Assembly: GCA_022508925.1 (NCBI GenBank) | Contig: JAFLUF010000001.1 | Location: 4,510 to 68,509 of the forward strand | Length of the DNA stretch: 64,000 bases | Source of the DNA: Oscillospiraceae bacterium | GTDB taxonomy: Bacteria > Bacillota > Clostridia > Oscillospirales > Ruminococcaceae | Direction of reading: 5' to 3' | Part shown: positions 1-64,000 of the stretch, piece by piece | Layout: every line of letters begins with the position of its first letter | How positions within the stretch are numbered: position 1 is the first letter of the stretch | The notes under the pieces: model-generated | The model's database searches: none | Told to the model about the DNA's origin: nothing | What the model saw: only the letters and a program-made list of their open reading frames with translations | Program-made: the position numbers and the translations under genes

Positions 1-381
1 GCGCTCGTGCTCACCGAAAAGCTCGGCTGATATCCCTTGCTTTTTCAGTCTGTAAAGCATCTGGATATTTGCCAGCGTGTGTCCGAGCCGTCCGCCCGCC
101 GCGCACAGAAACCTCAGCCGAGAATATCCGCGCTCTACCGCGATATTCGCCGCTAACAGCGCGTCGGTCTCGTCCTTTTCGGGAAGTGCTCTTATGCATT
201 CAGCTCCGCTTGGAACAGGGCTTTTCGCGCTGTCGAAATCTCCGACGCAGATATCGGGAGTAATTCCCGCGCTGAGCGCATAGTCAAGTCCCCCGTCCGC
301 GCAAATGACATATCCCTCAATAAGCCTTTTGTCAAACGAAGAACAGGGCGCCCCGCAGATTATAGTACATTCGGCAGTCAT
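1..381 (-). CDS. thiN: Thiamine diphosphokinase (3' end runs off the window)
   Basis: Own translation from ATG at 381: MTAECTIICGAP...VICADGGLDYA...PDICVGDFDS...PEKDETDALLA...CAAGGRLGHTLANI, the TPK motifs ADGG, GDFDS, KDxTD and GGRxxH. Missing from the ORF track because it is truncated. Confidence 0.9.
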   Translation of the reverse strand, partial: MTAECTIICGAPCSSFDKRLIEGYVICADGGLDYALSAGITPDICVGDFDSAKSPVPSGAECIRALPEKDETDALLAANIAVERGYSRLRFLCAAGGRLGHTLANIQMLYRLKKQGISAELFGEHER

Positions 382-415
382 TTTATCACCTTTATGCTTT
401 AATCAATATGAGATA

Positions 416-444
416 ATTATATCATAATTGATCTGCGTTGTCAA
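416..444 (-). promoter_or_regulatory. Sigma-A promoter for thiN
   Basis: TTGACA-N17-TATAAT with TG extension on the minus strand. Confidence 0.75.
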
Positions 445-475
445 TAATGCTAATTTTACTGTTTACTGTCAGCTG

Positions 476-505
476 AAAAAAAGAGGGCTGTCTGTCAGAC
501 AGCCC
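476..505 (-). terminator. Intrinsic terminator after glnA
   Basis: GGGCTGTCTG-A-CAGACAGCCC inverted repeat followed by TCTTTTTTT on the minus strand. Confidence 0.75.
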
Positions 506-563
506 GAATTAAAAGGGAGCGGGATTATTATTCAGATTACAGAAATGTAATCTGCAATCTGCC

Positions 564-2654
564 TTAAACGTTGAACAACAGTTCGTCGTATGTCGGATAA
601 GGCCAGTATTCCTCGCCGACGATCGTTTCAAGTTCGTCTGCTACGGCTCTCAGCGACTGCATTGTGCTGAAGACCTCGTCGTGATAACAGCGCGCCTTTT
701 CAGCCTCGCCCTCAATCGCCTGAGCCTTTACGATCACATCTGAAAGCTCGTTTGCCTTATCGGAAAGTGAGATAGTAAGCTCGTTTACCTTCTTTGCCAG
801 AGCAGCTTCGACTGTCGGCTCGATTCCTGCCGACTTTTTGCTTACGGCGATATCGCAGACGTCCTTAGCGAACTTCATGACCGCGGGCAAAATCTCGGTC
901 TTTACCATATCCGCGGCGGTAAGCGCCTCGATGTTTATTACCTTTGAGTAGTTTTCAAAGAGGATCTCCTGTCTCGAGTGCAGCTCTACCTCGCTGTAAA
1001 CCTTAAACTTCTTGAACAGCTCGACGTTCTTCGCCTCCGTAATGCACGAAAGAGCGTCAACCGTAGATTTGAGATTCGGCAGACCACGCTTTTCGGCTTC
1101 TGCCTGCCATTCCGCGCCGTATCCGTTTCCGTTGAAAATAACCCTCTTGTGCTCGCTTATAGTTTTCACAAGCAGATCGTGAAGCGCCTCGTTAAAGCTC
1201 TGCGCGCCCTCGAGCGCGTCCGCGAATTCTGTAAGCGAATTTGCGACGATTGTATTAAGGATCGTGTTCGGACCTGCAATATTCAGGTTGGAACCGACCA
1301 TTCTGAACTCAAACTTGTTTCCGGTAAACGCAAACGGAGAGGTTCTGTTTCTGTCCGTGCTGTCCTTGGGAAAATCGGGCAGGGAGGAAACGCCCACATT
1401 GAACATCTGCTTGCCGTTAGAGGTGTATTCCTTGCCCTCTACAAGCGCGTCCACAACTCCCTGAAGCTCTTCTCCGAGGAATATCGAGATGATAGCGGGA
1501 GGCGCCTCGTTAGCACCCAGACGGTGGTCGTTTCCGGGAGAAGCGACCGACATTCTCAGAAGGTCGGAATATTCGTCAACCGCCTTGATTATAGCCGCGA
1601 GGAAGGTAAGGAACTGCGCGTTTTCCATCGGAGAGTTTCCGGGGTCGAGCAGGTTCTGTCCGTCGTCTGTGGATAAGCTCCAGTTGTCGTGCTTGCCCGA
1701 GCCGTTTATACCCGCAAAGGGCTTTTCATGAAGCAGGCAGACAAGTCCGTGCTCAAGCGCTACCTTTTTCATAAGCTCCATTGTAAGCTGGTTCTGGTCG
1801 GTCGCGAGGTTTGCGGGAGCGAAGATAGGCGCGTTTTCGTGCTGCGCGGGAGCAACCTCGTTATGCTTTGTCTTGGAGGTAATACCGAGCTTCCATAAAC
1901 GCTCGTCAAGGTCCTTCATATACTCAGCGATCCTATCCTTGATAACTCCGAAATAGTGATCCTCAAGCTCCTGACCCTTGGGCGCGGGAGCGCCGAAGAG
2001 AGTTCTTCCCGTGAAAATAAGGTCCTTGCGCTTATCGTAATTTTTCTTGTCAACAAGGAAATATTCCTGCTCGGCGCCGACAGTTGCCACAACGCGTTTT
2101 GTTGTGGTATTTCCGAACAGCCTTAAAACTCTCAGCGCCGCGTCGGACACAGCGTCCATCGAGCGCAGAAGCGGTGTTTTCTTATCAAGCGCCTCTCCCG
2201 AGTACGAATAGAACGCCGTGGGAATATAAAGCGAGCCGCCCTTTACAAACGCATAAGAGGTAGGATCCCACGCGGTATATCCGCGCGCCTCAAATGTAGC
2301 TCTGAGTCCTCCCGAGGGAAAGCTCGAAGCGTCTGGCTCGCCCTTTATAAGCTCCTTGCCCGAAAATTCCATGATGATCGCTCCGTCGCCTGTGGGAGAG
2401 ATAAAGCTGTCGTGCTTTTCGGCGGTGATTCCCGTCATCGGCTGAAACCAGTGAGTATAGTGCGTGGCACCTTTTTCGATCGCCCAGTCTTTCATGGCGT
2501 TTGCCACGATGTCCGCGATAGAGCTGTCAAGCTCCTTGCCCTCGGCGATCGTTTTCTTCAGCGTCTTAAAAACATTCTTCGGCAGGCGCTGTCTCATTGT
2601 TTCCTCGTTGAACACGTCGATACCGAACTGTTCAACAACATTGAAGTTTTCCAT
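564..2654 (-). CDS. glnA: Glutamine synthetase type III
   Basis: 696 aa; [86 protein letters not shown]. Confidence 0.97.
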
Positions 2655-2694
2655 AGTCCCGTTCCTCCTGAATACTGAATATAGAATTACTAAA

Positions 2695-2789
2695 CAAAAA
2701 ACGGCGTCAAGATACGGTTATCCCGTCCTCGAAACGCCGTCGTTTCTTTGTTACTTTCATATTATACACTATTTTTTTTCTTTTGTCTA
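2695..2789 (-). promoter_or_regulatory. glnA promoter and attenuator leader (ANTAR-like hairpin overlapping a terminator)
   Basis: TAGACA-N17-TATAAT (2789-2761). Leader hairpin GAAAC-GACGGC-GTTTC shares ACGGCGT with the 5' arm of a terminator closing at ACGCCGT-TTTTT. Confidence 0.65.
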
Positions 2790-3040
2790 TCGGGATTTCA
2801 AACAAATAATACTAACTTAAAAACTTTTTGTTGTCGCTTTTGTACAAAAATCATGCAGGCAAGCTCTTTTAAAAATTCTAAAATGGGCGTTAAATTACCG
2901 AAATCAGCATTATTTTGCAAGAAAGTCGATTTTGTCTTTCATAATTGCCGGTGAATTTTGAGAAATAGGATATTGATGAATTAAATCCGACTTGGTTTTC
3001 ACTAAATTATTCCTGAAACATATAGTGTAGAAAATGTGAA

Positions 3041-3283
3041 ATGGGTGATTTTGTGTTGGATTTTCCGCTTTGCTGCCTTGGTGTGGGAAAAAGCGCCGTT
3101 GTAAAAAGCCTTTCGGCTCACGGCGCGCTCAGACGGCGGCTTTCTGATATAGGAGTAGTAGAGGGCGCGACGGTAAAATGCGTCGGCAGAAGCCCTTTAG
3201 GCGACCCCGCGGCGTACCTGGTACGCGGCGCGGTCATTGCGATCCGCGACTGCGACAGCAGAAGCGTGCTTGTTAGAGGTTAG
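3041..3283 (+). CDS. feoA: Ferrous iron transport protein A
   Basis: LRRRLSDIGVVEG...SPLGDPAAYLVRGAVIAIR, the FeoA SH3-like signature; alternative GTG start at 3053. Confidence 0.93.
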   Translation: MGDFVLDFPLCCLGVGKSAVVKSLSAHGALRRRLSDIGVVEGATVKCVGRSPLGDPAAYLVRGAVIAIRDCDSRSVLVRG

Positions 3284-3384
3284 ATGTTAGAGGTAAGAGG
3301 TTAGATATGTAATTCGTTAAGTTGTTGGGTATTGACCGTTTGGTTTAGCCTCTGATATCTAAATTCTGATTTCTAACTTCTAAA
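3272..3384. repeat. Two inverted arrays of heptamer repeats between feoA and feoB
   Basis: GTTAGAG/GTTAGAT x5 (3272-3306) and complementary-sense units CTCTGAT/ATCTAAA/TTCTGAT/TTCTAAC/TTCTAAA (3350-3384). Confidence 0.7.
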
Positions 3385-3401
3385 GGAGGATACAGATGTA
3401 G

Positions 3402-5504
3402 ATGAATAATGATTCTTTTGATAAAACAATTGCCCTTGCGGGAAACCCTAATGTCGGCAAAAGCACGGTCTTTAACGCTCTGACGGGGCTTCACCAGCAC
3501 ACAGGAAACTGGGCGGGAAAAACCGTGGAGACCGCGAGCGGCTTTTTCAAGACCAAAGCATTTTCATATCGTTTGGTCGATATTCCGGGTACATATTCGC
3601 TTATAGCGCATTCGGCTGAAGAAGAAGCCGCGCGCGATTATATCTGCTTCGGAAAAGCGGACGCGGCGGTCGTGGTCTGTGACGCCACCTGTCTCGAGCG
3701 CGGACTTAACCTTGTGCTTCAGGTAATGGAGATCTGCCCGAAAACTCTGGTCTGCGTAAATATGCTTGACGAGGCGAAGCGCGCGGGAATAAAAATAGAC
3801 CTTAAGCTCCTCGAAAAAGAGCTTGGCGTGCCTGTCGCGGGAATTACCGCGCATAAAAAGCGCACGCTTAAAATTCTCACTGACAGACTTGACGAGCTTT
3901 GCTCTTCCGAGGCTCCTAAACATCCAAGAAAGCTGAAGTACATAAAGCCTCTTGAAGCCGCGGTCCGGATAACCGCGAAAGTCATAGAGCACGAGCTTTC
4001 GCTTGAGCTTCCCGAAATAGGCATTCCCGCGGAATGGGCGGCTTTAAGGCTTATAGACGGCTCTATGGTAAACGAAATAAGCGAGCGCTGTAAAAGATCG
4101 GGCAGGAACATTCTTGAAAATTCCGCTATCTCCGAAGCTCTGGCACAGTCGAAAAAGCTGCTATCGGACAATGGCATAAACGAGGATATTTTGCAGGATA
4201 AGATCGTCGGCTGTATTTATGAAAACGCCGAGGAGATATGTAAGAAGACGGTAACCATGCCGCCCCGCGAAATATCAAAGGCAGACAGGATCCTCACAAG
4301 CCGGGCGCTTGGCTTTCCGATAATGATATTACTGCTGCTTGTGGTTTTCTGGATAACCATTATCGGAGCAAACTACCCGTCGGAATATCTGGGGATAGCG
4401 CTGTTCTGGCTCGGCGACAGGATGGGCGAAATGTTTCAAATGATAAACGCTCCCGATTGGCTTTCGGGAATAATCGTAGACGGCGCGTACAGGGTGCTTG
4501 CGTGGGTGGTTTCGGTAATGCTGCCCCCCATGGCGATCTTCTTCCCGCTGTTTACACTGCTTGAGGACTTAGGCTATCTTCCGAGGGTCGCGTACAATCT
4601 CGACAAGCCTTTTCATAAGTGCAGCGCGTGCGGCAAACAGGCGCTTTGTATGTGCATGGGATTTGGCTGTAACGCCGCGGGGGTAACGGGCGCGAGAATA
4701 ATCGACAGCCGCCGCGAGCGCCTTATCGCGATACTTACAAACTCCCTCGTCCCGTGCAACGGACGTTTCCCGATGATATTGGCGCTTATCTCGGCGTTTT
4801 TCGTAAGCGGCGCAAAGGGCAGCGGGATACTTGAAAGCTTATTGTCGGCGGTCATTTTCACCGCGGTTATCGTGCTTGGTATAATGATGACGTTTCTGAC
4901 TTCAAAAATACTCGCGAAAACGCTGCTCAAAGGAGAACCGTCGTCGTTTACGCTTGAGCTTCCGCCGTTTCGCAAACCGCAGGTAGGGAAAATACTTATT
5001 CGCTCCTGCCTTGACAGAACGGTTTTCGTGCTTGGAAGAGCGGCGGCGGTTGCGGCTCCCGCGGGTGCGGTGATATGGCTTTTGGCTAATATAAACGTTT
5101 TCGGAAACACCTTGCTTTCGTACATCACAGGCTTTTTCGAGCCGTTCGGTCAGCTTTTGGGAATGGACGGCGCTATAATAACGGCGTTTTTGCTCGGAAT
5201 TCCCGCAAACGAAATAGTCATTCCGCTTATCGTAATGATCTACGAGCAAAGCGGCGTAATTGCCGAAATTTCGACCGAACAGCTTTACGAGCTTTTCACG
5301 CAAAACGGCTGGACGGTAATAACGGCAATATGCGTTATTATTTTTACGCTTTTTCATTTTCCGTGCTCGACAACGCTTCTTACGATAAAAAAAGAAGCCG
5401 GCGGCTGGAAATGGGCGGCGCTCGCGTTTTTTATCCCCCTGATAATAGGAGTCGCTTTTTGTCTGGTCATCAATTTGTTTTCGATGATTTTTACAATGGC
5501 ATAA
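3402..5504 (+). CDS. feoB: Ferrous iron transport protein B
   Basis: GNPNVGKS, TGNWAGKT, DIPGTYS and NMLDE G-domain motifs; LEDLGYLPR, GFGCN, PCNGRF and FTLELPP membrane motifs. Confidence 0.97.
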   Translation: MNNDSFDKTIALAGNPNVGKSTVFNALTGLHQHTGNWAGKTVETASGFFKTKAFSYRLVDIPGTYSLIAHSAEEEAARDYICFGKADAAVVVCDATCLERGLNLVLQVMEICPKTLVCVNMLDEAKRAGIKIDLKLLEKELGVPVAGITAHKKRTLKILTDRLDELCSSEAPKHPRKLKYIKPLEAAVRITAKVIEHELSLELPEIGIPAEWAALRLIDGSMVNEISERCKRSGRNILENSAISEALAQSKKLLSDNGINEDILQDKIVGCIYENAEEICKKTVTMPPREISKADRILTSRALGFPIMILLLLVVFWITIIGANYPSEYLGIALFWLGDRMGEMFQMINAPDWLSGIIVDGAYRVLAWVVSVMLPPMAIFFPLFTLLEDLGYLPRVAYNLDKPFHKCSACGKQALCMCMGFGCNAAGVTGARIIDSRRERLIAILTNSLVPCNGRFPMILALISAFFVSGAKGSGILESLLSAVIFTAVIVLGIMMTFLTSKILAKTLLKGEPSSFTLELPPFRKPQVGKILIRSCLDRTVFVLGRAAAVAAPAGAVIWLLANINVFGNTLLSYITGFFEPFGQLLGMDGAIITAFLLGIPANEIVIPLIVMIYEQSGVIAEISTEQLYELFTQNGWTVITAICVIIFTLFHFPCSTTLLTIKKEAGGWKWAALAFFIPLIIGVAFCLVINLFSMIFTMA

Positions 5505-5510
5505 CGTGAT

Positions 5511-5588
5511 AAGTTATAAGGAAGCATACAAAAAGTCTTTGAAAAAGGGGTTGGGGAAAAAACTTTCTACAGAAAGTTTTTTCCCCAA
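5511..5588. repeat. REP-like palindromic element, copy 1
   Basis: AAGTTATA...ACAAAAAGTCTTTGAAA.GGG followed by hairpin TTGGGGAAAAAACTTTCT-AC-AGAAAGTTTTTTCCCCAA; homologous to 22416-22518. Confidence 0.8.
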
Positions 5589-5647
5589 AAATAATAAGTA
5601 GCTGAACACATTTTGACAGTATGAAATCAGGTGTTTTATACGTTTTT

Positions 5648-5680
5648 AGCTCTCCGAAGGCGTTTCGGGGAGCTGTTTTT
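5648..5680. terminator. Probable bidirectional terminator
   Basis: AGCTCTCCGAA-GGCGT-TTCGGGGAGCT followed by GTTTTT, between convergent genes. Confidence 0.55.
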
Positions 5681-5689
5681 GCGATAGAC

Positions 5690-6127
5690 CTATTTCCAAT
5701 GATTCAGCGTCGGAAGCATCTCGTTTAAGTAAGCCCTCATCTTTTCGGGTGGGAATTGGTCGTTCGACATATGTCCCACGAGAAAATCGGTCAGTTCATC
5801 AAGACTTGTATAAACGAATTTCCCGTCTGTGTAGCACCATTTGCAGTACTCCTCGTTATATGTACCGTCGGGTTCCTTGCTGATCGAGGAATCTTCAAGC
5901 GGCATTCCGCAGCACTGACATATCAGCTTTCTCGGAGAACCGAGCAGCGTATTGATAGAAACATCAAACAGCTTTGACAATAGCTTCAGTGTTTCGGTGT
6001 TCGGCACGGTTTCGCCCGTTTCCCAGCGCGACACTGCCTGTCTTGTTACAAATACCTTTTCAGCGAGCTGTTCCTGTGATAAGCCGTGCTTGTTACGCAA
6101 TTCCAAAATGATATCCTTTGTTTCCAT
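5690..6127 (-). CDS. XRE-family HTH regulator with C-terminal putative zinc-ribbon domain
   Basis: LSQEQLAEKVFVTRQAVSRWETG (HTH_3) plus CQCCGMPL...YCKWCY; ATG at 6127 follows a GAGGTG RBS. Confidence 0.88.
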   Translation of the reverse strand: METKDIILELRNKHGLSQEQLAEKVFVTRQAVSRWETGETVPNTETLKLLSKLFDVSINTLLGSPRKLICQCCGMPLEDSSISKEPDGTYNEEYCKWCYTDGKFVYTSLDELTDFLVGHMSNDQFPPEKMRAYLNEMLPTLNHWK

Positions 6128-6144
6128 ATTTATCACCTCAATAT

Positions 6145-6190
6145 TATTATATCATTGCTGTTTGAAAAAGACAAGCAACCCGCTGTTGCT
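6145..6190 (-). promoter_or_regulatory. Sigma-A promoter with adjacent palindromic operator
   Basis: TTGTCT-N17-(TG)TATAAT; AGCAAC-N5-GTTGCT abuts the -35; a CAGCAA half-site lies in the spacer. Confidence 0.6.
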
Positions 6191-6211
6191 GTATTGTAAC
6201 GTCATATTTTA

Positions 6212-6841
6212 TCAAGGATTGATATTTCCGCTGAGAGTAAGTCTGTTTGTAATTTCAAACGTCGGACCCTTCTGCCAGAGAAACGGCGTGAGCGATATCT
6301 CAAAGCCCTCTCCCGGCGCGCACATAAAGTCCGCCGGCTGTCCTTTGGGCAGCCCATAGCCGCACAGCAGATTTGTGATAACTCCCGCGTGAGTAATTAC
6401 AGCGCCGTATTGCAGGTCGTTTTTCATCATATCGCTGAATACGCTGTCAAGTCCGTTTATACAGCGCAGCATAAAGTCGCCGTATTTCTCGCCGTTCGGC
6501 GGCGCGGAGTCCACCCCGCCTTTAAGCCAGTCCTTGTATTCGCGAAGATCACGGAGCTGTTCGGCGGATTTGTTTTCAAAATCCCCGAAGTTCATCTCAA
6601 TAAGCTCGTCTATTATCATCAGTCTTTGCTCGGGGTAAATTATCTCCGCGGTCTCAAGACAGCGCGAAAGGGGAGAGGAGTACACCTTTTCGACCTCGGG
6701 GTAAAGCTCGTTCGCGCAGAGGTTTTCTATTGTTTTTCTGCCCTCGGGGCAAAGCGACAGGTCGGTTTGTCCTATATACTTGCCGTCAAGATTTCCCTGG
6801 GTTATCCCGTGACGGATAAGATATAAGTAGTAGTTTCTCAT
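6212..6841 (-). CDS. Histidine phosphatase family protein (CobC/phosphoglycerate mutase-like)
   Basis: LIRHGIT, SSPLSRCLETA, EMNFGDFE, PPNGE, VITHAG. Confidence 0.92.
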   Translation of the reverse strand: MRNYYLYLIRHGITQGNLDGKYIGQTDLSLCPEGRKTIENLCANELYPEVEKVYSSPLSRCLETAEIIYPEQRLMIIDELIEMNFGDFENKSAEQLRDLREYKDWLKGGVDSAPPNGEKYGDFMLRCINGLDSVFSDMMKNDLQYGAVITHAGVITNLLCGYGLPKGQPADFMCAPGEGFEISLTPFLWQKGPTFEITNRLTLSGNINP

Positions 6842-6993
6842 GGGTATCCTCCTATATATGGTATAATTAGGAATAATATCCTATCGGGCTGTCGAAATTT
6901 TGGTAATTATGACGCTTTACATATCGGAATAAATGTAATATAATATACATTGCGATAAAATTATTATGTGTAATATTTGGAGATTTAACGGTC

Positions 6994-7656
6994 ATGAATA
7001 AAGATTTTCCGAGAATATTAAAGCTGCTTCGCAAGGAGCGCGGGTTAAGACAAAAAGAAGCCGCGGACAAGCTTGGCGTCGCACAGGCGCTTTTGTCGCA
7101 TTATGAAAACGGAAAACGCGAGTGCGGTCTGGACTTTCTGGTTCAGGCGGCGGATTTCTATAACGTTTCCGTGGACTACATACTCGGCAGAAGCAACTCG
7201 CGAAACGGTACGGTCGTCACCGAAAACGAGCTTGAGGACAGCACGGTCTCCGAGGGCGCGAGCGAGAACGCGGAGTCCGCTGGCATTCTCCTGAGAAAAA
7301 AGCTCGCGACAAACGCGCTTGAAATAGTGTTTTCATTGTTGACAAAGACCAAGAATAATAAGCTTGCGAAGGCAGTCGGAAATTATATGCTCACCGCTGT
7401 TTACCGCGCGTTCAGAATGGTATACAGCGCCGGCGGTGAAAACGATGAAAACCTGTTTTCGATACCTCGCGAAAGTCTTTCGGGAATCACCCTTGCTCAA
7501 CTCAGCCTTGAAGACGTCGCCGCAAATACCGCCGAAAAGGACGGCACAGCCGACGCAAAGATCACCAACTCCCGCATAGAGCAGGAATACCCAAAGCAAA
7601 GCACAGCGCTGTTTTCGGTCATCAACAATGTAGAGAAGGAATTAAAAAAGCTGTGA
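6994..7656 (+). CDS. XRE-family HTH transcriptional regulator
   Basis: LRQKEAADKLGVAQALLSHYENGKRE...FYNVSVDYILG plus an uncharacterised helical C-terminal part. Confidence 0.88.
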   Translation: MNKDFPRILKLLRKERGLRQKEAADKLGVAQALLSHYENGKRECGLDFLVQAADFYNVSVDYILGRSNSRNGTVVTENELEDSTVSEGASENAESAGILLRKKLATNALEIVFSLLTKTKNNKLAKAVGNYMLTAVYRAFRMVYSAGGENDENLFSIPRESLSGITLAQLSLEDVAANTAEKDGTADAKITNSRIEQEYPKQSTALFSVINNVEKELKKL

Positions 7657-8559
7657 TTATTTGTCAACGATATTGTTGCTGAGTATAAAGCTTTCGTTAT
7701 CTCGCCAGTTTTCTCTTACCTTTACGAAAATCTGTAGATTTACCTTTGTGTCAAGCAGTTCTTCTATGTCCTTTCGAGCGAGAGAGCCTATCTGTTTTAG
7801 GCGCTCGCCGCCCTTTCCGATTATCATTCCCTTGTGGGAGTTTTTTTCGCAGATTATGACCGCGCCGATGTCGATTATCTCGGCGCCGTTTTTGTTTAAG
7901 TGAGAAGAAAAGCTCTCTATGTCTACCGCCGTTCCGTGGGGAATTTCCTGCTGCATTGTCCAGAGCAGCTTTTCACGGATGATCTCGCTGCACAAAAAGC
8001 GTTCGGTGCGGTCGGTGGCTATATCGTCGGGGAAGAAGTGCTCTCCCTCTACGGCGTATTTTTCGAGCACAGGCATGATAAGCTCGGTATTTACGCGTTT
8101 TTTTACGCTTATAGGTATAATTTCCGCAAAATTATACAGTTCGTTATATTCGTTTATCATCGGCAAAAGCTCTTCTTTGGATTTAACGAGGTCGATCTTG
8201 TTCAAAAGCAGAATTACCTTTGTTTCGTGCGACTTGAATGACTTCAACAGCTCGCGCTCGATAGCGGATATCTTTTTCGTCGCGTCAGCCATGAGTATAG
8301 CGCAGTCAACGTCGTCCACGCTTGTCCTTACGGCTCTTACCATGTGCTCTCCGAGCTTTGTTTTCGGCTTTAAAAAGCCCGGAGTATCAATAAACACATA
8401 TTGAGTGTCTCCCTGTGTCAGAACGCCGTTTATACGGTTTCGCGTGGTCTGCGGCTTTTCGCTTACAATGGAAATCTTCTCTCCGACCAGCAGGTTTGTA
8501 AGAGAAGATTTTCCCGCGTTCGGTCTGCCTGTAATTGCGATAAATGCGTTTTTAGTCAT
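7657..8559 (-). CDS. era: GTPase Era
   Basis: GRPNAGKS, KPQTTRN, DTPG, NKID, KH domain GMIIGKGG; start MTKNAF at 8559 overlaps the trmD stop. Confidence 0.97.
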   Translation of the reverse strand: MTKNAFIAITGRPNAGKSSLTNLLVGEKISIVSEKPQTTRNRINGVLTQGDTQYVFIDTPGFLKPKTKLGEHMVRAVRTSVDDVDCAILMADATKKISAIERELLKSFKSHETKVILLLNKIDLVKSKEELLPMINEYNELYNFAEIIPISVKKRVNTELIMPVLEKYAVEGEHFFPDDIATDRTERFLCSEIIREKLLWTMQQEIPHGTAVDIESFSSHLNKNGAEIIDIGAVIICEKNSHKGMIIGKGGERLKQIGSLARKDIEELLDTKVNLQIFVKVRENWRDNESFILSNNIVDK

Positions 8560-9529
8560 TGCTTTCTTCCTTTTTCGGTTTGTATAACAGTCTGAACTGA
8601 ACGGAATTTTCAAGCCGTTTTGTAATAATTACAATAAATTTAGGAACCCCGAAAGTATCCGTCAGAATAACATAAGCTCCTTTTTCAAGCCTGCTGTTTT
8701 TGGCAATTTCAATACTCCGCGCTTTTCCTCTTTTTATAAGCTTCAAAAGCTCGTCCGAAAGCGCAAGCGTCGAGAAGTCCACATTTCCCGAAATCTCAGC
8801 CGAAGCCTTGAACTCACTTATAAATTTTTCGGTAAGTGTTTTTATATGCGCCCTGTACATATCCGGGCGCTTTTTTTTCGTCACCTCAAGCGACATCATT
8901 TCGCGCCATTTCAAGACCTGCGCGTGGTCTCCCGAAAGCAAGACCTCTGGCACCTTTCTGCCTTTCCATACTTCGGGGCGCGAATACTGAGGATATTCCA
9001 AAAGCCCGTCATAGTGGCTTTCTATGCTGTAAGCGTCTTCGTTGGGAAGAACCCCCGGCTGAAGCCTCGCGACGGCGTCGGTCAGTATAAGCGCGGGCAG
9101 CTCTCCTCCCGTAAGCACATAATCTCCCACGGAGATCTCCTCGGCGTTAAGCTCTTCTATTACTCTCTCGTCTACGCCCTCATAATGCCCGCAGATAAGA
9201 ATAAGCCCGCTTTCCTTTGCAAGCTCGCGTACCTTATCCTGCGTAAGCGTTTCGCCCTGCGGCGACAGATAGATAACACGCGGCGGGGATTTATGCTGCG
9301 CGGAAATTGCCTTTACGCAGTCGTATATCGGCTGCGCCTGCATGACCATTCCCGTGCCGCCGCCGAAAGGTTTGTCGTCTACATTTCTGTGCTTATCCTC
9401 GGTGTAGCTTCGGATATTATGCGCGTAGACCTCGATAAATCCGTTTTTTATACCTCGCCCGACGATGCTCTCTTTAAACACCCTTTCGCACATCTCGGGA
9501 AAGAGCGTCGCTATGTCGATCCTCATCAA
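8552..9529 (-). CDS. trmD: tRNA (guanine37-N1)-methyltransferase with ~95-aa C-terminal extension
   Basis: TLFPE, VDDKPFGGGTGM, LSPQG, CGHYEGVDER, SVGDYVLTGGE, LEYPQYSRP, VLLSGDH. Confidence 0.96.
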   Translation of the reverse strand: MMRIDIATLFPEMCERVFKESIVGRGIKNGFIEVYAHNIRSYTEDKHRNVDDKPFGGGTGMVMQAQPIYDCVKAISAQHKSPPRVIYLSPQGETLTQDKVRELAKESGLILICGHYEGVDERVIEELNAEEISVGDYVLTGGELPALILTDAVARLQPGVLPNEDAYSIESHYDGLLEYPQYSRPEVWKGRKVPEVLLSGDHAQVLKWREMMSLEVTKKKRPDMYRAHIKTLTEKFISEFKASAEISGNVDFSTLALSDELLKLIKRGKARSIEIAKNSRLEKGAYVILTDTFGVPKFIVIITKRLENSVQFRLLYKPKKEESND

Positions 9530-10038
9530 TTATCCTCGTCAAATAATCCCTCAAGCGGAATTATCAGCATTTCTCCCGCCTCTGTGTCGATTTTCTTTAC
9601 GATATCATCAATGCGCGGAAACATAAGCTCTTTTCCGTTTTCTTTTTTTATCGAGTAAACGTCTGTTGCGCCGTTCTGATAAACGTCCGAGATTTTACCG
9701 TAGACTTCTCCCGTATCCGCGTTTTTCACCGTAAGTCCGATTATATCCTGGATAAAATAAACTCCCTCGGGAAGCTCCATATCGTCGCGGTCAATGTAAA
9801 GCATTTTACCGATATACTTCTGCGCGTCCTCGATAGAGTCAATTCCTTCGATTTTTAATACAACGATGTTTTTATGAACATACGCCCTTGTAATTTCAAC
9901 GGGTTCTTTACCCTTATTCAGATAAAGCGTTTCAAACTCGCAGAGAATTTCCGGCTCGTCGCAGTAATACTGACAGCGCACCTCTCCGCGTATCCCTTGT
10001 GTAGAAACGATTTTGGCTATTTCAAGAAACTGTTTCAT
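9526..10038 (-). CDS. rimM: Ribosome maturation factor RimM
   Basis: KIVSTQGIRGEV, YFIQDIIGL, GATDVY; directly upstream of trmD. Confidence 0.95.
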   Translation of the reverse strand: MKQFLEIAKIVSTQGIRGEVRCQYYCDEPEILCEFETLYLNKGKEPVEITRAYVHKNIVVLKIEGIDSIEDAQKYIGKMLYIDRDDMELPEGVYFIQDIIGLTVKNADTGEVYGKISDVYQNGATDVYSIKKENGKELMFPRIDDIVKKIDTEAGEMLIIPLEGLFDEDN

Positions 10039-11479
10039 TTGTATTGTCTTTCTTTTCCTTTTTCTTGTTTAAGATAAGTTTTACCGCCTGAACGCAGGTC
10101 TTAAAGTTTATCGCCGCGATAACGATGAAAATAACCGCGTTTATCACATTCTGCCACAGTCCGTACTCAAGCAGCATGATAGACAGCGACATTCCCGCAA
10201 GAAGAATTATGTTTACAACTACCTTTACCCAGTAAATAGTCATGTACAAAAGCTTTTTCGTATCGATAACGCGGTAAATAAACACGATAAGATAGCTTGC
10301 CAGCGTCGCGAGCGCCGCGCCTATAATTCCCATAGCCGGTATCATCAGAAAATTAAGACCGATATTCGCCGCCGCGCCTATCGCCGAAGATATAAGCGCG
10401 TGTGTGGTTTTTCTCGAGGCCTCGTATATGCTTGAGAGAAAGTTGTTGAAGCACTGGAATATGACCGCCCCCAGCAACACCGGAACGTAAAAATACGCCG
10501 GAGCGAAGGCTTCCGTTCCGAAAAACGGCATGATAAAAGGTCTTAATATCAGCATAATTCCCGCGCAGGCAATAAACACCACCGTCTGCATCATGCTGAA
10601 AATGTTGGAGTAGAAATTGGAGACCGTCCGCGAGTTTCTCTCGGTGATAGCGGACATATGCCATGCCTGAGCGAATATACCCACCACGACTGCCGCAAGG
10701 TTGGGAAATTTATACGCAAAGCCGTAGATTCCGTTTGAGTCGCTTCCGAGAAAATATGTCACCATAAATCCGTCGGACATATTTATTATCCACCACATTA
10801 TCGTGGTAGGCATAAGCGGGATGCTGTAGCTCATCATTGAAACGCACAGCGATTTGTCGTTTTTTAGCGGTCTGTACTGCTTATACAGCTTTGCAACGAT
10901 GTTCAGAAAAACGACAGAGGTGAGGTTGCTCAGAATGACCGACCAGAGATAACCGTTTATCCCAAAGTTGAAAACGCCCAACAGCAGGAGATTGAAAATT
11001 ATCATCGAAACGGTGGTTATGATACCGTCTACCGCGAACAGCTTTACCGAAACGCGCGCTCTGACAAAGATACCGCAGACCTCTTTTATCGCGCCCGCAA
11101 GGACGTAGATAAACAGCATCCACTCATAGCCCGCAAGCATCGGAATAAGACCCACCAGCGGCACAAACGCCGCAAATACAACGCATCCGCAGACCGCGAT
11201 GTTTATCCCGATAGAAAACACCATTCTGCCGTCGTTGTTTTTTTCGAGAGCAAAGCGCAGCACGCCCTCCGCAATGGACAGCGAAAAAACGGATATAAGA
11301 AGCGACCCCGCGTTTATGAGATTCGTCATGTCTCCATAGCCCGAAGTCCCGAGCATGCTTGTGTAAAATTTCAGCATTACATACACAAGCAGCTTTGAGC
11401 TGAACTGTCCTATGCCTAAAATGACGATATTTCCCGCGAGGGTTCGGTATCTGTTTTGCGAATCAGGCTTGTTACTCAT
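10022..11479 (-). CDS. Polysaccharide/oligosaccharide flippase (Wzx/MOP superfamily)
   Basis: About 12-14 hydrophobic segments; YSIPLMP, SDGFMVTYFLG, GIYGFAYKFP, GAALATLASY; start MSNKPD at 11479. Confidence 0.85.
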   Translation of the reverse strand: MSNKPDSQNRYRTLAGNIVILGIGQFSSKLLVYVMLKFYTSMLGTSGYGDMTNLINAGSLLISVFSLSIAEGVLRFALEKNNDGRMVFSIGINIAVCGCVVFAAFVPLVGLIPMLAGYEWMLFIYVLAGAIKEVCGIFVRARVSVKLFAVDGIITTVSMIIFNLLLLGVFNFGINGYLWSVILSNLTSVVFLNIVAKLYKQYRPLKNDKSLCVSMMSYSIPLMPTTIMWWIINMSDGFMVTYFLGSDSNGIYGFAYKFPNLAAVVVGIFAQAWHMSAITERNSRTVSNFYSNIFSMMQTVVFIACAGIMLILRPFIMPFFGTEAFAPAYFYVPVLLGAVIFQCFNNFLSSIYEASRKTTHALISSAIGAAANIGLNFLMIPAMGIIGAALATLASYLIVFIYRVIDTKKLLYMTIYWVKVVVNIILLAGMSLSIMLLEYGLWQNVINAVIFIVIAAINFKTCVQAVKLILNKKKEKKDNTNETVS

Positions 11480-11495
11480 TTTTTCCCCGATTATG

Positions 11496-11963
11496 TCATT
11501 TGTCTTTTTTGTCGCGTAAATTCCCGAAAAAATCGGAAAGTATCTTTGCGCATTCTTCCTCAAGCACTCTGCTTCTCACTCTCGGAATATGCGTAAATTT
11601 CTCGTCAAACAGCGCTGCCACAGAAGCGCACGCGCCGTTTTTTTCGTCAAACGCCCCGTAGACAAGCCGCTTTATCTGCGCGTTTATGACCGCCCCCGCG
11701 CACATGGGACACGGCTCAAGCGTTACATAAAGCGTACAGTCCGAAAGCCTTCGGTTTTTGAGAGCTTTTGCGGCGCGTTCTATCGCCAAGACCTCCGCGT
11801 GAGCGGTGGGAGACTGCAGAGCCTCGCGCTCGTTATACGCTTCGGAGATTATCTCACCGTTATTATCCACCACTATCGCGCCTACGGGTATCTCACCCGC
11901 CTGCGCCGCCTTTTCGGCAAGCGCGAGAGCCTTTTGCATATATTCCTCATCTGTCAATATCAT
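11496..11963 (-). CDS. tadA: tRNA adenosine(34) deaminase
   Basis: GEIPVGA, HAE, VTLEPCPMCAGA; ATG at 11963 overlaps the upstream stop (ATGA). Confidence 0.94.
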   Translation of the reverse strand: MILTDEEYMQKALALAEKAAQAGEIPVGAIVVDNNGEIISEAYNEREALQSPTAHAEVLAIERAAKALKNRRLSDCTLYVTLEPCPMCAGAVINAQIKRLVYGAFDEKNGACASVAALFDEKFTHIPRVRSRVLEEECAKILSDFFGNLRDKKDK

Positions 11964-14881
11964 AAGCGTTTGAAAAACGGAACACCTACGGTAATGACCG
12001 CGCTTATCAGCCCGTAGATCAGTATCCACAGACCGTTGAACATATCATACAGCTTAAACAGCATGAATATCACCGCCAGCAAAACGCCCAGACCCGCCGT
12101 AAAGATCTGGATTATGGAGCCGATAGTAATTTTCGTGCGTAGTTTTTTCGCGGTCGAAATTCCCTCCGCAAGCGACGAAAACGTTCCCGAAAGAGAAAGT
12201 CCCGCGTTGCCGCTTGAAACAAATTTTGTCGACTCGTTGAATTCCTCGTGGCAATCAAACGGAATAACCTTGATCACACGGTCTTTTATTCCGAAAGTGT
12301 TCTTTATAAAAGAGTTTGTAATAATTCCGTCTACTGTCTTTACTATGATCGAAACGTTCTGAGAAACCAGTTTGTTTACCTTTTCCTTTACCTGTTTGTC
12401 AGCGGAAACCGAAACGAAAAACAAAAGACAGACCTCTCCGCCCACGGCGAGATAAATAACGTTGTCGTTCTTGGGATTTGCCGCGGCTTCCTTTTTATTG
12501 CTCGGCACGGATATCTCGTGAGCTATCATGTGCTCGCGCGTTCCGAGCAGAACTCTGCGCCTGTCTATCCATCCCATAACGCCGAGGTTGTTTTCGTATA
12601 CGATTCCGTTTACGTCCTTCAGAAGCTCTTTTTTATAGTCGAGCATATTGAACAGCGCGTCCGAGAGAATGCTTCCCGTAGCGTAAGCAAGGCTTGCTCC
12701 GAGAATTATCGCCTCGTCGATGTTTACCTTTCCGTCGCCGCGGTTTGAGGGCTTGTCATAGCCGCAAATGTTATCTATCACAACAGTCTGCGGCGGGAAG
12801 AGCGCGGACGCCTCCGCCAGAACAGAGTTTGTCTCGCTGAAGCTTTCAACGGCTTCATATCCCAAGATAGCGAAGTTGTTTTTTCTGCCCTTAAACGAAG
12901 CAAGTAAAAGCGGTATCGTGACCGTCATAGAGCAGGACAGCGCCGCACCCAGACAGCAGATAGCAGAAAGCACCGTAAACGCCCACGAAAGGTTATTGAG
13001 AAACAACTCGTCGCCGTTTGTGAAAAAAGCGATTATCGCGCCGATAACAGCGGCGATGATAGTAGAAACGGAGACCTTGCCGGAAATCCTGTCATAAGCG
13101 TCCTCGCAGTAGGTCGAGATGATAAAATCCTTAAGCATTTCGGTCTTTCTCGCGGACGCCGTTATGGGCACTCCCAGGACCGCGCCCTTGCCAAGCTTTT
13201 CCGCGCTGGATTTTCCGCAGAAATCCGCGAAATATTTGGCGCCGTCTTTTGAAACAAACTCAAAGTTCTTTTTCGCCGTTTTCACAGCTATAAGCTTTGA
13301 AAGCGTGTTAAAGCACAGAATACCCAGCGAGACCATGAGATAAACGTGTGACATCGAGCGCTGGACATATTCTATTCTTAAAAGATAAGGAACAATTGAA
13401 GCTATCGCCGCTCCGTGAGCAAACGCGCACAGCGTATCTCCGTCGGGACGCAGCTTAAACAGTCTCGAAAAGCCGTTTGATATTACCGACGAGCAGGTCG
13501 CGAACGACAAAACGCCGATAGTCAGCATACAGTAAAGATAGTTTTCCGTAGCGGAGCGCAGATTTATTATCGTACCGAGCGTTCCCATAACCTGAACATT
13601 AGCGGTGTTTAAAATACCGATAACAAGCGTTATCGCAAACAGGATACCCGTGATTATAAGTCTCCATAAAAGACCCGTCGAAGAACGGCTGAGACGGTCG
13701 CGGATAACGTTTTCGTCGTCGAGGTCTATCGGCTCGTCGATATCCTCGTCTTCGGAATCGTCCTCGGATCTGTATTCCTCCTCCTCGCTCGGGTTTTCAA
13801 GGATAAAGTTTGCTATTCTGCGCTTGCGCTTCTGAGCAAGCTCGTTTGCTCTGCGTACCTTTTCTACTTCCTCCGGCTCATTTGCCTGTTCTTGTGCTGA
13901 GGCGATAACATTTATATTTCCCGAGCTTGTGTCCTCCGTCGGATATTCCATATCCGGAGGGATCTTCATGGTATACGATTTCTGCCCGTTATCCTCGGCA
14001 ATTTTCTTGTTCAGAGCGTCTACGATAGACTCGCCGACATTTCGGCTTATCTGCTTTCCGGTGATTACGGGACTTTCAGCTTCCGCGTCCTTGCGGCGGG
14101 TAGAAGGCTTATACTCAATGACGTGCTCTTCCTTGCCGATATTCTTAAAATCGTTTCCCGCTATCGCGAGCGTGTCGGTCGTGTCGTCGTCGGACTTAAG
14201 CATATCCGCGACCTTTTCGCGCTTTGCGGCGGGATTTATCAGATCGAGCATTTCCTCCGAGCTCTGCGCTTCGTTGTCAGCTTTGAGCAATGCTTTGTTT
14301 ATTTCGTCAATGCGCTTTTGCTTGCGCATTTTCATAGTATCCGTCGTCACAAGGTCGCCGCGCGTATGGAAGATGATATCGTCTTCGTCTTCCTCTCTGT
14401 CGGATGAATAAACACCCTCGGAGGTATTATATCCGGCGACGTATACATCTTCCGACGTATCGGCAAGCCGTGTATTCTCGACGGCTGCGGCGCCGTTGTT
14501 TGAATATTCCTTTACCGTTTCTCCCTCGGCCGTATCGTCAAAGAGACGTCTTCTTCTCTCCGCCTCGATGGCGTCAGATATCTCCTTAGAGCGCCGCTCG
14601 TCGGTCTGCTGTTCGGTAAACTGTTTTGCGGCGGCTGTGTCGCGGCGCTTGTCGGAATACTGATTTATAAGCTGTGTAACGCTCAGATCGGGTTTTGGTT
14701 TATTATCCGTCTCATTCTTTTTCTTCTGCGAGCCGGCACGTAAGATCTTATCAAGGTCATTATCGTTTATAATGTCTGTGACGCTTCCGTCATAAGCGCT
14801 TTTTTCAACGTCAAAGCGCGAGTTGTCAACTTCCTTGAGGATATTATCGATATCGTAGTTCTTGTCTGCCATAAAATGCAC
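11960..14881 (-). CDS. Membrane protein: long acidic N-terminus plus degenerate P1B-type ATPase-like core lacking catalytic motifs
   Basis: About 8 TM segments; ILGYEAVESFSETNSVLAEASALF aligns with the ...VVFDKTGTL region; LGVMGWIDRRRVLLG and VIYLAVGG...IIVKTVDG resemble N/P-domain segments. Confidence 0.7.
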   Translation of the reverse strand: MHFMADKNYDIDNILKEVDNSRFDVEKSAYDGSVTDIINDNDLDKILRAGSQKKKNETDNKPKPDLSVTQLINQYSDKRRDTAAAKQFTEQQTDERRSKEISDAIEAERRRRLFDDTAEGETVKEYSNNGAAAVENTRLADTSEDVYVAGYNTSEGVYSSDREEDEDDIIFHTRGDLVTTDTMKMRKQKRIDEINKALLKADNEAQSSEEMLDLINPAAKREKVADMLKSDDDTTDTLAIAGNDFKNIGKEEHVIEYKPSTRRKDAEAESPVITGKQISRNVGESIVDALNKKIAEDNGQKSYTMKIPPDMEYPTEDTSSGNINVIASAQEQANEPEEVEKVRRANELAQKRKRRIANFILENPSEEEEYRSEDDSEDEDIDEPIDLDDENVIRDRLSRSSTGLLWRLIITGILFAITLVIGILNTANVQVMGTLGTIINLRSATENYLYCMLTIGVLSFATCSSVISNGFSRLFKLRPDGDTLCAFAHGAAIASIVPYLLRIEYVQRSMSHVYLMVSLGILCFNTLSKLIAVKTAKKNFEFVSKDGAKYFADFCGKSSAEKLGKGAVLGVPITASARKTEMLKDFIISTYCEDAYDRISGKVSVSTIIAAVIGAIIAFFTNGDELFLNNLSWAFTVLSAICCLGAALSCSMTVTIPLLLASFKGRKNNFAILGYEAVESFSETNSVLAEASALFPPQTVVIDNICGYDKPSNRGDGKVNIDEAIILGASLAYATGSILSDALFNMLDYKKELLKDVNGIVYENNLGVMGWIDRRRVLLGTREHMIAHEISVPSNKKEAAANPKNDNVIYLAVGGEVCLLFFVSVSADKQVKEKVNKLVSQNVSIIVKTVDGIITNSFIKNTFGIKDRVIKVIPFDCHEEFNESTKFVSSGNAGLSLSGTFSSLAEGISTAKKLRTKITIGSIIQIFTAGLGVLLAVIFMLFKLYDMFNGLWILIYGLISAVITVGVPFFKRL

Positions 14882-14897
14882 TTCCCCTTATATTATT

Positions 14898-15632
14898 TCA
14901 TAACCGCTGTTTAACTATTTCGTACATGAGTATTCCCGCTGAAACAGACGCGTTGAGCGAGTTGACCCTGCCGTTCATCGGAAGGGACACCACCGCGTCG
15001 CAGTTTTCCCTTACCAGCCTTGAAAGACCGAAGCCTTCCGAGCCGACAACAATTGCCGTGCCGCCCGAAAAATCGACCTTGTCATAAGGCTCGCCGTCGG
15101 CCTCCATTCCGTAGACCCATATATTGTTTTTTTTCAGTGTTTTTATCGCGTCCGTGAGATTAGGCACTCTCGCCACCTTTATCCACGCCGCCGCGCCCGC
15201 GGAGGTCTTGAACACCGTAGAATTAAGCCCCGCCGAGCGTCTTTTCGGTATTATAACACCGTCGGCTCCCGCCGCCTCTGCCGTTCTTATTATCGCGCCG
15301 AGATTATGAGGATCGGCAATCTCGTCCGCAATGACGATAAACGGCGGCTTTCCTCTTTGTTTCGAGACCTCAAGAATATCAGAAAGCTCGGCGTATTCCG
15401 CCGCGGCAAGCTCAGCGCAGACACCGCCGTGCTTTTGCGTTTTGCAAAGCGAAGATATCTTTTCCGCGCCTACGATCTTAACTACCGCGCCGCGTTCTTT
15501 TGCCAGAGCCGAGATCCCGTCTATTTTCAGGTCTTTTTGTATAAAGACCGTGTCAATTTCCTTATCCGAGCGCAGCGCCTCTGTCACGGCGTTTCGTCCG
15601 AAGATGATCTGTGTTTCGCTGTCTTTTACCAT
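14898..15632 (-). CDS. rlmB: 23S rRNA Gm2251 methyltransferase (TrmH/SpoU family)
   Basis: IFGRNAVTEAL, DPHNLGAIIRTA, VGSEGFG, SLNASVSAG. Confidence 0.95.
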   Translation of the reverse strand: MVKDSETQIIFGRNAVTEALRSDKEIDTVFIQKDLKIDGISALAKERGAVVKIVGAEKISSLCKTQKHGGVCAELAAAEYAELSDILEVSKQRGKPPFIVIADEIADPHNLGAIIRTAEAAGADGVIIPKRRSAGLNSTVFKTSAGAAAWIKVARVPNLTDAIKTLKKNNIWVYGMEADGEPYDKVDFSGGTAIVVGSEGFGLSRLVRENCDAVVSLPMNGRVNSLNASVSAGILMYEIVKQRL

Positions 15633-15833
15633 AATTTTCCTCTAAGCTGTCAAATCACAATAATACATTATCTATTATAACACAAGTGGAATAAAATTTC
15701 AATAATAAAAACGCAACATTATGATAAATTTTCGCAAAAAAAACACCATAACCGTTGAAATTTATACAAAAATATGGTAAAATACTTCTTGGAAATATTT
15801 TTTACGGCGAAATTTGTAAAACAGGGGTAATTT

Positions 15834-17360
15834 ATGTTCAGTAAAATCAACAGCGTAGGGCTTTTCGGGCTGAACGCTTTTCCCGTATCGGTAGAGGCGA
15901 GTATCTCCCGCGGACAGCCGATTTTCGACGTTGTGGGTCTGCCGGATGCGGCTGTTCAGGAAAGCAAGGCGAGAATACGCGCGGTTTTGGGTCAGCTTGA
16001 CCTGAAGCTGTTAAACGGGCGCGTTACCGTAAATTTGGCTCCCGCAAGCGTAAAAAAGATCGGCTCGATGTTTGATCTGCCCATAACAATAGCTCTTATG
16101 AAGCTCGGCGGGGTGATCGACTGCGACCTCAGCGACACGGCGTTTATCGGGGAGATGTCGCTCGACGGAAAAATAGCGCACATAAACGGCGCGCTGAGCA
16201 TGACTATTACCGCCGCGCAAAACGGTATCAAACGGCTTTTCCTGCCGAGATCAAACGCGAAAGAGGCTTCCGCCGCGGACGGTATTGAAATTTACGGAAT
16301 AGAACATATCACAGAAATTATAGATTTTCTGAACGGAAGGACTGTGCTTACTCCCGAGCCGCACTATATACCGAGCGCGGAAAAGCTGATATGTCGCGAG
16401 GATTTCGCCGACGTAATGGGACAGACCGCCGCGAAAAAGGCTATCGAAGTCGCGGCGGCAGGCTCGCACAATATCCTAATGCTCGGGCCGCCCGGCTCCG
16501 GAAAGTCGATGCTTGCAAAACGTATACCGTCAATTCTGCCGAAAATAACCTTTGAGGAGAGCATTGAGACCACTCAGATACATTCTATCGCCGGCATGAT
16601 AAATCCCAAAGAGCCGCTTGTGACGACACGCCCCTTTCGACCGGTAAGTCATACGATAAGCAGCGCGGGGCTTGTCGGCGGAGGCACCGTTCCGCGACCG
16701 GGGGAGATATCGCTCGCGCACAACGGCGTATTGTTTTTGGACGAGCTGCCCGAGTTTGACAGAAGGGCGCTCGAAACACTCAGACAGCCCCTTGAAAACG
16801 GGGAGATAGTAATTTCCCGCGCGAGCGGCTCGGTCAGTTATCCGTGCGACGTTATGCTTGTCGCGGCAATGAATCCGTGTCCCTGCGGAAATTTCGGAAA
16901 TCCCAAGAAAAAATGCACCTGCTCGGAAAAAGCTGTGACAATGTATCTCAATAAAATTTCTCAGCCCGTGCTTGACAGGATAGACATACAGATCGAGATA
17001 AAGCCGGTCGAGTATGACGACCTGTCGGCGCGCCGCGCGCAGGAAAGCTCGGCGCAGATAGCCGAGAGAGTACAGCGCGCCCGAGATATTCAGGCAAAGC
17101 GCTTTAAGGGTACGGATATAAGATCCAACAGCCGGATAACGTCGGATATAATCGCCGATGTCTGCCGGCTTACGCCCGACGCGGACGAAATGCTGAAAGC
17201 CGCGTTTGACAAGCTCGGGCTTTCGGCGCGCGCGTATGACAGGATACTGAAGGTCGCGAGGACCTGCGCCGATTTAGCGGGTCTCGAGGACATCGACAAG
17301 TCCTGTATATCGCAGGCGATAAGCTTCAGGAGCTTGGACAGGAAATATTGGAACAGGTAA
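15834..17360 (+). CDS. comM: YifB/ComM family AAA+ ATPase
   Basis: VGLPDAAVQES, VNLAPA, GPPGSGKS, RPGEISLAHNGVLFLDELPEF, AAMNPCPCG. Confidence 0.93.
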   Translation: MFSKINSVGLFGLNAFPVSVEASISRGQPIFDVVGLPDAAVQESKARIRAVLGQLDLKLLNGRVTVNLAPASVKKIGSMFDLPITIALMKLGGVIDCDLSDTAFIGEMSLDGKIAHINGALSMTITAAQNGIKRLFLPRSNAKEASAADGIEIYGIEHITEIIDFLNGRTVLTPEPHYIPSAEKLICREDFADVMGQTAAKKAIEVAAAGSHNILMLGPPGSGKSMLAKRIPSILPKITFEESIETTQIHSIAGMINPKEPLVTTRPFRPVSHTISSAGLVGGGTVPRPGEISLAHNGVLFLDELPEFDRRALETLRQPLENGEIVISRASGSVSYPCDVMLVAAMNPCPCGNFGNPKKKCTCSEKAVTMYLNKISQPVLDRIDIQIEIKPVEYDDLSARRAQESSAQIAERVQRARDIQAKRFKGTDIRSNSRITSDIIADVCRLTPDADEMLKAAFDKLGLSARAYDRILKVARTCADLAGLEDIDKSCISQAISFRSLDRKYWNR

Positions 17361-17385
17361 ATTACATAATTTCAAGGAGATTTTT

Positions 17386-18864
17386 ATGGATAAAAGAAGC
17401 TGCGGAGTTTTGATGCACATAACATCACTTCCGTCAAAGTACGGAATAGGGACGCTCGGCGAGGAAGCCGAGAAATTTGCCGAGTGGCTGAAAAGCGCGG
17501 GACAGAGCTACTGGCAGGTCTTGCCGATAGGACCCACGGGCTATGGCGATTCGCCATATCAGCCGTTTTCGTCTTTTGCGGGAAATCCGCTTTTAATTGA
17601 CCTTGACGAGCTTTGCGAGCAGGGTTTGCTTTCAAAAAGCGAGTGTGAGAGCGCTGATTTCGGGGCAGACCCGCTTATCGTTGATTACGAAAAGGTGACG
17701 AAAACCCGTTCGGAGCTTTTGCATAAGGCGTTTGACAATTTCACCGACGACGTTGGCTTTACGGGCTTTATGCTTGAGCAAAAGGAGTGGCTGGACGATT
17801 ACGCGCTGTTTATGGCGCTTAAAAACGAGTTTGGCGGAAAGCCGTGGACAATGTGGGACGACGGCATAAAATTCCGCCGTAAGGACGCCATGGCGGAATA
17901 TTCCGAAAAGCTTTCGCGCGAGATACGCTACAACAAATTCTGTCAGTACATTTTCTTCCGTCAGTGGGCGCGCTTTCATGATTTCTGCTCTAAAAAGGGG
18001 ATAAAAATAATCGGGGATATTCCTATCTACGTTTCTCCCGACAGCTCGGACGTTTGGGCAAATACCCGGCTGTTTGAGCTTGACGAACGGCTCAACCCGA
18101 AGCGCGTCGCGGGAGTTCCGCCCGATTATTTCTCAAAGACCGGACAGCTCTGGGGAAATCCTCTTTACGATTGGGCGGCTATGAAGATGAACGACTACGC
18201 GTGGTGGGTCGCGCGCGTAAAGAAATCCGCCGAGCTTTTCGATATGCTGAGAATCGACCATTTCCGCGCGTTTGACACCTATTACGCCATTCCGTTCGGC
18301 GAGAAGACCGCCGAGCACGGAAATTGGGAAAAGGGCCCGGGAATGAATTTGTTTAACGTTATCGCGAACGCGGTCCCGAACGCCGACATAATCGCCGAGG
18401 ATCTGGGCGATATTTTCGACAGCGTAAAGCAGCTGCTTTCGGACAGCGGTTTCCCGGGAATGCGCGTGCTTCAGTTCGGCTTTAATCCCGAAAACGCCGA
18501 CAACGACCATCTTCCCCACAATTACCCGAAAAACTGTGTTTGCTATACCGGAACTCACGACAACGCCACCTTTATGCAGTGGTATCGCGAGGCGGATCTG
18601 AAAACGAGATCCATGTGCAGAAAATATCTCGGAAAGATATTCTCCATACCGCTTTACGAATACGCGATACGCGCGGCGTACGCCTCTCCCGCTGACCTTA
18701 CGATAATCCCCATGCAGGATATCCTCGGGCTTGGCAAAGAGGGGAGAATGAACGTTCCTTCGACGCTCGGCGGAAATTGGAATTGGAGAATGAAGAAAAA
18801 AGCCCTCAAGAAAAAGCACACGAAAATGCTGCACAGCTTTTCTGAGATATATATGCGGTTATGA
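17386..18864 (+). CDS. malQ: 4-alpha-glucanotransferase (GH77)
   Basis: GVLMHITSLP, WQVLP, DSPYQ, GDIPIYV, GVPPDYFS-TGQLWGNP, RIDHFR, IAEDLG, YTGTHDN. Confidence 0.97.
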   Translation: MDKRSCGVLMHITSLPSKYGIGTLGEEAEKFAEWLKSAGQSYWQVLPIGPTGYGDSPYQPFSSFAGNPLLIDLDELCEQGLLSKSECESADFGADPLIVDYEKVTKTRSELLHKAFDNFTDDVGFTGFMLEQKEWLDDYALFMALKNEFGGKPWTMWDDGIKFRRKDAMAEYSEKLSREIRYNKFCQYIFFRQWARFHDFCSKKGIKIIGDIPIYVSPDSSDVWANTRLFELDERLNPKRVAGVPPDYFSKTGQLWGNPLYDWAAMKMNDYAWWVARVKKSAELFDMLRIDHFRAFDTYYAIPFGEKTAEHGNWEKGPGMNLFNVIANAVPNADIIAEDLGDIFDSVKQLLSDSGFPGMRVLQFGFNPENADNDHLPHNYPKNCVCYTGTHDNATFMQWYREADLKTRSMCRKYLGKIFSIPLYEYAIRAAYASPADLTIIPMQDILGLGKEGRMNVPSTLGGNWNWRMKKKALKKKHTKMLHSFSEIYMRL

Positions 18865-20654
18865 TGACCAAAGCGGAAATTGACATAGCGGAAAAAGATT
18901 ATTTCCGCGGAAATTTAGGCGCGGTATATTCGCCGGAGAAAACGCTGTTCAGGCTCTGGCAGCCGTTTGCCGAAAAGGCTTTTCTGCGGCTTTACGACGC
19001 GGAAAACACCCTTGTTTCTTCCTTAGAAATGAAGAGGAATAAAAGCGTTTTCGAGCTTGAGGTCTCGGGTGATTTGGATGGGATTCAATACGGCTTCGCG
19101 GTGTTGGAAAACGGCGAACTGCGCGAGTTTGCCGATTGCTATTCCCGCCTCGTTGACAAAACCGCAAAGCGGGGAATTATCGTCGATATGCGGAAAAACG
19201 CGCCCGACGGCTGGGAGAGCGACAAGCCGATAAATGCTGATGACCCTGTTATATATGAGCTTTCCGTGCGCGATTTTTCCATGGATGAAAGCGCGGATTT
19301 TAAAAACCGCGGAAAATTTTCGGCGTTCTGCGAGAAAAACGTAAAGAATAAATACGGCGGTCTGTGCGGACTTGAATATATCAAATCCCTTGGCGTTACG
19401 CATATTCAGCTTATGCCGATATTCGATTTCGACAGCGATAAAAGTGAGTACAACTGGGGCTATAATCCTCGGTTTTATAACGCGCCGAGCGGATATTATT
19501 CGCGGAACAACCCAATTCTTGAACTGCGCGAGCTGGTTCTCAGCGCCCATAGAGCGGGGCTTGGGGTTATAGCCGACGTTGTTTACAATCACGTTTACGA
19601 CGCGGAAAGCTCCTCGTTTGAAAAGCAGCTTCCCGGATATTTCTTCCGCGGCGATAAAGAGTTTTCCAACGGCTCGGGCTGTGGAAACGAGTTTGCGAGC
19701 GAGCGTATCATGGCGCGGAAATTCATTGTGGACAGTGTTGAATTTCTGGCTCGTGAGTATCATTTAGACGGCTTTCGTTTCGATTTGATGGGACTGCTTG
19801 ATATTAAGACTATGCGGCAGATAGAGAGTAGCCTGAAAAAAATAAACCCCTCGATATTGCTTTACGGCGAGGGGTGGACAGGCGGTTTAAGTCCTCTTTC
19901 AGAGCGGCTTCGCGCTGTTCAGAACAACGCGCGACTTCTTTCGGGCTTTGCGTTTTTCAACGACAGCTTTCGCGACGCCGTACGCGGAAGTGTTTTTGAT
20001 GTAAACGACCGCGGCTTTATAAGCGGAGATACTCAAAAATCACAGCCTGTCCTGCGGGCGATTTCGGGGAATTATCCCAAGACCTTCTGGACGGAAAACC
20101 CCGCGCAGACGGTAAATTATGTCGAATGCCACGACAACCACACTCTGTTTGACAGGCTGAATATCGCGTTTAACGGCACGGACTCGCAGGAAATAACGCG
20201 CGCGGAAAAAATGGCGGCGGCGCTGTTAATGCTTTCATCGGGAATTGTGTTTTTACACGCGGGTCAGGAGTTTATGCGAACCAAAAACGGCAGCTCCAAC
20301 AGCTATAATCTTCCCGACAGCGTAAACTCAATAAAGTGGGATATGCTTTACGAAAACCGGGAGCTTGTCGAATATTACCGTGGGCTTATCGCGTTTCGTA
20401 AACGATTTATAAATGATATTCGCGGCGGCGAGATTTTGGAAATAAGCGGCGGAGCTGTAATAAAAAGCGAACGCTTTGTAATAATAATTAATCCCGCAAA
20501 CGAAACTATAACGCTGAATTTTGACGACGAATACGAGGTTTTCATTGATGATAATTCCGCATCTGACAGTCCGCTTTATACTTCAAAACGGCTTTGCTGC
20601 GAGAGATTCAGCGTATTAACGGCGAGGTGTAAAACCGGTGAAAAAGGAAATTGA
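18861..20654 (+). CDS. pulA: Type I pullulanase (GH13)
   Basis: YNWGYNP, DVVYNH, DGFRFDLMG, YGEGW, YVECHDN; no signal peptide. Confidence 0.9.
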   Translation: MMTKAEIDIAEKDYFRGNLGAVYSPEKTLFRLWQPFAEKAFLRLYDAENTLVSSLEMKRNKSVFELEVSGDLDGIQYGFAVLENGELREFADCYSRLVDKTAKRGIIVDMRKNAPDGWESDKPINADDPVIYELSVRDFSMDESADFKNRGKFSAFCEKNVKNKYGGLCGLEYIKSLGVTHIQLMPIFDFDSDKSEYNWGYNPRFYNAPSGYYSRNNPILELRELVLSAHRAGLGVIADVVYNHVYDAESSSFEKQLPGYFFRGDKEFSNGSGCGNEFASERIMARKFIVDSVEFLAREYHLDGFRFDLMGLLDIKTMRQIESSLKKINPSILLYGEGWTGGLSPLSERLRAVQNNARLLSGFAFFNDSFRDAVRGSVFDVNDRGFISGDTQKSQPVLRAISGNYPKTFWTENPAQTVNYVECHDNHTLFDRLNIAFNGTDSQEITRAEKMAAALLMLSSGIVFLHAGQEFMRTKNGSSNSYNLPDSVNSIKWDMLYENRELVEYYRGLIAFRKRFINDIRGGEILEISGGAVIKSERFVIIINPANETITLNFDDEYEVFIDDNSASDSPLYTSKRLCCERFSVLTARCKTGEKGN

Positions 20655-22410
20655 ACAGCTAAGGGAAATTATGCGCCGCGAAAAGGTATACGCGGTTATT
20701 ATACCGACAAGCGATTTTCACGGCTCGGAATATGTCGGCGAATATTTCAAACTGCGCGAGTATCTCAGCGGCTTTACGGGCTCGGCGGGCACGCTTGTAG
20801 TAACGCTCGGTGAGGCGGCGCTATGGACGGACAGCCGCTATTTTTTGCAGGCGGAGCGCGAGCTTTCGGGCAGCGGAATTGAACTTATGAAAATGGGCGA
20901 AAGCTCAACGCCGAAAATCGAAAAGTTTCTGCTCGAAAAAATGCCCGAAAACTCCACGCTCGGCTTTGACGGAAGAACGCTCTCGTGCGAGTTTGCGAAG
21001 CGTCTTAGTAAAACGCTTTCCGAAAAAAATATCTCTGTTTCTTCGGAAACGGATTATGCGGAGCTTGTCTGGAAAGACCGGCCGCCGCTTTCGGCAGAGC
21101 CTGTTTTCGAGCTTCCAGAGCAGATTTGCGGCGTTTCCCGCGCTGAAAAGCTTTCACGGATACGCGAAAAAATGAAAGCTGAACACGCGGATTGTCTTGT
21201 AATTTCAGCGCTTGATGAAATCGCGTGGACGCTTAATCTTCGCGGAAACGACATAGAATTTTGCCCGCTGTTTTTAGGCTTTATGATGATCTTCAGCGGC
21301 GGCAGTCAGACGAAATTGTTTGCTGATAAAGAAATTTTCAGCGATGAAATTATTGAAAAGTTGAAAGCGGACGGCGTTGAAATTTACGGCTACGGTGAGG
21401 TTTACAGTGCGCTGGGAGACCTTTCCTGCAATGTCTGGGCAGATCCGAAGGCTGTTAACCACCGCTTTCTGATGTCGCTTGAAGACGCTAAAATTATTGA
21501 GAAAACAAGCCCCGTCGAGATGATGAAGGCGGTGAAAAATCCGACCGAGATCAGCTGCGAGAAAAACGCGCATCTTAAAGACGGAGTTGCCGTAACGCGC
21601 TTTATGAAGTGGCTTAAAACGTCGGTTTCAAGCGAAAAAATAACCGAGCTTTCCGCAGCCGAAAAGCTCGAAGGATTCAGAAAACTCGGTGAAAATTATC
21701 TCGGACAGAGCTTTTCGCCTATCATGGCTTACGGCGCGCACGGAGCGATAGTGCACTATTCCGCCTCGGAAGAAACAAACGCCGTTATAGAGCCGCGCGG
21801 AATGCTGCTTTCCGACACGGGCGGGCACTATCTTGACGGAACGACCGATATTACGCGCACTATCGTTCTCGGAGATATCTCCCAGGAAGAAAAACGCGCG
21901 TTTACGCTTGTTCTGGCGGGACATTTAAACCTGCTTGCGGCAAGATTTCCCGAGGGAACGCGCGGAAGCGCACTTGATTATGCCGCGCGCGAGCCGCTGT
22001 GGCAAAACGGTCTTGATTTCGGGCATGGTACGGGACATGGCGTCGGTTTTCTGCTGAATGTTCACGAAGGACCCCAGCGCATAAGCTTTCGCGCGCAGAA
22101 TGACGCGCCGATGCAGGCAGGGATGATAACCTCCGACGAGCCGGGGATTTATATAGCGGGGAAGTACGGTATCCGTCACGAAAGCCTTTTGCTTTGTGAA
22201 AAGGACGAAAATGATGAAAACAAGGGCTTTCTTCGTTTCAGTCCGCTTACGCTTGTTCCGTTTGACCGCGACGGGATCAATAAAAGATATCTTAGTGAGC
22301 GTCAGGTCGGGCTGCTTAACGATTATCACAGGCTTGTATTTGAAAAGCTTTCGCCGCTGCTTGGTGAGGAAGAAAAAAAGTGGCTGGAAAAAGCCACGGA
22401 GCCGATATGA
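20638..22410 (+). CDS. Xaa-Pro aminopeptidase (M24, aminopeptidase P)
   Basis: SGFTGSAG, WTDSRYFLQA, DGTTDITRT, HGTGHGVG, VHEGP, SDEPG, IRHE. Confidence 0.94.
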   Translation: MKKEIEQLREIMRREKVYAVIIPTSDFHGSEYVGEYFKLREYLSGFTGSAGTLVVTLGEAALWTDSRYFLQAERELSGSGIELMKMGESSTPKIEKFLLEKMPENSTLGFDGRTLSCEFAKRLSKTLSEKNISVSSETDYAELVWKDRPPLSAEPVFELPEQICGVSRAEKLSRIREKMKAEHADCLVISALDEIAWTLNLRGNDIEFCPLFLGFMMIFSGGSQTKLFADKEIFSDEIIEKLKADGVEIYGYGEVYSALGDLSCNVWADPKAVNHRFLMSLEDAKIIEKTSPVEMMKAVKNPTEISCEKNAHLKDGVAVTRFMKWLKTSVSSEKITELSAAEKLEGFRKLGENYLGQSFSPIMAYGAHGAIVHYSASEETNAVIEPRGMLLSDTGGHYLDGTTDITRTIVLGDISQEEKRAFTLVLAGHLNLLAARFPEGTRGSALDYAAREPLWQNGLDFGHGTGHGVGFLLNVHEGPQRISFRAQNDAPMQAGMITSDEPGIYIAGKYGIRHESLLLCEKDENDENKGFLRFSPLTLVPFDRDGINKRYLSERQVGLLNDYHRLVFEKLSPLLGEEEKKWLEKATEPI

Positions 22411-22415
22411 AAAAA

Positions 22416-22518
22416 AAGTTATAGGCAAACGCACAAAAAGTCTTTGAAAGGGAGTCTGAGGGCGCGTTATGCGCCTTTGGCGCATAACGCTAACTTTCTA
22501 CAGAAAGTTTCCCCTCAG
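22416..22518. repeat. REP-like palindromic element, copy 2, with inserted hairpin
   Basis: Shares AAGTTATA, ACAAAAAGTCTTTGAAA and AACTTTCTACAGAAAGTTT with 5511-5588; extra perfect palindrome GCGTTATGCGCC-TTT-GGCGCATAACGC at 22464-22490. Confidence 0.8.
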
Positions 22519-22522
22519 TTAA

Positions 22523-23686
22523 TTATGCTTTCATTTTTGCTTTGTATTCCGCCTTAATCTGTTCAAGTGCTACCGCGTCCGCCTTGCGCTTTTCGCGTGC
22601 CTGATCCTGAATTGCCTGAACCTCGTCGATTCCGTTTACGATAGTCTCCCATGTCTTCTGGAGAGTTTCTACCTGGATGGAGGAGGTTGCGGACATGGAG
22701 GCAATCATCTTGGACTGCTCAACGGTGTTCTGAGCGTTTTTAAGGAGCATTTCGTTGGTTTTCTCGTCGAGCGCCGCGAGGCTTTCAGCCTGTATCTTCT
22801 GCCTTTTCAGCATGATAGCCTGCGCGAGAGCCTGTTTAAAGATAGGCATGGTGATAATGAACGCGGAGTTTATCTTGCGGACGAGGTTGAGGTTGGAGTA
22901 TTCCATTGTCTTAAGCATAGGAACAGATTGGAGCGCAACGTTCTCCGCGATTTTCAAGTCCATGACTCTCTGGTCGAGGATCTCGCGCATCTGCTGGAGG
23001 TTTGACAGATCCATGCGGATAGTTCCGTCATCGGGATTTTCCGCAACCTTTTTCTGATAGTCAGCGATAAACGCGTCAAGCTCCTTTACGCCCTGTTCGC
23101 CCGCCATGATATACTTAACCAACTGCTGATAGTAGCCGATATTAGCGTCGTACATTGCGTCAAGCTTGGTGTTTGCCTGCTGTATTTCATTTTCGTACTG
23201 CTTGAGCTGAACGTAGATTTTGTCGATCTCCTTGCCCATTGTGTCATATTTGCTGAGGATCTTTTCGATCTTCTTCTTGAGATTTCCGAAAAACCCGGGC
23301 TTATCGTCCTGAATTTCCTTTATATCAAACTGATCCATAATTGCCGCTAAGTTTTTCAGCATAACGCCCGTATCGTTTATCTGCGAGATGCTCATGGAAT
23401 TAAGCACCTGGTCGGACGCCTTGGAAATTTCGTCAGCCGCCTCAGCTCCGAACTTTACGATAGTGTTGCTGTCGTTTACGTTAATGGTGGAAACGAGCTT
23501 GTCTATTTCGTCGCTTGTGGCGAGCTGCTGTTTGATCTCGTCGGTCTTTACAACGATGTTAAAGTTTTTTACCTCCTCGATCTTTGCTTCGAGTGCCGCG
23601 TCTGATACGGCGGTAACAGTCGCTGTTGTTGCAACCTCCGTCTGAGGCTGTGCCTGTGCCGAACCCGGAGTAAACTGAAGTCCCAT
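22523..23686 (-). CDS. Toxic anion resistance protein (TelA/YceH/YaaN family)
   Basis: IVKFGAEAA, KYDTMGKEIDKI, LVRKINSAFIITMPIFKQ, TNEMLLKNA coiled-coil pattern; ter-operon context; start MGLQF at 23686. Confidence 0.9.
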   Translation of the reverse strand: MGLQFTPGSAQAQPQTEVATTATVTAVSDAALEAKIEEVKNFNIVVKTDEIKQQLATSDEIDKLVSTINVNDSNTIVKFGAEAADEISKASDQVLNSMSISQINDTGVMLKNLAAIMDQFDIKEIQDDKPGFFGNLKKKIEKILSKYDTMGKEIDKIYVQLKQYENEIQQANTKLDAMYDANIGYYQQLVKYIMAGEQGVKELDAFIADYQKKVAENPDDGTIRMDLSNLQQMREILDQRVMDLKIAENVALQSVPMLKTMEYSNLNLVRKINSAFIITMPIFKQALAQAIMLKRQKIQAESLAALDEKTNEMLLKNAQNTVEQSKMIASMSATSSIQVETLQKTWETIVNGIDEVQAIQDQAREKRKADAVALEQIKAEYKAKMKA

Positions 23687-23751
23687 AATCTTTTTCCTTT
23701 CAATTTTCAATCAGAGCTTGTTGCATTATCCGAAAAGGCTTGCAGGCAAGC

Positions 23752-25926
23752 TCAGTGTTTTCCAAACAGCTTTCCGAAAAAACCGCTGCTTTTTTCCTCG
23801 GAGGGTATTTTGAATTTCGGAACCTCCGTTGTGTACAAAAATTGGTTCATTATATGCTCCTCGAAGGCGTCGTTTCTAACGTAGGTCTCGAGGTTTTTAT
23901 AGCCCGAAGGCGTATATACCAGCACGTCAAAGCCGATAAGATTGCAAAGTACGATCTGTATGCATTCTTCAAGCGTAAACGTGTCCTCAATAGCGTCAAT
24001 GTATATAAGCTTGGGTATTTTCTTTGTAAAGTCAAACCGCTGGATTATCTGTGAAAATTCCTTGCTTAAATTCATTCCGAAGTGCAATACCGAGCACATA
24101 AGCTCGTCTCCCTCAAGCCTCAGAAATCTGCTCGAGCAGGTCTCCTGAAGCTTATAGAACAGCATGTCCTGTATCCTGTCGGGAAGATAGCTGTACTTGT
24201 TGAGGGTGCTGTTTTTCAGCTTTTCCGCGTCTATCTCGCCGTTTCTGTAAAACTGCCTGTAGGCGGACAGATCCGTCGCGGTATTGTTGTTATTGTTCGG
24301 CTTTTTTACAACGAGAATTGTTTCGGGCGTAAGCTTGTCACGTACGTCGTCCCAGTATCTTCCAGTGTCTCCGTCCTGAACGCCGCTTATCTTGGCGAAA
24401 ATATTCGGCACCGAAACAAGATTTCCCGCCGTTGAAAATCCCGGTCTGAAGCGCGCCTCCTGCTTCCAGAGAATAGCTATTTCCTCAAAGGTGGTCTTAA
24501 GCGTAACGCTCTGGCTGTTCGGAAACTGAAAGCTTCTGTATATTCCCGTGTCTCCGCCGTAGAGCATCGTGTCGAGATCGCGTTCGGCGTTGTACGCGAC
24601 TGTCGAGACCTTCATCTTTACCGCTTTTTTCGGAAATTCTCCGCTTTCTTTGCTCTGAGAGAGCGCAAATATCTGAATTCTTCCGCCGACGTTTTTGTCG
24701 ACCGCCGTCTGTTGGTTGCTTAGATCGGGCGAAATATAAATAACGTCAAATCCGCACATGGACATGAATATCAGAAAATAAACTTCCGACTGCGAGATAT
24801 CGCCGTAGTACAGCACCACCGGGATATCCTCGTAAACCACCGAGTATTTTCTCGCCTGTGTACAGCGGTAAAGCCACGTTACAAGCTTCATCGCGTAGTT
24901 AAACACGACCGTCTGGTTTGCCGTGGTCATTTCCGAAAGCAGGTCCTTGAGCGCTTTTCTCGCGAGGGCGGTTCGGGTCTTATCGCCCGGGAGATTTATC
25001 TGCATAGCCATGGCGTCTATCATCTCCGAGGTGCTGGCTCTTGTAACCGAGCCGAGCGCCTTTACCTCGTCGGCATTCGGATTTGATAAAGGCTTTTCAA
25101 TAAAAATAAGCTGTTTTTTCAGCCCCGCAAAGCTCTCCTTAAACTTTACGAGCATATTTGTATAAACGTCGTCGTTGTCATACCCGAGCAGCGCCGCGCA
25201 GTATACGGGAATATCCCCGTCCTCGGTATAAACGCCGCCGCCCTTTATCACGCGGGTTCTGCGCTCGACAAGTATATCCTCGAAAACTCCCGCCGCTGTG
25301 GTGGACAGCTTTTTTACAAGCCCCTCCACGCGTTCTCCCTCCGCTCTCATCTGCGCGAGAGCCGCCTCCTTGGAAAGGTCGATCTTGCTGAAGTCTATCT
25401 GAAGGGGAGAGTTGTGCTGTCCGCTTTTTACGGTTATTCTGTCCTTGAATTTAAGCTTTACATATTCCGTATCAAGCCCGTAGCTTACGAGAGTGACTTT
25501 AACGCCCGCCGCGCTCATCATAAGCAGAAGGTACAGCTCTTTGAGAGAAGCGCTTCCGATGTAAAACAGCGTCTGCGGTCTTGCTCCGAGATATTTCATA
25601 AGCCAGCAGAAAAACACAAAATAGTTGTTTTTCCTGTTTGCGCCGCATTCTTCAACAGCCGCCGCCATGACCTCCGCCACAGCCGCGCTGTCGCACGGGA
25701 TATTCGCATCATGAAGCCACATATCTATGCTTTTCTTTATGTCGTCCGCGTTGTCAAAGCTTGCCGCGGTATAAGCCGAGGCCTTTGTAATCTCGTCCAT
25801 TGAAGCCGTCGGCAGCTTTTCTTTAAAGAACAGCCCGTTTTTCTGCGAAGCCGAAAACAATTCGATCAGGAGACCCCGAAAGCTGTCGGGATTGTCATAT
25901 CCCACATATCTCGTAAATTCCTGCAT
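23752..25926 (-). CDS. YceG-family ter-operon protein
   Basis: VLYYGDISQSEVYFL, STVAYNAERDLD, TLKTTFEEI, EARFRPGF, VPNIFAKISGV, FDFTKKIPKL, IGFDVLVYTPSGY; upstream of TelA as in yceG-yceH. Confidence 0.85.
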   Translation of the reverse strand: MQEFTRYVGYDNPDSFRGLLIELFSASQKNGLFFKEKLPTASMDEITKASAYTAASFDNADDIKKSIDMWLHDANIPCDSAAVAEVMAAAVEECGANRKNNYFVFFCWLMKYLGARPQTLFYIGSASLKELYLLLMMSAAGVKVTLVSYGLDTEYVKLKFKDRITVKSGQHNSPLQIDFSKIDLSKEAALAQMRAEGERVEGLVKKLSTTAAGVFEDILVERRTRVIKGGGVYTEDGDIPVYCAALLGYDNDDVYTNMLVKFKESFAGLKKQLIFIEKPLSNPNADEVKALGSVTRASTSEMIDAMAMQINLPGDKTRTALARKALKDLLSEMTTANQTVVFNYAMKLVTWLYRCTQARKYSVVYEDIPVVLYYGDISQSEVYFLIFMSMCGFDVIYISPDLSNQQTAVDKNVGGRIQIFALSQSKESGEFPKKAVKMKVSTVAYNAERDLDTMLYGGDTGIYRSFQFPNSQSVTLKTTFEEIAILWKQEARFRPGFSTAGNLVSVPNIFAKISGVQDGDTGRYWDDVRDKLTPETILVVKKPNNNNNTATDLSAYRQFYRNGEIDAEKLKNSTLNKYSYLPDRIQDMLFYKLQETCSSRFLRLEGDELMCSVLHFGMNLSKEFSQIIQRFDFTKKIPKLIYIDAIEDTFTLEECIQIVLCNLIGFDVLVYTPSGYKNLETYVRNDAFEEHIMNQFLYTTEVPKFKIPSEEKSSGFFGKLFGKH

Positions 25927-25974
25927 TTCAAACGACCATCCTTTAGCACTTAATTAAATCTATTGAAACCCGCC

Positions 25975-26094
25975 TTAAGACTGTTGAGAAGCCCTCAGAT
26001 GCAAGCGAACGGAGTTTGCTTTGCAAACCCCTGCTGTACTGCGGCAAGGCTTTGTGCTCTGACAAAGCAGATGAGGGTTTATCAACAGTCTGAA
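25975..26094. mobile_element. MITE-like element of ~120 bp with terminal inverted repeats
   Basis: TTAAGACTGTTGAGAAGCCCTC ... GAGGGTTTATCAACAGTCTGAA with two internal hairpins; no transposase. Confidence 0.6.
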
Positions 26095-26095
26095 A

Positions 26096-27343
26096 TCATT
26101 CTTCAACCTCGATACCGCATGACTCGCACAGTCTTGCCATGCCGTCGCGATAACCGGCTCCTATGGCGGAGATCTTCCATTCGCCTTTGTAGACGTAAAA
26201 TTCAAAAGAAACCGCCGTCGTGACGTCCGAAAGCTCATTCATAACGAACGAAACGCGCTCGCGGTCTGTCCATAAACTCACACGCGGATTTTTCACCATT
26301 GAAAAGTTCATTGCTTCTCCGCCCGCGTAGATCGAATAAGCAAGCGTGATCTTCTTTACCCGATAGTCGATTTTCGCGAGGTCTATCTCGACGTGACCGT
26401 CCTTTTGGGAGTAAACCGCCTCTCCGTTTTCCGAGCGCTCGTTTCCGAAAAAGACCAGACTGCTGTCAGCCAGCGCTTTGCCATTTTCATCAAGGAGAAA
26501 AATATACGGGTCTATATCCATCTCTCGCGGCATTTCCTTACAGCTGAAGAAAACCGTAAATTTAGTACCTAAGTATTTCGTCAGCGGAACTCTCATTCCG
26601 CGCGTAAGCACGAGCGCCTCGAGCGACAGATCGGCCTTGTCCGACATTGAAACAACGTCGCTTTTCACTTCCGATTCAGCCTTCGGAAGAACCCCCGCGT
26701 TTTTCATTGTGGAATAATCCCTCTCGGGAGCCTCATAAACACGCTTGTTTACCGCCCTTTCGGCAATTACGGACGGCTTTCCGAAAAGGTAGATTCTCCG
26801 GATAAATCCGGTTTTGAACAAAACCTCGGTGTACAGATAGGTCTGCGCCGAAATGCCGCTTACCTTTACGGTTATCTCGTTTCTGCCGCGCGAGAGCGTC
26901 CTCGGCTCGAAGACCACGTTCCGCATATCGCACTGTATCTCGGTCTTATCGGGAACATTCACCGTCATTTTAAACGAGTTTTCCTCTTCGGGGAGGAATT
27001 CTCCAAGCTGAATTGTTCTCGGAACGTCGAAAAAGCCGTCCTCTTTGCCAAAGCCCGAAACCGCGCCCAATATCTCGACATTCTTAACATCGCACGGAAA
27101 TTCCGTCCGTATGACCGCGTCCTCGGGGCTTGACTCGGTAAGCTCCGCCCTGATGTTTACAAGCTTTACTCCCGCCGATCTTATCTCCAGCGCGGGAGAT
27201 TTTTTCGCCCATATCGTGGTTGTAGCGCCGATTATTTTAAGCGGCTTTGATATAACGAAAGGACCCTCAAACTCGCCCGCGGGCAGTGTTATTTCCGTAT
27301 TGGGGCGCGCTCGGTCGATTATCAGGTTCAAATTATCGTCCAA
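26096..27343 (-). CDS. Multidomain protein: N-terminal beta-helix-like region plus C-terminal degenerate TerD domain
   Basis: ITLPAGEFEGPFVISKPLKIIG N-terminus; C-terminal LTRGMRVPL...DIDPYIFLL...LVFFGN...EFYVYKGEWKISAIGAGYRDGMARLCESCG. Confidence 0.82.
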   Translation of the reverse strand: MDDNLNLIIDRARPNTEITLPAGEFEGPFVISKPLKIIGATTTIWAKKSPALEIRSAGVKLVNIRAELTESSPEDAVIRTEFPCDVKNVEILGAVSGFGKEDGFFDVPRTIQLGEFLPEEENSFKMTVNVPDKTEIQCDMRNVVFEPRTLSRGRNEITVKVSGISAQTYLYTEVLFKTGFIRRIYLFGKPSVIAERAVNKRVYEAPERDYSTMKNAGVLPKAESEVKSDVVSMSDKADLSLEALVLTRGMRVPLTKYLGTKFTVFFSCKEMPREMDIDPYIFLLDENGKALADSSLVFFGNERSENGEAVYSQKDGHVEIDLAKIDYRVKKITLAYSIYAGGEAMNFSMVKNPRVSLWTDRERVSFVMNELSDVTTAVSFEFYVYKGEWKISAIGAGYRDGMARLCESCGIEVEE

Positions 27344-27391
27344 AGCGCCACCCCCGATTAGTTGTTAGTTTTTAGAGATTAGTGATACGAA

Positions 27392-27976
27392 TTATACGTT
27401 TACGCCGTAGCTTTTGCAAAGCGCTTCGAGGCCGCCCTGATATCCCGCGGCAACCGCGTTGAACTTCCAGTCGCCGTTGTAGCGGTATATCTCGCATACA
27501 ACAAGCGCCGTTTCGATCGAAAATTCCTCTACGAGGTCAAAGCGCAGGACCTCTTCGCCGTTTACATCGTCGGCGTTGTCTATCTTAAGAACACGAACAT
27601 AAGAGTTTGAGACCTGACCGAAGTTCTGATTTCTCTGCGGAGCCTCAAAAATAGTAACAGTTACCGCGATTTTTTCTATCTCAGCGGGTATCTTGGAAAA
27701 ATCTATGATGATAGCCTCGTCGTCTCCGTCGCCGTCTCCCGTGCGGTTGTCGCCGGTGTGAACCACAGCTCCGTTTCTTCCGTTCAGGTTGTTGTAGAAT
27801 ACGAAATCTTCGTCCTTAAGCACCTTTCCGTTTGCTCCGAGCAGGAAAACGCAGGCGTCAAGGTCGAAATCCTGTCCGCCGTCATAGCGGTTTGTGTCCC
27901 AGCCCAAGCCTATTCTTGCCATTGTAACGGATTTGTCAAGAGATACTCTCTGACCCTTTGAAAGATTAACAGCCAT
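27392..27976 (-). CDS. terD: TerD family protein
   Basis: [55 protein letters not shown]. Confidence 0.96.
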
Positions 27977-28005
27977 AATGATTAAACCTCCTTAAAATTC
28001 GTTGT

Positions 28006-30738
28006 TCAGTTATTTTTGGAAACCGCTTTCGCGATCGCCTTTCTGATAAGGTCAACGGGGATTATTGATATCGCGGGGATAAGCACTACCAGCCACTCCG
28101 TGGCATTAAGTCCCCAGCCGGAGAGAATGCCCTGTCCGAGGTAGGTCATAAGGACCTGGACTACCGTGATTATTCCGAATACCGCCAAAAAGCCCTTGTT
28201 CTTGCCTAAGTTGTCGAAAAGGTTCATCTTGTCGGTTCTCGCGTTAAACGCGTTGAATACAGCGATAAAGATGAAGAACGCGAAATACGCCGTGTGAAGA
28301 ATGGCGTGAGTCTCATTCTCGATATGAACGTCGCGCAAAAATCCCCAGCTTTCGAGATAGCTTGTCGGATCGCCGCTCGGGAAAGAACCTAATATCAGCA
28401 TCGCCAGCGAAAGAATGAACGACCAGCCCGCGCCGACTGCGATCTCAGACAGCATATAGCGGCTGATGATCGGCTCGGTACGGCGTTTCGGCTTCTCGTG
28501 CATGAAGCGCTCGAGAGGCGGCTCTCCGCCGAACGCCAGCGCCGCGAGGGTATCCATTACGAGGTTTACCCAGAGTATCTGGATGACAGACAGCGGGTTT
28601 GCCACGCCGATAAGCGGGCAGATAAACGAGATAAGCACCGCCGCGACGTTTATCGTAAGCTGGAATACGATGAATTTTCTGATAGAGTTGAAGATCGTGC
28701 GTCCGTAGAGGATCGCCCTGTCGATCGAGTTGAAATTGTCATCGAGAATAACGATATCCGAGGCTTCCTTCGCAACCTCCGTGCCTCCGCCCATCGCAAA
28801 GCCTACGTCGGCTTTCTTGAGGGCAGGGGAGTCGTTTACGCCGTCGCCCGTCATACCGGCCACAAGGTCAAGCTCCTGCGCGAGCCTTACGAGACGGCTC
28901 TTGTCCGAGGGAAGCGCGCGCGCTATTACGCGGATATCCTTAAGCTTTGCCTTTATCTCGTCGTCGGACATTTTTGAAAGCTCATCAGAGGTGAGCATGA
29001 GGTTTGAGTCGTCGTCGATAAGTCCTGCTTCCTTCGCTATCGCGACAGCAGTTTCCTTGCGGTCGCCGGTTATCATAACTACCTGAACTCCCGCGCCCTT
29101 AACTTCCTTGATGGCGGTAACGGACTCGGGGCGAACCTCGTCGCGTATTCCCAAGCAGCCTACCAGCGTCCAGTTGTTTCCGTCGGGAAGAGCTTCCTCG
29201 CCGAGCGCGTCCGCGCTTGTAGCAAGCGCCAGCACGCGTATCGCACGGTTTGCCAGCTCGTCTATCTTAGCGTTGAGCGCCTTCATGTCAAACGGCTGTT
29301 TATTTCCGCTTTCGTCATAGTAATGCGAGCATCTCTGGAGAATCTTTTCGGGAGCGCCCTTAATGAGCGTCAGCTCGTATTCGCCGTCTATCTGCGTCGC
29401 GGAATACTTGTTCGTGGAGTTGAACGGAATGTTGTTCACCGCGACAATTTCCGCGTTTGAGGGGTTGTCAATTCCAAAGCCCAGAATAGCGCGCTCCGTG
29501 GCGTTTCCGCCGATAACGCGTCTTTCACTGCCCTCGCCGCTTATCATCGAGAGGGTGTTTTTATGAATGGAAAGCGCAAGCAGTTCCTTAAGCTTTCCGT
29601 TTACGTCGTTCATGGTCTTGTATTCATTGACCGCTCCGTCAATGAAGTCTATCGCCTCGAGCTTGCCCTTTGTGATAGTACCCGTCTTGTCGGAAAACAG
29701 AATGTTAAGCGAGCCGGCGGTCTCAATTCCCGCGACTTTGCGCACAAGAACGTTGTCCTTTAACATTTTGCCCATATTTTGCGCGGATACTATCGCTATC
29801 ATCAGCGGCAGACCCTCGGGCACCGCCATAACTATGATGATTACCGCGAGCATTACCGCCTGAATTACCGCTTCGACTATCGCCATCCACGCGACCTCTC
29901 CCGCGGGAGCTAAAAACGCCATTGGGTCAAAGCCCGTGTCGAAGAAGATCGTTTTCGCAAGCATCGCGATAGCTATCGCTATACCGCCGATATAGCCGAA
30001 TTTGGAAATACCGTCCGCAAGGTTTCCGAGCTTGAGTTTGAGAGGAGTTTCTCTGTCGTCGTCTGTCTGAAGTTCGCTTGCTATCTTGCCGTAAACCGAC
30101 TTGTCGCCTACGACCGTGACCTGCATTACCGCGTTTCCCGAGCAAACCACCGCGCCTCTGAAAACCTTGTATTCGTTGTCGAAATTCGTGTTTTCGTCAG
30201 TATCCGTCCAGCCCTCGGGGACAGCCTTTTTCTTTGCCTCGCGGCTTTCGCCGTTGAGAACCGACTGGTCTACCTTTATATCTCCGTCGATGATGATTCC
30301 GTCCGCGGGTATCTTATCGCCCGACTGAAGCAAAATAGCGTCGCCGATAACTATATCGTTTATCGCGACCTCGGAGATAACGCCGTTGCGGTAGGTTTTC
30401 ACCATTATCCTCGAGGCTTCTTCCTGAAGCTTCTGAAAGGCGTTTTCGTTTCTGTATTCGGAAAACGTCGAAACAAGCGTCGCCAAGCATATAGCGATAA
30501 ATATTCCGAGCGGCTCATACCATTCGGGCGCGCCCTCTTTTATTACTCCCGTAATTCCGAGGACCGCCAGCACAACGTTTATCAGCAGCGCGACGATAAG
30601 AATTTTTATCATCGGGTCGCCGAGGTTTCCCTTCAGCTTATCCCAGAAGCTTTCGCTTGCCTGTTCTGTCATGGAGTTGTCGCCGTATTTCGCTTTGCTT
30701 TCGGCGGCCTCCTGATCTGTTAAACCGAATTTCTTCAT
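28006..30738 (-). CDS. Calcium-translocating P-type ATPase, PMCA-like
   Basis: NGES, AVPEGLP, SDKTGT, KGAPE, TGD, TGDGVND, LWVNLVMDTLAALA. Confidence 0.93.
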   Translation of the reverse strand: MKKFGLTDQEAAESKAKYGDNSMTEQASESFWDKLKGNLGDPMIKILIVALLINVVLAVLGITGVIKEGAPEWYEPLGIFIAICLATLVSTFSEYRNENAFQKLQEEASRIMVKTYRNGVISEVAINDIVIGDAILLQSGDKIPADGIIIDGDIKVDQSVLNGESREAKKKAVPEGWTDTDENTNFDNEYKVFRGAVVCSGNAVMQVTVVGDKSVYGKIASELQTDDDRETPLKLKLGNLADGISKFGYIGGIAIAIAMLAKTIFFDTGFDPMAFLAPAGEVAWMAIVEAVIQAVMLAVIIIVMAVPEGLPLMIAIVSAQNMGKMLKDNVLVRKVAGIETAGSLNILFSDKTGTITKGKLEAIDFIDGAVNEYKTMNDVNGKLKELLALSIHKNTLSMISGEGSERRVIGGNATERAILGFGIDNPSNAEIVAVNNIPFNSTNKYSATQIDGEYELTLIKGAPEKILQRCSHYYDESGNKQPFDMKALNAKIDELANRAIRVLALATSADALGEEALPDGNNWTLVGCLGIRDEVRPESVTAIKEVKGAGVQVVMITGDRKETAVAIAKEAGLIDDDSNLMLTSDELSKMSDDEIKAKLKDIRVIARALPSDKSRLVRLAQELDLVAGMTGDGVNDSPALKKADVGFAMGGGTEVAKEASDIVILDDNFNSIDRAILYGRTIFNSIRKFIVFQLTINVAAVLISFICPLIGVANPLSVIQILWVNLVMDTLAALAFGGEPPLERFMHEKPKRRTEPIISRYMLSEIAVGAGWSFILSLAMLILGSFPSGDPTSYLESWGFLRDVHIENETHAILHTAYFAFFIFIAVFNAFNARTDKMNLFDNLGKNKGFLAVFGIITVVQVLMTYLGQGILSGWGLNATEWLVVLIPAISIIPVDLIRKAIAKAVSKNN

Positions 30739-30819
30739 TTCAGAGTTCCTTTCTAAAAGTAACTTAAAATTATGTCACGCGCACAGCGCATTAACCAACA
30801 ACTGTTGACTCATCGCCAT

Positions 30820-32313
30820 TCAGCCGATCATTACTTCGCACAGCAGTCCGTTTTCCTTTGCGGACATTCTGAAAACCGCCCTGTCTTTAAGCTCTATAGC
30901 GCTTCCTTTCGGAACAAGCCTTCCCGAGGGAGACATCATACCCTCCGCGCCGTTGTTCACCAAAAGCCACATTCCGTTGTGATACGCTATATACGCGCGC
31001 ATCTGCGGGTCGGCCTTTTCGTCGTTATGAACGTTGGAGAATATGTGCCAGTCGAAAACCGGCATTCTGTCAAACACCGCGACCTCGCTTTTGTCGCGGT
31101 AAACGCCTTTTCTTCCGGGCATTTCGCGCTTGAGGTTGAGAAGTATTATCCTATCCGCCGCCTTTGTTCCGCAGAACGGGCAGACGGGGTTGTTTTCGTC
31201 GCGCAGTATAAACCACTTTTTCTCACAGCCCGGATTGGCGCAAGGGATCAACTTATCCCAAGCCTTCAGCAGCTCGCGTTCCCATTCCATGGCGGTAGGA
31301 CGCTCGGAGGGATTGTGGAGTCCGTCCACAAACGCTCTCAGAAACAGCCTTTCCAGACCCTTTGAAAGCGAGTTTATCGTTATTTTCAGGTCGGGCGGTC
31401 GGTTCGACGTATCGTTCGGGTCTTCGATAAAGGTCGCCATAGAGCCAAGCCCGAGAAAATCGTCCTCTTCGGCGCTCGCGTTGCTGTAAATTTTCGGTCC
31501 GATAAGCGGATGCCGGCAGAAAAGGTATTCGTAAATAAGCACCGGCAGCGCGTGCAGATCGGTCTGCACGCACGGAAGCGCCCTGTTGGGGTTTCCGAAA
31601 TCAAGCGCCATGGTAGCCAAAACCTCGGGAGCTATATACCCGCGTGTTCCCACTACCTCGGGCGCGTACTTATTCGGCACGACCAGACTGTCAATGTCAA
31701 TAACCACCGCCGAGCCGGATTTAGGGTCTATAAGCACGTTGTTGCAGGAAAGATCCGAGTGCGCCAGACCCGCCTGATGCATTCGCCTTATCGAGCGGGA
31801 AAGGCTTATCGCCGTACCTAAGATAGTCCGGAAATCTCCACGCTCGGCGGGTGTAAGGTATTTTCGGTTCTTTCCCGTAAACCAGTTTGATTTCTTGTCC
31901 TTGCCCTTTAAATTAAGCACCGTAGAAGCGTCCGCGCCAAAGAAAAAATTCTTCGGATAGGTAGGGCATACTATCCCGAATTCGGGCTGTCTTACTATCG
32001 CCACAGGCCAGCAAAACCGCTGTCTGAAATACTCCGCGGTTTTCTCGGTATTTCCTACGGCCCCGCCGTCGGCTTCGGAAAGCGTGGGGTTGTATATTCC
32101 CGTGATAGTTCTTATTCTGTCCTGAATACGCGGATTTTTCGCGTCCTTTGGGTCGTTGAAAAACTGCACCGCGAATTTCCTGTCGGGAGTAAAAAACGTG
32201 TGCTTCATACCGCCGCGCGGCGCGTTCGGGTCAAACACAAATTCTATTGATGCGCCGTTTTCAAGCACGGCGGAAATCACTTCGCCGCTTCGCATTTTAC
32301 ACGTCCTTATCAA
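30820..32313 (-). CDS. Ser/Thr protein kinase of the TerY-phosphorylation triad, with Zn ribbon and FHA-like C-terminus
   Basis: HSDLSCNNVL, IDID, GTRGYIAPE, HPLIG, RPTAMEW; CANPGC...CPFC. Confidence 0.9.
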   Translation of the reverse strand: MIRTCKMRSGEVISAVLENGASIEFVFDPNAPRGGMKHTFFTPDRKFAVQFFNDPKDAKNPRIQDRIRTITGIYNPTLSEADGGAVGNTEKTAEYFRQRFCWPVAIVRQPEFGIVCPTYPKNFFFGADASTVLNLKGKDKKSNWFTGKNRKYLTPAERGDFRTILGTAISLSRSIRRMHQAGLAHSDLSCNNVLIDPKSGSAVVIDIDSLVVPNKYAPEVVGTRGYIAPEVLATMALDFGNPNRALPCVQTDLHALPVLIYEYLFCRHPLIGPKIYSNASAEEDDFLGLGSMATFIEDPNDTSNRPPDLKITINSLSKGLERLFLRAFVDGLHNPSERPTAMEWERELLKAWDKLIPCANPGCEKKWFILRDENNPVCPFCGTKAADRIILLNLKREMPGRKGVYRDKSEVAVFDRMPVFDWHIFSNVHNDEKADPQMRAYIAYHNGMWLLVNNGAEGMMSPSGRLVPKGSAIELKDRAVFRMSAKENGLLCEVMIG

Positions 32314-33769
32314 AATTTGAGAAATCTATAATAACAAGCGTTCTGTCGTCAAAGCTCGTGCGTTCGTTGTAGTTGTCGAGCCATATTCTCAGACGCTTTT
32401 CCGAGGTGTCGCCTATATTTATCCCAAACGCCTCAAGCGAGTGGCATTTAAGCGAATCGCGCTTATCCCAAAGTGCCCTCATGCTTTCCGGGGAACTGTC
32501 CGAAAGCAATTGCTTCGCGTATTGCAGCGCAACGCTCTGCTTGCTCATCGAAACGCTCTTGAATCTTATCGGCGCGGGATCCTCCGCCTGAGAAGCGTCG
32601 CCCGCCATGTTGATAACTCCGTTCAGACCTAAATCAAGATACAGCCTCTGCATCATCGGCACAGCGGGGAAATAGTCGTCCGCGACGCCGTCCGACATAA
32701 GCATGATAACATCAGAAGCGCCCCTGCTCACGCGCGTTTTCGCGGCAATTGCCGCGTCGATGGTGTTTTTTGAGGAAAGAAAGTCCGTTTCGCTCGAAAA
32801 CTTTCCGCTGTCCGCTTCGCCCATAAGCTTTACCGAGTGCTCGCCGTCCTCCTTGCTGTTTACCGCGCAGATACAGCCGTCGCCTATCTGCACGCACACC
32901 ATAAACCTCTGTTTTGTCCCGCCTATGACAAGCGGCACAACCACCGCCGCCAGAAACGTCGTTGACATATCGGCGAGGATAGGTTTTCTCCCAAGCGCGC
33001 TGATATACTTTTCATCGCTTTCGAGCCTTGAAAGCTCCTCGTTCTGCGCTTTAAGAGCTTCTCTCGCGGACTGCTGGACAAGCGACGCGATCTTCCCGCA
33101 CGCGCCCATAAACTCCGCCGATTGAAGATCGGCGCATAGCCCGTCTTTAAGCCTCGGCTCGTCTTTAAACAATTCCGAGAGTTTATCTTTCAGAAATTTT
33201 ACCGCGGACTCTGCGCTTACTCTCGAGCCTATTCTCGAAAGCGGCTTGGAGCCTGCGCCGTCGCAGACCGCCACAGCCGCGAAGTCTTCTCCGTACGCTG
33301 TTTCAAAATAATCGTCGCAGTTGGTGCCGTTATGCTTGTGCGCTTTTCCGCGTACCCTCGCGCCGATAATTTTCCCAAACGGCATTTCCGAGAGCTTTTC
33401 GTGAAACTCAGTATGCATTTCCGTGCCGTTGTCGACAATATCCATATACTGCCAGACATTGGCGGTATGCTCCATAACCTGCATATCCGACAAATGTACC
33501 GGCAAAGGCTGTTCGTCCGAAGAATTTTCGCCGCCCCCGGGCTGATCGTTCCCGTCGGACGCATTGGACACATCGGACGCATTGTTTTCATCTTCATTTG
33601 CAGCCTTTGCGCCGTTATTGTCAGCAAACTGCGGTTTTTCCTTTTCCGCTACTTTCTGAGCGATTTCGAGCGTATCCTCGTCGTCAATCAGTACCGAAAG
33701 CTGGGCTTCCGATCTGTCAATTACAAGCTCTTCCTCTTCGGAAATATTGCGGGAAAAATCGTTGTCCAT
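32297..33769 (-). CDS. PP2C-type protein phosphatase (TerY-P triad) with acidic N-terminal extension
   Basis: RGKAH...NCDD, VCDGAGS, QIGDG, LMSDGVADD, DDRTL. Confidence 0.92.
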   Translation of the reverse strand: MDNDFSRNISEEEELVIDRSEAQLSVLIDDEDTLEIAQKVAEKEKPQFADNNGAKAANEDENNASDVSNASDGNDQPGGGENSSDEQPLPVHLSDMQVMEHTANVWQYMDIVDNGTEMHTEFHEKLSEMPFGKIIGARVRGKAHKHNGTNCDDYFETAYGEDFAAVAVCDGAGSKPLSRIGSRVSAESAVKFLKDKLSELFKDEPRLKDGLCADLQSAEFMGACGKIASLVQQSAREALKAQNEELSRLESDEKYISALGRKPILADMSTTFLAAVVVPLVIGGTKQRFMVCVQIGDGCICAVNSKEDGEHSVKLMGEADSGKFSSETDFLSSKNTIDAAIAAKTRVSRGASDVIMLMSDGVADDYFPAVPMMQRLYLDLGLNGVINMAGDASQAEDPAPIRFKSVSMSKQSVALQYAKQLLSDSSPESMRALWDKRDSLKCHSLEAFGINIGDTSEKRLRIWLDNYNERTSFDDRTLVIIDFSNFDKDV

Positions 33770-33810
33770 TAAAAATCCTCCCGAAAATCAAACGAAAGCG
33801 GATAAATGTC

Positions 33811-34452
33811 TCAGGGAACGATAACGAAGCCCTGTGGAGGCGGAGGAAGCTCGATGGCTTCTCCGGGTTTTGCGTCGATGCTCTTCGACGAGACCTGGAT
33901 AGAGCTTGATACCCACGCGAAAAACTGCGCCATATCTCCCGCCGTAAGATTGTTCATCATAAGCACGTTGTTTGTAATTTTCTTGAGCGCGTTGGCGTTG
34001 GCGTTCGCGCCCGCTCCGCAGGCGATTATGTTGCCCGTGGAGACCTGCTTTATTGCGTCGATACCCTCGTCGAGATTATCTGTCGGAGCGCCGTCCGTCA
34101 TAAGGAAAACCAGCGGCTTCCAGTCGCCCTTCTGAGTGTCAGTGGAAGTACGCACCTCGTTTTTTATACAGTCAGCCAACACTTTAAGCGCGCCGCCGAG
34201 AGCCGTGGCTCCGCCCGCGCTGAGCTGGGGCTCTTTAAACACCATAAGCTCCGTAAGCGGGCATATCTGCCTCGCGGAGCTGTCAAACGTGATTATCGAA
34301 AGATACGCGGTCTCAAGAGCCTGAGGGTCGCCCTTAAGCTCCGACAAAAGCGTTTTAAGCCCCTGTTTTACGGCCTCGATAGGCTCTCCCGCCATAGAGC
34401 CGCTGCAGTCAAGAAGCAAGTATACGGGAAGCCGTCTTATATAGTCAGACAT
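33811..34452 (-). CDS. terY: TerY-family von Willebrand factor A protein
   Basis: RRLPVYLLLDCSGSMAGEPI (MIDAS), GGATALG, KGDWKPLVFLMTDG, FFAWVSSSI, LPPPP. Confidence 0.94.
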   Translation of the reverse strand: MSDYIRRLPVYLLLDCSGSMAGEPIEAVKQGLKTLLSELKGDPQALETAYLSIITFDSSARQICPLTELMVFKEPQLSAGGATALGGALKVLADCIKNEVRTSTDTQKGDWKPLVFLMTDGAPTDNLDEGIDAIKQVSTGNIIACGAGANANANALKKITNNVLMMNNLTAGDMAQFFAWVSSSIQVSSKSIDAKPGEAIELPPPPQGFVIVP

Positions 34453-34537
34453 TTTTGATTCATTCCTCCGTCAAAGATCCTCGGCAGGCTGTGTAAGTGT
34501 AAAAAAGTCATAAAAACACCCGCCGGCACACATCTAT

Positions 34538-34577
34538 ATTATAACTCAAAATAATAGACCTGTCAATAGTTTTGACA
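34538..34577 (-). promoter_or_regulatory. Sigma-A promoter of the ter operon with a palindrome at the -35
   Basis: TTGACA(34566-34561)-N17-TATAAT(34543-34538); TGTCAA-N5-TTGACA inverted repeat. Confidence 0.72.
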
Positions 34578-34774
34578 AATTTTTACCCGTCAGTCAGCCT
34601 GTAAAAGGCGAGCCGCCTTTGGCTGTCCGTCTCATATGTGAAACGTTTTCAAATGTTGTTGCTCGAATTGTGCGATACTTATTGCAACACGTTCCTTTAA
34701 AGGGGTTGATTTTTCACTTGATTTGTGATATAATATCCTATTATTTGCTCTTGGGCTTTTAGGAAGTGAATTTT

Positions 34775-35317
34775 ATGCAGCGTCTCAAAGAGATTTTTTC
34801 CCTTATGAAAACCCGTGACGGAAGGCGTGAGCTTTTCAAAAAATACCGCGAGATAGTTATGTATCTGATATTCGGCGTTGCCACAACGCTTGTGTCGATA
34901 ATAAGCTATGCTGTTTTCCGAATGTTTTTTCCAAATGCCGAAAGCGTTCCCGACTGGCTTAAGTGGATATTTACGCTTACCTCGCGGTTTGGCATCGAAA
35001 GCGGGACCGTTTTGCCGAATATTCTGTCATGGATGATCGCGAGCACATTTGCGTTCATAACAAACAGACTTGTTGTGTTTAAAAGCGAGAATAAAACTCC
35101 CTCAAAAATTATACTCGAAGCGCTGAGATTTTACGCCTCGAGAATTTCGACTTTGTTTGTCGACATCGTGCTGATGTTTCTGCTCGTCGATCTTACGGGA
35201 TTTCACGCTGTATGGTATGAGATTTTCGCGAAGATTTTCACAAATATAATTGTCATTGTTTTAAACTATATTTTCAGCAAAATATTCGTGTTTAAAAAAA
35301 CAAAAAATTCCGAATAA
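34775..35317 (+). CDS. GtrA family membrane protein
   Basis: YLIFGVATTLV, FAFITNRLVVFK, LNYIFSKIFVFK; AGGAAG RBS precedes ATG at 34775. Confidence 0.9.
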   Translation: MQRLKEIFSLMKTRDGRRELFKKYREIVMYLIFGVATTLVSIISYAVFRMFFPNAESVPDWLKWIFTLTSRFGIESGTVLPNILSWMIASTFAFITNRLVVFKSENKTPSKIILEALRFYASRISTLFVDIVLMFLLVDLTGFHAVWYEIFAKIFTNIIVIVLNYIFSKIFVFKKTKNSE

Positions 35318-35357
35318 AATTTTAAAAAAATTCAATATGAAATTTAATATTATTCAT

Positions 35358-35389
35358 CGCCTTTTTCCTACCGGAAAAGGCGTTTTTTT
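35358..35389 (+). terminator. Intrinsic terminator after gtrA
   Basis: CGCCTTTT...AAAAGGCG hairpin followed by T7. Confidence 0.7.
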
Positions 35390-35649
35390 GTTAACATTAT
35401 TTATATGCGTAAAATCTTGTAATATAAGCTGTCAGCGCCTGAAAAATTATATAAAAAATTATATAAAAAATCATGGCGGTTTAAATAATGAAAATAAATA
35501 AAAAATCGTAATAAAATATGCAGAAAATATTAAAAAAAATACTCGTAAATTATCGAAAAAACACGCGGATTAAAATTTGCGCCGCCGCATAAGTTTTTGA
35601 CCTTCGGCTCATAATAGAATTATCCAAAATTTTCAAGCGAGGTGTTTTT

Positions 35650-37950
35650 ATGGGAAATTCGGAGATACCCGCGTTTTCGGCGGAAGCTGCGGGCGCTCTT
35701 GCGAGCGCCATTGCCATTGCGGGACAAATGGGTCATAAATATGTCGGGAGCGAGCATTTGCTGTGCGCGCTGGCGAAAAATCCCGAAAGCGCGGCAGGCG
35801 TGGCATTGGCGCGCGAGGGCGTTCAGTTTCGCTCGCTTATTATGGAGCTAAAAGAACGGGCGGGCTTTTCTCAGGCGGCTCAGCTTTGCGAAAAGGATTT
35901 TTCGCCGCGTCTGAAAAAGCTGCTTTCCTTGGCGCGAAGCAGCGCGTCGTCAAGAGGCGACGGCTTTGTCGGAACAGAGCATATTTTGCTGGCTATGCTT
36001 TCAGACCGCGACTGCGCGGCGTATTCTATCCTGTCCGAGCAGGGGATAAAGCTTGCCGCTGAGTCAAACGTGAAAAAATACGAACCGCCCTGCTTTGACC
36101 AACAGGACGGAAAAACCAAAAGATCCGACCGCAAAGGAGATTTTCCGGCGCTTAACAAGTACGCGACCGAGCTTACCGCGCTCGCAAAGGACGGAAAACT
36201 CGACCCTGTCGTCGAGCGTGACGCGGAGATAGAGCGTCTTGTGCAGATATTGCTTAGGCGAAGCAAAAACAATCCATGTCTTATCGGCGAGGCGGGCGTG
36301 GGAAAAACCGCCGTTGTAGAGGGCTTCGCGCAGAGGATAGCGGCGGGGAGCGTTCCGGACGAGCTTCTGGAAAAGCGTGTTTTTGCTCTCGATTTAGCGT
36401 CCTGCCTTTCGGGGGCGAAATACCGCGGAGATTTCGAGGAGCGTCTGAAGAGCGTGCTGGACGAGGCGGCGGGAAATTCGAGCGTTATTCTTTTCATCGA
36501 CGAGATACACATGATAGTCGGCACGGGAGCCGCCGAAGGCGCAATTGACGCGGCAAGCATATTGAAGCCTCAGCTCGCCCGAGGCAAGATAACGCTGATA
36601 GGAGCGACCACCACCGACGAATACCGTAGGTTTATCGAAAAGGACAGCGCGCTCGAGCGACGTTTTCAGCCGATAAATGTGGAACAGCCCGACGAGCGTC
36701 AGGCGCTGCGGATTTTAAACGGACTGAGACCCCGTCTTGAAGAGCACCACCGCGCTATAATAACCGACCGTGCCGTAGAGGCTGCCGTAAGGCTTTCCGA
36801 GCGCTTTATAAACGACCGAAAACTGCCCGATAAGGCAATCGACCTGCTTGACGAGGCGGCGGCGTCCGCGAGGACGCACAGGCAAAGCGAAAAAACCACT
36901 CTTTTCCGCGCCGTAAAGGAGCAGATAAGGCGTGAGCGCGTGGTCGTAGACGAAAGCGACGTCGCGCGCGCGGCGGCTATGATAACGGGCATACCGGCGG
37001 AGAAGCTCGGCGTTGACGAAAGTGAAAAGCTGCAGAATCTTGAGAGTACGCTGTCCGAAAGGGTTATCGGGCAAGAGCGCGCCGTGTCGCTTGCCGCAAA
37101 GGCGATCCGCCGCGGAAGAGCGGGGCTTTGCGACCCCAACCGCCCGATAGGCTCGTTTTTCTTTCTCGGTCAGACGGGAGTAGGAAAGACAGAGCTGTGC
37201 AAGGCGCTTGCCGAGGCGGTATTCGGCGACGGAAAAAGGCTGTTGAGGTTTGATATGTCCGAGTTTGCGGAGCGCCATTCCGTGTCAAAGCTTATAGGCT
37301 CCCCTCCCGGTTACGCGGGCTGTGAGCAGGAGGGAAGGCTGATAAAGGAAGTACGCTCAAATCCCTATTCCGTGGTGTTGTTTGACGAGGCGGAAAAAGC
37401 CCATCCGGATGTGCTTAATATTCTTCTTCAGATACTTGAGGACGGAAAGCTCACCTCTGCCGACGGCAGAAGCGCGGATTTTACCAACACCATAGTTATT
37501 CTGACGGGAAACGCGGGCGCGGAAGAGCTTGAACGAAGATCCATGGGCTTCGGGAAAAATTCTTCATCTGAAAGCGCCGATGTGATAAAGGCGCTGAAAA
37601 AGCAGTTCCGACCCGAACTGCTCAACAGAATTGACAATATCATAGTGTTTGAAAAACTTACGTCGGAAAATATGGAAAAGATATGCCGAAAGCTGCTTAA
37701 GGGAGTTTCACAAAGAGCACAGCTCTGCGGGATAGAGCTGTCGTTTGACGAAAGCGCGGTAAAGGCGCTTTGCCGAAGCTCTCTCGACGAAAACATGGGA
37801 GCAAGGCCCTTAAGACGTGAAATAACCGCGAAGATCGAGGATATGCTCGGAAGTAAGATGATCTCCGGGGAGATACCCGAAAGATCGCGCGCCGAAATCT
37901 TCGCGCAGGGCGAGGATTTCGGCGTGAGGATACTTGCTGAAAGTCTCTGA
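35650..37950 (+). CDS. clpC: ClpC-like ATP-dependent Clp protease ATPase subunit
   Basis: Two Clp-N repeats (SEHLL/TEHILL), GEAGVGKT, FIDEIH, LPDKAIDLLDEA, GQTGVGKT, FDEAEKAHPDV, MGF loop. Confidence 0.9.
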   Translation: MGNSEIPAFSAEAAGALASAIAIAGQMGHKYVGSEHLLCALAKNPESAAGVALAREGVQFRSLIMELKERAGFSQAAQLCEKDFSPRLKKLLSLARSSASSRGDGFVGTEHILLAMLSDRDCAAYSILSEQGIKLAAESNVKKYEPPCFDQQDGKTKRSDRKGDFPALNKYATELTALAKDGKLDPVVERDAEIERLVQILLRRSKNNPCLIGEAGVGKTAVVEGFAQRIAAGSVPDELLEKRVFALDLASCLSGAKYRGDFEERLKSVLDEAAGNSSVILFIDEIHMIVGTGAAEGAIDAASILKPQLARGKITLIGATTTDEYRRFIEKDSALERRFQPINVEQPDERQALRILNGLRPRLEEHHRAIITDRAVEAAVRLSERFINDRKLPDKAIDLLDEAAASARTHRQSEKTTLFRAVKEQIRRERVVVDESDVARAAAMITGIPAEKLGVDESEKLQNLESTLSERVIGQERAVSLAAKAIRRGRAGLCDPNRPIGSFFFLGQTGVGKTELCKALAEAVFGDGKRLLRFDMSEFAERHSVSKLIGSPPGYAGCEQEGRLIKEVRSNPYSVVLFDEAEKAHPDVLNILLQILEDGKLTSADGRSADFTNTIVILTGNAGAEELERRSMGFGKNSSSESADVIKALKKQFRPELLNRIDNIIVFEKLTSENMEKICRKLLKGVSQRAQLCGIELSFDESAVKALCRSSLDENMGARPLRREITAKIEDMLGSKMISGEIPERSRAEIFAQGEDFGVRILAESL

Positions 37951-39087
37951 TCATTCAAAAATCTCCGAAAGCATATTTTCCGCGAAAATAGCGTATCCGC
38001 GCGTCGGGTCGTTTACAAGAACGTGCGTTACGGCGCCCACGAATCTGCCGTCCTGAATTATCGGGGAGCCGCTCATTCCGCGGACTATCCCGCCCGTCTG
38101 CTCAAGCAATTCGGGGTCTGTTATCCTGATTATCATACTTTTCGGACCGTCCAGATCGAGAAGGTTTATGCGCTCTATCTCGATCTCATATTGCTTTGCG
38201 CAGCTTCCGTCGATCGTTGTAAGAACCTTTGCCGGACCTGTTTTTACCTCCTGCCTGAACGCCGCCGGGTAGGTCTCTCCGGATATTTCTCCGCAGAATT
38301 CTCCGAAGATGCCTGCCTCGGTGTTCAGGTTTATTTTTCCGGTCTCGCTTTCGGGAAATATCAGTCCGCAAAGCTCTCCGGCAGTTCCGCTGGTTCCTTT
38401 TACAACGTTGTAGATCTCGGCTTTGGTTATCTCTCCGCTTAAAAGCGGAACGGTTTCACCTGTTGAAACGTCGCTTACGGAATGCCCGAGTCCTCCGAAG
38501 GTACAGCTCTGCGGCTCTACAAATGTCAGCGTTCCGACGCCCGCCGCGCTGTCGCGGACGAAAATGCCCATTTTAAGCCCGTCTTCTTCGCGTTTGGGCG
38601 AAAACGTAAAGTTCATTTCGCGTTCCGCCCTCTCTATAATGACGCAGGTCTCCTCCGCGTTGAGCTGTACTGCCCGTGAAATATCGCTGTTTGTACGGAC
38701 AGTCTCGCCGTTTACGGTTTTGATAACGTCGCCTTCCTTTATTCCCGCTGATCTCGCGGGCGACTGCTCGGCGGTTTTGACTACCATGACTCCGTCGGAT
38801 TTTATCTTTATTCCAAACGGCGTTCCGTACAAAACGACCGATTGTCTCTGTTTTTCCACCACCTGCGCGGTTTTTATGGGGATATCCGCAAGATAATAAG
38901 CATAGCCGTCGGGCGTTTCACGAAGCGTTGTTCCCGAAAATCCGCACTCGTACAGCGGACTGTCGGGAGAAGAATTTATAACGCACGGAAGCGCCTCGCG
39001 GTAAATGCCGAACGACACCGCCGCGCATAACAGCAATGCGGCGAATGCCCCGGAAAATATTTTAGAATAAATGTTTTTAATTTCCAT
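37951..39087 (-). CDS. spoIVB: SpoIVB peptidase (S55) with PDZ domain
   Basis: VRDSAAGVGTLTF, GLGH, TGGIVRGMSGSPIIQDG, AVTHVLVNDPTRGY. Confidence 0.95.
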   Translation of the reverse strand: MEIKNIYSKIFSGAFAALLLCAAVSFGIYREALPCVINSSPDSPLYECGFSGTTLRETPDGYAYYLADIPIKTAQVVEKQRQSVVLYGTPFGIKIKSDGVMVVKTAEQSPARSAGIKEGDVIKTVNGETVRTNSDISRAVQLNAEETCVIIERAEREMNFTFSPKREEDGLKMGIFVRDSAAGVGTLTFVEPQSCTFGGLGHSVSDVSTGETVPLLSGEITKAEIYNVVKGTSGTAGELCGLIFPESETGKINLNTEAGIFGEFCGEISGETYPAAFRQEVKTGPAKVLTTIDGSCAKQYEIEIERINLLDLDGPKSMIIRITDPELLEQTGGIVRGMSGSPIIQDGRFVGAVTHVLVNDPTRGYAIFAENMLSEIFE

Positions 39088-39414
39088 AATTGTTCACTTA
39101 ACCTACTTAACCAGAATTATCTGCTCACTGTTTGGTCAGATATATACTTATACACTCATATACCGATACCCGCTTATCCCTAAGCCGGATATTATGGGAT
39201 AAACGAATATCGGTACAAAAAGGCGTTTTCCGCCTTCGGTGTCTGAATTTTTCTGAAAGACAGGCGCGCGGAATTCCACTCGCGCCGCCGAATATATATT
39301 TCGCCAAACCGCCGTCAATATCAAAGGAAAATACAAACGGATAAAACAACTTATGCCGATTTTTCAGGAAACCAAATTTTTTGCTCGGCTGTTATGCGAT
39401 GGCATAAAATGTAC

Positions 39415-39443
39415 TTGACTTTTTTTGGAAAATGAGGTATAAT
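39415..39443 (+). promoter_or_regulatory. Sigma-A promoter, probably for the rnj operon (long leader)
   Basis: TTGACT-N17-TATAAT about 365 nt upstream of the rnj ATG. Confidence 0.6.
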
Positions 39444-39807
39444 AATTAAGTATATATTTGGAATTATGGGCGAATGCCCTTTTTATATCTTTACTTAAAC
39501 AATATTTTGAAAATACGGTCGTTTTCGGACCTGATTTTTGAAACAAAGTTCAGTAAGGTCAATATTATTTTTTTCTGAAACCCATATATCTATAAGCCGC
39601 GAAACACTTTTTTCCTTATGTAAATTATGCCTTTCTTTTTTCCAACAAGAGCGCGTTTACATTACCCGAAAAGAGCGGTAATGTGAACAGGCTCTGTAAT
39701 TCGCGGTTACATAATCGTGCGCGTTTTTATTTTCTGCGCATATTGCGAACAATCGGGTTTTCGGCGTTTGCGGAGCCTTCGGAGGGCTTCGCGGGAAAGG
39801 AATTTTT

Positions 39808-41727
39808 ATGGGATTATTGTCAAATAACAAGCTTCTCGGAGAATCGGAAAAATTTGCGAAAAAATCCGGCTCGGAAAAGCAGAAAAACGCCTCGGCGGTA
39901 AAAAAGCCGAGAGCGCCCGAAAGACCGCGCCGCGGCGCTCCCGTTTTACAGGGAAAGCCCGTATTGCAGGGAAAACAGTCTGTCCTTCAGGGCAAAACAC
40001 CCGCAAAAGAGCCGGTCTTAGGCAGAAATAAAGCCTATGTTCAGAAAAAGCCGCGCGAGATACCGCGCTCCGCGCCCGTAAAGTTTACGGCGCTCGGCGG
40101 ACTGAACGAGATAGGTAAAAACCTTTACGTTTACGAGTGCTCAAACGATATGTTCATTGTTGACTGCGGGATCGCGTTTCCGGACGAGGAAATGCTCGGA
40201 GTTGACCTTGTTGTTCCCGATTTCAGCTATCTTGAGAAGAACAAGGAAAGATTAAGGGGCATTGTAATTACTCACGGACACGAGGACCATATCGGCGGAC
40301 TTCCGTATCTGCTGAAGAAAATAAACGTTCCCGTATACGGAACCCGTCTCACGCTCGGACTTGTCGAGGGAAAGCTCAAAGAGCACGGGCTGCTGTCCTC
40401 CGTTACGCTTAATGTCGTAGAGCCGAGACAGAACGTCAGAATGGGCTGTATGAGCGTTGAGTTTATCCGTGTAAACCACTCTATCCCCGACGCCTGCGCT
40501 GTGGCTGTTCACACGCCCGCGGGAGTTATAGTCCACACGGGCGACTTCAAGGTGGATTATACACCCATCGAGGGTGGGATAATAGACCTTGCGCGTTTCG
40601 GAGAGCTTGGAAACAGGGGCGTTCTCGCGCTTATGAGCGAAAGCACCAACGTAGAGCGGCCCGGTTATACCAAAAGCGAGCGTCTGGTAGGCGAGAGCTT
40701 TCACGGGCTGTTTGACAGAGCCGACGGCAGAAGGATAATCATCGCGACTTTTTCAAGCAATATCCACAGAATACAGCAGATAATAAACGAGGCGGTAAGA
40801 CACGGACGAAGGGTAGCCGTTTCGGGAAGAAGCATGACCAACGTCATCGCAAAGGCCGTGGAGCTTAACTATATAAGTGTTCCCGACAATACGCTCATCG
40901 ATATCGAGGACGTAAACAAATACGACCCCGAGGAGCTTGTCATAGCGACTACGGGAAGTCAGGGAGAGCCTCTGTCCGCGCTTTCGAGAATGTCCAGCGG
41001 GGATCACAGGCAGGTCACTATTACCCCGAACGATTTCATCATAATTTCGGCTACTCCCATTCCCGGAAACGAAAAGCTTGTCACCAAGGTCGTAAACGAG
41101 CTTATGAAGCAGGGCGCTGAGGTAATTTACGAGAGTATGTACGAGGTTCATGTTTCGGGACACGCCTGTCAGGAAGAGCTTAAAATGATGATCTCGCTCA
41201 CCAAGCCAAAATTTTTCGTGCCTATCCACGGAGAATACAAGCATCTCAAAAAGCACGCCATCTTAGCTCAGGGAATGGGCATTCCCGAAAACAACACCTT
41301 TATCGCGGGGCTTGGCGATGTTCTTGAAACGGACGGAGTGGATATGAAGTTCGCGGGGGCTGTTCCGAGCGGAATGGTCATGGTGGACGGCTCGGGAGTG
41401 GGCGATGTGGGAAGCGTTGTTCTGCGCGACAGAAAGCACCTCTCCGAGGACGGCGTTATCATCGTTGTCGCGACTATCGACCGCGAGAGCGGAAAGACCG
41501 TAGCGGGGCCCGATATCGTTTCGCGCGGATTTGTTTATGTACGCGAGAGCGAGGAGCTTCTGGACGAGGCAAAGGAAGTCGTAAAGAATATCATGGACGA
41601 ACTCGAGACCAGAAACGTGCGCGAATGGGGAAACATAAAGTCAGCCATGCGCGACGGTCTTTCGGACTACATCTACTCGAAAACAAAGAGAAGCCCGATG
41701 ATACTTCCGATAATCATGGAGATCTGA
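39808..41727 (+). CDS. rnj: Ribonuclease J with basic N-terminal extension
   Basis: LGGLNEIGKN, THGHEDHIGG, NHSIPD, HTGDFK, HVSGHA, PIHGEY. Confidence 0.96.
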   Translation: MGLLSNNKLLGESEKFAKKSGSEKQKNASAVKKPRAPERPRRGAPVLQGKPVLQGKQSVLQGKTPAKEPVLGRNKAYVQKKPREIPRSAPVKFTALGGLNEIGKNLYVYECSNDMFIVDCGIAFPDEEMLGVDLVVPDFSYLEKNKERLRGIVITHGHEDHIGGLPYLLKKINVPVYGTRLTLGLVEGKLKEHGLLSSVTLNVVEPRQNVRMGCMSVEFIRVNHSIPDACAVAVHTPAGVIVHTGDFKVDYTPIEGGIIDLARFGELGNRGVLALMSESTNVERPGYTKSERLVGESFHGLFDRADGRRIIIATFSSNIHRIQQIINEAVRHGRRVAVSGRSMTNVIAKAVELNYISVPDNTLIDIEDVNKYDPEELVIATTGSQGEPLSALSRMSSGDHRQVTITPNDFIIISATPIPGNEKLVTKVVNELMKQGAEVIYESMYEVHVSGHACQEELKMMISLTKPKFFVPIHGEYKHLKKHAILAQGMGIPENNTFIAGLGDVLETDGVDMKFAGAVPSGMVMVDGSGVGDVGSVVLRDRKHLSEDGVIIVVATIDRESGKTVAGPDIVSRGFVYVRESEELLDEAKEVVKNIMDELETRNVREWGNIKSAMRDGLSDYIYSKTKRSPMILPIIMEI

Positions 41728-41767
41728 TTTCGGCTTATATTTTTGAAACGGAAAAGGCGGTGGTTCT

Positions 41768-43831
41768 GTGAGAAATTTCTATAAGAGCAACGTGCTGTTT
41801 GCGGCGGTTTGCGCGCTTATTCTGGCGGTAATAGTTATCGACATTTATGTTTTTCAGAACGAGCTGCTTATATTCTGGATATCCATGCCTATTTTGCTCG
41901 GTGTTTCGGGAATAGCTCTCGGAAAGCTGTTTCAGATACGCCAGAGCGAGTATTGGTATTTTGAACAGCTGTCCGATGAGATAAAGGGAGTGCAGAGAAA
42001 CTCTCTGATAAATTTTCCCATGCCCATGGCTATTGTTGACAATGACAGATGCGTTATCTGGAGCAACGAAAGCTTCAACGAGGTTTTCTTTACCCCCGAC
42101 GAAGAGCATTCTTCAATAGACGACGTGACCGAAATGCCGCTTGCGCTTTTCGGAGCCGAGGGAAGAGAGATATGCTTTGAGGACAAGTGGTTCAGGGTAT
42201 ACTCCGAGCCGCACGGCTTTGACATTGACAGCAAGATATTAAACAAACAGATATTTTCTTCCGAACGCTCCGAGCAGGAGAGCGAGACCATAACAATGCT
42301 CATTTTCCGCGACATAAGCGAGTTTAAAAGACTTAAATCCACCCATGAAAAGTCAAAGCCGGTCGTTATGATAGTTATGGTGGACAACTACGAGGAGCTT
42401 CTTTCGGGAGCCAAGGAAAGCGAAAGAGCATACGTTACTATTCAGGTAGACAGGCTGATAGAAGAATATTTCGCCGAGAAACACGCGGTATTAAAAAAAA
42501 TCACAAGCGACAAATTTCTTATTGTTCTGGAGCGGCAGTATCTTGACGAGATGATAAGCGAAAAAATGTCGCTTATAAACAAGGCTCACGAGATCATCGT
42601 CCGTGAAAGAGCGGCGGTCACGCTGTCCATCGGCGTGGGAGATACCGCAGAGTCGCTCGCGCAGGGCGAGCGGTTTGCCAGCGAGATGATAGAAAAGGCG
42701 CTCGAAAGAGGCGGCGACCAGGCGCTTATAAAAACCGCCAACGGCTTTAACGCCTTCGGCGCGGCGTCTCCCGGAAGAGAGCGCACGGGAAAGGTAAAGA
42801 TCCGTCTCGCGGCGGAGAATATAAGAAGTCTTATCAGAACCGCCGATACTGTGTACATAATGGGACACAGCTACGCGGATTTCGACAGCGCCGGCTCTGC
42901 TATAGGTCTCACCTGCGCGATAAGAAGAATGGGCATACCGGCCTACACCGTCGCATGGTTCAGAGATGAGAAGAAAACAAACGCCAAGGCGCTTTTCGAT
43001 ATGTTCAGCGATTATGACACGTCGGTGGCTATCGAGCCGGAAGAGGCGAAAAAGTGGGTCACGGAACGCTCCGTACTTATACTTGTAGACACTCACGTCG
43101 AAAAAAAGCTTGAGGATAAAGAGCTTTACGCGATGATGCAGAAAAACAGGGTCGTTATCGTCGACCACCACCGCCTAAGCGCGGGAGCTATCACAGAGTT
43201 TGGCGTGAGATGTCAGGAAAGCAACGCCTCGTCTGCCGCCGAGCTTGTGACCGAGCTTATACAGTATTTCAGCCCCGATTCGCTTATAAACGCACTCGAG
43301 GCGCAGGCTCTGCTCGCCGGGATAATGCTTGACACAAAGGACTTTGTAATGCGCTCGGGCGTTTCGACCTTCGAGGCGGCGGCATACCTCAAAAAGCAGG
43401 GAGCGGATACCATTGCCGTGAAAAAGCTGTTTGACACCTCAATGGAAAACAAAGCCCGAAAAGCGGAGATAATGTCATCCGCGGAGATATACAGAGGGAA
43501 GTGCGCTATCTCAAAGGTCGAGGAGAGCTTTCCGTCGCTGCGTATCATATGCTCGCAGGCGGCGGACGAAATGCTTTATATCAAGAATGTAGACGCGTCG
43601 TTTACGGTTTATCCGATAGAAAACGGCTGGGGAGTAAGCGCGCGTTCGCTCGGAAAAATAAATGTTCAGGTAATTATGGAAAACCTGGGAGCAAATCCCG
43701 ACGACGGCGGCGGACATCAGTCGATGGCGGGCGCGCAGCTTTACGGGTGTACCGTTGACGAGGCTGTTGACAAGCTCGAAAACGCGATTGACGAATATTT
43801 CTCAAATGTCCCCGAAGAACCCGTCAAGTGA
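41768..43831 (+). CDS. gdpP: Cyclic-di-AMP phosphodiesterase (TM-PAS-degenerate GGDEF-DHH/DHHA1)
   Basis: RGGDQ, MGHSYADFDS, VDHH, SARS, GGGH; upstream of rplI. Confidence 0.92.
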   Translation: MRNFYKSNVLFAAVCALILAVIVIDIYVFQNELLIFWISMPILLGVSGIALGKLFQIRQSEYWYFEQLSDEIKGVQRNSLINFPMPMAIVDNDRCVIWSNESFNEVFFTPDEEHSSIDDVTEMPLALFGAEGREICFEDKWFRVYSEPHGFDIDSKILNKQIFSSERSEQESETITMLIFRDISEFKRLKSTHEKSKPVVMIVMVDNYEELLSGAKESERAYVTIQVDRLIEEYFAEKHAVLKKITSDKFLIVLERQYLDEMISEKMSLINKAHEIIVRERAAVTLSIGVGDTAESLAQGERFASEMIEKALERGGDQALIKTANGFNAFGAASPGRERTGKVKIRLAAENIRSLIRTADTVYIMGHSYADFDSAGSAIGLTCAIRRMGIPAYTVAWFRDEKKTNAKALFDMFSDYDTSVAIEPEEAKKWVTERSVLILVDTHVEKKLEDKELYAMMQKNRVVIVDHHRLSAGAITEFGVRCQESNASSAAELVTELIQYFSPDSLINALEAQALLAGIMLDTKDFVMRSGVSTFEAAAYLKKQGADTIAVKKLFDTSMENKARKAEIMSSAEIYRGKCAISKVEESFPSLRIICSQAADEMLYIKNVDASFTVYPIENGWGVSARSLGKINVQVIMENLGANPDDGGGHQSMAGAQLYGCTVDEAVDKLENAIDEYFSNVPEEPVK

Positions 43832-43854
43832 ACAAATGAAAGGAGATAAAAACT

Positions 43855-44307
43855 ATGAAGGTAATATTGCTTGAGGACGTAAAAGGCACAGGAAAAAAGG
43901 GTGAGATAAAAGAGGTCAAGGACGGCTACGCTATAAACGGACTTATCCGCAAAGGTCTTGCTCAGGAGGCAAACGCCAAAAATCTCAACCTGCTTCAGGG
44001 TCAGAAGGACTCCGCCCAGCACAAGATAGACGTTGAGATAGCCAACGCCAAGGACATAGCGGGCAAGCTCGAGGGAAAGACCGTTTCGGTAAAGGCAAAG
44101 GCAGGACAGAACGACCGCCTTTTCGGAACAGTAACCTCAAAGGAAGTCTCCGCCGAAATAAAGAAAACGCTCGGACTTGACGTGGACAAAAAGAAAATAA
44201 ACATCCCCATGAAGATAGAGGGCTTTGGGACGTTTTCCGCCGAGGCAAAGCTGTACGCGGGCATAACGGCGAAATTTTCCGTTGAGGTCACAAAGGAGGA
44301 AAAATAA
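43855..44307 (+). CDS. rplI: 50S ribosomal protein L9
   Basis: [32 protein letters not shown]. Confidence 0.97.
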
Positions 44308-45674
44308 TGTCCGCCTCTGATTTTGAGGGCATAAATCTCCCGTGCAATGTCGGCGCGGAAAAATCCGTGCTGGGTTGTGTCTTCGCGGATAACAACAGAA
44401 AGGGCGTTTTAAGCGAGGTCATAAGCTCGCTTCGCGCCGAGCATTTCTACGTTGAGCTTCACAGCAGTATTTACAGCGTTATGGCAAGGCTTTATCTCGC
44501 GGGAACAAGGCTCGACGCGGTCGTTATCCTCAACGAGTGCATAAAGGACGGTATCTTTGAGAGCGAAGCCGAGGCGTCGTCATGCGCGAAGGAGCTTATG
44601 GACGCGGCGCCGAGCTCTTCGGCTATTTCGGCTTACGCCAAGATAGTCATTGAGAAATATATGCTCCGAAGCCTTATTTTAGCGGCAAACGACATTATAC
44701 GTTCCGCGGGGTCTGAGGCTGACGGAGCCGAAAAAGCGCTGGATCTTGCCGAGCGTAAGATATACGATATAAGAGCCGGCGAAGAGGACAAAAGCCTTAC
44801 GCATGTAAGCGGCGTTGTCTTTGACAGGATAAAGGACCTCACCGAGCTTGCAAAGGAACTGTCGAAAAACGGCGGCAAGCCGGTTTTAAAGGGCTTGGAG
44901 ACCGGATTTAAGGACGTTGACAACAAGATATTCGGTCTTAATAAATCGGAGCTTGTTATCTTAGCCGCGAGACCCGGTATGGGAAAAACCTCGTTCGCGA
45001 TGAACATCGCGGTAAATGTCGCTAAAAGATACCGCGACAAGGCGGTGTGCATATTCAGCATCGAGATGAGAAGAGAAGAGCTTGTTTCGCGTATGATATC
45101 CTCAGAGGCGCTTCTGCCGTCTGAGGCTATGAGGACAGGAGCCGTTTCAAACGACAAGTGGACGAGTATAACCGAGGCGGCGGACGTTTTGTCGCAGCTT
45201 CCCATCTATATTGACGACAGCCCCGTGTGCAACGTTATGTCCATAAAATCAAAGCTGAGAAGAATGAAAAACTTAGGTCTGGTAATTATCGACCACCTTG
45301 GACTGATGACCTCAGTAAACGACCACCGCGGAAATAAGGTCGCCGAGGTCTCGGAGATAACAAGAGACTTAAAGGTCATGGCAAAGGAACTCAACGTGCC
45401 TGTCATGGTGCTTTCACAGCTCTCAAGAGCTGCCGAAAAGCGCGAGAACAAAAGCCCGATGCTGTCCGACCTGAGAGATTCGGGCTCTATCGAGCAGGAC
45501 GCGGATGTTGTTTTGTTTCTGCACAGAGAGGCTTATTACGATCAGGCTAACCCGAACAAGGAGCTGTGCGAATGCAACGTCGCGAAAAACCGCCACGGCG
45601 AAACGGGCGTGGCGAAAATAGGCTGGAAGGCCGAGTACACAAAGTTTGTAAACGTCGAGTTCAAAGGCGGATAA
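44307..45674 (+). CDS. dnaB: Replicative DNA helicase
   Basis: AARPGMGKT, FSIEM, IIDHL, LSQLSR, SDLRDSGSIEQDAD, KNRHG. Confidence 0.96.
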   Translation: MSASDFEGINLPCNVGAEKSVLGCVFADNNRKGVLSEVISSLRAEHFYVELHSSIYSVMARLYLAGTRLDAVVILNECIKDGIFESEAEASSCAKELMDAAPSSSAISAYAKIVIEKYMLRSLILAANDIIRSAGSEADGAEKALDLAERKIYDIRAGEEDKSLTHVSGVVFDRIKDLTELAKELSKNGGKPVLKGLETGFKDVDNKIFGLNKSELVILAARPGMGKTSFAMNIAVNVAKRYRDKAVCIFSIEMRREELVSRMISSEALLPSEAMRTGAVSNDKWTSITEAADVLSQLPIYIDDSPVCNVMSIKSKLRRMKNLGLVIIDHLGLMTSVNDHRGNKVAEVSEITRDLKVMAKELNVPVMVLSQLSRAAEKRENKSPMLSDLRDSGSIEQDADVVLFLHREAYYDQANPNKELCECNVAKNRHGETGVAKIGWKAEYTKFVNVEFKGG

Positions 45675-45694
45675 GGGAATTTTACTGATTGGGA

Positions 45695-46684
45695 ATGGAA
45701 CTGATTGAGAGTGTAAAAACGGCGATCGTTGAAAACAATATGCTCCGCGGGGGAGAAACGGCGGTCTGCGCGCTTTCGGGCGGAGCTGACAGCACGGCGC
45801 TCTTGCTGGTGTTAAAGGAGCTGTCGGGCGAAATTGGTTTTAAGCTTAAAGCCTGCCATTTAAACCACGGGCTGCGCGGCGAGGAAAGCGACCGTGACGA
45901 GAGCTTCTGCGCGAAGCTGTGCGAAAGTCTCGGCATTGAGCTTTACAGAAAAAAAATCAACGTAAGAGATCACGCCAAAAAACATGAAAGTGTCGAGGAA
46001 ACGGCGAGGAAATTGCGCTATCGTTTTTTTGAAGAGGCGAGGGAGCGCTTTGGTGAAAATTCTCTCACCGCCACCGCGCACAACGCGAACGACAGCACGG
46101 AAACGGTTTTGCTGAATCTTGTCAGAGGCACGGGACTAAAAGGGCTATGCGGTATCCCTCCCGTCAGGGATAAAGTTATCCGACCGCTTATTTACGCCAA
46201 AAGAAGCGAGATAGAGGAGTTTCTGAAAGAGCGCGGTCAGACGTTTGTTACCGACAGCACGAATTTTTCCGAGGATTACACCAGAAATAAAATAAGGCTG
46301 AAGCTTCTTCCCGAAATTCTTGAAATAAATCCGTCCGCGATAGAGGCGTTTTCGAGAATGTCGAAAATTCTGCGCGGCGACAGCGATTATCTTGAGAGTC
46401 TTGCCGAAAACGCTTTTGCCGGCGCCAAACGTCAGAACGGCTATGACGCGCTTGAGCTTTTCAAGCTCGAAGAACCGATAAAAAGCAGGGCAATAAGGAA
46501 AATTCTGATAGACGGCGGAGTCGAGCCGTCGGAGCTGAGAATAAAAACCGCGCTTTCCCTGCTTTCAAAACGGAGCGCAAGGTATAATCCCTGTAAGAAC
46601 AAATTCTTTACAATAAGAAAAGGAATTTGCTTTATAGAAAACATCGAGCAAAAATTCGGCGGTTTTAACGAAAAACATGACTGA
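45695..46684 (+). CDS. tilS: tRNA(Ile)-lysidine synthetase, short form
   Basis: ALSGGADS, HLNHGLRG, ARKLRY, TAHNANDSTET, RPL, RNKIR. Confidence 0.94.
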   Translation: MELIESVKTAIVENNMLRGGETAVCALSGGADSTALLLVLKELSGEIGFKLKACHLNHGLRGEESDRDESFCAKLCESLGIELYRKKINVRDHAKKHESVEETARKLRYRFFEEARERFGENSLTATAHNANDSTETVLLNLVRGTGLKGLCGIPPVRDKVIRPLIYAKRSEIEEFLKERGQTFVTDSTNFSEDYTRNKIRLKLLPEILEINPSAIEAFSRMSKILRGDSDYLESLAENAFAGAKRQNGYDALELFKLEEPIKSRAIRKILIDGGVEPSELRIKTALSLLSKRSARYNPCKNKFFTIRKGICFIENIEQKFGGFNEKHD

Positions 46685-46793
46685 AAGTTTAAAACTATTG
46701 TGGAGAAACAGAGATTTTCAGCAAAAATTCAGAAAACAGGTTTGCAAATTTCACCGCTTTGTGGTATAATAGACAGTTGAGAGGAAAAATAAT

Positions 46794-47321
46794 ATGTATT
46801 TTCCGAATGAGGTTGAAAAGGTGCTCTTCACAGAAGAGCAGATAACAGCCCGCGTAAAAGAATTGGGCGCGGAGCTTACAAAGGAATATTCCGGCAAAAA
46901 TCCGCTGTTTTTGTGCGTTTTGCGCGGGGCGAGCGTTTTTTTCGCAGACCTGATAAGAAACGTGGAGTGTCCGCTTGAAATTGATTTTATAAAGGCTTCG
47001 AGCTATGTCGGAACAAACTCGAGCGGCGATGTCACGGTCGGCGGAGAGATGCCCGATATCTCGGGACGCGACGTTGTGCTGGTGGAGGACATTGTGGATA
47101 CGGCGAGAACGCTTTCAAAGCTGAAAACGCTGCTGCTTGACATAAAACCGAGGTCGCTTAGGGTCGCGGCGCTTCTTGATAAGCCGTCAAGAAGGGCTGT
47201 GGAGGGCTTTAAGGCGGATTATACGGGATATGAGATAGACGATTTGTTTGTGGTGGGATACGGTCTCGACTGCGACGCGAAATTCAGAAATCTTCCGTAT
47301 ATCGGAGTTTTAAAGAGCTGA
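46794..47321 (+). CDS. hpt: Hypoxanthine phosphoribosyltransferase
   Basis: VLRGA, SSY, LVEDIVDTART, LLDKP, FVVGYGLD; own TTGCAA-N17-TATAAT promoter. Confidence 0.96.
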   Translation: MYFPNEVEKVLFTEEQITARVKELGAELTKEYSGKNPLFLCVLRGASVFFADLIRNVECPLEIDFIKASSYVGTNSSGDVTVGGEMPDISGRDVVLVEDIVDTARTLSKLKTLLLDIKPRSLRVAALLDKPSRRAVEGFKADYTGYEIDDLFVVGYGLDCDAKFRNLPYIGVLKS

Positions 47322-47426
47322 TTACATATAATATAAACGCAGGTTACTGCGGCTTAAATAATAAACATTATCAATAATTTAAATAAACTACACGCGTATA
47401 GGTACGCGTCAGGAAAGGCGGTTTAA

Positions 47427-49475
47427 ATGAAGAAAAATAAGCTGACGGGCGTTATTATTTACTTTTTGATCATTATTCTGCTGATAGTCGGAGTGGTGTC
47501 CGTGCTAAACTTCGCGAGCTCGAGCTCTCAGAAGGCGGCGGTGACCTATTCGGATATTATTTCCGAGTTTGACAAGCTGAATGTTTCGGCTTACGAGCTT
47601 GATTTAGGCAGCGGGATGCTCAAGTATTATATAAAGGGTACGGAAAACGACACTAAGGAAATGAAGACCTACAGTGTCCCGAATGTCAGTATTTTCATAA
47701 ACGACATCAACGCCGGATATACCACCGACGGGAAGATCGCGAATTACCGTCAGAGGTATAACGAGGCAAATCCCGACCATCCGCTGATAGAAAACTATAT
47801 CCCCATCTCGGATAATTCGTTCTGGCTCAATCTGCTTCCGTATCTGTTCCTGGTTCTTGTTATGGTAGTATTTACCGTAGTGATATTCAGACAGACCACG
47901 GGCGGCGGAAAGGTAAGTTCCTTTTCGCGCGCGAATGTCCGCCAGATGTCGGGCAAAAAGGTCACGTTTGCGGACGTAGCGGGCGCCGACGAGGAAAAGC
48001 AGGAACTTGTAGAGATCGTCGATTATCTTAAAAATCCCGGAAAATACCGCGATATCGGCGCGAGAGTTCCAAAGGGCGTTTTGCTTGTAGGCCCTCCCGG
48101 AACGGGTAAGACACTGCTCGCAAAGGCGGTTGCAGGAGAAGCGGGCGCGCCGTTCTTCTCGATATCCGGCTCGGATTTCGTGGAAATGTATGTCGGCGTC
48201 GGCGCTTCGCGTGTAAGAGATCTGTTTGACCAGGCGAAAAAGCACACTCCGTCTATCATCTTCATAGACGAGATAGACGCCGTAGGACGTCAGCGCGGCG
48301 CGGGTCTCGGCGGCGGTCATGACGAGCGCGAGCAGACCCTTAACCAATTGCTTGTTGAAATGGACGGCTTTACCGAAAACGAGAACATCATCGTTATGGC
48401 AGCCACCAACAGACGCGATATCCTTGACCCGGCTCTTATGCGCCCGGGACGCTTTGACAGACAGGTTGTCGTAAGCTATCCCGACATAAAGGGACGCGAG
48501 GAGATCCTTGTGGTTCATACAAGAAACAAAAACGTCGGTCCCGATGTTGACCTCAAGACTATCGCCGCTACTACGGCGGGCTTTACCGGAGCGGACCTTG
48601 AAAACCTCGTAAACGAGGCGGCTCTGCTTGCGGCAAGAAAGAACAAAAAGGCTATCACCAAGGAAGAAATAGAAGAAGCGACGATAAAGGTCGTTGCGGG
48701 TCCCGAGAAAAAGAGCAAGGTCGTTTCCGACGACGAAAAGCGTCTTACCGCGTACCACGAGGCGGGGCACGCCATCACCACCTATTTCTGCCCCACACAG
48801 GATAAGGTACACCAGGTATCCATCGTTCCGCGCGGTTCGGCGGGCGGATTTACCATGCATCTTCCCGAAAAGGACAGAAGCTTTATCTCAAAGACTTATA
48901 TGGAAGAGTCCATTGTCGTTCTGCTCGGCGGACGCGTCGCCGAAAAGCTTATTCTTGACGACATCTCCACCGGCGCGTCTAACGACATCGAGCGCGCTAC
49001 GAACTGCGCGCGTGATATGGTAACACGCTACGGTTTCTCCGAAAAGTTAGGTCCTATCCTTTACGGAAGCGCAGGCCACGAGGTATTCCTCGGCAGAGAT
49101 TATTCTCAGGGCAGAAACTACTCGGAAAACGTTGCTTCCGAGATAGACGCGGAAGTTCGCGAGCTTATCGAGACAGGCTATGAAAGGGCAAAGGATATTC
49201 TTACACAGCACGGCGATATGCTCGAAAAATGCGCGCAGTATCTGATGAAGCACGAGAAGATAACCGGCGCTGATTTCTACAAGCTTATGGACGGAGAGAT
49301 AACCGTTGACGGCGACAGGATAGACCTCTCAAAGCCCGAGACTTCGGAAGAGTCTCCTTCCGAGCCGGCTCCCGCTGATGATAGCACAGAAGAGCCTAAA
49401 CCCGACGTAAGCGCCGAAGAAACAAATACGAACGAAAACAGCGAAGAAACAAAGGCAGAAGATAATAACGAATAA
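47427..49475 (+). CDS. ftsH: ATP-dependent zinc metalloprotease FtsH
   Basis: 2 [28 protein letters not shown]. Confidence 0.97.
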
Positions 49476-49480
49476 TTCAT

Positions 49481-49513
49481 TCGGAGCTGACAGGGAAGGC
49501 TTGTCAGCTCCGA
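49481..49513 (+). terminator. Hairpin after ftsH (terminator or processing stem)
   Basis: TCGGAGCTGACAG-GGAAGGC-TTGTCAGCTCCGA; weak U tract. Confidence 0.5.
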
Positions 49514-49535
49514 TAAAAATTTAAGGGGATTTTTT

Positions 49536-49955
49536 ATGATAGAATACATAGACGAGGCTCCTACGCTTGAAGAATACAAGTCAATGCGCAAAGCCGTAAA
49601 TTTTATGAATCTGTCGGACAGGATAGCCAAAAACGCTCTCAACAACGCTTTTCATATCACCACCGTCCGTGATAACGGCAGAGCCATAGGAATGATACGC
49701 GTGCTGTCCGACGGAAGCTACGCGAATTTCATCACCGATGTCATGGTTATTCCCGAGTATCAGAAAAAGGGAATAGGAACCGAGCTTATGCGAAGAACGG
49801 TGGACTATATGCGAAGCACCCTTGAAGAAGGCGAGACCATTGTTTTGTATCTTATGTCCGCCACGGGCAAAGAGCCGTTTTACAAGCAGTTCGGTTTTCG
49901 CGAGCGTCCCAACGAGGTCTGGGGCGCGGGCATGAGCCAATGGATATCCAAGTGA
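49536..49955 (+). CDS. GNAT family N-acetyltransferase
   Basis: DVMVIPEYQKKGIG, FYKQFGF. Confidence 0.9.
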   Translation: MIEYIDEAPTLEEYKSMRKAVNFMNLSDRIAKNALNNAFHITTVRDNGRAIGMIRVLSDGSYANFITDVMVIPEYQKKGIGTELMRRTVDYMRSTLEEGETIVLYLMSATGKEPFYKQFGFRERPNEVWGAGMSQWISK

Positions 49956-49964
49956 AAATAACTG

Positions 49965-49993
49965 TTGACAAACAGGTGTTTGTATGATATAAT
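49965..49993 (+). promoter_or_regulatory. Consensus sigma-A promoter of the small-peptide gene, with overlapping palindrome
   Basis: TTGACA-N17-(TG)TATAAT; ACAAACA-GG-TGTTTGT inverted repeat at 49968-49983. Confidence 0.8.
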
Positions 49994-50053
49994 AAAAATG
50001 TAGCCATGGGAGCGCGGCGGTTAGCTACACCAAGCGAGAGCGAGGTGATGCAT

Positions 50054-50137
50054 ATGCCGATAACTATAACGTTACATATCTTTTGTTTTACCGTAACGAT
50101 TAGAGTTAAAAAGCAGAACCGCCACTCTGGCAAGTGA
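50054..50137 (+). CDS. 27-aa peptide MPITITLHIFCFTVTIRVKKQNRHSGK (candidate type I toxin)
   Basis: GAGGTG RBS 6 nt upstream, dedicated promoter, stop codon inside the terminator hairpin; below the ORF-track cutoff. Confidence 0.75.
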   Translation: MPITITLHIFCFTVTIRVKKQNRHSGK

Positions 50138-50149
50138 CGGTTCTATTTT
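50108..50149. terminator. Bidirectional terminator shared by the peptide mRNA and antisense RNA
   Basis: AGAACCGCCACT-CTGGCA-AGTGACGGTTCT with ATTTT after it on + and GCTTTTT after it on -. Confidence 0.75.
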
Positions 50150-50197
50150 AAATATCTTCACACAAAGAGTCAACCGCCAAGCGGTTTACCTCTCATG
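50108..50197 (-). ncRNA. Predicted ~90-nt antisense sRNA (candidate antitoxin)
   Basis: TTGACA(50231-50226)-N17-TATAAT(50208-50203) on the minus strand with no ORF before the shared terminator. Confidence 0.65.
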
Positions 50198-50267
50198 GTT
50201 ACATTATAACACACTGTCACGCAAATGTCAAGAGCAATTGATGAAATTTTGTAATGAGAGGTAAATT

Positions 50268-50789
50268 ATGGAAAGATTTTGTCCTAAATGCGGTTCGCTT
50301 GTTGAGGGAACGGGTGCGTTCTGCCCTTCCTGCGGAGAGAGACTTGAAAGCGCGGTAAACCTTGAAAAACCCGATGTTATGCCGAGCGCTTCTCAGGGAA
50401 CGATGCCGGGTACCTCAGATCCTATCGTAAACAACACCGTGTCAAATACATACAGTCAGAACAGCCACACCGCGCAGATGCCCAATTATCCGCAGAGCTA
50501 CAACAGCGTAAGCGCGCCCGCCGAGGAAATGACAGTAGGACAGTGGGTACTTACGATCTTCCTGTCGTCGCTCGGAATTATCGGTATCATTTTGCTGTTT
50601 GTGTGGGCGTTCGGTTCTTCCGAGCCTACGGCAAAGAAGAATTACGCGCGCGCTATGCTCATCTGGGAAGCTATAGCGCTGGGAATCGTTATCCTGTTCT
50701 ACGCCGCGATGTTTGCGTGCAGCTTCGGAATGCTGGGCACATTGTTTGACGAGATGTATTATGATTACGCGATGATAGGTATGCTGTAA
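50268..50789 (+). CDS. Zinc-ribbon domain membrane protein
   Basis: FCPKCG...FCPSCG, low-complexity linker, TM helices (WVLTIFL...FVWAFG...KKNYARA). Confidence 0.82.
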   Translation: MERFCPKCGSLVEGTGAFCPSCGERLESAVNLEKPDVMPSASQGTMPGTSDPIVNNTVSNTYSQNSHTAQMPNYPQSYNSVSAPAEEMTVGQWVLTIFLSSLGIIGIILLFVWAFGSSEPTAKKNYARAMLIWEAIALGIVILFYAAMFACSFGMLGTLFDEMYYDYAMIGML

Positions 50790-50831
50790 TAATCAGGGAT
50801 TTTTACGACACATCTTGTTTTACCGAAATAG

Positions 50832-50866
50832 AAAACCACCGTACAGGCTCTGTGCGGTGGCTTTTT
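50832..50866 (+). terminator. Intrinsic terminator
   Basis: ACCACCGTACAG-GCT-CTGTGCGGTGG followed by CTTTTT. Confidence 0.7.
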
Positions 50867-50880
50867 GTTTGAATTAACAA

Positions 50881-50976
50881 CTCAGGCTGTTGCGGCATAA
50901 AATGCTTTTGCAGGGTATAAAAACCACAGCCGCGCCGATGGTGGCAAAGCTATGCGATGCCCGTGAATAGCCTGAG
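50881..50976. repeat. Nested inverted-repeat element (REP/MITE-like)
   Basis: CTCAGGCTGTT...AATAGCCTGAG ends enclosing GGCAT/ATGCC and GCTTTTGC/GCAAAGC pairings. Confidence 0.5.
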
Positions 50977-51046
50977 GCTTACAACGGCTGTTTTAAATAC
51001 CCAAAGGGGCGCGGGGGCATTTGTCCTCGCGCCTCACACTTTATGG

Positions 51047-51178
51047 TCACTGGCGGATATAAATACCCTGCTCTTCCATATAGTCCTCGAGCTCCTGCTT
51101 CATATCGCGTATCTTTTCCTCGTCCTGCGCGACTTTGTCATTCTGCTTTTGCTCTGCGGTTTTCTCTTTATCGTCCAT
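51047..51178 (-). CDS. 43-aa acidic small protein MDDKEKTAEQKQNDKVAQDEEKIRDMKQELEDYMEEQGIYIRQ
   Basis: GGAGGTG RBS, start overlaps the tag 3' end, followed by a GC-rich hairpin (51006-51035); below the ORF-track cutoff. Confidence 0.7.
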   Translation of the reverse strand: MDDKEKTAEQKQNDKVAQDEEKIRDMKQELEDYMEEQGIYIRQ

Positions 51179-51743
51179 TCTGTTCACCTCCGATATAACA
51201 GTCGCAGTCCTTTGCGTGCCCGTTGATAATACCTATTGCCTGTAAGTAGGAGTAAATAATCGTAGACCCTGTAAACTTCATTCCGCGCTTTTTTAAATCT
51301 TTTGAGATCTCGTCCGACAGGGGAGAGGTCGTGCGGATATCACAGCTCTCGAAGATAACCTGTCCGCCCGTAAAGCCCCATATATAGGCGTCAAACGAGC
51401 CAAACTCCTTTTGAATATCAAGAAACACCCGGCTGTTTGTAACGCACGCGTTTATCTTCAGCCTGTTTCTGATTATCGGCTGAGAAAGCAGCCATTCGCA
51501 TTTTTCTTCGCCATATCCGCTTATCTTTTCGGCGTCAAAATCGTCAAACGCTTTTTTGAAGGCTTCGCGTTTATTCAGTACGCATTCCCATGACAATCCA
51601 GCCTGAAAGCCCTCGAGAATAAGCAGCTCGAAAAGCGCTCGGTCGGAGTGCTCGGGCACACCCCACTCGCTGTCGTGATACTTCACATACAGCGGGTTTT
51701 TCATATTCACCCAGAAACAGCGGTTTACTATATTCTCAGCCAT
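51168..51743 (-). CDS. tag: DNA-3-methyladenine glycosylase I
   Basis: RCFW, YHDSEWG, LEGFQAGLSW, IIRNRLKI, GMKFTG, NGHAKDC. Confidence 0.95.
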   Translation of the reverse strand: MAENIVNRCFWVNMKNPLYVKYHDSEWGVPEHSDRALFELLILEGFQAGLSWECVLNKREAFKKAFDDFDAEKISGYGEEKCEWLLSQPIIRNRLKINACVTNSRVFLDIQKEFGSFDAYIWGFTGGQVIFESCDIRTTSPLSDEISKDLKKRGMKFTGSTIIYSYLQAIGIINGHAKDCDCYIGGEQNGR

Positions 51744-53862
51744 ACTGCCTTCTTCTGAGTCTGACCTTCCGGACCTTAACTCTTACCGGCTCCGAATCGG
51801 CGCTGTCAGACACCTCTTGTTCGCCCGCGGTATTTGCGGCAATATACGCCTGCTCGTAGAAATAAGCCTGAGCGTTGAGCGCCGGCATACCGTTCGGTTC
51901 AACGCGGCGGTACTTACCGTCGGACATAAGCTCTCTCGCCTTTACGTTATCCTGCATACAGGTGTTGAAGATATTGCATACCCTGTCCGCGAGCGCCTTG
52001 TCAAGAACAGGCGCCGCAACCTCTACTCTGCGCTCGGTGTTTCTCGTCATAAAGTCCGCGCTCGAAATATAGACCCTGCGGCGGTCGTTTTTGCCGAAAA
52101 TATAAATTCTGCTGTGCTCGAGAAAACGCCCTACGATAGAGATTACGCGGATATTTTCCGTTTCCCCCTCAATTCCGGGGATAAGACAGCATATCCCTCT
52201 TATCAGCAGTTCTACCTTTACTCCCGCCCTTGAGGCCTCAACAAGCTTTACGATAAGGTCTTTGTCCGTAAGCGAGTTTATTTTTATCCCGATATAGCCG
52301 CCGCTTCCGTATGTTATCTCGTTGTCGATAAGTCCTACAAGACGGCTCTTAAGCCCCTTGGGAGCGACAAGCAGCTTGTTGGTGCTTGTGACTGTGCTTT
52401 CCTCAGTCAGCGCGTTGAATACCACCGAAGCGTCCGCGCCTATCTCTCGGTTCGCCGTCATAAGCGTAAGGTCGGTGTACAGCTTTGAGGTGCGCTCATT
52501 GTAGTTTCCCGTGCCGACCTGCGTTATATAGCTTATGTCCGATCCGTCGCGGAGGGTTATAAGCAGCAGCTTTGAGTGAACCTTAAGCTCCTCAAGCCCG
52601 TAAATCACATTGACTCCCGCGTCCTCGAGCTGTTTAGACCAGCCGATGTTGTTTTCCTCGTCAAACCTTGCCCTGAGTTCCACCAGCGCCAGAACGTCCT
52701 TTCCGTTTTCCGCCGCCTTGTTAAGGGCGTTTATTATCTTGCTGTCGCGAGCCACGCGGTAGAGCGTTATCTTTATCGACGAAACGTTGGGATTTACCGC
52801 CGCCTCGTCAAGCAGCCTTATAAACTGGTTTATGTTCTCATACGGATAGCTAAGCAGTATATCCCTGCGCTTTATCTGTTCGATAAGCGATACGCCCCGC
52901 ATGACAGAGGATGGCTGACGAGGGGAAAGATGCCCGAAAAACAGGCTCTCTTCATTTTCAAGCCGCTTTTCAAGCAGGTTCATAAAACCAAGAGAAAGCG
53001 GCGTTTTCTGTTTAAAGACAAACGACTTTTTAACGTCAAGCACCTTTGTCAGTAGCTCCACGCTGTCGCTGTCGGGATTTCCGCGGAATTCAAGACGAAC
53101 GGGACGGAGCTTCTTGCGCTTTTTGATAAGCTTTGACATTATATCGCGGAAATCAACGTCGTGGTCAAACAGCGCCTCCTCAATGGGAATATCGGCGTTT
53201 CGCGTTACCCTGAAAATACAGCGCGACTGTATCACAAAGTTTGAAAACGCCTGCTTCGCGCAGTGGCTGATTATCTCCTCGATAAGCAGAAATTTTCCGC
53301 TTTTCGGCAGGAAAACCGCTCTCGGAAGATTTTCCGGCACCGGCAGGATACCGAAGGTGCTGCGCGTCTCCGTCTTTTTGCGTATCTTGCAGCCGATGTA
53401 TACCTCGCCGTTTTTGAAAAACGGAACGGGGTGTTTTTTGTCGACAAGTCCCGTAAACAAAAGCGGCAGCACCTCGCGCATGAAATACGCCCTGAAAAAC
53501 GCGTCCTCCTGCGGGGTAAGGGAGCTTTCGGAAAGATGCTCGATGCCGTATTCCAGAAGACCGTTCATTATATTTTCATACGCCTTGTCCTTTTCGGAAA
53601 TAAGCTTTCTTACGCTCTGCGCTATTGCCGAAAGCTGTTCCTTGGCGGTCATATTCGTCTTGTTGTCGCGGTCCTTGGGGTCGTAGCTCATCTTATCGAA
53701 AAGACTGCCGACTCTTATCATGAAAAACTCGTCGAGATTAGAGCAGAAAATACTTACAAACCTCAGGCGCTCAAAAAGCGGAGTGCTTTCGTCAAACGCC
53801 TCCTCAAGCACCCTCTCGTTAAATTTCAGCCACGAAAGCTCGCGGTTTTCGTAAAAGCTCAT
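51736..53862 (-). CDS. ppk1: Polyphosphate kinase 1
   Basis: NRELSWLKFNERVL, SNLDEFFMIRV, ELRARFDE, KVHSK, GTGNYN, GRFLEHSRI, SSADFMTRN. Confidence 0.97.
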   Translation of the reverse strand: MSFYENRELSWLKFNERVLEEAFDESTPLFERLRFVSIFCSNLDEFFMIRVGSLFDKMSYDPKDRDNKTNMTAKEQLSAIAQSVRKLISEKDKAYENIMNGLLEYGIEHLSESSLTPQEDAFFRAYFMREVLPLLFTGLVDKKHPVPFFKNGEVYIGCKIRKKTETRSTFGILPVPENLPRAVFLPKSGKFLLIEEIISHCAKQAFSNFVIQSRCIFRVTRNADIPIEEALFDHDVDFRDIMSKLIKKRKKLRPVRLEFRGNPDSDSVELLTKVLDVKKSFVFKQKTPLSLGFMNLLEKRLENEESLFFGHLSPRQPSSVMRGVSLIEQIKRRDILLSYPYENINQFIRLLDEAAVNPNVSSIKITLYRVARDSKIINALNKAAENGKDVLALVELRARFDEENNIGWSKQLEDAGVNVIYGLEELKVHSKLLLITLRDGSDISYITQVGTGNYNERTSKLYTDLTLMTANREIGADASVVFNALTEESTVTSTNKLLVAPKGLKSRLVGLIDNEITYGSGGYIGIKINSLTDKDLIVKLVEASRAGVKVELLIRGICCLIPGIEGETENIRVISIVGRFLEHSRIYIFGKNDRRRVYISSADFMTRNTERRVEVAAPVLDKALADRVCNIFNTCMQDNVKARELMSDGKYRRVEPNGMPALNAQAYFYEQAYIAANTAGEQEVSDSADSEPVRVKVRKVRLRRRQYG

Positions 53863-53877
53863 TTTCCTGACCTCCGA

Positions 53878-54987
53878 TTATTGCTTCTGGCTCTGCATTT
53901 TAAGGAAAGCGTTTATAAATCCGTCCAGCTCTCCGTCCATAACCGCGTTTATATTTCCGCTCTCAAAGCTTGTGCGGTGGTCTTTGGCGAGTGTGTAGGG
54001 CATAAACACATACGAGCGTATCTGGCTGCCCCATTCTATCTTGAGCTGTTCGCCCTTTATGTCGCTTATCTTGTCGAGATGCTCCTGCTCCTTTATCTGC
54101 ACGAGCTTACTCATCAGCATCTTCATCGCGAAATCACGGTTCTGTACCTGCGAGCGCTGTGTCTGACACGCCGCGACAAGACCCGTCGGCTTGTGAATAA
54201 GACGCACCGCCGAGCTTGTTTTGTTTATGTGCTGACCGCCGGCTCCGCTCGAGCGGAATACTTCCATTTCGATGTCCTCGGGTCTTATCTCGACCGAAAC
54301 GTCCTTTTCAAGCTCGGGCATCACCTCTACCGAAGCAAAGCTCGTATGCCGTCTTCCCGCCGCGTCAAAGGGCGAAACTCTCACCAGACGGTGAACTCCG
54401 TGCTCGCTTTTGAGAAAACCGTAGGCGTTATAGCCCTCGATGTGGATAGAGGCGCTCTTTATTCCCGCCTCGTCGCCGTCGAGAATGTCAAGTATCTCGG
54501 TCTTAAAGCCGTGAGAATCCGCCCACTTGGTGTACATTCTCACCAGCATCGACACCCAGTCCTGAGCCTCCGTGCCGCCCGCGCCCGCGTGGAAGGAAAG
54601 AATGGCGTTTGAGCTGTCGTATTCTCCCGTAAGCAGGGTAGACAGCCTCATCTCGTCGAGCGAGGTCTTTACCGTATCGGCAAGCTCCTTTACTTCGGGG
54701 AGCATACTCTCGTCGTTTTCTTCTTCCGCAAGCTCTATCATGGCCAAAACGTCGTCTCTGTTGGTGCAGAGCCTGTTGAACTGCTCGATAGTCTGCTTAT
54801 ATCGTCCTATCTGCTGTAAGATAGCGCTTGATTTTTCGGCGTCGTCCCAGAAATTCGGCTCGGTCGTTTTCATTTCAAGCTCGTCAAGCTTTATTTTCAC
54901 CGCGTCTAAGTTGAGCGCCGAGCGAAGCTCTTTAAGCTCGTTTTCAAGCCCTTCCATTTCAAGACGCGTTTCATCGTACTGTATCAT
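53878..54987 (-). CDS. prfB: Peptide chain release factor 2, uninterrupted reading frame
   Basis: SPF specificity motif (RVSPFD), GAGGQH, GGTEAQDW, WGSQIRSY; no internal stop. Confidence 0.97.
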   Translation of the reverse strand: MIQYDETRLEMEGLENELKELRSALNLDAVKIKLDELEMKTTEPNFWDDAEKSSAILQQIGRYKQTIEQFNRLCTNRDDVLAMIELAEEENDESMLPEVKELADTVKTSLDEMRLSTLLTGEYDSSNAILSFHAGAGGTEAQDWVSMLVRMYTKWADSHGFKTEILDILDGDEAGIKSASIHIEGYNAYGFLKSEHGVHRLVRVSPFDAAGRRHTSFASVEVMPELEKDVSVEIRPEDIEMEVFRSSGAGGQHINKTSSAVRLIHKPTGLVAACQTQRSQVQNRDFAMKMLMSKLVQIKEQEHLDKISDIKGEQLKIEWGSQIRSYVFMPYTLAKDHRTSFESGNINAVMDGELDGFINAFLKMQSQKQ

Positions 54988-55043
54988 AAATTATCCTTTC
55001 GTTACTGTGGTTTAGTGTTGTTATTGAATAGACACAAGCCCCG

Positions 55044-55076
55044 TCAGTAACGTCTGTGTATCGAATAAGTTCGCAT
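55044..55076 (-). CDS. Putative 10-aa leader peptide MRTYSIHRRY ending in UGA-C
   Basis: GAAAGG 9 nt upstream, downstream of the prfB promoter. Confidence 0.4.
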   Translation of the reverse strand: MRTYSIHRRY

Positions 55077-55115
55077 ATAATTCAGCCTTTCGGTTATTTT
55101 TCGGTCAATATATAT

Positions 55116-55144
55116 ATTATACAACTTTCAGCCGAAAATGTCAA
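55116..55144 (-). promoter_or_regulatory. Sigma-A promoter of the prfB-ppk1-tag operon
   Basis: TTGACA-N17-TATAAT. Confidence 0.78.
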
Positions 55145-55251
55145 GACAAGAAGTAATGAGTAAGCTTACGTCAGATTATTTCTCACTCACGCCCACGTCC
55201 GCGCACAAGCGCGGAAGAGAGCGTATATGTATATGTGCATGCGTTTGCATG

Positions 55252-55281
55252 AAAAAACGCGCCCGAAATTCAAGCGCGTTT
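55252..55281 (-). terminator. Intrinsic terminator after the aldolase-like gene
   Basis: AAACGCGC-TTGAATTTCGG-GCGCGTTT followed by further T residues. Confidence 0.65.
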
Positions 55282-55308
55282 AATATCTTTAAATATCTGC
55301 CCGCCTTA

Positions 55309-56286
55309 TCAGTAATTCTCAAGCAGCTGCTTGTAAAACTCGCTGTAGTCTCCGCGCTTTTCGGCGGTAAACTGCATTGCCTCGCGCGGGTGACGGTTAA
55401 GCTGTCCAGTCATCATGTACTGCAGGTCAAAGCCCCATACAACGCCCGATTCTCTGAGCGGGACCATATACTTTTCGATAAATCCGAGCGTCGGGAAAAT
55501 GCTGTATTTAGGATTCTTGAGGAAGCCGAGCAAAAGCTCCATAGCGCAGTTTCCCGCGCCGCGTCCCATCGCGAGCGCCGTCGCGTCGAGATACGAAACG
55601 CCCAGCGACAGCGTTTCGATAGTGTTCGCAAACGCCAAGTTCTGGTTGTTGTGACCGTGAAAGCCCACCTTTTTCCCGTTTGCCTCGGCATATTCGAGAT
55701 ATTTTGAGGCAAGCTCTCCCGCGTTTTCGGGAAACAGCGAGCCGTAGCTGTCCACAAGATAAATTACGTCGACCGAGCTTTTGGCTATCATGTCGAGCGC
55801 CTCGTTTATCTGATTCATGCTCGCCTGGGAAACAGCCATTATGTTGCAGCAGGTCTCATAGCCGAGCTTATGAAAATGCTCTACCATCTCTACCGCCGCG
55901 GGGATCTGGTGTATGTAGCACGCCACGCGTACCATATCAATGACGCTTTCGGACTTGGGAAGAAAATCCTCTTTATAATCACAGCGTCCCACGTCCGCCA
56001 TGACCGAGATCTTCATATCGGAGATATTATCGCCGACAATGGCGCGGATATCCTCTTCGTCGCAGAATTTCCACTTTCCGAATTCCTCTTTTTTAAACAT
56101 ATTTTTGCTTGCCTTATAACCGAATTCCATGTAGTCTATACCGCTCTTTATGTTCGCCTTGTAAAGCGCGGTCACAAACTCGTCGGTAAATTCAAAATTA
56201 TTGCATAGTCCGCCGTCGCGGATAGTCGCGTCAAGAACCTTTACGTCTGTTCTTACGCTCATCAGATTACCTTTTCTGTCCGGCAT
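55309..56286 (-). CDS. DRE-TIM metallolyase (HMGL-like / 4-hydroxy-2-oxovalerate aldolase-like)
   Basis: LDATIRDGG, LVDSYG, GFHGHNN, MGRGAGNCAME; substrate not assignable. Confidence 0.85.
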   Translation of the reverse strand: MPDRKGNLMSVRTDVKVLDATIRDGGLCNNFEFTDEFVTALYKANIKSGIDYMEFGYKASKNMFKKEEFGKWKFCDEEDIRAIVGDNISDMKISVMADVGRCDYKEDFLPKSESVIDMVRVACYIHQIPAAVEMVEHFHKLGYETCCNIMAVSQASMNQINEALDMIAKSSVDVIYLVDSYGSLFPENAGELASKYLEYAEANGKKVGFHGHNNQNLAFANTIETLSLGVSYLDATALAMGRGAGNCAMELLLGFLKNPKYSIFPTLGFIEKYMVPLRESGVVWGFDLQYMMTGQLNRHPREAMQFTAEKRGDYSEFYKQLLENY

Positions 56287-56485
56287 TTTTCGCACCTCGT
56301 TAATTAAATTTCACAAATTGTCTAATATTTTTTCGGGCAACGCCCATATACATTATACCACGAATTTTGAAAAAATCAAGTACCGAATTTTACGAATACA
56401 ATAACTTTTTATAAAAATCCCTTGCAATTAGCGGGGAAATATTGTATAATTGTTAAAGAAATATCTTGAGTTTGAGGTGGTCTGT

Positions 56486-58039
56486 ATGATTTGTTCAAAA
56501 TGCCGGCATGAAATTCCCGACGGTTCAAAGTTCTGCGAGTATTGCGGCAGCCCCGTCGTATCCGAAGCTCCCTCCGCCGGGCAGGTTGCCGAAGAGCCCG
56601 CGGTTATTGCCGAAGAGCCTGCTTTTATAGCCGAAGAACCCGCGGTCACCGAAAAGGCTCCGGCTGTTGCTCAGAAGGTTTCGGATGATCCCCCTGCAAG
56701 CGCGGATCAAAGTACGGCAGAGCCGGAAAACGTTTCCGAAAGCAGCGTAGACGCGATCTTAGCTGAGACGCTCACTTCTCATTCCGCAACGGCTGTTCTT
56801 GATAAAAACAGTGATATCCCTCAGGATCCCGAAAGCGGCTATTCCGGACCGCAGAGCGCGGAGAGGCTTGAAAGGACCAAGAGCGTAAAAAAGCTCAATC
56901 TTCCCGCTTCGGTCGCGGTCTGCATAGCGTTCGGGCTGCTTATGACGGTGTTTTCGGCGGTTTCGGTGGCAGTATCCTCCGTGAGAAAAACGCTTGTGAG
57001 GGGCGCGGTCTCCGAGCAGATAGAAGAGCTTGATATCGGAGATATCGTTATCGGCGATACAGATCTTGCCAATGAGATAGTTGATAAAAGAAAACTTTCC
57101 GAGGATTCGACGATAAGCGATGTTGTAAAAATAACCCTCGAGGATTACGAAAAATACATACTAAGAGGAATGTTTGAGGAAAACAGTGTCACCGTCGCGG
57201 ATATCCAGAACATTGATAATGTCGATCTTAACGGCCTTGTCGGAAAGATCGACGGCGTAAACAGCATAAACGACCTTGACATTGACGCTGTAGTTGAAAA
57301 TCTGTCAAAGCTTGATAAAAACGAGCTGAACGCTATTGTCAACAAATACTCAAAAGAGGATTTCCCCGAGCTTACCTTTGAGATCGATAAAAGAAAAGTT
57401 GAGGATCTGCTTAATAAAAGCAATTCTCCCGCAAAGGCTTATATCAGCGATGTTGTAAAGGCTTATGAAAACTATATGCTTACGGGCGAGGATACAAAGC
57501 CGTTTGCCGTGTCAAAGCTGAATACTCTCGCTCAGGAAAGCGTAGGCTATATTCTCGAGGGTATGGACAGCTCGTACGTTGACGAGATAAACAAAGAGAT
57601 GGCACAGGTGGTAAGCGAAAACAAGTCTATGCTTAATTTCTGCAACCCGTCCTCTTTTTTCGGAGTTTTCGGAAGCATTCTGCCCATGTCGCTTTCGACC
57701 GCCACGGTCTTTGTTTCTCTGGGGCTTGCGGTCGTTTTCGCGGCAGCCGCGGCGCTTATCACAAAGCGTATTGACGCGGCGGGAATTACTCTCGGGGTCT
57801 CGTTTATCATCGCGGGCGGCGCGGCGTTCGCGGTAAACGCTCTTCCCGCAAATCTCGCGCAGTTTACGGGGCTTGACTATCGTATAGTAAGCAAAACGGC
57901 AGCCAACATCGTAAAGGAAACATTTGCCGGAGACTTTACCGTTATGGGAATACGCTCGCTGGTTGTCGGAGTTGTTATCATCGCGGCGGTGGTAGTAACA
58001 AAGGTCGTTATGCGCGCCGTAAAGAACAAAAAGTCTTAA
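56486..58039 (+). CDS. Zinc-ribbon membrane protein with AEEPA repeats and a large extracytoplasmic domain
   Basis: ICSKC...FCEYCG; 21-bp repeats at 56588-56668; one TM, acidic domain, three C-terminal TMs. Confidence 0.8.
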   Translation: MICSKCRHEIPDGSKFCEYCGSPVVSEAPSAGQVAEEPAVIAEEPAFIAEEPAVTEKAPAVAQKVSDDPPASADQSTAEPENVSESSVDAILAETLTSHSATAVLDKNSDIPQDPESGYSGPQSAERLERTKSVKKLNLPASVAVCIAFGLLMTVFSAVSVAVSSVRKTLVRGAVSEQIEELDIGDIVIGDTDLANEIVDKRKLSEDSTISDVVKITLEDYEKYILRGMFEENSVTVADIQNIDNVDLNGLVGKIDGVNSINDLDIDAVVENLSKLDKNELNAIVNKYSKEDFPELTFEIDKRKVEDLLNKSNSPAKAYISDVVKAYENYMLTGEDTKPFAVSKLNTLAQESVGYILEGMDSSYVDEINKEMAQVVSENKSMLNFCNPSSFFGVFGSILPMSLSTATVFVSLGLAVVFAAAAALITKRIDAAGITLGVSFIIAGGAAFAVNALPANLAQFTGLDYRIVSKTAANIVKETFAGDFTVMGIRSLVVGVVIIAAVVVTKVVMRAVKNKKS

Positions 58040-58056
58040 GATTCCATTAAAAATAT

Positions 58057-58096
58057 CAACGCGCCCGGAGGTTTAAACCGAGCGCGTTGTTTTTTT
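58057..58096. terminator. Terminator between convergent genes
   Basis: CAACGCGC...GCGCGTTG followed by TTTTTTT. Confidence 0.7.
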
Positions 58097-58106
58097 GATA
58101 ATACTG

Positions 58107-58904
58107 TCAACTGTGAGCTGTTTTAGCGCCTTTGTTCCTCGTCAGCAGGAATACTATCGTTCCCACGAAAAATCCTACGCTTATCAGCTGCGAGGTCGAA
58201 AGAGCGCCGATAAATCCTCGGTATTCGTCGCCGCGCCAGAATTCAATGATAAATCTTCCGACGGGGTATACGATAAGATACAGGCATAAAAGCCTTCCGT
58301 ACAGCTTGCGCTTGCCGAGCATTATCCACAGCACAGCCGCCAGCGCGAACTCAAAGCCCGCCTCGATAAGCTGCACGGGAACACGCGGGACGCCGTTCGC
58401 GCTTTCGATAAGCGCGTTATGAAAGGTAATTCCGTGCTCCCATTCCACGCCGTAACAGCACCCGCCGAGAAAACAGCCTATTCTTCCAAATCCGTGAATA
58501 ACAGCGATGACCGGCGCTCCGCAGTCCGTAACGTCCTTCATTGAAAGCTTCTGGACCTTCGCGGATATCCCGCCCGCGATAAGTCCTCCGATGAGTCCTC
58601 CGTAAAAGACCGACCCGCCGAATATTATCCCGAAACGGTCTAAAAAGTCGGAAAAGTCTTTAGCCTCCAAAAGCCTGTTCCAGTACGCGATATTTGTTAT
58701 TCCGTACAGCAGGTGCATTCCCAGGAATGTTCCGAGCGCCGCGAACATAAACAAAAATATCATCGAGATGTCGGCGTTTTTTTCATTGACGCGTTTCTTG
58801 AAAAAGTAGATCGAAACGGGACACGCCGAAAAGATCCCGACAAAAGCGCACAGGGCATAAGAGCTGAGAAAAAATCTTCCGAAAAGTGTAAATCCGGGGA
58901 ACAT
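58107..58904 (-). CDS. Prolipoprotein diacylglyceryl transferase family protein (Lgt paralogue)
   Basis: GGSVFYGGLIGG, GRIGCFLGGCCYG, PVQLIEA, RFIIEFWRGD, STSQLIS. Confidence 0.87.
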   Translation of the reverse strand: MFPGFTLFGRFFLSSYALCAFVGIFSACPVSIYFFKKRVNEKNADISMIFLFMFAALGTFLGMHLLYGITNIAYWNRLLEAKDFSDFLDRFGIIFGGSVFYGGLIGGLIAGGISAKVQKLSMKDVTDCGAPVIAVIHGFGRIGCFLGGCCYGVEWEHGITFHNALIESANGVPRVPVQLIEAGFEFALAAVLWIMLGKRKLYGRLLCLYLIVYPVGRFIIEFWRGDEYRGFIGALSTSQLISVGFFVGTIVFLLTRNKGAKTAHS

Positions 58905-58918
58905 AAATTTTCCTTTCC

Positions 58919-58951
58919 AAAAAAATCACCCCGCCAAAGCGGCGGGGTGAT
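58919..58951 (-). terminator. Intrinsic terminator between the small membrane gene and the lgt paralogue
   Basis: ATCACCCCGCC-GCTTT-GGCGGGGTGAT followed by a T run. Confidence 0.7.
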
Positions 58952-58969
58952 CGGTCTTCAACGCAATGA

Positions 58970-59212
58970 TCAATAGGAAGCCGCTTCCGCGCATACCGCG
59001 CAAGCACCTGCGGCTCCGACGCACGCGATCGAAAGTACCCAGATAGCAACAACGATTATACCGAGTACGAGACCTGCGATAGCAAAGCCCTTACCTTCCT
59101 CGTCGCCGGAATCCTTCATCTTCTTGAGAGCGACAGCCGAAACGATAAGTCCGGGAAGACCGCCCACTACCAATGCGAGCACGAAACCCACGATTGCTAA
59201 AGTCTTATGCAT
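58970..59212 (-). CDS. Small membrane protein, DUF4190-like, with Cys/Ala-rich C-terminus
   Basis: LAIVGFVLAL...GLIVSAVALKKMK...GKGFAIAGLVLG pattern; GGAGG RBS; TTGACA-N17-TAAAAT promoter upstream. Confidence 0.78.
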   Translation of the reverse strand: MHKTLAIVGFVLALVVGGLPGLIVSAVALKKMKDSGDEEGKGFAIAGLVLGIIVVAIWVLSIACVGAAGACAVCAEAASY

Positions 59213-59461
59213 AATAAAATCCTCCAACACAATTTCTTTTCGCGTTATTGTTTTTTAACGCTTACAATAGGAATTTTATCATATTTTCATCAGTTTGTCA
59301 ACATAAAAATCTCCGATACCGTTACAAAATAATGTGTGAAAAATAGGTGAATATTGTATATTTTGTACATTATTGCGGGGGCTGTTGGTATTGACTTTTA
59401 AGAAATAGTGTGCTATAATATATAGTGATTAAGTATAAGGGGCAGTTTAAAGTGTTAAACT

Positions 59462-60574
59462 ATGAGAGTTTTAAATTCTGTTCATTCTGATCCGCGGCAG
59501 GACGGATTCTTTATGCCTGCCGAATATTCGAAGCATTACGGCTGCATTCTTATATTTCCCGAGCGCTCGGACAGCTGGAGCTATGGCGGCTATGCCGCAA
59601 GAAAGGCTTTTTGCGAGGTATGCGAGGCGATAGCCCAAAGCGAAAGGGTTACGGTATGCGCGTCCGAAAAGCAGTATGAAAACGCGAGAGTAATGCTTTC
59701 GGAAAAAATACGGGTCGTTGAAATGAGCAGCAATGACGCCTGGGCGAGAGATTACGCGCCGACGTTTGTCGTAAACAACAGCGGCGGGATACGCGGGATA
59801 AACTGGAGCTTCAACGCCTGGGGCGGACTTGCTGACGGGCTGTATTTCCCGTGGGACTTGGACGATAAAATGGCGAGAAAGCTGTGCGACCTGTACAACA
59901 TCGATATGTACGATTACAGCGGTTTTGTGCTCGAGGGAGGTTCTGTCCACACCGACGGCGAGGGAACGCTCATTACCACCGAGGCTTGCCTTTTAAGCAA
60001 GGGCAGAAACCCCGATATGACCAAGTCGGAGATAGAGGAAAAGCTGAAGGAAGCGCTCGGCGTCCGAAAGGTCATCTGGCTGAAAAACGGCATTTACGGC
60101 GACGAGACAAACGAGCACGTTGATAACATCTGCGCGTTTGTAAAGCCCGGAGAGGTCGTGCTTGCGTGGACGGACAACGAAAACGACCCGCAGTACGCGC
60201 TTTCAAAAAGCTGTCTTGATATCCTTGAAAACGAGACCGACGCTAAGGGGCGTAGGATAAAGGTCCATAAGCTTATGCTTCCAAAGCCCGTGGTAGTCAC
60301 GAAAGAGGACTGCGAGGGGCTTGACACCTGCGGCTTTAAGCCGACAAGGACAGAGGGCGAGAGACTTGCGGCGTCGTATGTAAATTTTTATATTTCAAAT
60401 GAAACGGTCGTTATGCCGTTCTTTAATGACCCTGCCGATGAACAGGCAAAAAAGGTGCTTTCGGAACTTTTTCCCACGAGAAATGTAGTTCCCGTATACG
60501 CAAAGGAAATTCTCATCGGCGGCGGCAATATTCATTGTATTACACAGCAGATTCCCGATTTTATTTCAGAATAA
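59462..60574 (+). CDS. aguA: Agmatine deiminase
   Basis: MPAE, NDAWARD, FNAWGG, LEGGS, DGEGT, HVDN, ASYVNF, GGGNIHCITQQ. Confidence 0.96.
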   Translation: MRVLNSVHSDPRQDGFFMPAEYSKHYGCILIFPERSDSWSYGGYAARKAFCEVCEAIAQSERVTVCASEKQYENARVMLSEKIRVVEMSSNDAWARDYAPTFVVNNSGGIRGINWSFNAWGGLADGLYFPWDLDDKMARKLCDLYNIDMYDYSGFVLEGGSVHTDGEGTLITTEACLLSKGRNPDMTKSEIEEKLKEALGVRKVIWLKNGIYGDETNEHVDNICAFVKPGEVVLAWTDNENDPQYALSKSCLDILENETDAKGRRIKVHKLMLPKPVVVTKEDCEGLDTCGFKPTRTEGERLAASYVNFYISNETVVMPFFNDPADEQAKKVLSELFPTRNVVPVYAKEILIGGGNIHCITQQIPDFISE

Positions 60575-60589
60575 AAGAGGTTTTAAGAT

Positions 60590-62317
60590 ATGGAGAATTT
60601 ATCAGATCAGATATTGGAATTTACCTATAAGGTACCGGGATATGATTTTATTTCGGCAAACGCGGCGCTGTATTCGTTTCTCGGTCCGAGAATTTATATA
60701 ACCGCGGACAGACTCCTTACGGGAGATTCCATTGAAATTGTTGATAAGGCGCATCAGGATAAGGAATACGGAAAGACGTTCATCGTTACTGTCGGAAATA
60801 CCGCCGGAAACGATATCTCGGTAGCCGCCCAGCTTGTACGTCCCGAGGGCGGAGACCCGTCGCATATAAAAGTACGCATGATAGAGCTTAACCGCCTTTT
60901 CAACGGCTATACCGACCTTATCATGAAGGAAAAGGAATATAACGCGCTTCTGGCGCAGAATAAATGCACATACTATTCGTATGACAAATCTACCGATATG
61001 GTCACAAGCTACCGTTTTGACGTAGGAAAGGACATCCTCGGAGTCGTAAACGCGGACCAGTGGAAGACCGAGCTTATGAATATGCTTTCCGAAAGCAGCG
61101 AAGAGGCGGTCTCAAAGTTTATCTCCGACCTCAGAAACGGCGTAAGAAGCTGTGATTATACGCTTTCTCAGAAAGAGCAGGATAAAAAGCTTGTCATTAC
61201 GGGAAGCGCCGTCTATTTGGACGATATACATATCATGACAGTCGGAAGAATGGGCGACCCGAGCGAGATATCTTCGCACGAGCTTAATAACCGCGACCAG
61301 CTTACGGGTCTGTACATGAAAGAAAACATCACGAATTACGCCAAGAGATGCATAAACGACCTGCGTCACCCTACCGCGATAGCAATTGTCGATATCGACG
61401 ACTTCAAGCTTGTAAACGACAACTTCGGCCATGCGAAAGGCGACGAGGTTTTAAAGCGCTGTGCGGCGATAATCGAAAAACAGGTCGAGGGCTTTGGAAA
61501 AGCGGGAAGGATCGGCGGCGACGAGTTCTTTATCGTATTTGACAACTTCGAGAACAAAGACCGTCTTAAGTTTGTTCTCCGCGGAATAAAGAACATGGTC
61601 TACGCGGCTTATGACGAGGATCTTAACGGCTTCAGCGTAACTACCTCCATCGGTGTTTCGGTGTTCCCCGAGGACTATGACGCAAACTACGACACTATGT
61701 TCAAGATAGCGGACTGTTTGCTCTACAAGGCGAAGAAAAAGGGAAAGAACCGCTATATCGTATATGATTCTTCAAAGCACGGCTCGGTCGAGTCGCTTCT
61801 TGAAAGCGGAATTAAAAACGAAACGCTTGTCGGCGGCAGAGTTATGGAAAAGAGCGAGGTCATCTGCCGTATCGCAAACAAGATAATCAGCGGCGAGGAG
61901 TTTTTGGTCGAGCAGGTTTTAAACGATGTTATCGCGCATTTCGGCATTGACCGTGTTATTATCTATAACAAAACCGACCGAAAGGCGGTCATGCAGTGCG
62001 GAAGGCCGAAGCTGAGCGAACAGCTTGTTGAGGAGACCATTGGCTATCTCTATGACGAGCGGCTTGAGATGTGTTACGACAACGGCGTTTTGCTTGTCAG
62101 CAGGAAAGATTTCTTTGAGATGAAATCCGCCGACGAGGCTTACGAGGCGGTCTGCAGGCTGGGGATAGAATCCTTAAGACAGCACATAGTAAACGCAAAA
62201 AGCGGAAAGACGTTTGTCATAAGCTATGAGATGGTCAAATCGGCGGTGACGTGGAATGAAATGGACACTCAGTATTTCCGCATCTTAGACAGGCTGTTAT
62301 TTGAGCAGTATCTGTAA
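60590..62317 (+). CDS. Diguanylate cyclase (GGDEF) with uncharacterised flanking domains
   Basis: DQLTGL, DIDDFKLVNDNFGHAKGDEVL, RIGGDEF, SIG, ADCLLYKAKKKGKN. Confidence 0.9.
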   Translation: MENLSDQILEFTYKVPGYDFISANAALYSFLGPRIYITADRLLTGDSIEIVDKAHQDKEYGKTFIVTVGNTAGNDISVAAQLVRPEGGDPSHIKVRMIELNRLFNGYTDLIMKEKEYNALLAQNKCTYYSYDKSTDMVTSYRFDVGKDILGVVNADQWKTELMNMLSESSEEAVSKFISDLRNGVRSCDYTLSQKEQDKKLVITGSAVYLDDIHIMTVGRMGDPSEISSHELNNRDQLTGLYMKENITNYAKRCINDLRHPTAIAIVDIDDFKLVNDNFGHAKGDEVLKRCAAIIEKQVEGFGKAGRIGGDEFFIVFDNFENKDRLKFVLRGIKNMVYAAYDEDLNGFSVTTSIGVSVFPEDYDANYDTMFKIADCLLYKAKKKGKNRYIVYDSSKHGSVESLLESGIKNETLVGGRVMEKSEVICRIANKIISGEEFLVEQVLNDVIAHFGIDRVIIYNKTDRKAVMQCGRPKLSEQLVEETIGYLYDERLEMCYDNGVLLVSRKDFFEMKSADEAYEAVCRLGIESLRQHIVNAKSGKTFVISYEMVKSAVTWNEMDTQYFRILDRLLFEQYL

Positions 62318-62331
62318 TTTTGGGAGAATCT

Positions 62332-63201
62332 ATGAGAAAAGTTACTGCGGCGGCGGTTCAGATGAGCGTTCCCGAGACGCGGGAGCAGTCTGTTGAAAAA
62401 GCCGCCGGGCTTACGAAAAAAGCCGCGGAAATGGGAGCAAAGGTCGTTCTTCTTCCCGAGCTTTTTGAAACGGGATATTTCTGCCAGGAACGGCGGTACG
62501 ACAGCTATAAGTTGGCGTTTCCCACGGAAGAAGACCCCGCGGTAAAGCGTTTTACAAAGCTTACAAAAGTGCTTTCGCTGGTCATGCCGATAAGCTTTTT
62601 CGAGCGCGACGGAAACGTTCTGTACAACAGCGTCGCGATGCTCGACTGCGGAAGACTGCTCGGGGTATATCGGAAAACGCACATTCCCGACGACCATTTT
62701 TATCAGGAAAAGTTCTACTTTACTCCCGGAAACACGGGCTTTAAGGTGTGGGACACGAGCGGTGGAAAGATCGGCGTGGGTATCTGCTGGGATCAGTGGT
62801 TTCCCGAGGCGGCGCGGTGTATGGCGCTTATGGGCGCGGAGCTTTTGCTTTACCCCACCGCGATAGGCAGCGAGCCTATTCTTGACTGTGACAGCAGTTC
62901 GCATTGGCGGCGCTGTATGCAGGGTCACGCGGCGGCGAATCTTGTGCCCGTTATTGCCGCTAACCGCGTGGGAGTTGAAAAGGTTTTGCCCGACGAGGAA
63001 AACTCATTCCAGAAAAGCGAGCTTAAGTTCTACGGTCACAGCTTTATGACCGACGAAACGGGCGGGATAAAGGAAAGCGCCGAAGATGAGGAAACTGTTC
63101 TCGTCAGAGAATACGACCTTGACGAGATCGCGGATTTTCGCCTTTCTTGGGGAGTTTTCCGTGACAGACGGCCCGAGATGTATAAAAAGCTTGTTGAATA
63201 A
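62332..63201 (+). CDS. aguB: N-carbamoylputrescine amidase
   Basis: LPELF, YRKTHIPD, YQEKFYFTPG, ICWDQWFPE, YPTAIGSEP, RDRRP. Confidence 0.95.
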   Translation: MRKVTAAAVQMSVPETREQSVEKAAGLTKKAAEMGAKVVLLPELFETGYFCQERRYDSYKLAFPTEEDPAVKRFTKLTKVLSLVMPISFFERDGNVLYNSVAMLDCGRLLGVYRKTHIPDDHFYQEKFYFTPGNTGFKVWDTSGGKIGVGICWDQWFPEAARCMALMGAELLLYPTAIGSEPILDCDSSSHWRRCMQGHAAANLVPVIAANRVGVEKVLPDEENSFQKSELKFYGHSFMTDETGGIKESAEDEETVLVREYDLDEIADFRLSWGVFRDRRPEMYKKLVE

Positions 63202-63209
63202 TTCAGCAC

Positions 63210-63237
63210 AAAATTTCCCCGAGCTTCGGGGATTTTT
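63210..63237 (+). terminator. Intrinsic terminator after aguB
   Basis: TCCCCGAG-C-TTCGGGGA followed by TTTTT. Confidence 0.65.
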
Positions 63238-63272
63238 GCTGTGGGATAGAAAAAACAAAAGGGAGATAAAAA

Positions 63273-64000
63273 ATGCCGATTACAGAATTGCTTGAACAAA
63301 ATGCCGAGAAATACGGCGGAGAGGTTTGTATTGTCGAGGTAAACCCGCAGATAACGGAAAACCGCAGAATGCTGTGGAAGGATTACGACCTTATCCAGCC
63401 CACCTCTTCGCTTCAATACCGCAGGGAGATAACGTGGGGCGTATTCAACGAAAAAGCCAACCGTTTCGCTCAGCTTCTCATCAGCAGGGGAGTAGGAAAG
63501 GGCGACAAGGTGGCTATATTGCTTATGAACTGCCTTGAGTGGCTGCCGATATATTTCGGCGCGCTTAAGATAGGGGCGCTTGCCGTGCCGATGAACTTCC
63601 GCTACAGCTCCGAGGAAATAAAGTACTGTCTTGATTTGGCGGAGGCAGATGTGCTGGTTTTCGGTCCCGAGTTTATCGGGAGAATTGAAACCATTGCCGA
63701 GGAAATAAGCAAAAACCGCGTTTTGTTTTATGTCGGCGGCGACTGCCCGTCGTTTGCGGAGGATTATGACAAATTGGCGTCAAACTGCCCGAGCGTTTCT
63801 CCGCAGGTCAGGATAACCGACGACGATGACGCGGCTATTTATTTCTCTTCGGGAACGACCGGCTTTCCGAAAGCGATCCTGCACAACCACAGGGCGCTTA
63901 TGCATTCCTGTAAGGTAGAGCAGAACCACCATAAGCAGACGCACGAGGATATTTTCCTCTGCATTCCGCCGCTCTATCATACGGGGGCTAAGATGCACTG
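63273..64000 (+). CDS. Class I adenylate-forming enzyme / acyl-CoA ligase (runs off the window)
   Basis: Own translation MPITELLEQNA...KGDKVAILLMNCLEW...GALAVPMNFRY...AIYFSSGTTGFPKAI (AMP-binding signature). Confidence 0.9.
   Translation, partial: MPITELLEQNAEKYGGEVCIVEVNPQITENRRMLWKDYDLIQPTSSLQYRREITWGVFNEKANRFAQLLISRGVGKGDKVAILLMNCLEWLPIYFGALKIGALAVPMNFRYSSEEIKYCLDLAEADVLVFGPEFIGRIETIAEEISKNRVLFYVGGDCPSFAEDYDKLASNCPSVSPQVRITDDDDAAIYFSSGTTGFPKAILHNHRALMHSCKVEQNHHKQTHEDIFLCIPPLYHTGAKMH

Follow-up and report, generated by a model that had tools for sequence, protein, structure and literature searches.

A probable type I toxin–antitoxin-like cassette family, mobile among gut Clostridia and encoding a predicted β-hairpin peptide

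A transmembrane helix defines nearly all type I toxins, and in hok/sok of plasmid R1 and aapA1/IsoA1 of Helicobacter pylori long-range pairing between the 5′ and 3′ ends, together with sequestration of the Shine–Dalgarno (SD) sequence, keeps the full-length toxin mRNA locked. Their genes being too short for gene callers, toxin–antitoxin (TA) systems of type I have barely been charted outside model Proteobacteria, Bacilli and Clostridioides difficile. The antisense RNAs of the proteobacterial hok/sok and aapA1/IsoA1 systems bind the 5′ region of the mRNA, and their toxins are helical membrane peptides. In txpA/RatA, bsrG/SR4, bsrE/SR5 and yonT/SR6 of Bacillus subtilis, which are associated with prophages or other mobile elements, the 3′ ends are the only overlap between a small peptide mRNA (toxins of 38–59 aa, hydrophobic helices) and an antisense RNA transcribed convergently with it, and the antisense RNA is expected to promote mRNA decay (PMC6563280). 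The par locus of Enterococcus faecalis pAD1 has convergent promoters, and complementary terminator stem-loops are common to RNA I, the Fst mRNA, and RNA II (PMC7472228); direct repeats DRa and DRb supply another site of pairing, which covers the start codon, and Fst itself is marked by a transmembrane helix, a Trp and a charged tail. The modules of C. difficile (CD0956.2/RCd10, CD2517.1/RCd8 and others) are located in prophages and mobile elements and encode toxins that are hydrophobic at the N-terminus and basic at the C-terminus (PMC6563280). These are peptides of 30–56 aa, in which the hydrophobic N-terminal region is helical and the tail is rich in Lys.

The locus described here lies in the 64-kb window, that is, the whole stretch of DNA analysed (64,000 nucleotides of an Oscillospiraceae genome), and is probably one intact copy of an unannotated, mobile family of type I TA-like cassettes. 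Its features are as follows.

49965 to 49993, forward strand: sense promoter, TTGACA-17-TATAAT with a TG-extended −10 box, matching the consensus at 12 of 12 positions
49994 to 50245, no strand assigned: inserted cassette, its extent taken from alignment with the empty site of the closest relative (G010)
50002 to 50025, forward strand: sense 5′ leader, with the 5′ arm of the fold-back, AGCCATGGGAG, at 50002–50012 and the family-conserved GGCGGTTAGC at 50016–50025
50028 to 50047, forward strand: predicted SD-sequestering hairpin, CACC-AA-GC-GAGA-GC-GA-GGTG, based on the fold and on compensatory changes in the family
50042 to 50048, forward strand: SD sequence GAGGTGA, 5 nt upstream of the ATG at 50054
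50054 to 50137, forward strand: 27-codon ORF, MPITITLHIFCFTVTIRVKKQNRHSGK, backed by conservation of the ORF, codon signal and AlphaFold2
50114 to 50145, no strand assigned: shared hairpin of 14 pairs, core AACCGCCACTC-N5-AGTGACGGTT at 50117–50142; antisense terminator and site of sense/antisense overlap
50107 to 50196 (about), reverse strand: predicted antisense RNA of ~90 nt, with a 5′ stem-loop (50186–50172), a spacer, and a terminator hairpin with U-run
50172 to 50200, forward strand: region B as read on the sense strand, with the 3′ arm CTCTCATGGTT at 50190–50200 complementary to the leader; template of the antisense 5′ domain
50203 to 50231, reverse strand (read 50231–50203): antisense promoter, TTGACA-17-TATAAT with a TG-extended −10 box, matching the consensus at 12 of 12 positions

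The first-pass annotation of this DNA, made from the sequence alone, had pointed to two perfect promoters facing each other, to a ribosome-binding site and a 27-aa peptide on the forward transcript, and to a reverse-strand RNA of ~90 nt overlapping the 3′ end of the peptide gene. All of these elements were recovered: both promoters match the consensus in full, the ORF behind GAGGTGA translates exactly as quoted there, and the predicted antisense RNA, running from ~50196 to ~50107, overlaps the last ~10 ORF codons and folds at z = −5.5 versus shuffles. The shared hairpin spans the codons N-R-H-S-G-K-stop, with the stop codon located in its 3′ arm. Perfect TTGACA-17-TATAAT sites occur five times in the 64-kb window versus 0.01 expected from shuffles. 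Apart from the two at the cassette, three such sites, at 416–444, 34538–34566 and 55116–55144, all on the reverse strand, each precede an ordinary protein gene; at five per 64 kb, the source genome is unusually rich in perfect consensus promoters.

Further members of the family were gathered with the hairpin core as bait, so that conservation of the hairpin and of the N-R-H-S-x-K motif is partly by construction. At least 119 stretches of species genomes in GTDB contain the exact core, AACCGCCACTC-N5-AGTGACGGTT, with match titles including Oscillospiraceae, Lachnospiraceae, Acutalibacteraceae, Faecalibacterium, Gemmiger, Butyricicoccus, Roseburia, Agathobacter and Lawsonibacter hominis, and so do 50 IMG/VR viral contigs. 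Of 401 genomes drawn from across the order, 12 gave BLAST matches to the cassette, in a patchy distribution over five families, and the source genome carries three copies (in the window and on contigs C87 and C50). Conservation of the ORF among homologous loci had been set as a test of the first-pass reading, and it was borne out: an SD sequence, a start codon and an ORF of 20–40 codons (mostly 25 or 27) ending in the hairpin are retained in 158 of the 185 hairpin matches collected. A non-redundant set of 74 cassettes with pairwise identity below 88% was used for family-wide comparisons.

Covariance models from Rfam yielded no match at E ≤ 1 in the window region and none at the gathering score in four other members, and searches for tRNA and tmRNA at the window cassette were negative, which rules out identity with a known RNA family, tRNA or tmRNA. 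Likewise, Pfam and NCBIfam searches with the peptide returned sub-threshold noise only (YrzI, Heimdall-CTERM), ruling out a known peptide family. When the 43-aa upstream-extended frame was compared with a collection of 5.8 billion proteins, one match was obtained, to an unnamed 71-aa over-called ORF. Phage GenBank records contained no DNA match to the cassette, and among plasmid records the sole match was to Vescimonas fastidiosa pMM35_01, in which the stretch is unannotated. No paper describing the cassette family emerged when the literature was searched for the peptide motif and for the topic. Although widespread in the dominant Clostridia of the human and animal gut (Oscillospiraceae, Lachnospiraceae, Faecalibacterium) and their phages, the family has no entry in Rfam, Pfam or NCBIfam, in line with the first-pass description of the cassette as unannotated. 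Some matches (L091, L095, L107, L115 and L137) derive from metagenome-assembled genomes placed outside the Clostridia (titled Synergistaceae, Bacteroidales or Bacteroidaceae); either contigs of phages or Clostridia were mis-binned there, or the cassette was transferred between phyla. In Lachnospiraceae bacterium UBA3287 (L088:396–2206), five cassette hairpins form a tandem array with a spacing of ~450 bp; four of them are linked to intact but differing peptide variants and one to a decayed ORF.

The peptides of the family are 25–31 aa long and follow the consensus M-(P/R)-I-T-(L/I-T)-x-H-I-(x/G)-x-(F/Y/W)-T-V-T-I-(R/I)-V-K-S-R-N-R-H-S-(A/G)-K. Codon measures were taken from 79 unique ORF sequences over the region outside the hairpin, which was not part of the bait. 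Entropies at codon positions 1, 2 and 3 are 0.85, 0.48 and 1.49 in the 27-aa class, with 4659 synonymous versus 7844 nonsynonymous codon differences, and 0.19, 0.15 and 0.98 in the 25-aa class, with 3199 synonymous versus 986 nonsynonymous differences; variation at the third position is ~2–5 times that at the first two. The peptide is under purifying selection at the protein level, and this codon-position signal rules out that the ORF is incidental to an RNA element. In being both short (27 aa in the window, with <60 aa being typical of type I toxins) and selected as a protein, the product resembles known type I toxins, and it shares with them a charged C-terminus.

By contrast, the transmembrane helix of type I toxins is missing. 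AlphaFold2 places two 7-residue β-strands at peptide residues 3–9 and 12–18 (block pLDDT ~88), followed by a disordered tail, and the hydrophobic stretch is broken at the turn by Gly and Arg/Lys/Pro. The input for this prediction was the family alignment with the 43-aa extended frame of the window in the first row (the lower limit being 30 aa), in which the strands correspond to residues 19–25 and 28–34. Throughout the family alignment, hydrophobic and Thr/His positions alternate strictly on both sides of the turn. Gly8 is almost fully conserved in the 25-aa class (33 of 34) and is followed by a freely variable residue (R, A, Q, P, T); a two-residue turn brings I3/L5/I7 and F10/V12/I14 to one face and (R2)/T4/H6 and T11/T13 to the other; given this alternation around the turn, the hairpin is cleanly amphipathic. 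The peptide is accordingly predicted to be an amphipathic β-hairpin with a basic tail. Such a fold had been proposed from the residue pattern of the window peptide, with structure prediction named as one way to check its β content, and both the two-stranded model and the alignment, with its near-invariant Gly and strict alternation, agree with the proposal.

Among 140 complete loci, the antisense promoter matches the consensus at 12 of 12 positions in 109 and at 11 or more in 133, and its −10 box ends 57–79 nt from the hairpin. The sense promoter is weaker and more variable across the family. A predicted cis-antisense gene, with its own promoter at a fixed distance followed by a terminator, is thus present at no fewer than 133 of the 140 loci. 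Its RNA would be ~90–105 nt long and consist of a conserved 5′ domain, a variable middle hairpin and the terminator. The 5′ domain has the consensus GGGCnCTGC-GAnAA-GCGGTTAGCCC in an alignment of 72 sequences and is of the same sense as the mRNA leader; its putative stem-loop was read by eye from the alignment. Three pairs at the base of the terminator stem covary (columns 97–99 with 126–128; AU/GC/CG). RNAalifold recovered the terminator stem only, because the variable middle is poorly aligned.

Complementarity to the mRNA covers the last ~10 ORF codons and extends up to region B if the mRNA reads through the hairpin. At the translation start, the mean duplex energy with the antisense RNA is no better for cognate pairs (−24.4 kcal/mol) than for non-cognate (−23.9) or shuffled ones (−24.9), which rules out a par-like second pairing site at the start codon; in the absence of specific complementarity to the start region, the antisense RNA should therefore act via the 3′ overlap.

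The sense RNA appears to be silenced by its own structure. In nearly all 74 non-redundant cassettes, a hairpin capped by a GNRA tetraloop, mostly GAAA, forms in the 34 nt that lead up to the start codon, and across the family the SD sequence is the 3′ arm of this hairpin. Compensatory changes maintain it, for example CACCAAGC...GCGAGGTG, CACCACCC...GGGGGTG and CUCC...GGAG, as well as outer GCC/GGC versus GUC/GAC. Upstream of the SD hairpin are found the conserved GGCGGTTAGC and a leader, the latter complementary to the DNA just past the ORF hairpin, region B. Mean duplex energies between leader and region B are −42.5 kcal/mol for cognate versus −28.3 kcal/mol for non-cognate combinations; since cognate duplexes are stronger, the two regions covary. 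Furthermore, transition mismatches between them are G·U-compatible in the sense RNA in 142 cases versus 39 in the opposite orientation (55 loci versus 6), which argues for pairing within one sense transcript and not for a DNA-level inverted repeat, although the asymmetry could partly reflect that the two 5′ domains differ in composition. For the window copy, the 201-nt RNA from 50000 to 50200 folds at z = −5.7 with an 11-bp closing helix (50002–50012 with 50190–50200), and in this predicted fold the SD sequence and start codon are buried.

Such a fold-back requires that the sense RNA reads through the ORF hairpin. The hairpin had been described as a bidirectional terminator. This description fits the window copy, which has T-runs flanking the hairpin on both strands (TTTTT on the reverse and ATTTT on the forward strand), better than the family, in which a T-run of four or more follows the hairpin in 55 of 74 cassettes on the antisense strand and in 11 of 74 on the sense strand. 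A hairpin with a T-run is found beyond the antisense promoter in 16 of the 74. Because ATTTT follows the hairpin, short and long sense RNAs are both plausible at the window copy. Provided that the predicted read-through occurs, the family thus displays the covarying long-range 5′–3′ mRNA pairing typical of hok/sok. That convergent promoters and the terminator would occur together across the family, which the first-pass annotation had suggested checking, is apparent from the antisense promoter and T-run counts given above (133 of 140 at 11 or more of 12 positions, and 55 of 74, respectively).

The two genes of the cassette decay unequally. Twenty-seven hairpin matches have no usable ORF, the ORF being missing or decayed (start lost or truncated), and 23 of these lie far enough from a contig end for the antisense promoter to be checked. 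It is present at the normal distance with at least 10 of 12 matches in 21 of the 23, and perfect in 11, whereas a good antisense promoter is missing from no more than 2 of the 140 loci that have an ORF. Because the bait hairpin belongs to both genes, this asymmetry is not an effect of ascertainment, and it is what would be expected of a harmful product and an RNA antidote. In L137, L157 and L163, an ORF-less second antisense gene, consisting of the hairpin and a perfect promoter, is located 124–133 nt behind an intact cassette, which would amount to two antidote genes per peptide gene. Some 20 further solo antisense genes are found elsewhere.

The type I-like reading follows from a layout that matches published loci (PMC7472228, PMC6563280). 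More than 150 loci combine a small selected ORF, a buried SD sequence, a stronger convergent antisense promoter and a shared hairpin, so that the type I-like layout proposed in the first-pass annotation is supported, although its pairing logic is not that of par. As in par, convergent promoters face one terminator hairpin; however, the hairpin of the cassette is weak in the sense direction, the flanking repeats are inverted with no counterpart of the DRa/DRb pairing site, and the peptide has neither the Fst signature nor a Pfam match to Fst/Ldr. The B. subtilis loci share with the cassette the 3′-end overlap, the association with prophages or mobile elements and the expected antisense-promoted decay; the cassette differs from them in the covarying 5′–3′ fold-back and in its shorter, predicted β-hairpin peptide, unrelated to those toxins in sequence or by Pfam. 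With hok/sok and aapA1/IsoA1 it would share the end-to-end helix, here predicted and covarying, whereas the cassette antisense covers the 3′ part of the mRNA, including the 3′ arm of the fold-back. The C. difficile modules are likewise type I-like, of Clostridia and carried by prophages or mobile elements, with a hydrophobic N-terminus and basic C-terminus, but their toxins have no sequence similarity to the cassette peptide, and the host range of the cassette family is different, namely, Oscillospirales and Lachnospirales.

Our best reading is that regulation may combine SD sequestration, a fold-back like those of hok and AapA1, and a 3′ antisense RNA like RatA and SR4. The sense RNA would start near 50000, from the promoter of a host gene, with the SD sequence and start codon of the 27-codon gene locked in the GNRA-capped hairpin; a read-through RNA would then close on itself by leader/region-B pairing and be translationally inert, like the hok and AapA1 mRNAs. 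The stronger, near-invariant convergent promoter would produce the ~90-nt antisense RNA ending at the shared hairpin, and this RNA, being fully complementary to the sense RNA over its 3′ part, could pair there from the matching hairpin loops onward, to give a duplex subject to cleavage and decay, as in RatA/txpA and SR4/bsrG. If the antisense RNA were lost, the peptide would be made and, with its Ile/Leu/Val/Phe face, Thr/His face and basic tail, might be harmful to the cell, with the inner membrane face as the most plausible site. More tentatively, this could be the first type I toxin family with an amphipathic β-hairpin toxin encoded by an mRNA that joins a hok-like fold-back to a RatA-like 3′ antisense; the peptide might form β-barrel-like pores from the cytoplasmic side, with Thr/His lining the lumen, Ile/Leu/Val/Phe facing the lipid and the basic tail as an inside anchor, or else be a docking hairpin with an Arg-rich tail directed at an RNA or protein target. 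Several points weigh against the type I reading: the peptide lacks a transmembrane helix and strands of 7 + 7 residues are short for spanning a bilayer, it is not similar to any Pfam or NCBIfam toxin family, and the sense RNA of the window, which starts from a host promoter, may serve mainly as the 5′ UTR of the host gene.

The same features of the peptide would fit an antisense-regulated but non-toxic small protein of prophages and mobile elements, i.e., a beneficial or neutral accessory, such as a lysis modulator, a superinfection exclusion factor or a partner of a membrane protein, the level of which is only tuned by the antisense RNA. Some copies indeed reside in phage lysis regions, for instance that of L010 between holin-like and M15 peptidase-like genes, and the hairpin core was found in 50 viral contigs. 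We nevertheless consider this alternative rather unlikely, because no gene partner recurs, because silencing is layered and extreme (buried SD, fold-back and a sense promoter that is outmatched by the antisense promoter), and because orphan antisense genes persist while ORFs are almost never found without an antisense promoter; both the silencing and the decay pattern fit a harmful product better. The L010 copy (1300–1900, genome G037) is located between the end of the holin-like gene and the start of the M15 peptidase-like (endolysin-type) gene of a prophage lysis cassette; its peptide has a different tail (…KKRRNRPQPR), and the stem base AAACCGC/GCGGTTT is retained.

The cassette is horizontally mobile in gut Clostridia and their prophages. 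At the corresponding site of the closest relative, G010, the cassette is absent: the flanks (88–91% identical) match query positions 1–699 and 945–1601 and lie only 48 bp apart. The same TTGACA...TATAAT promoter is present in G010 and G011, where a short 5′ UTR and the ribosome-binding site of the same zinc-ribbon gene come after it. Since it occurs at these cassette-free sites, the forward promoter of the window, although a genuine 12/12 site, is the host gene's own and not a part of the cassette as the first-pass annotation had it; elsewhere in the family, the sense promoter is carried by the cassette itself. The insertion (about 49994–50245) replaced about 50–55 nt of native 5′ UTR directly behind the host −10 box, and homology between the window cassette and the C87 copy starts inside the −10 region. 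No neighbouring protein recurs among the 74 loci, which rules out a conserved neighbour gene of the kind expected for a leader peptide or an operon, and no transposase or recombinase recurs near the cassettes.

Insertion and replacement polymorphism of this kind, with the window copy sitting between a host promoter and its gene, also invites an explanation centred on the RNA or DNA, in which the unit is a miniature inverted-repeat cassette, with its repeats, hairpins and inward- and outward-facing promoters used for mobility or as a portable promoter/terminator for adjacent genes, and the ORF is secondary. Inverted repeats of ~25–35 nt that covary flank the unit, and several copies may be present per genome, including tandem arrays (five in L088). 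This account is improbable in the face of strong purifying selection on the ORF at the protein level, the absence of a recurring transposase or recombinase, and repeat mismatches that lean 142:39 toward G·U in one RNA strand, as befits RNA pairing and not DNA recognition. It is highly improbable that the ORF is a translated leader in which ribosomes finishing it melt the hairpin and decide on transcription into the downstream DNA (here, the zinc-ribbon gene): the stop and last six codons do lie inside a hairpin that is weak as a sense-strand terminator, and the window gene is directly downstream on the same strand, but the downstream genes are not the same, nor in the same orientation, from locus to locus, the sequence of a leader peptide is not normally kept across a family as it is here, and the conserved antisense gene would be left unexplained.

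If the peptide of the type I TA-like cassette is toxic, it would represent a structurally new class of RNA-controlled toxin, a β-hairpin, and would account in part for how prophages and islands are maintained in these genomes; in gut anaerobes that are hard to manipulate genetically, the cassette would also be of use as a small, transferable module for silencing and as a tool for counter-selection. With respect to annotation, the zinc-ribbon membrane protein gene (50268–50789) now has a cassette in its 5′ UTR, and its only evident promoter transcribes the peptide cassette first. With this sole evident promoter preceding the cassette, expression of the gene should depend on read-through of the hairpin, and it could be affected by the antisense RNA.

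The Vescimonas fastidiosa record pMM35_01 (L035, 288–296 kb) contains three cassette-like places, none of them annotated. Although labelled a plasmid, this 861-kb molecule carries rpmH-rnpA-yidD-yidC-jag and metG adjoining the cassette, and in view of these genes it looks like a chromosome-type replicon or a chromid.
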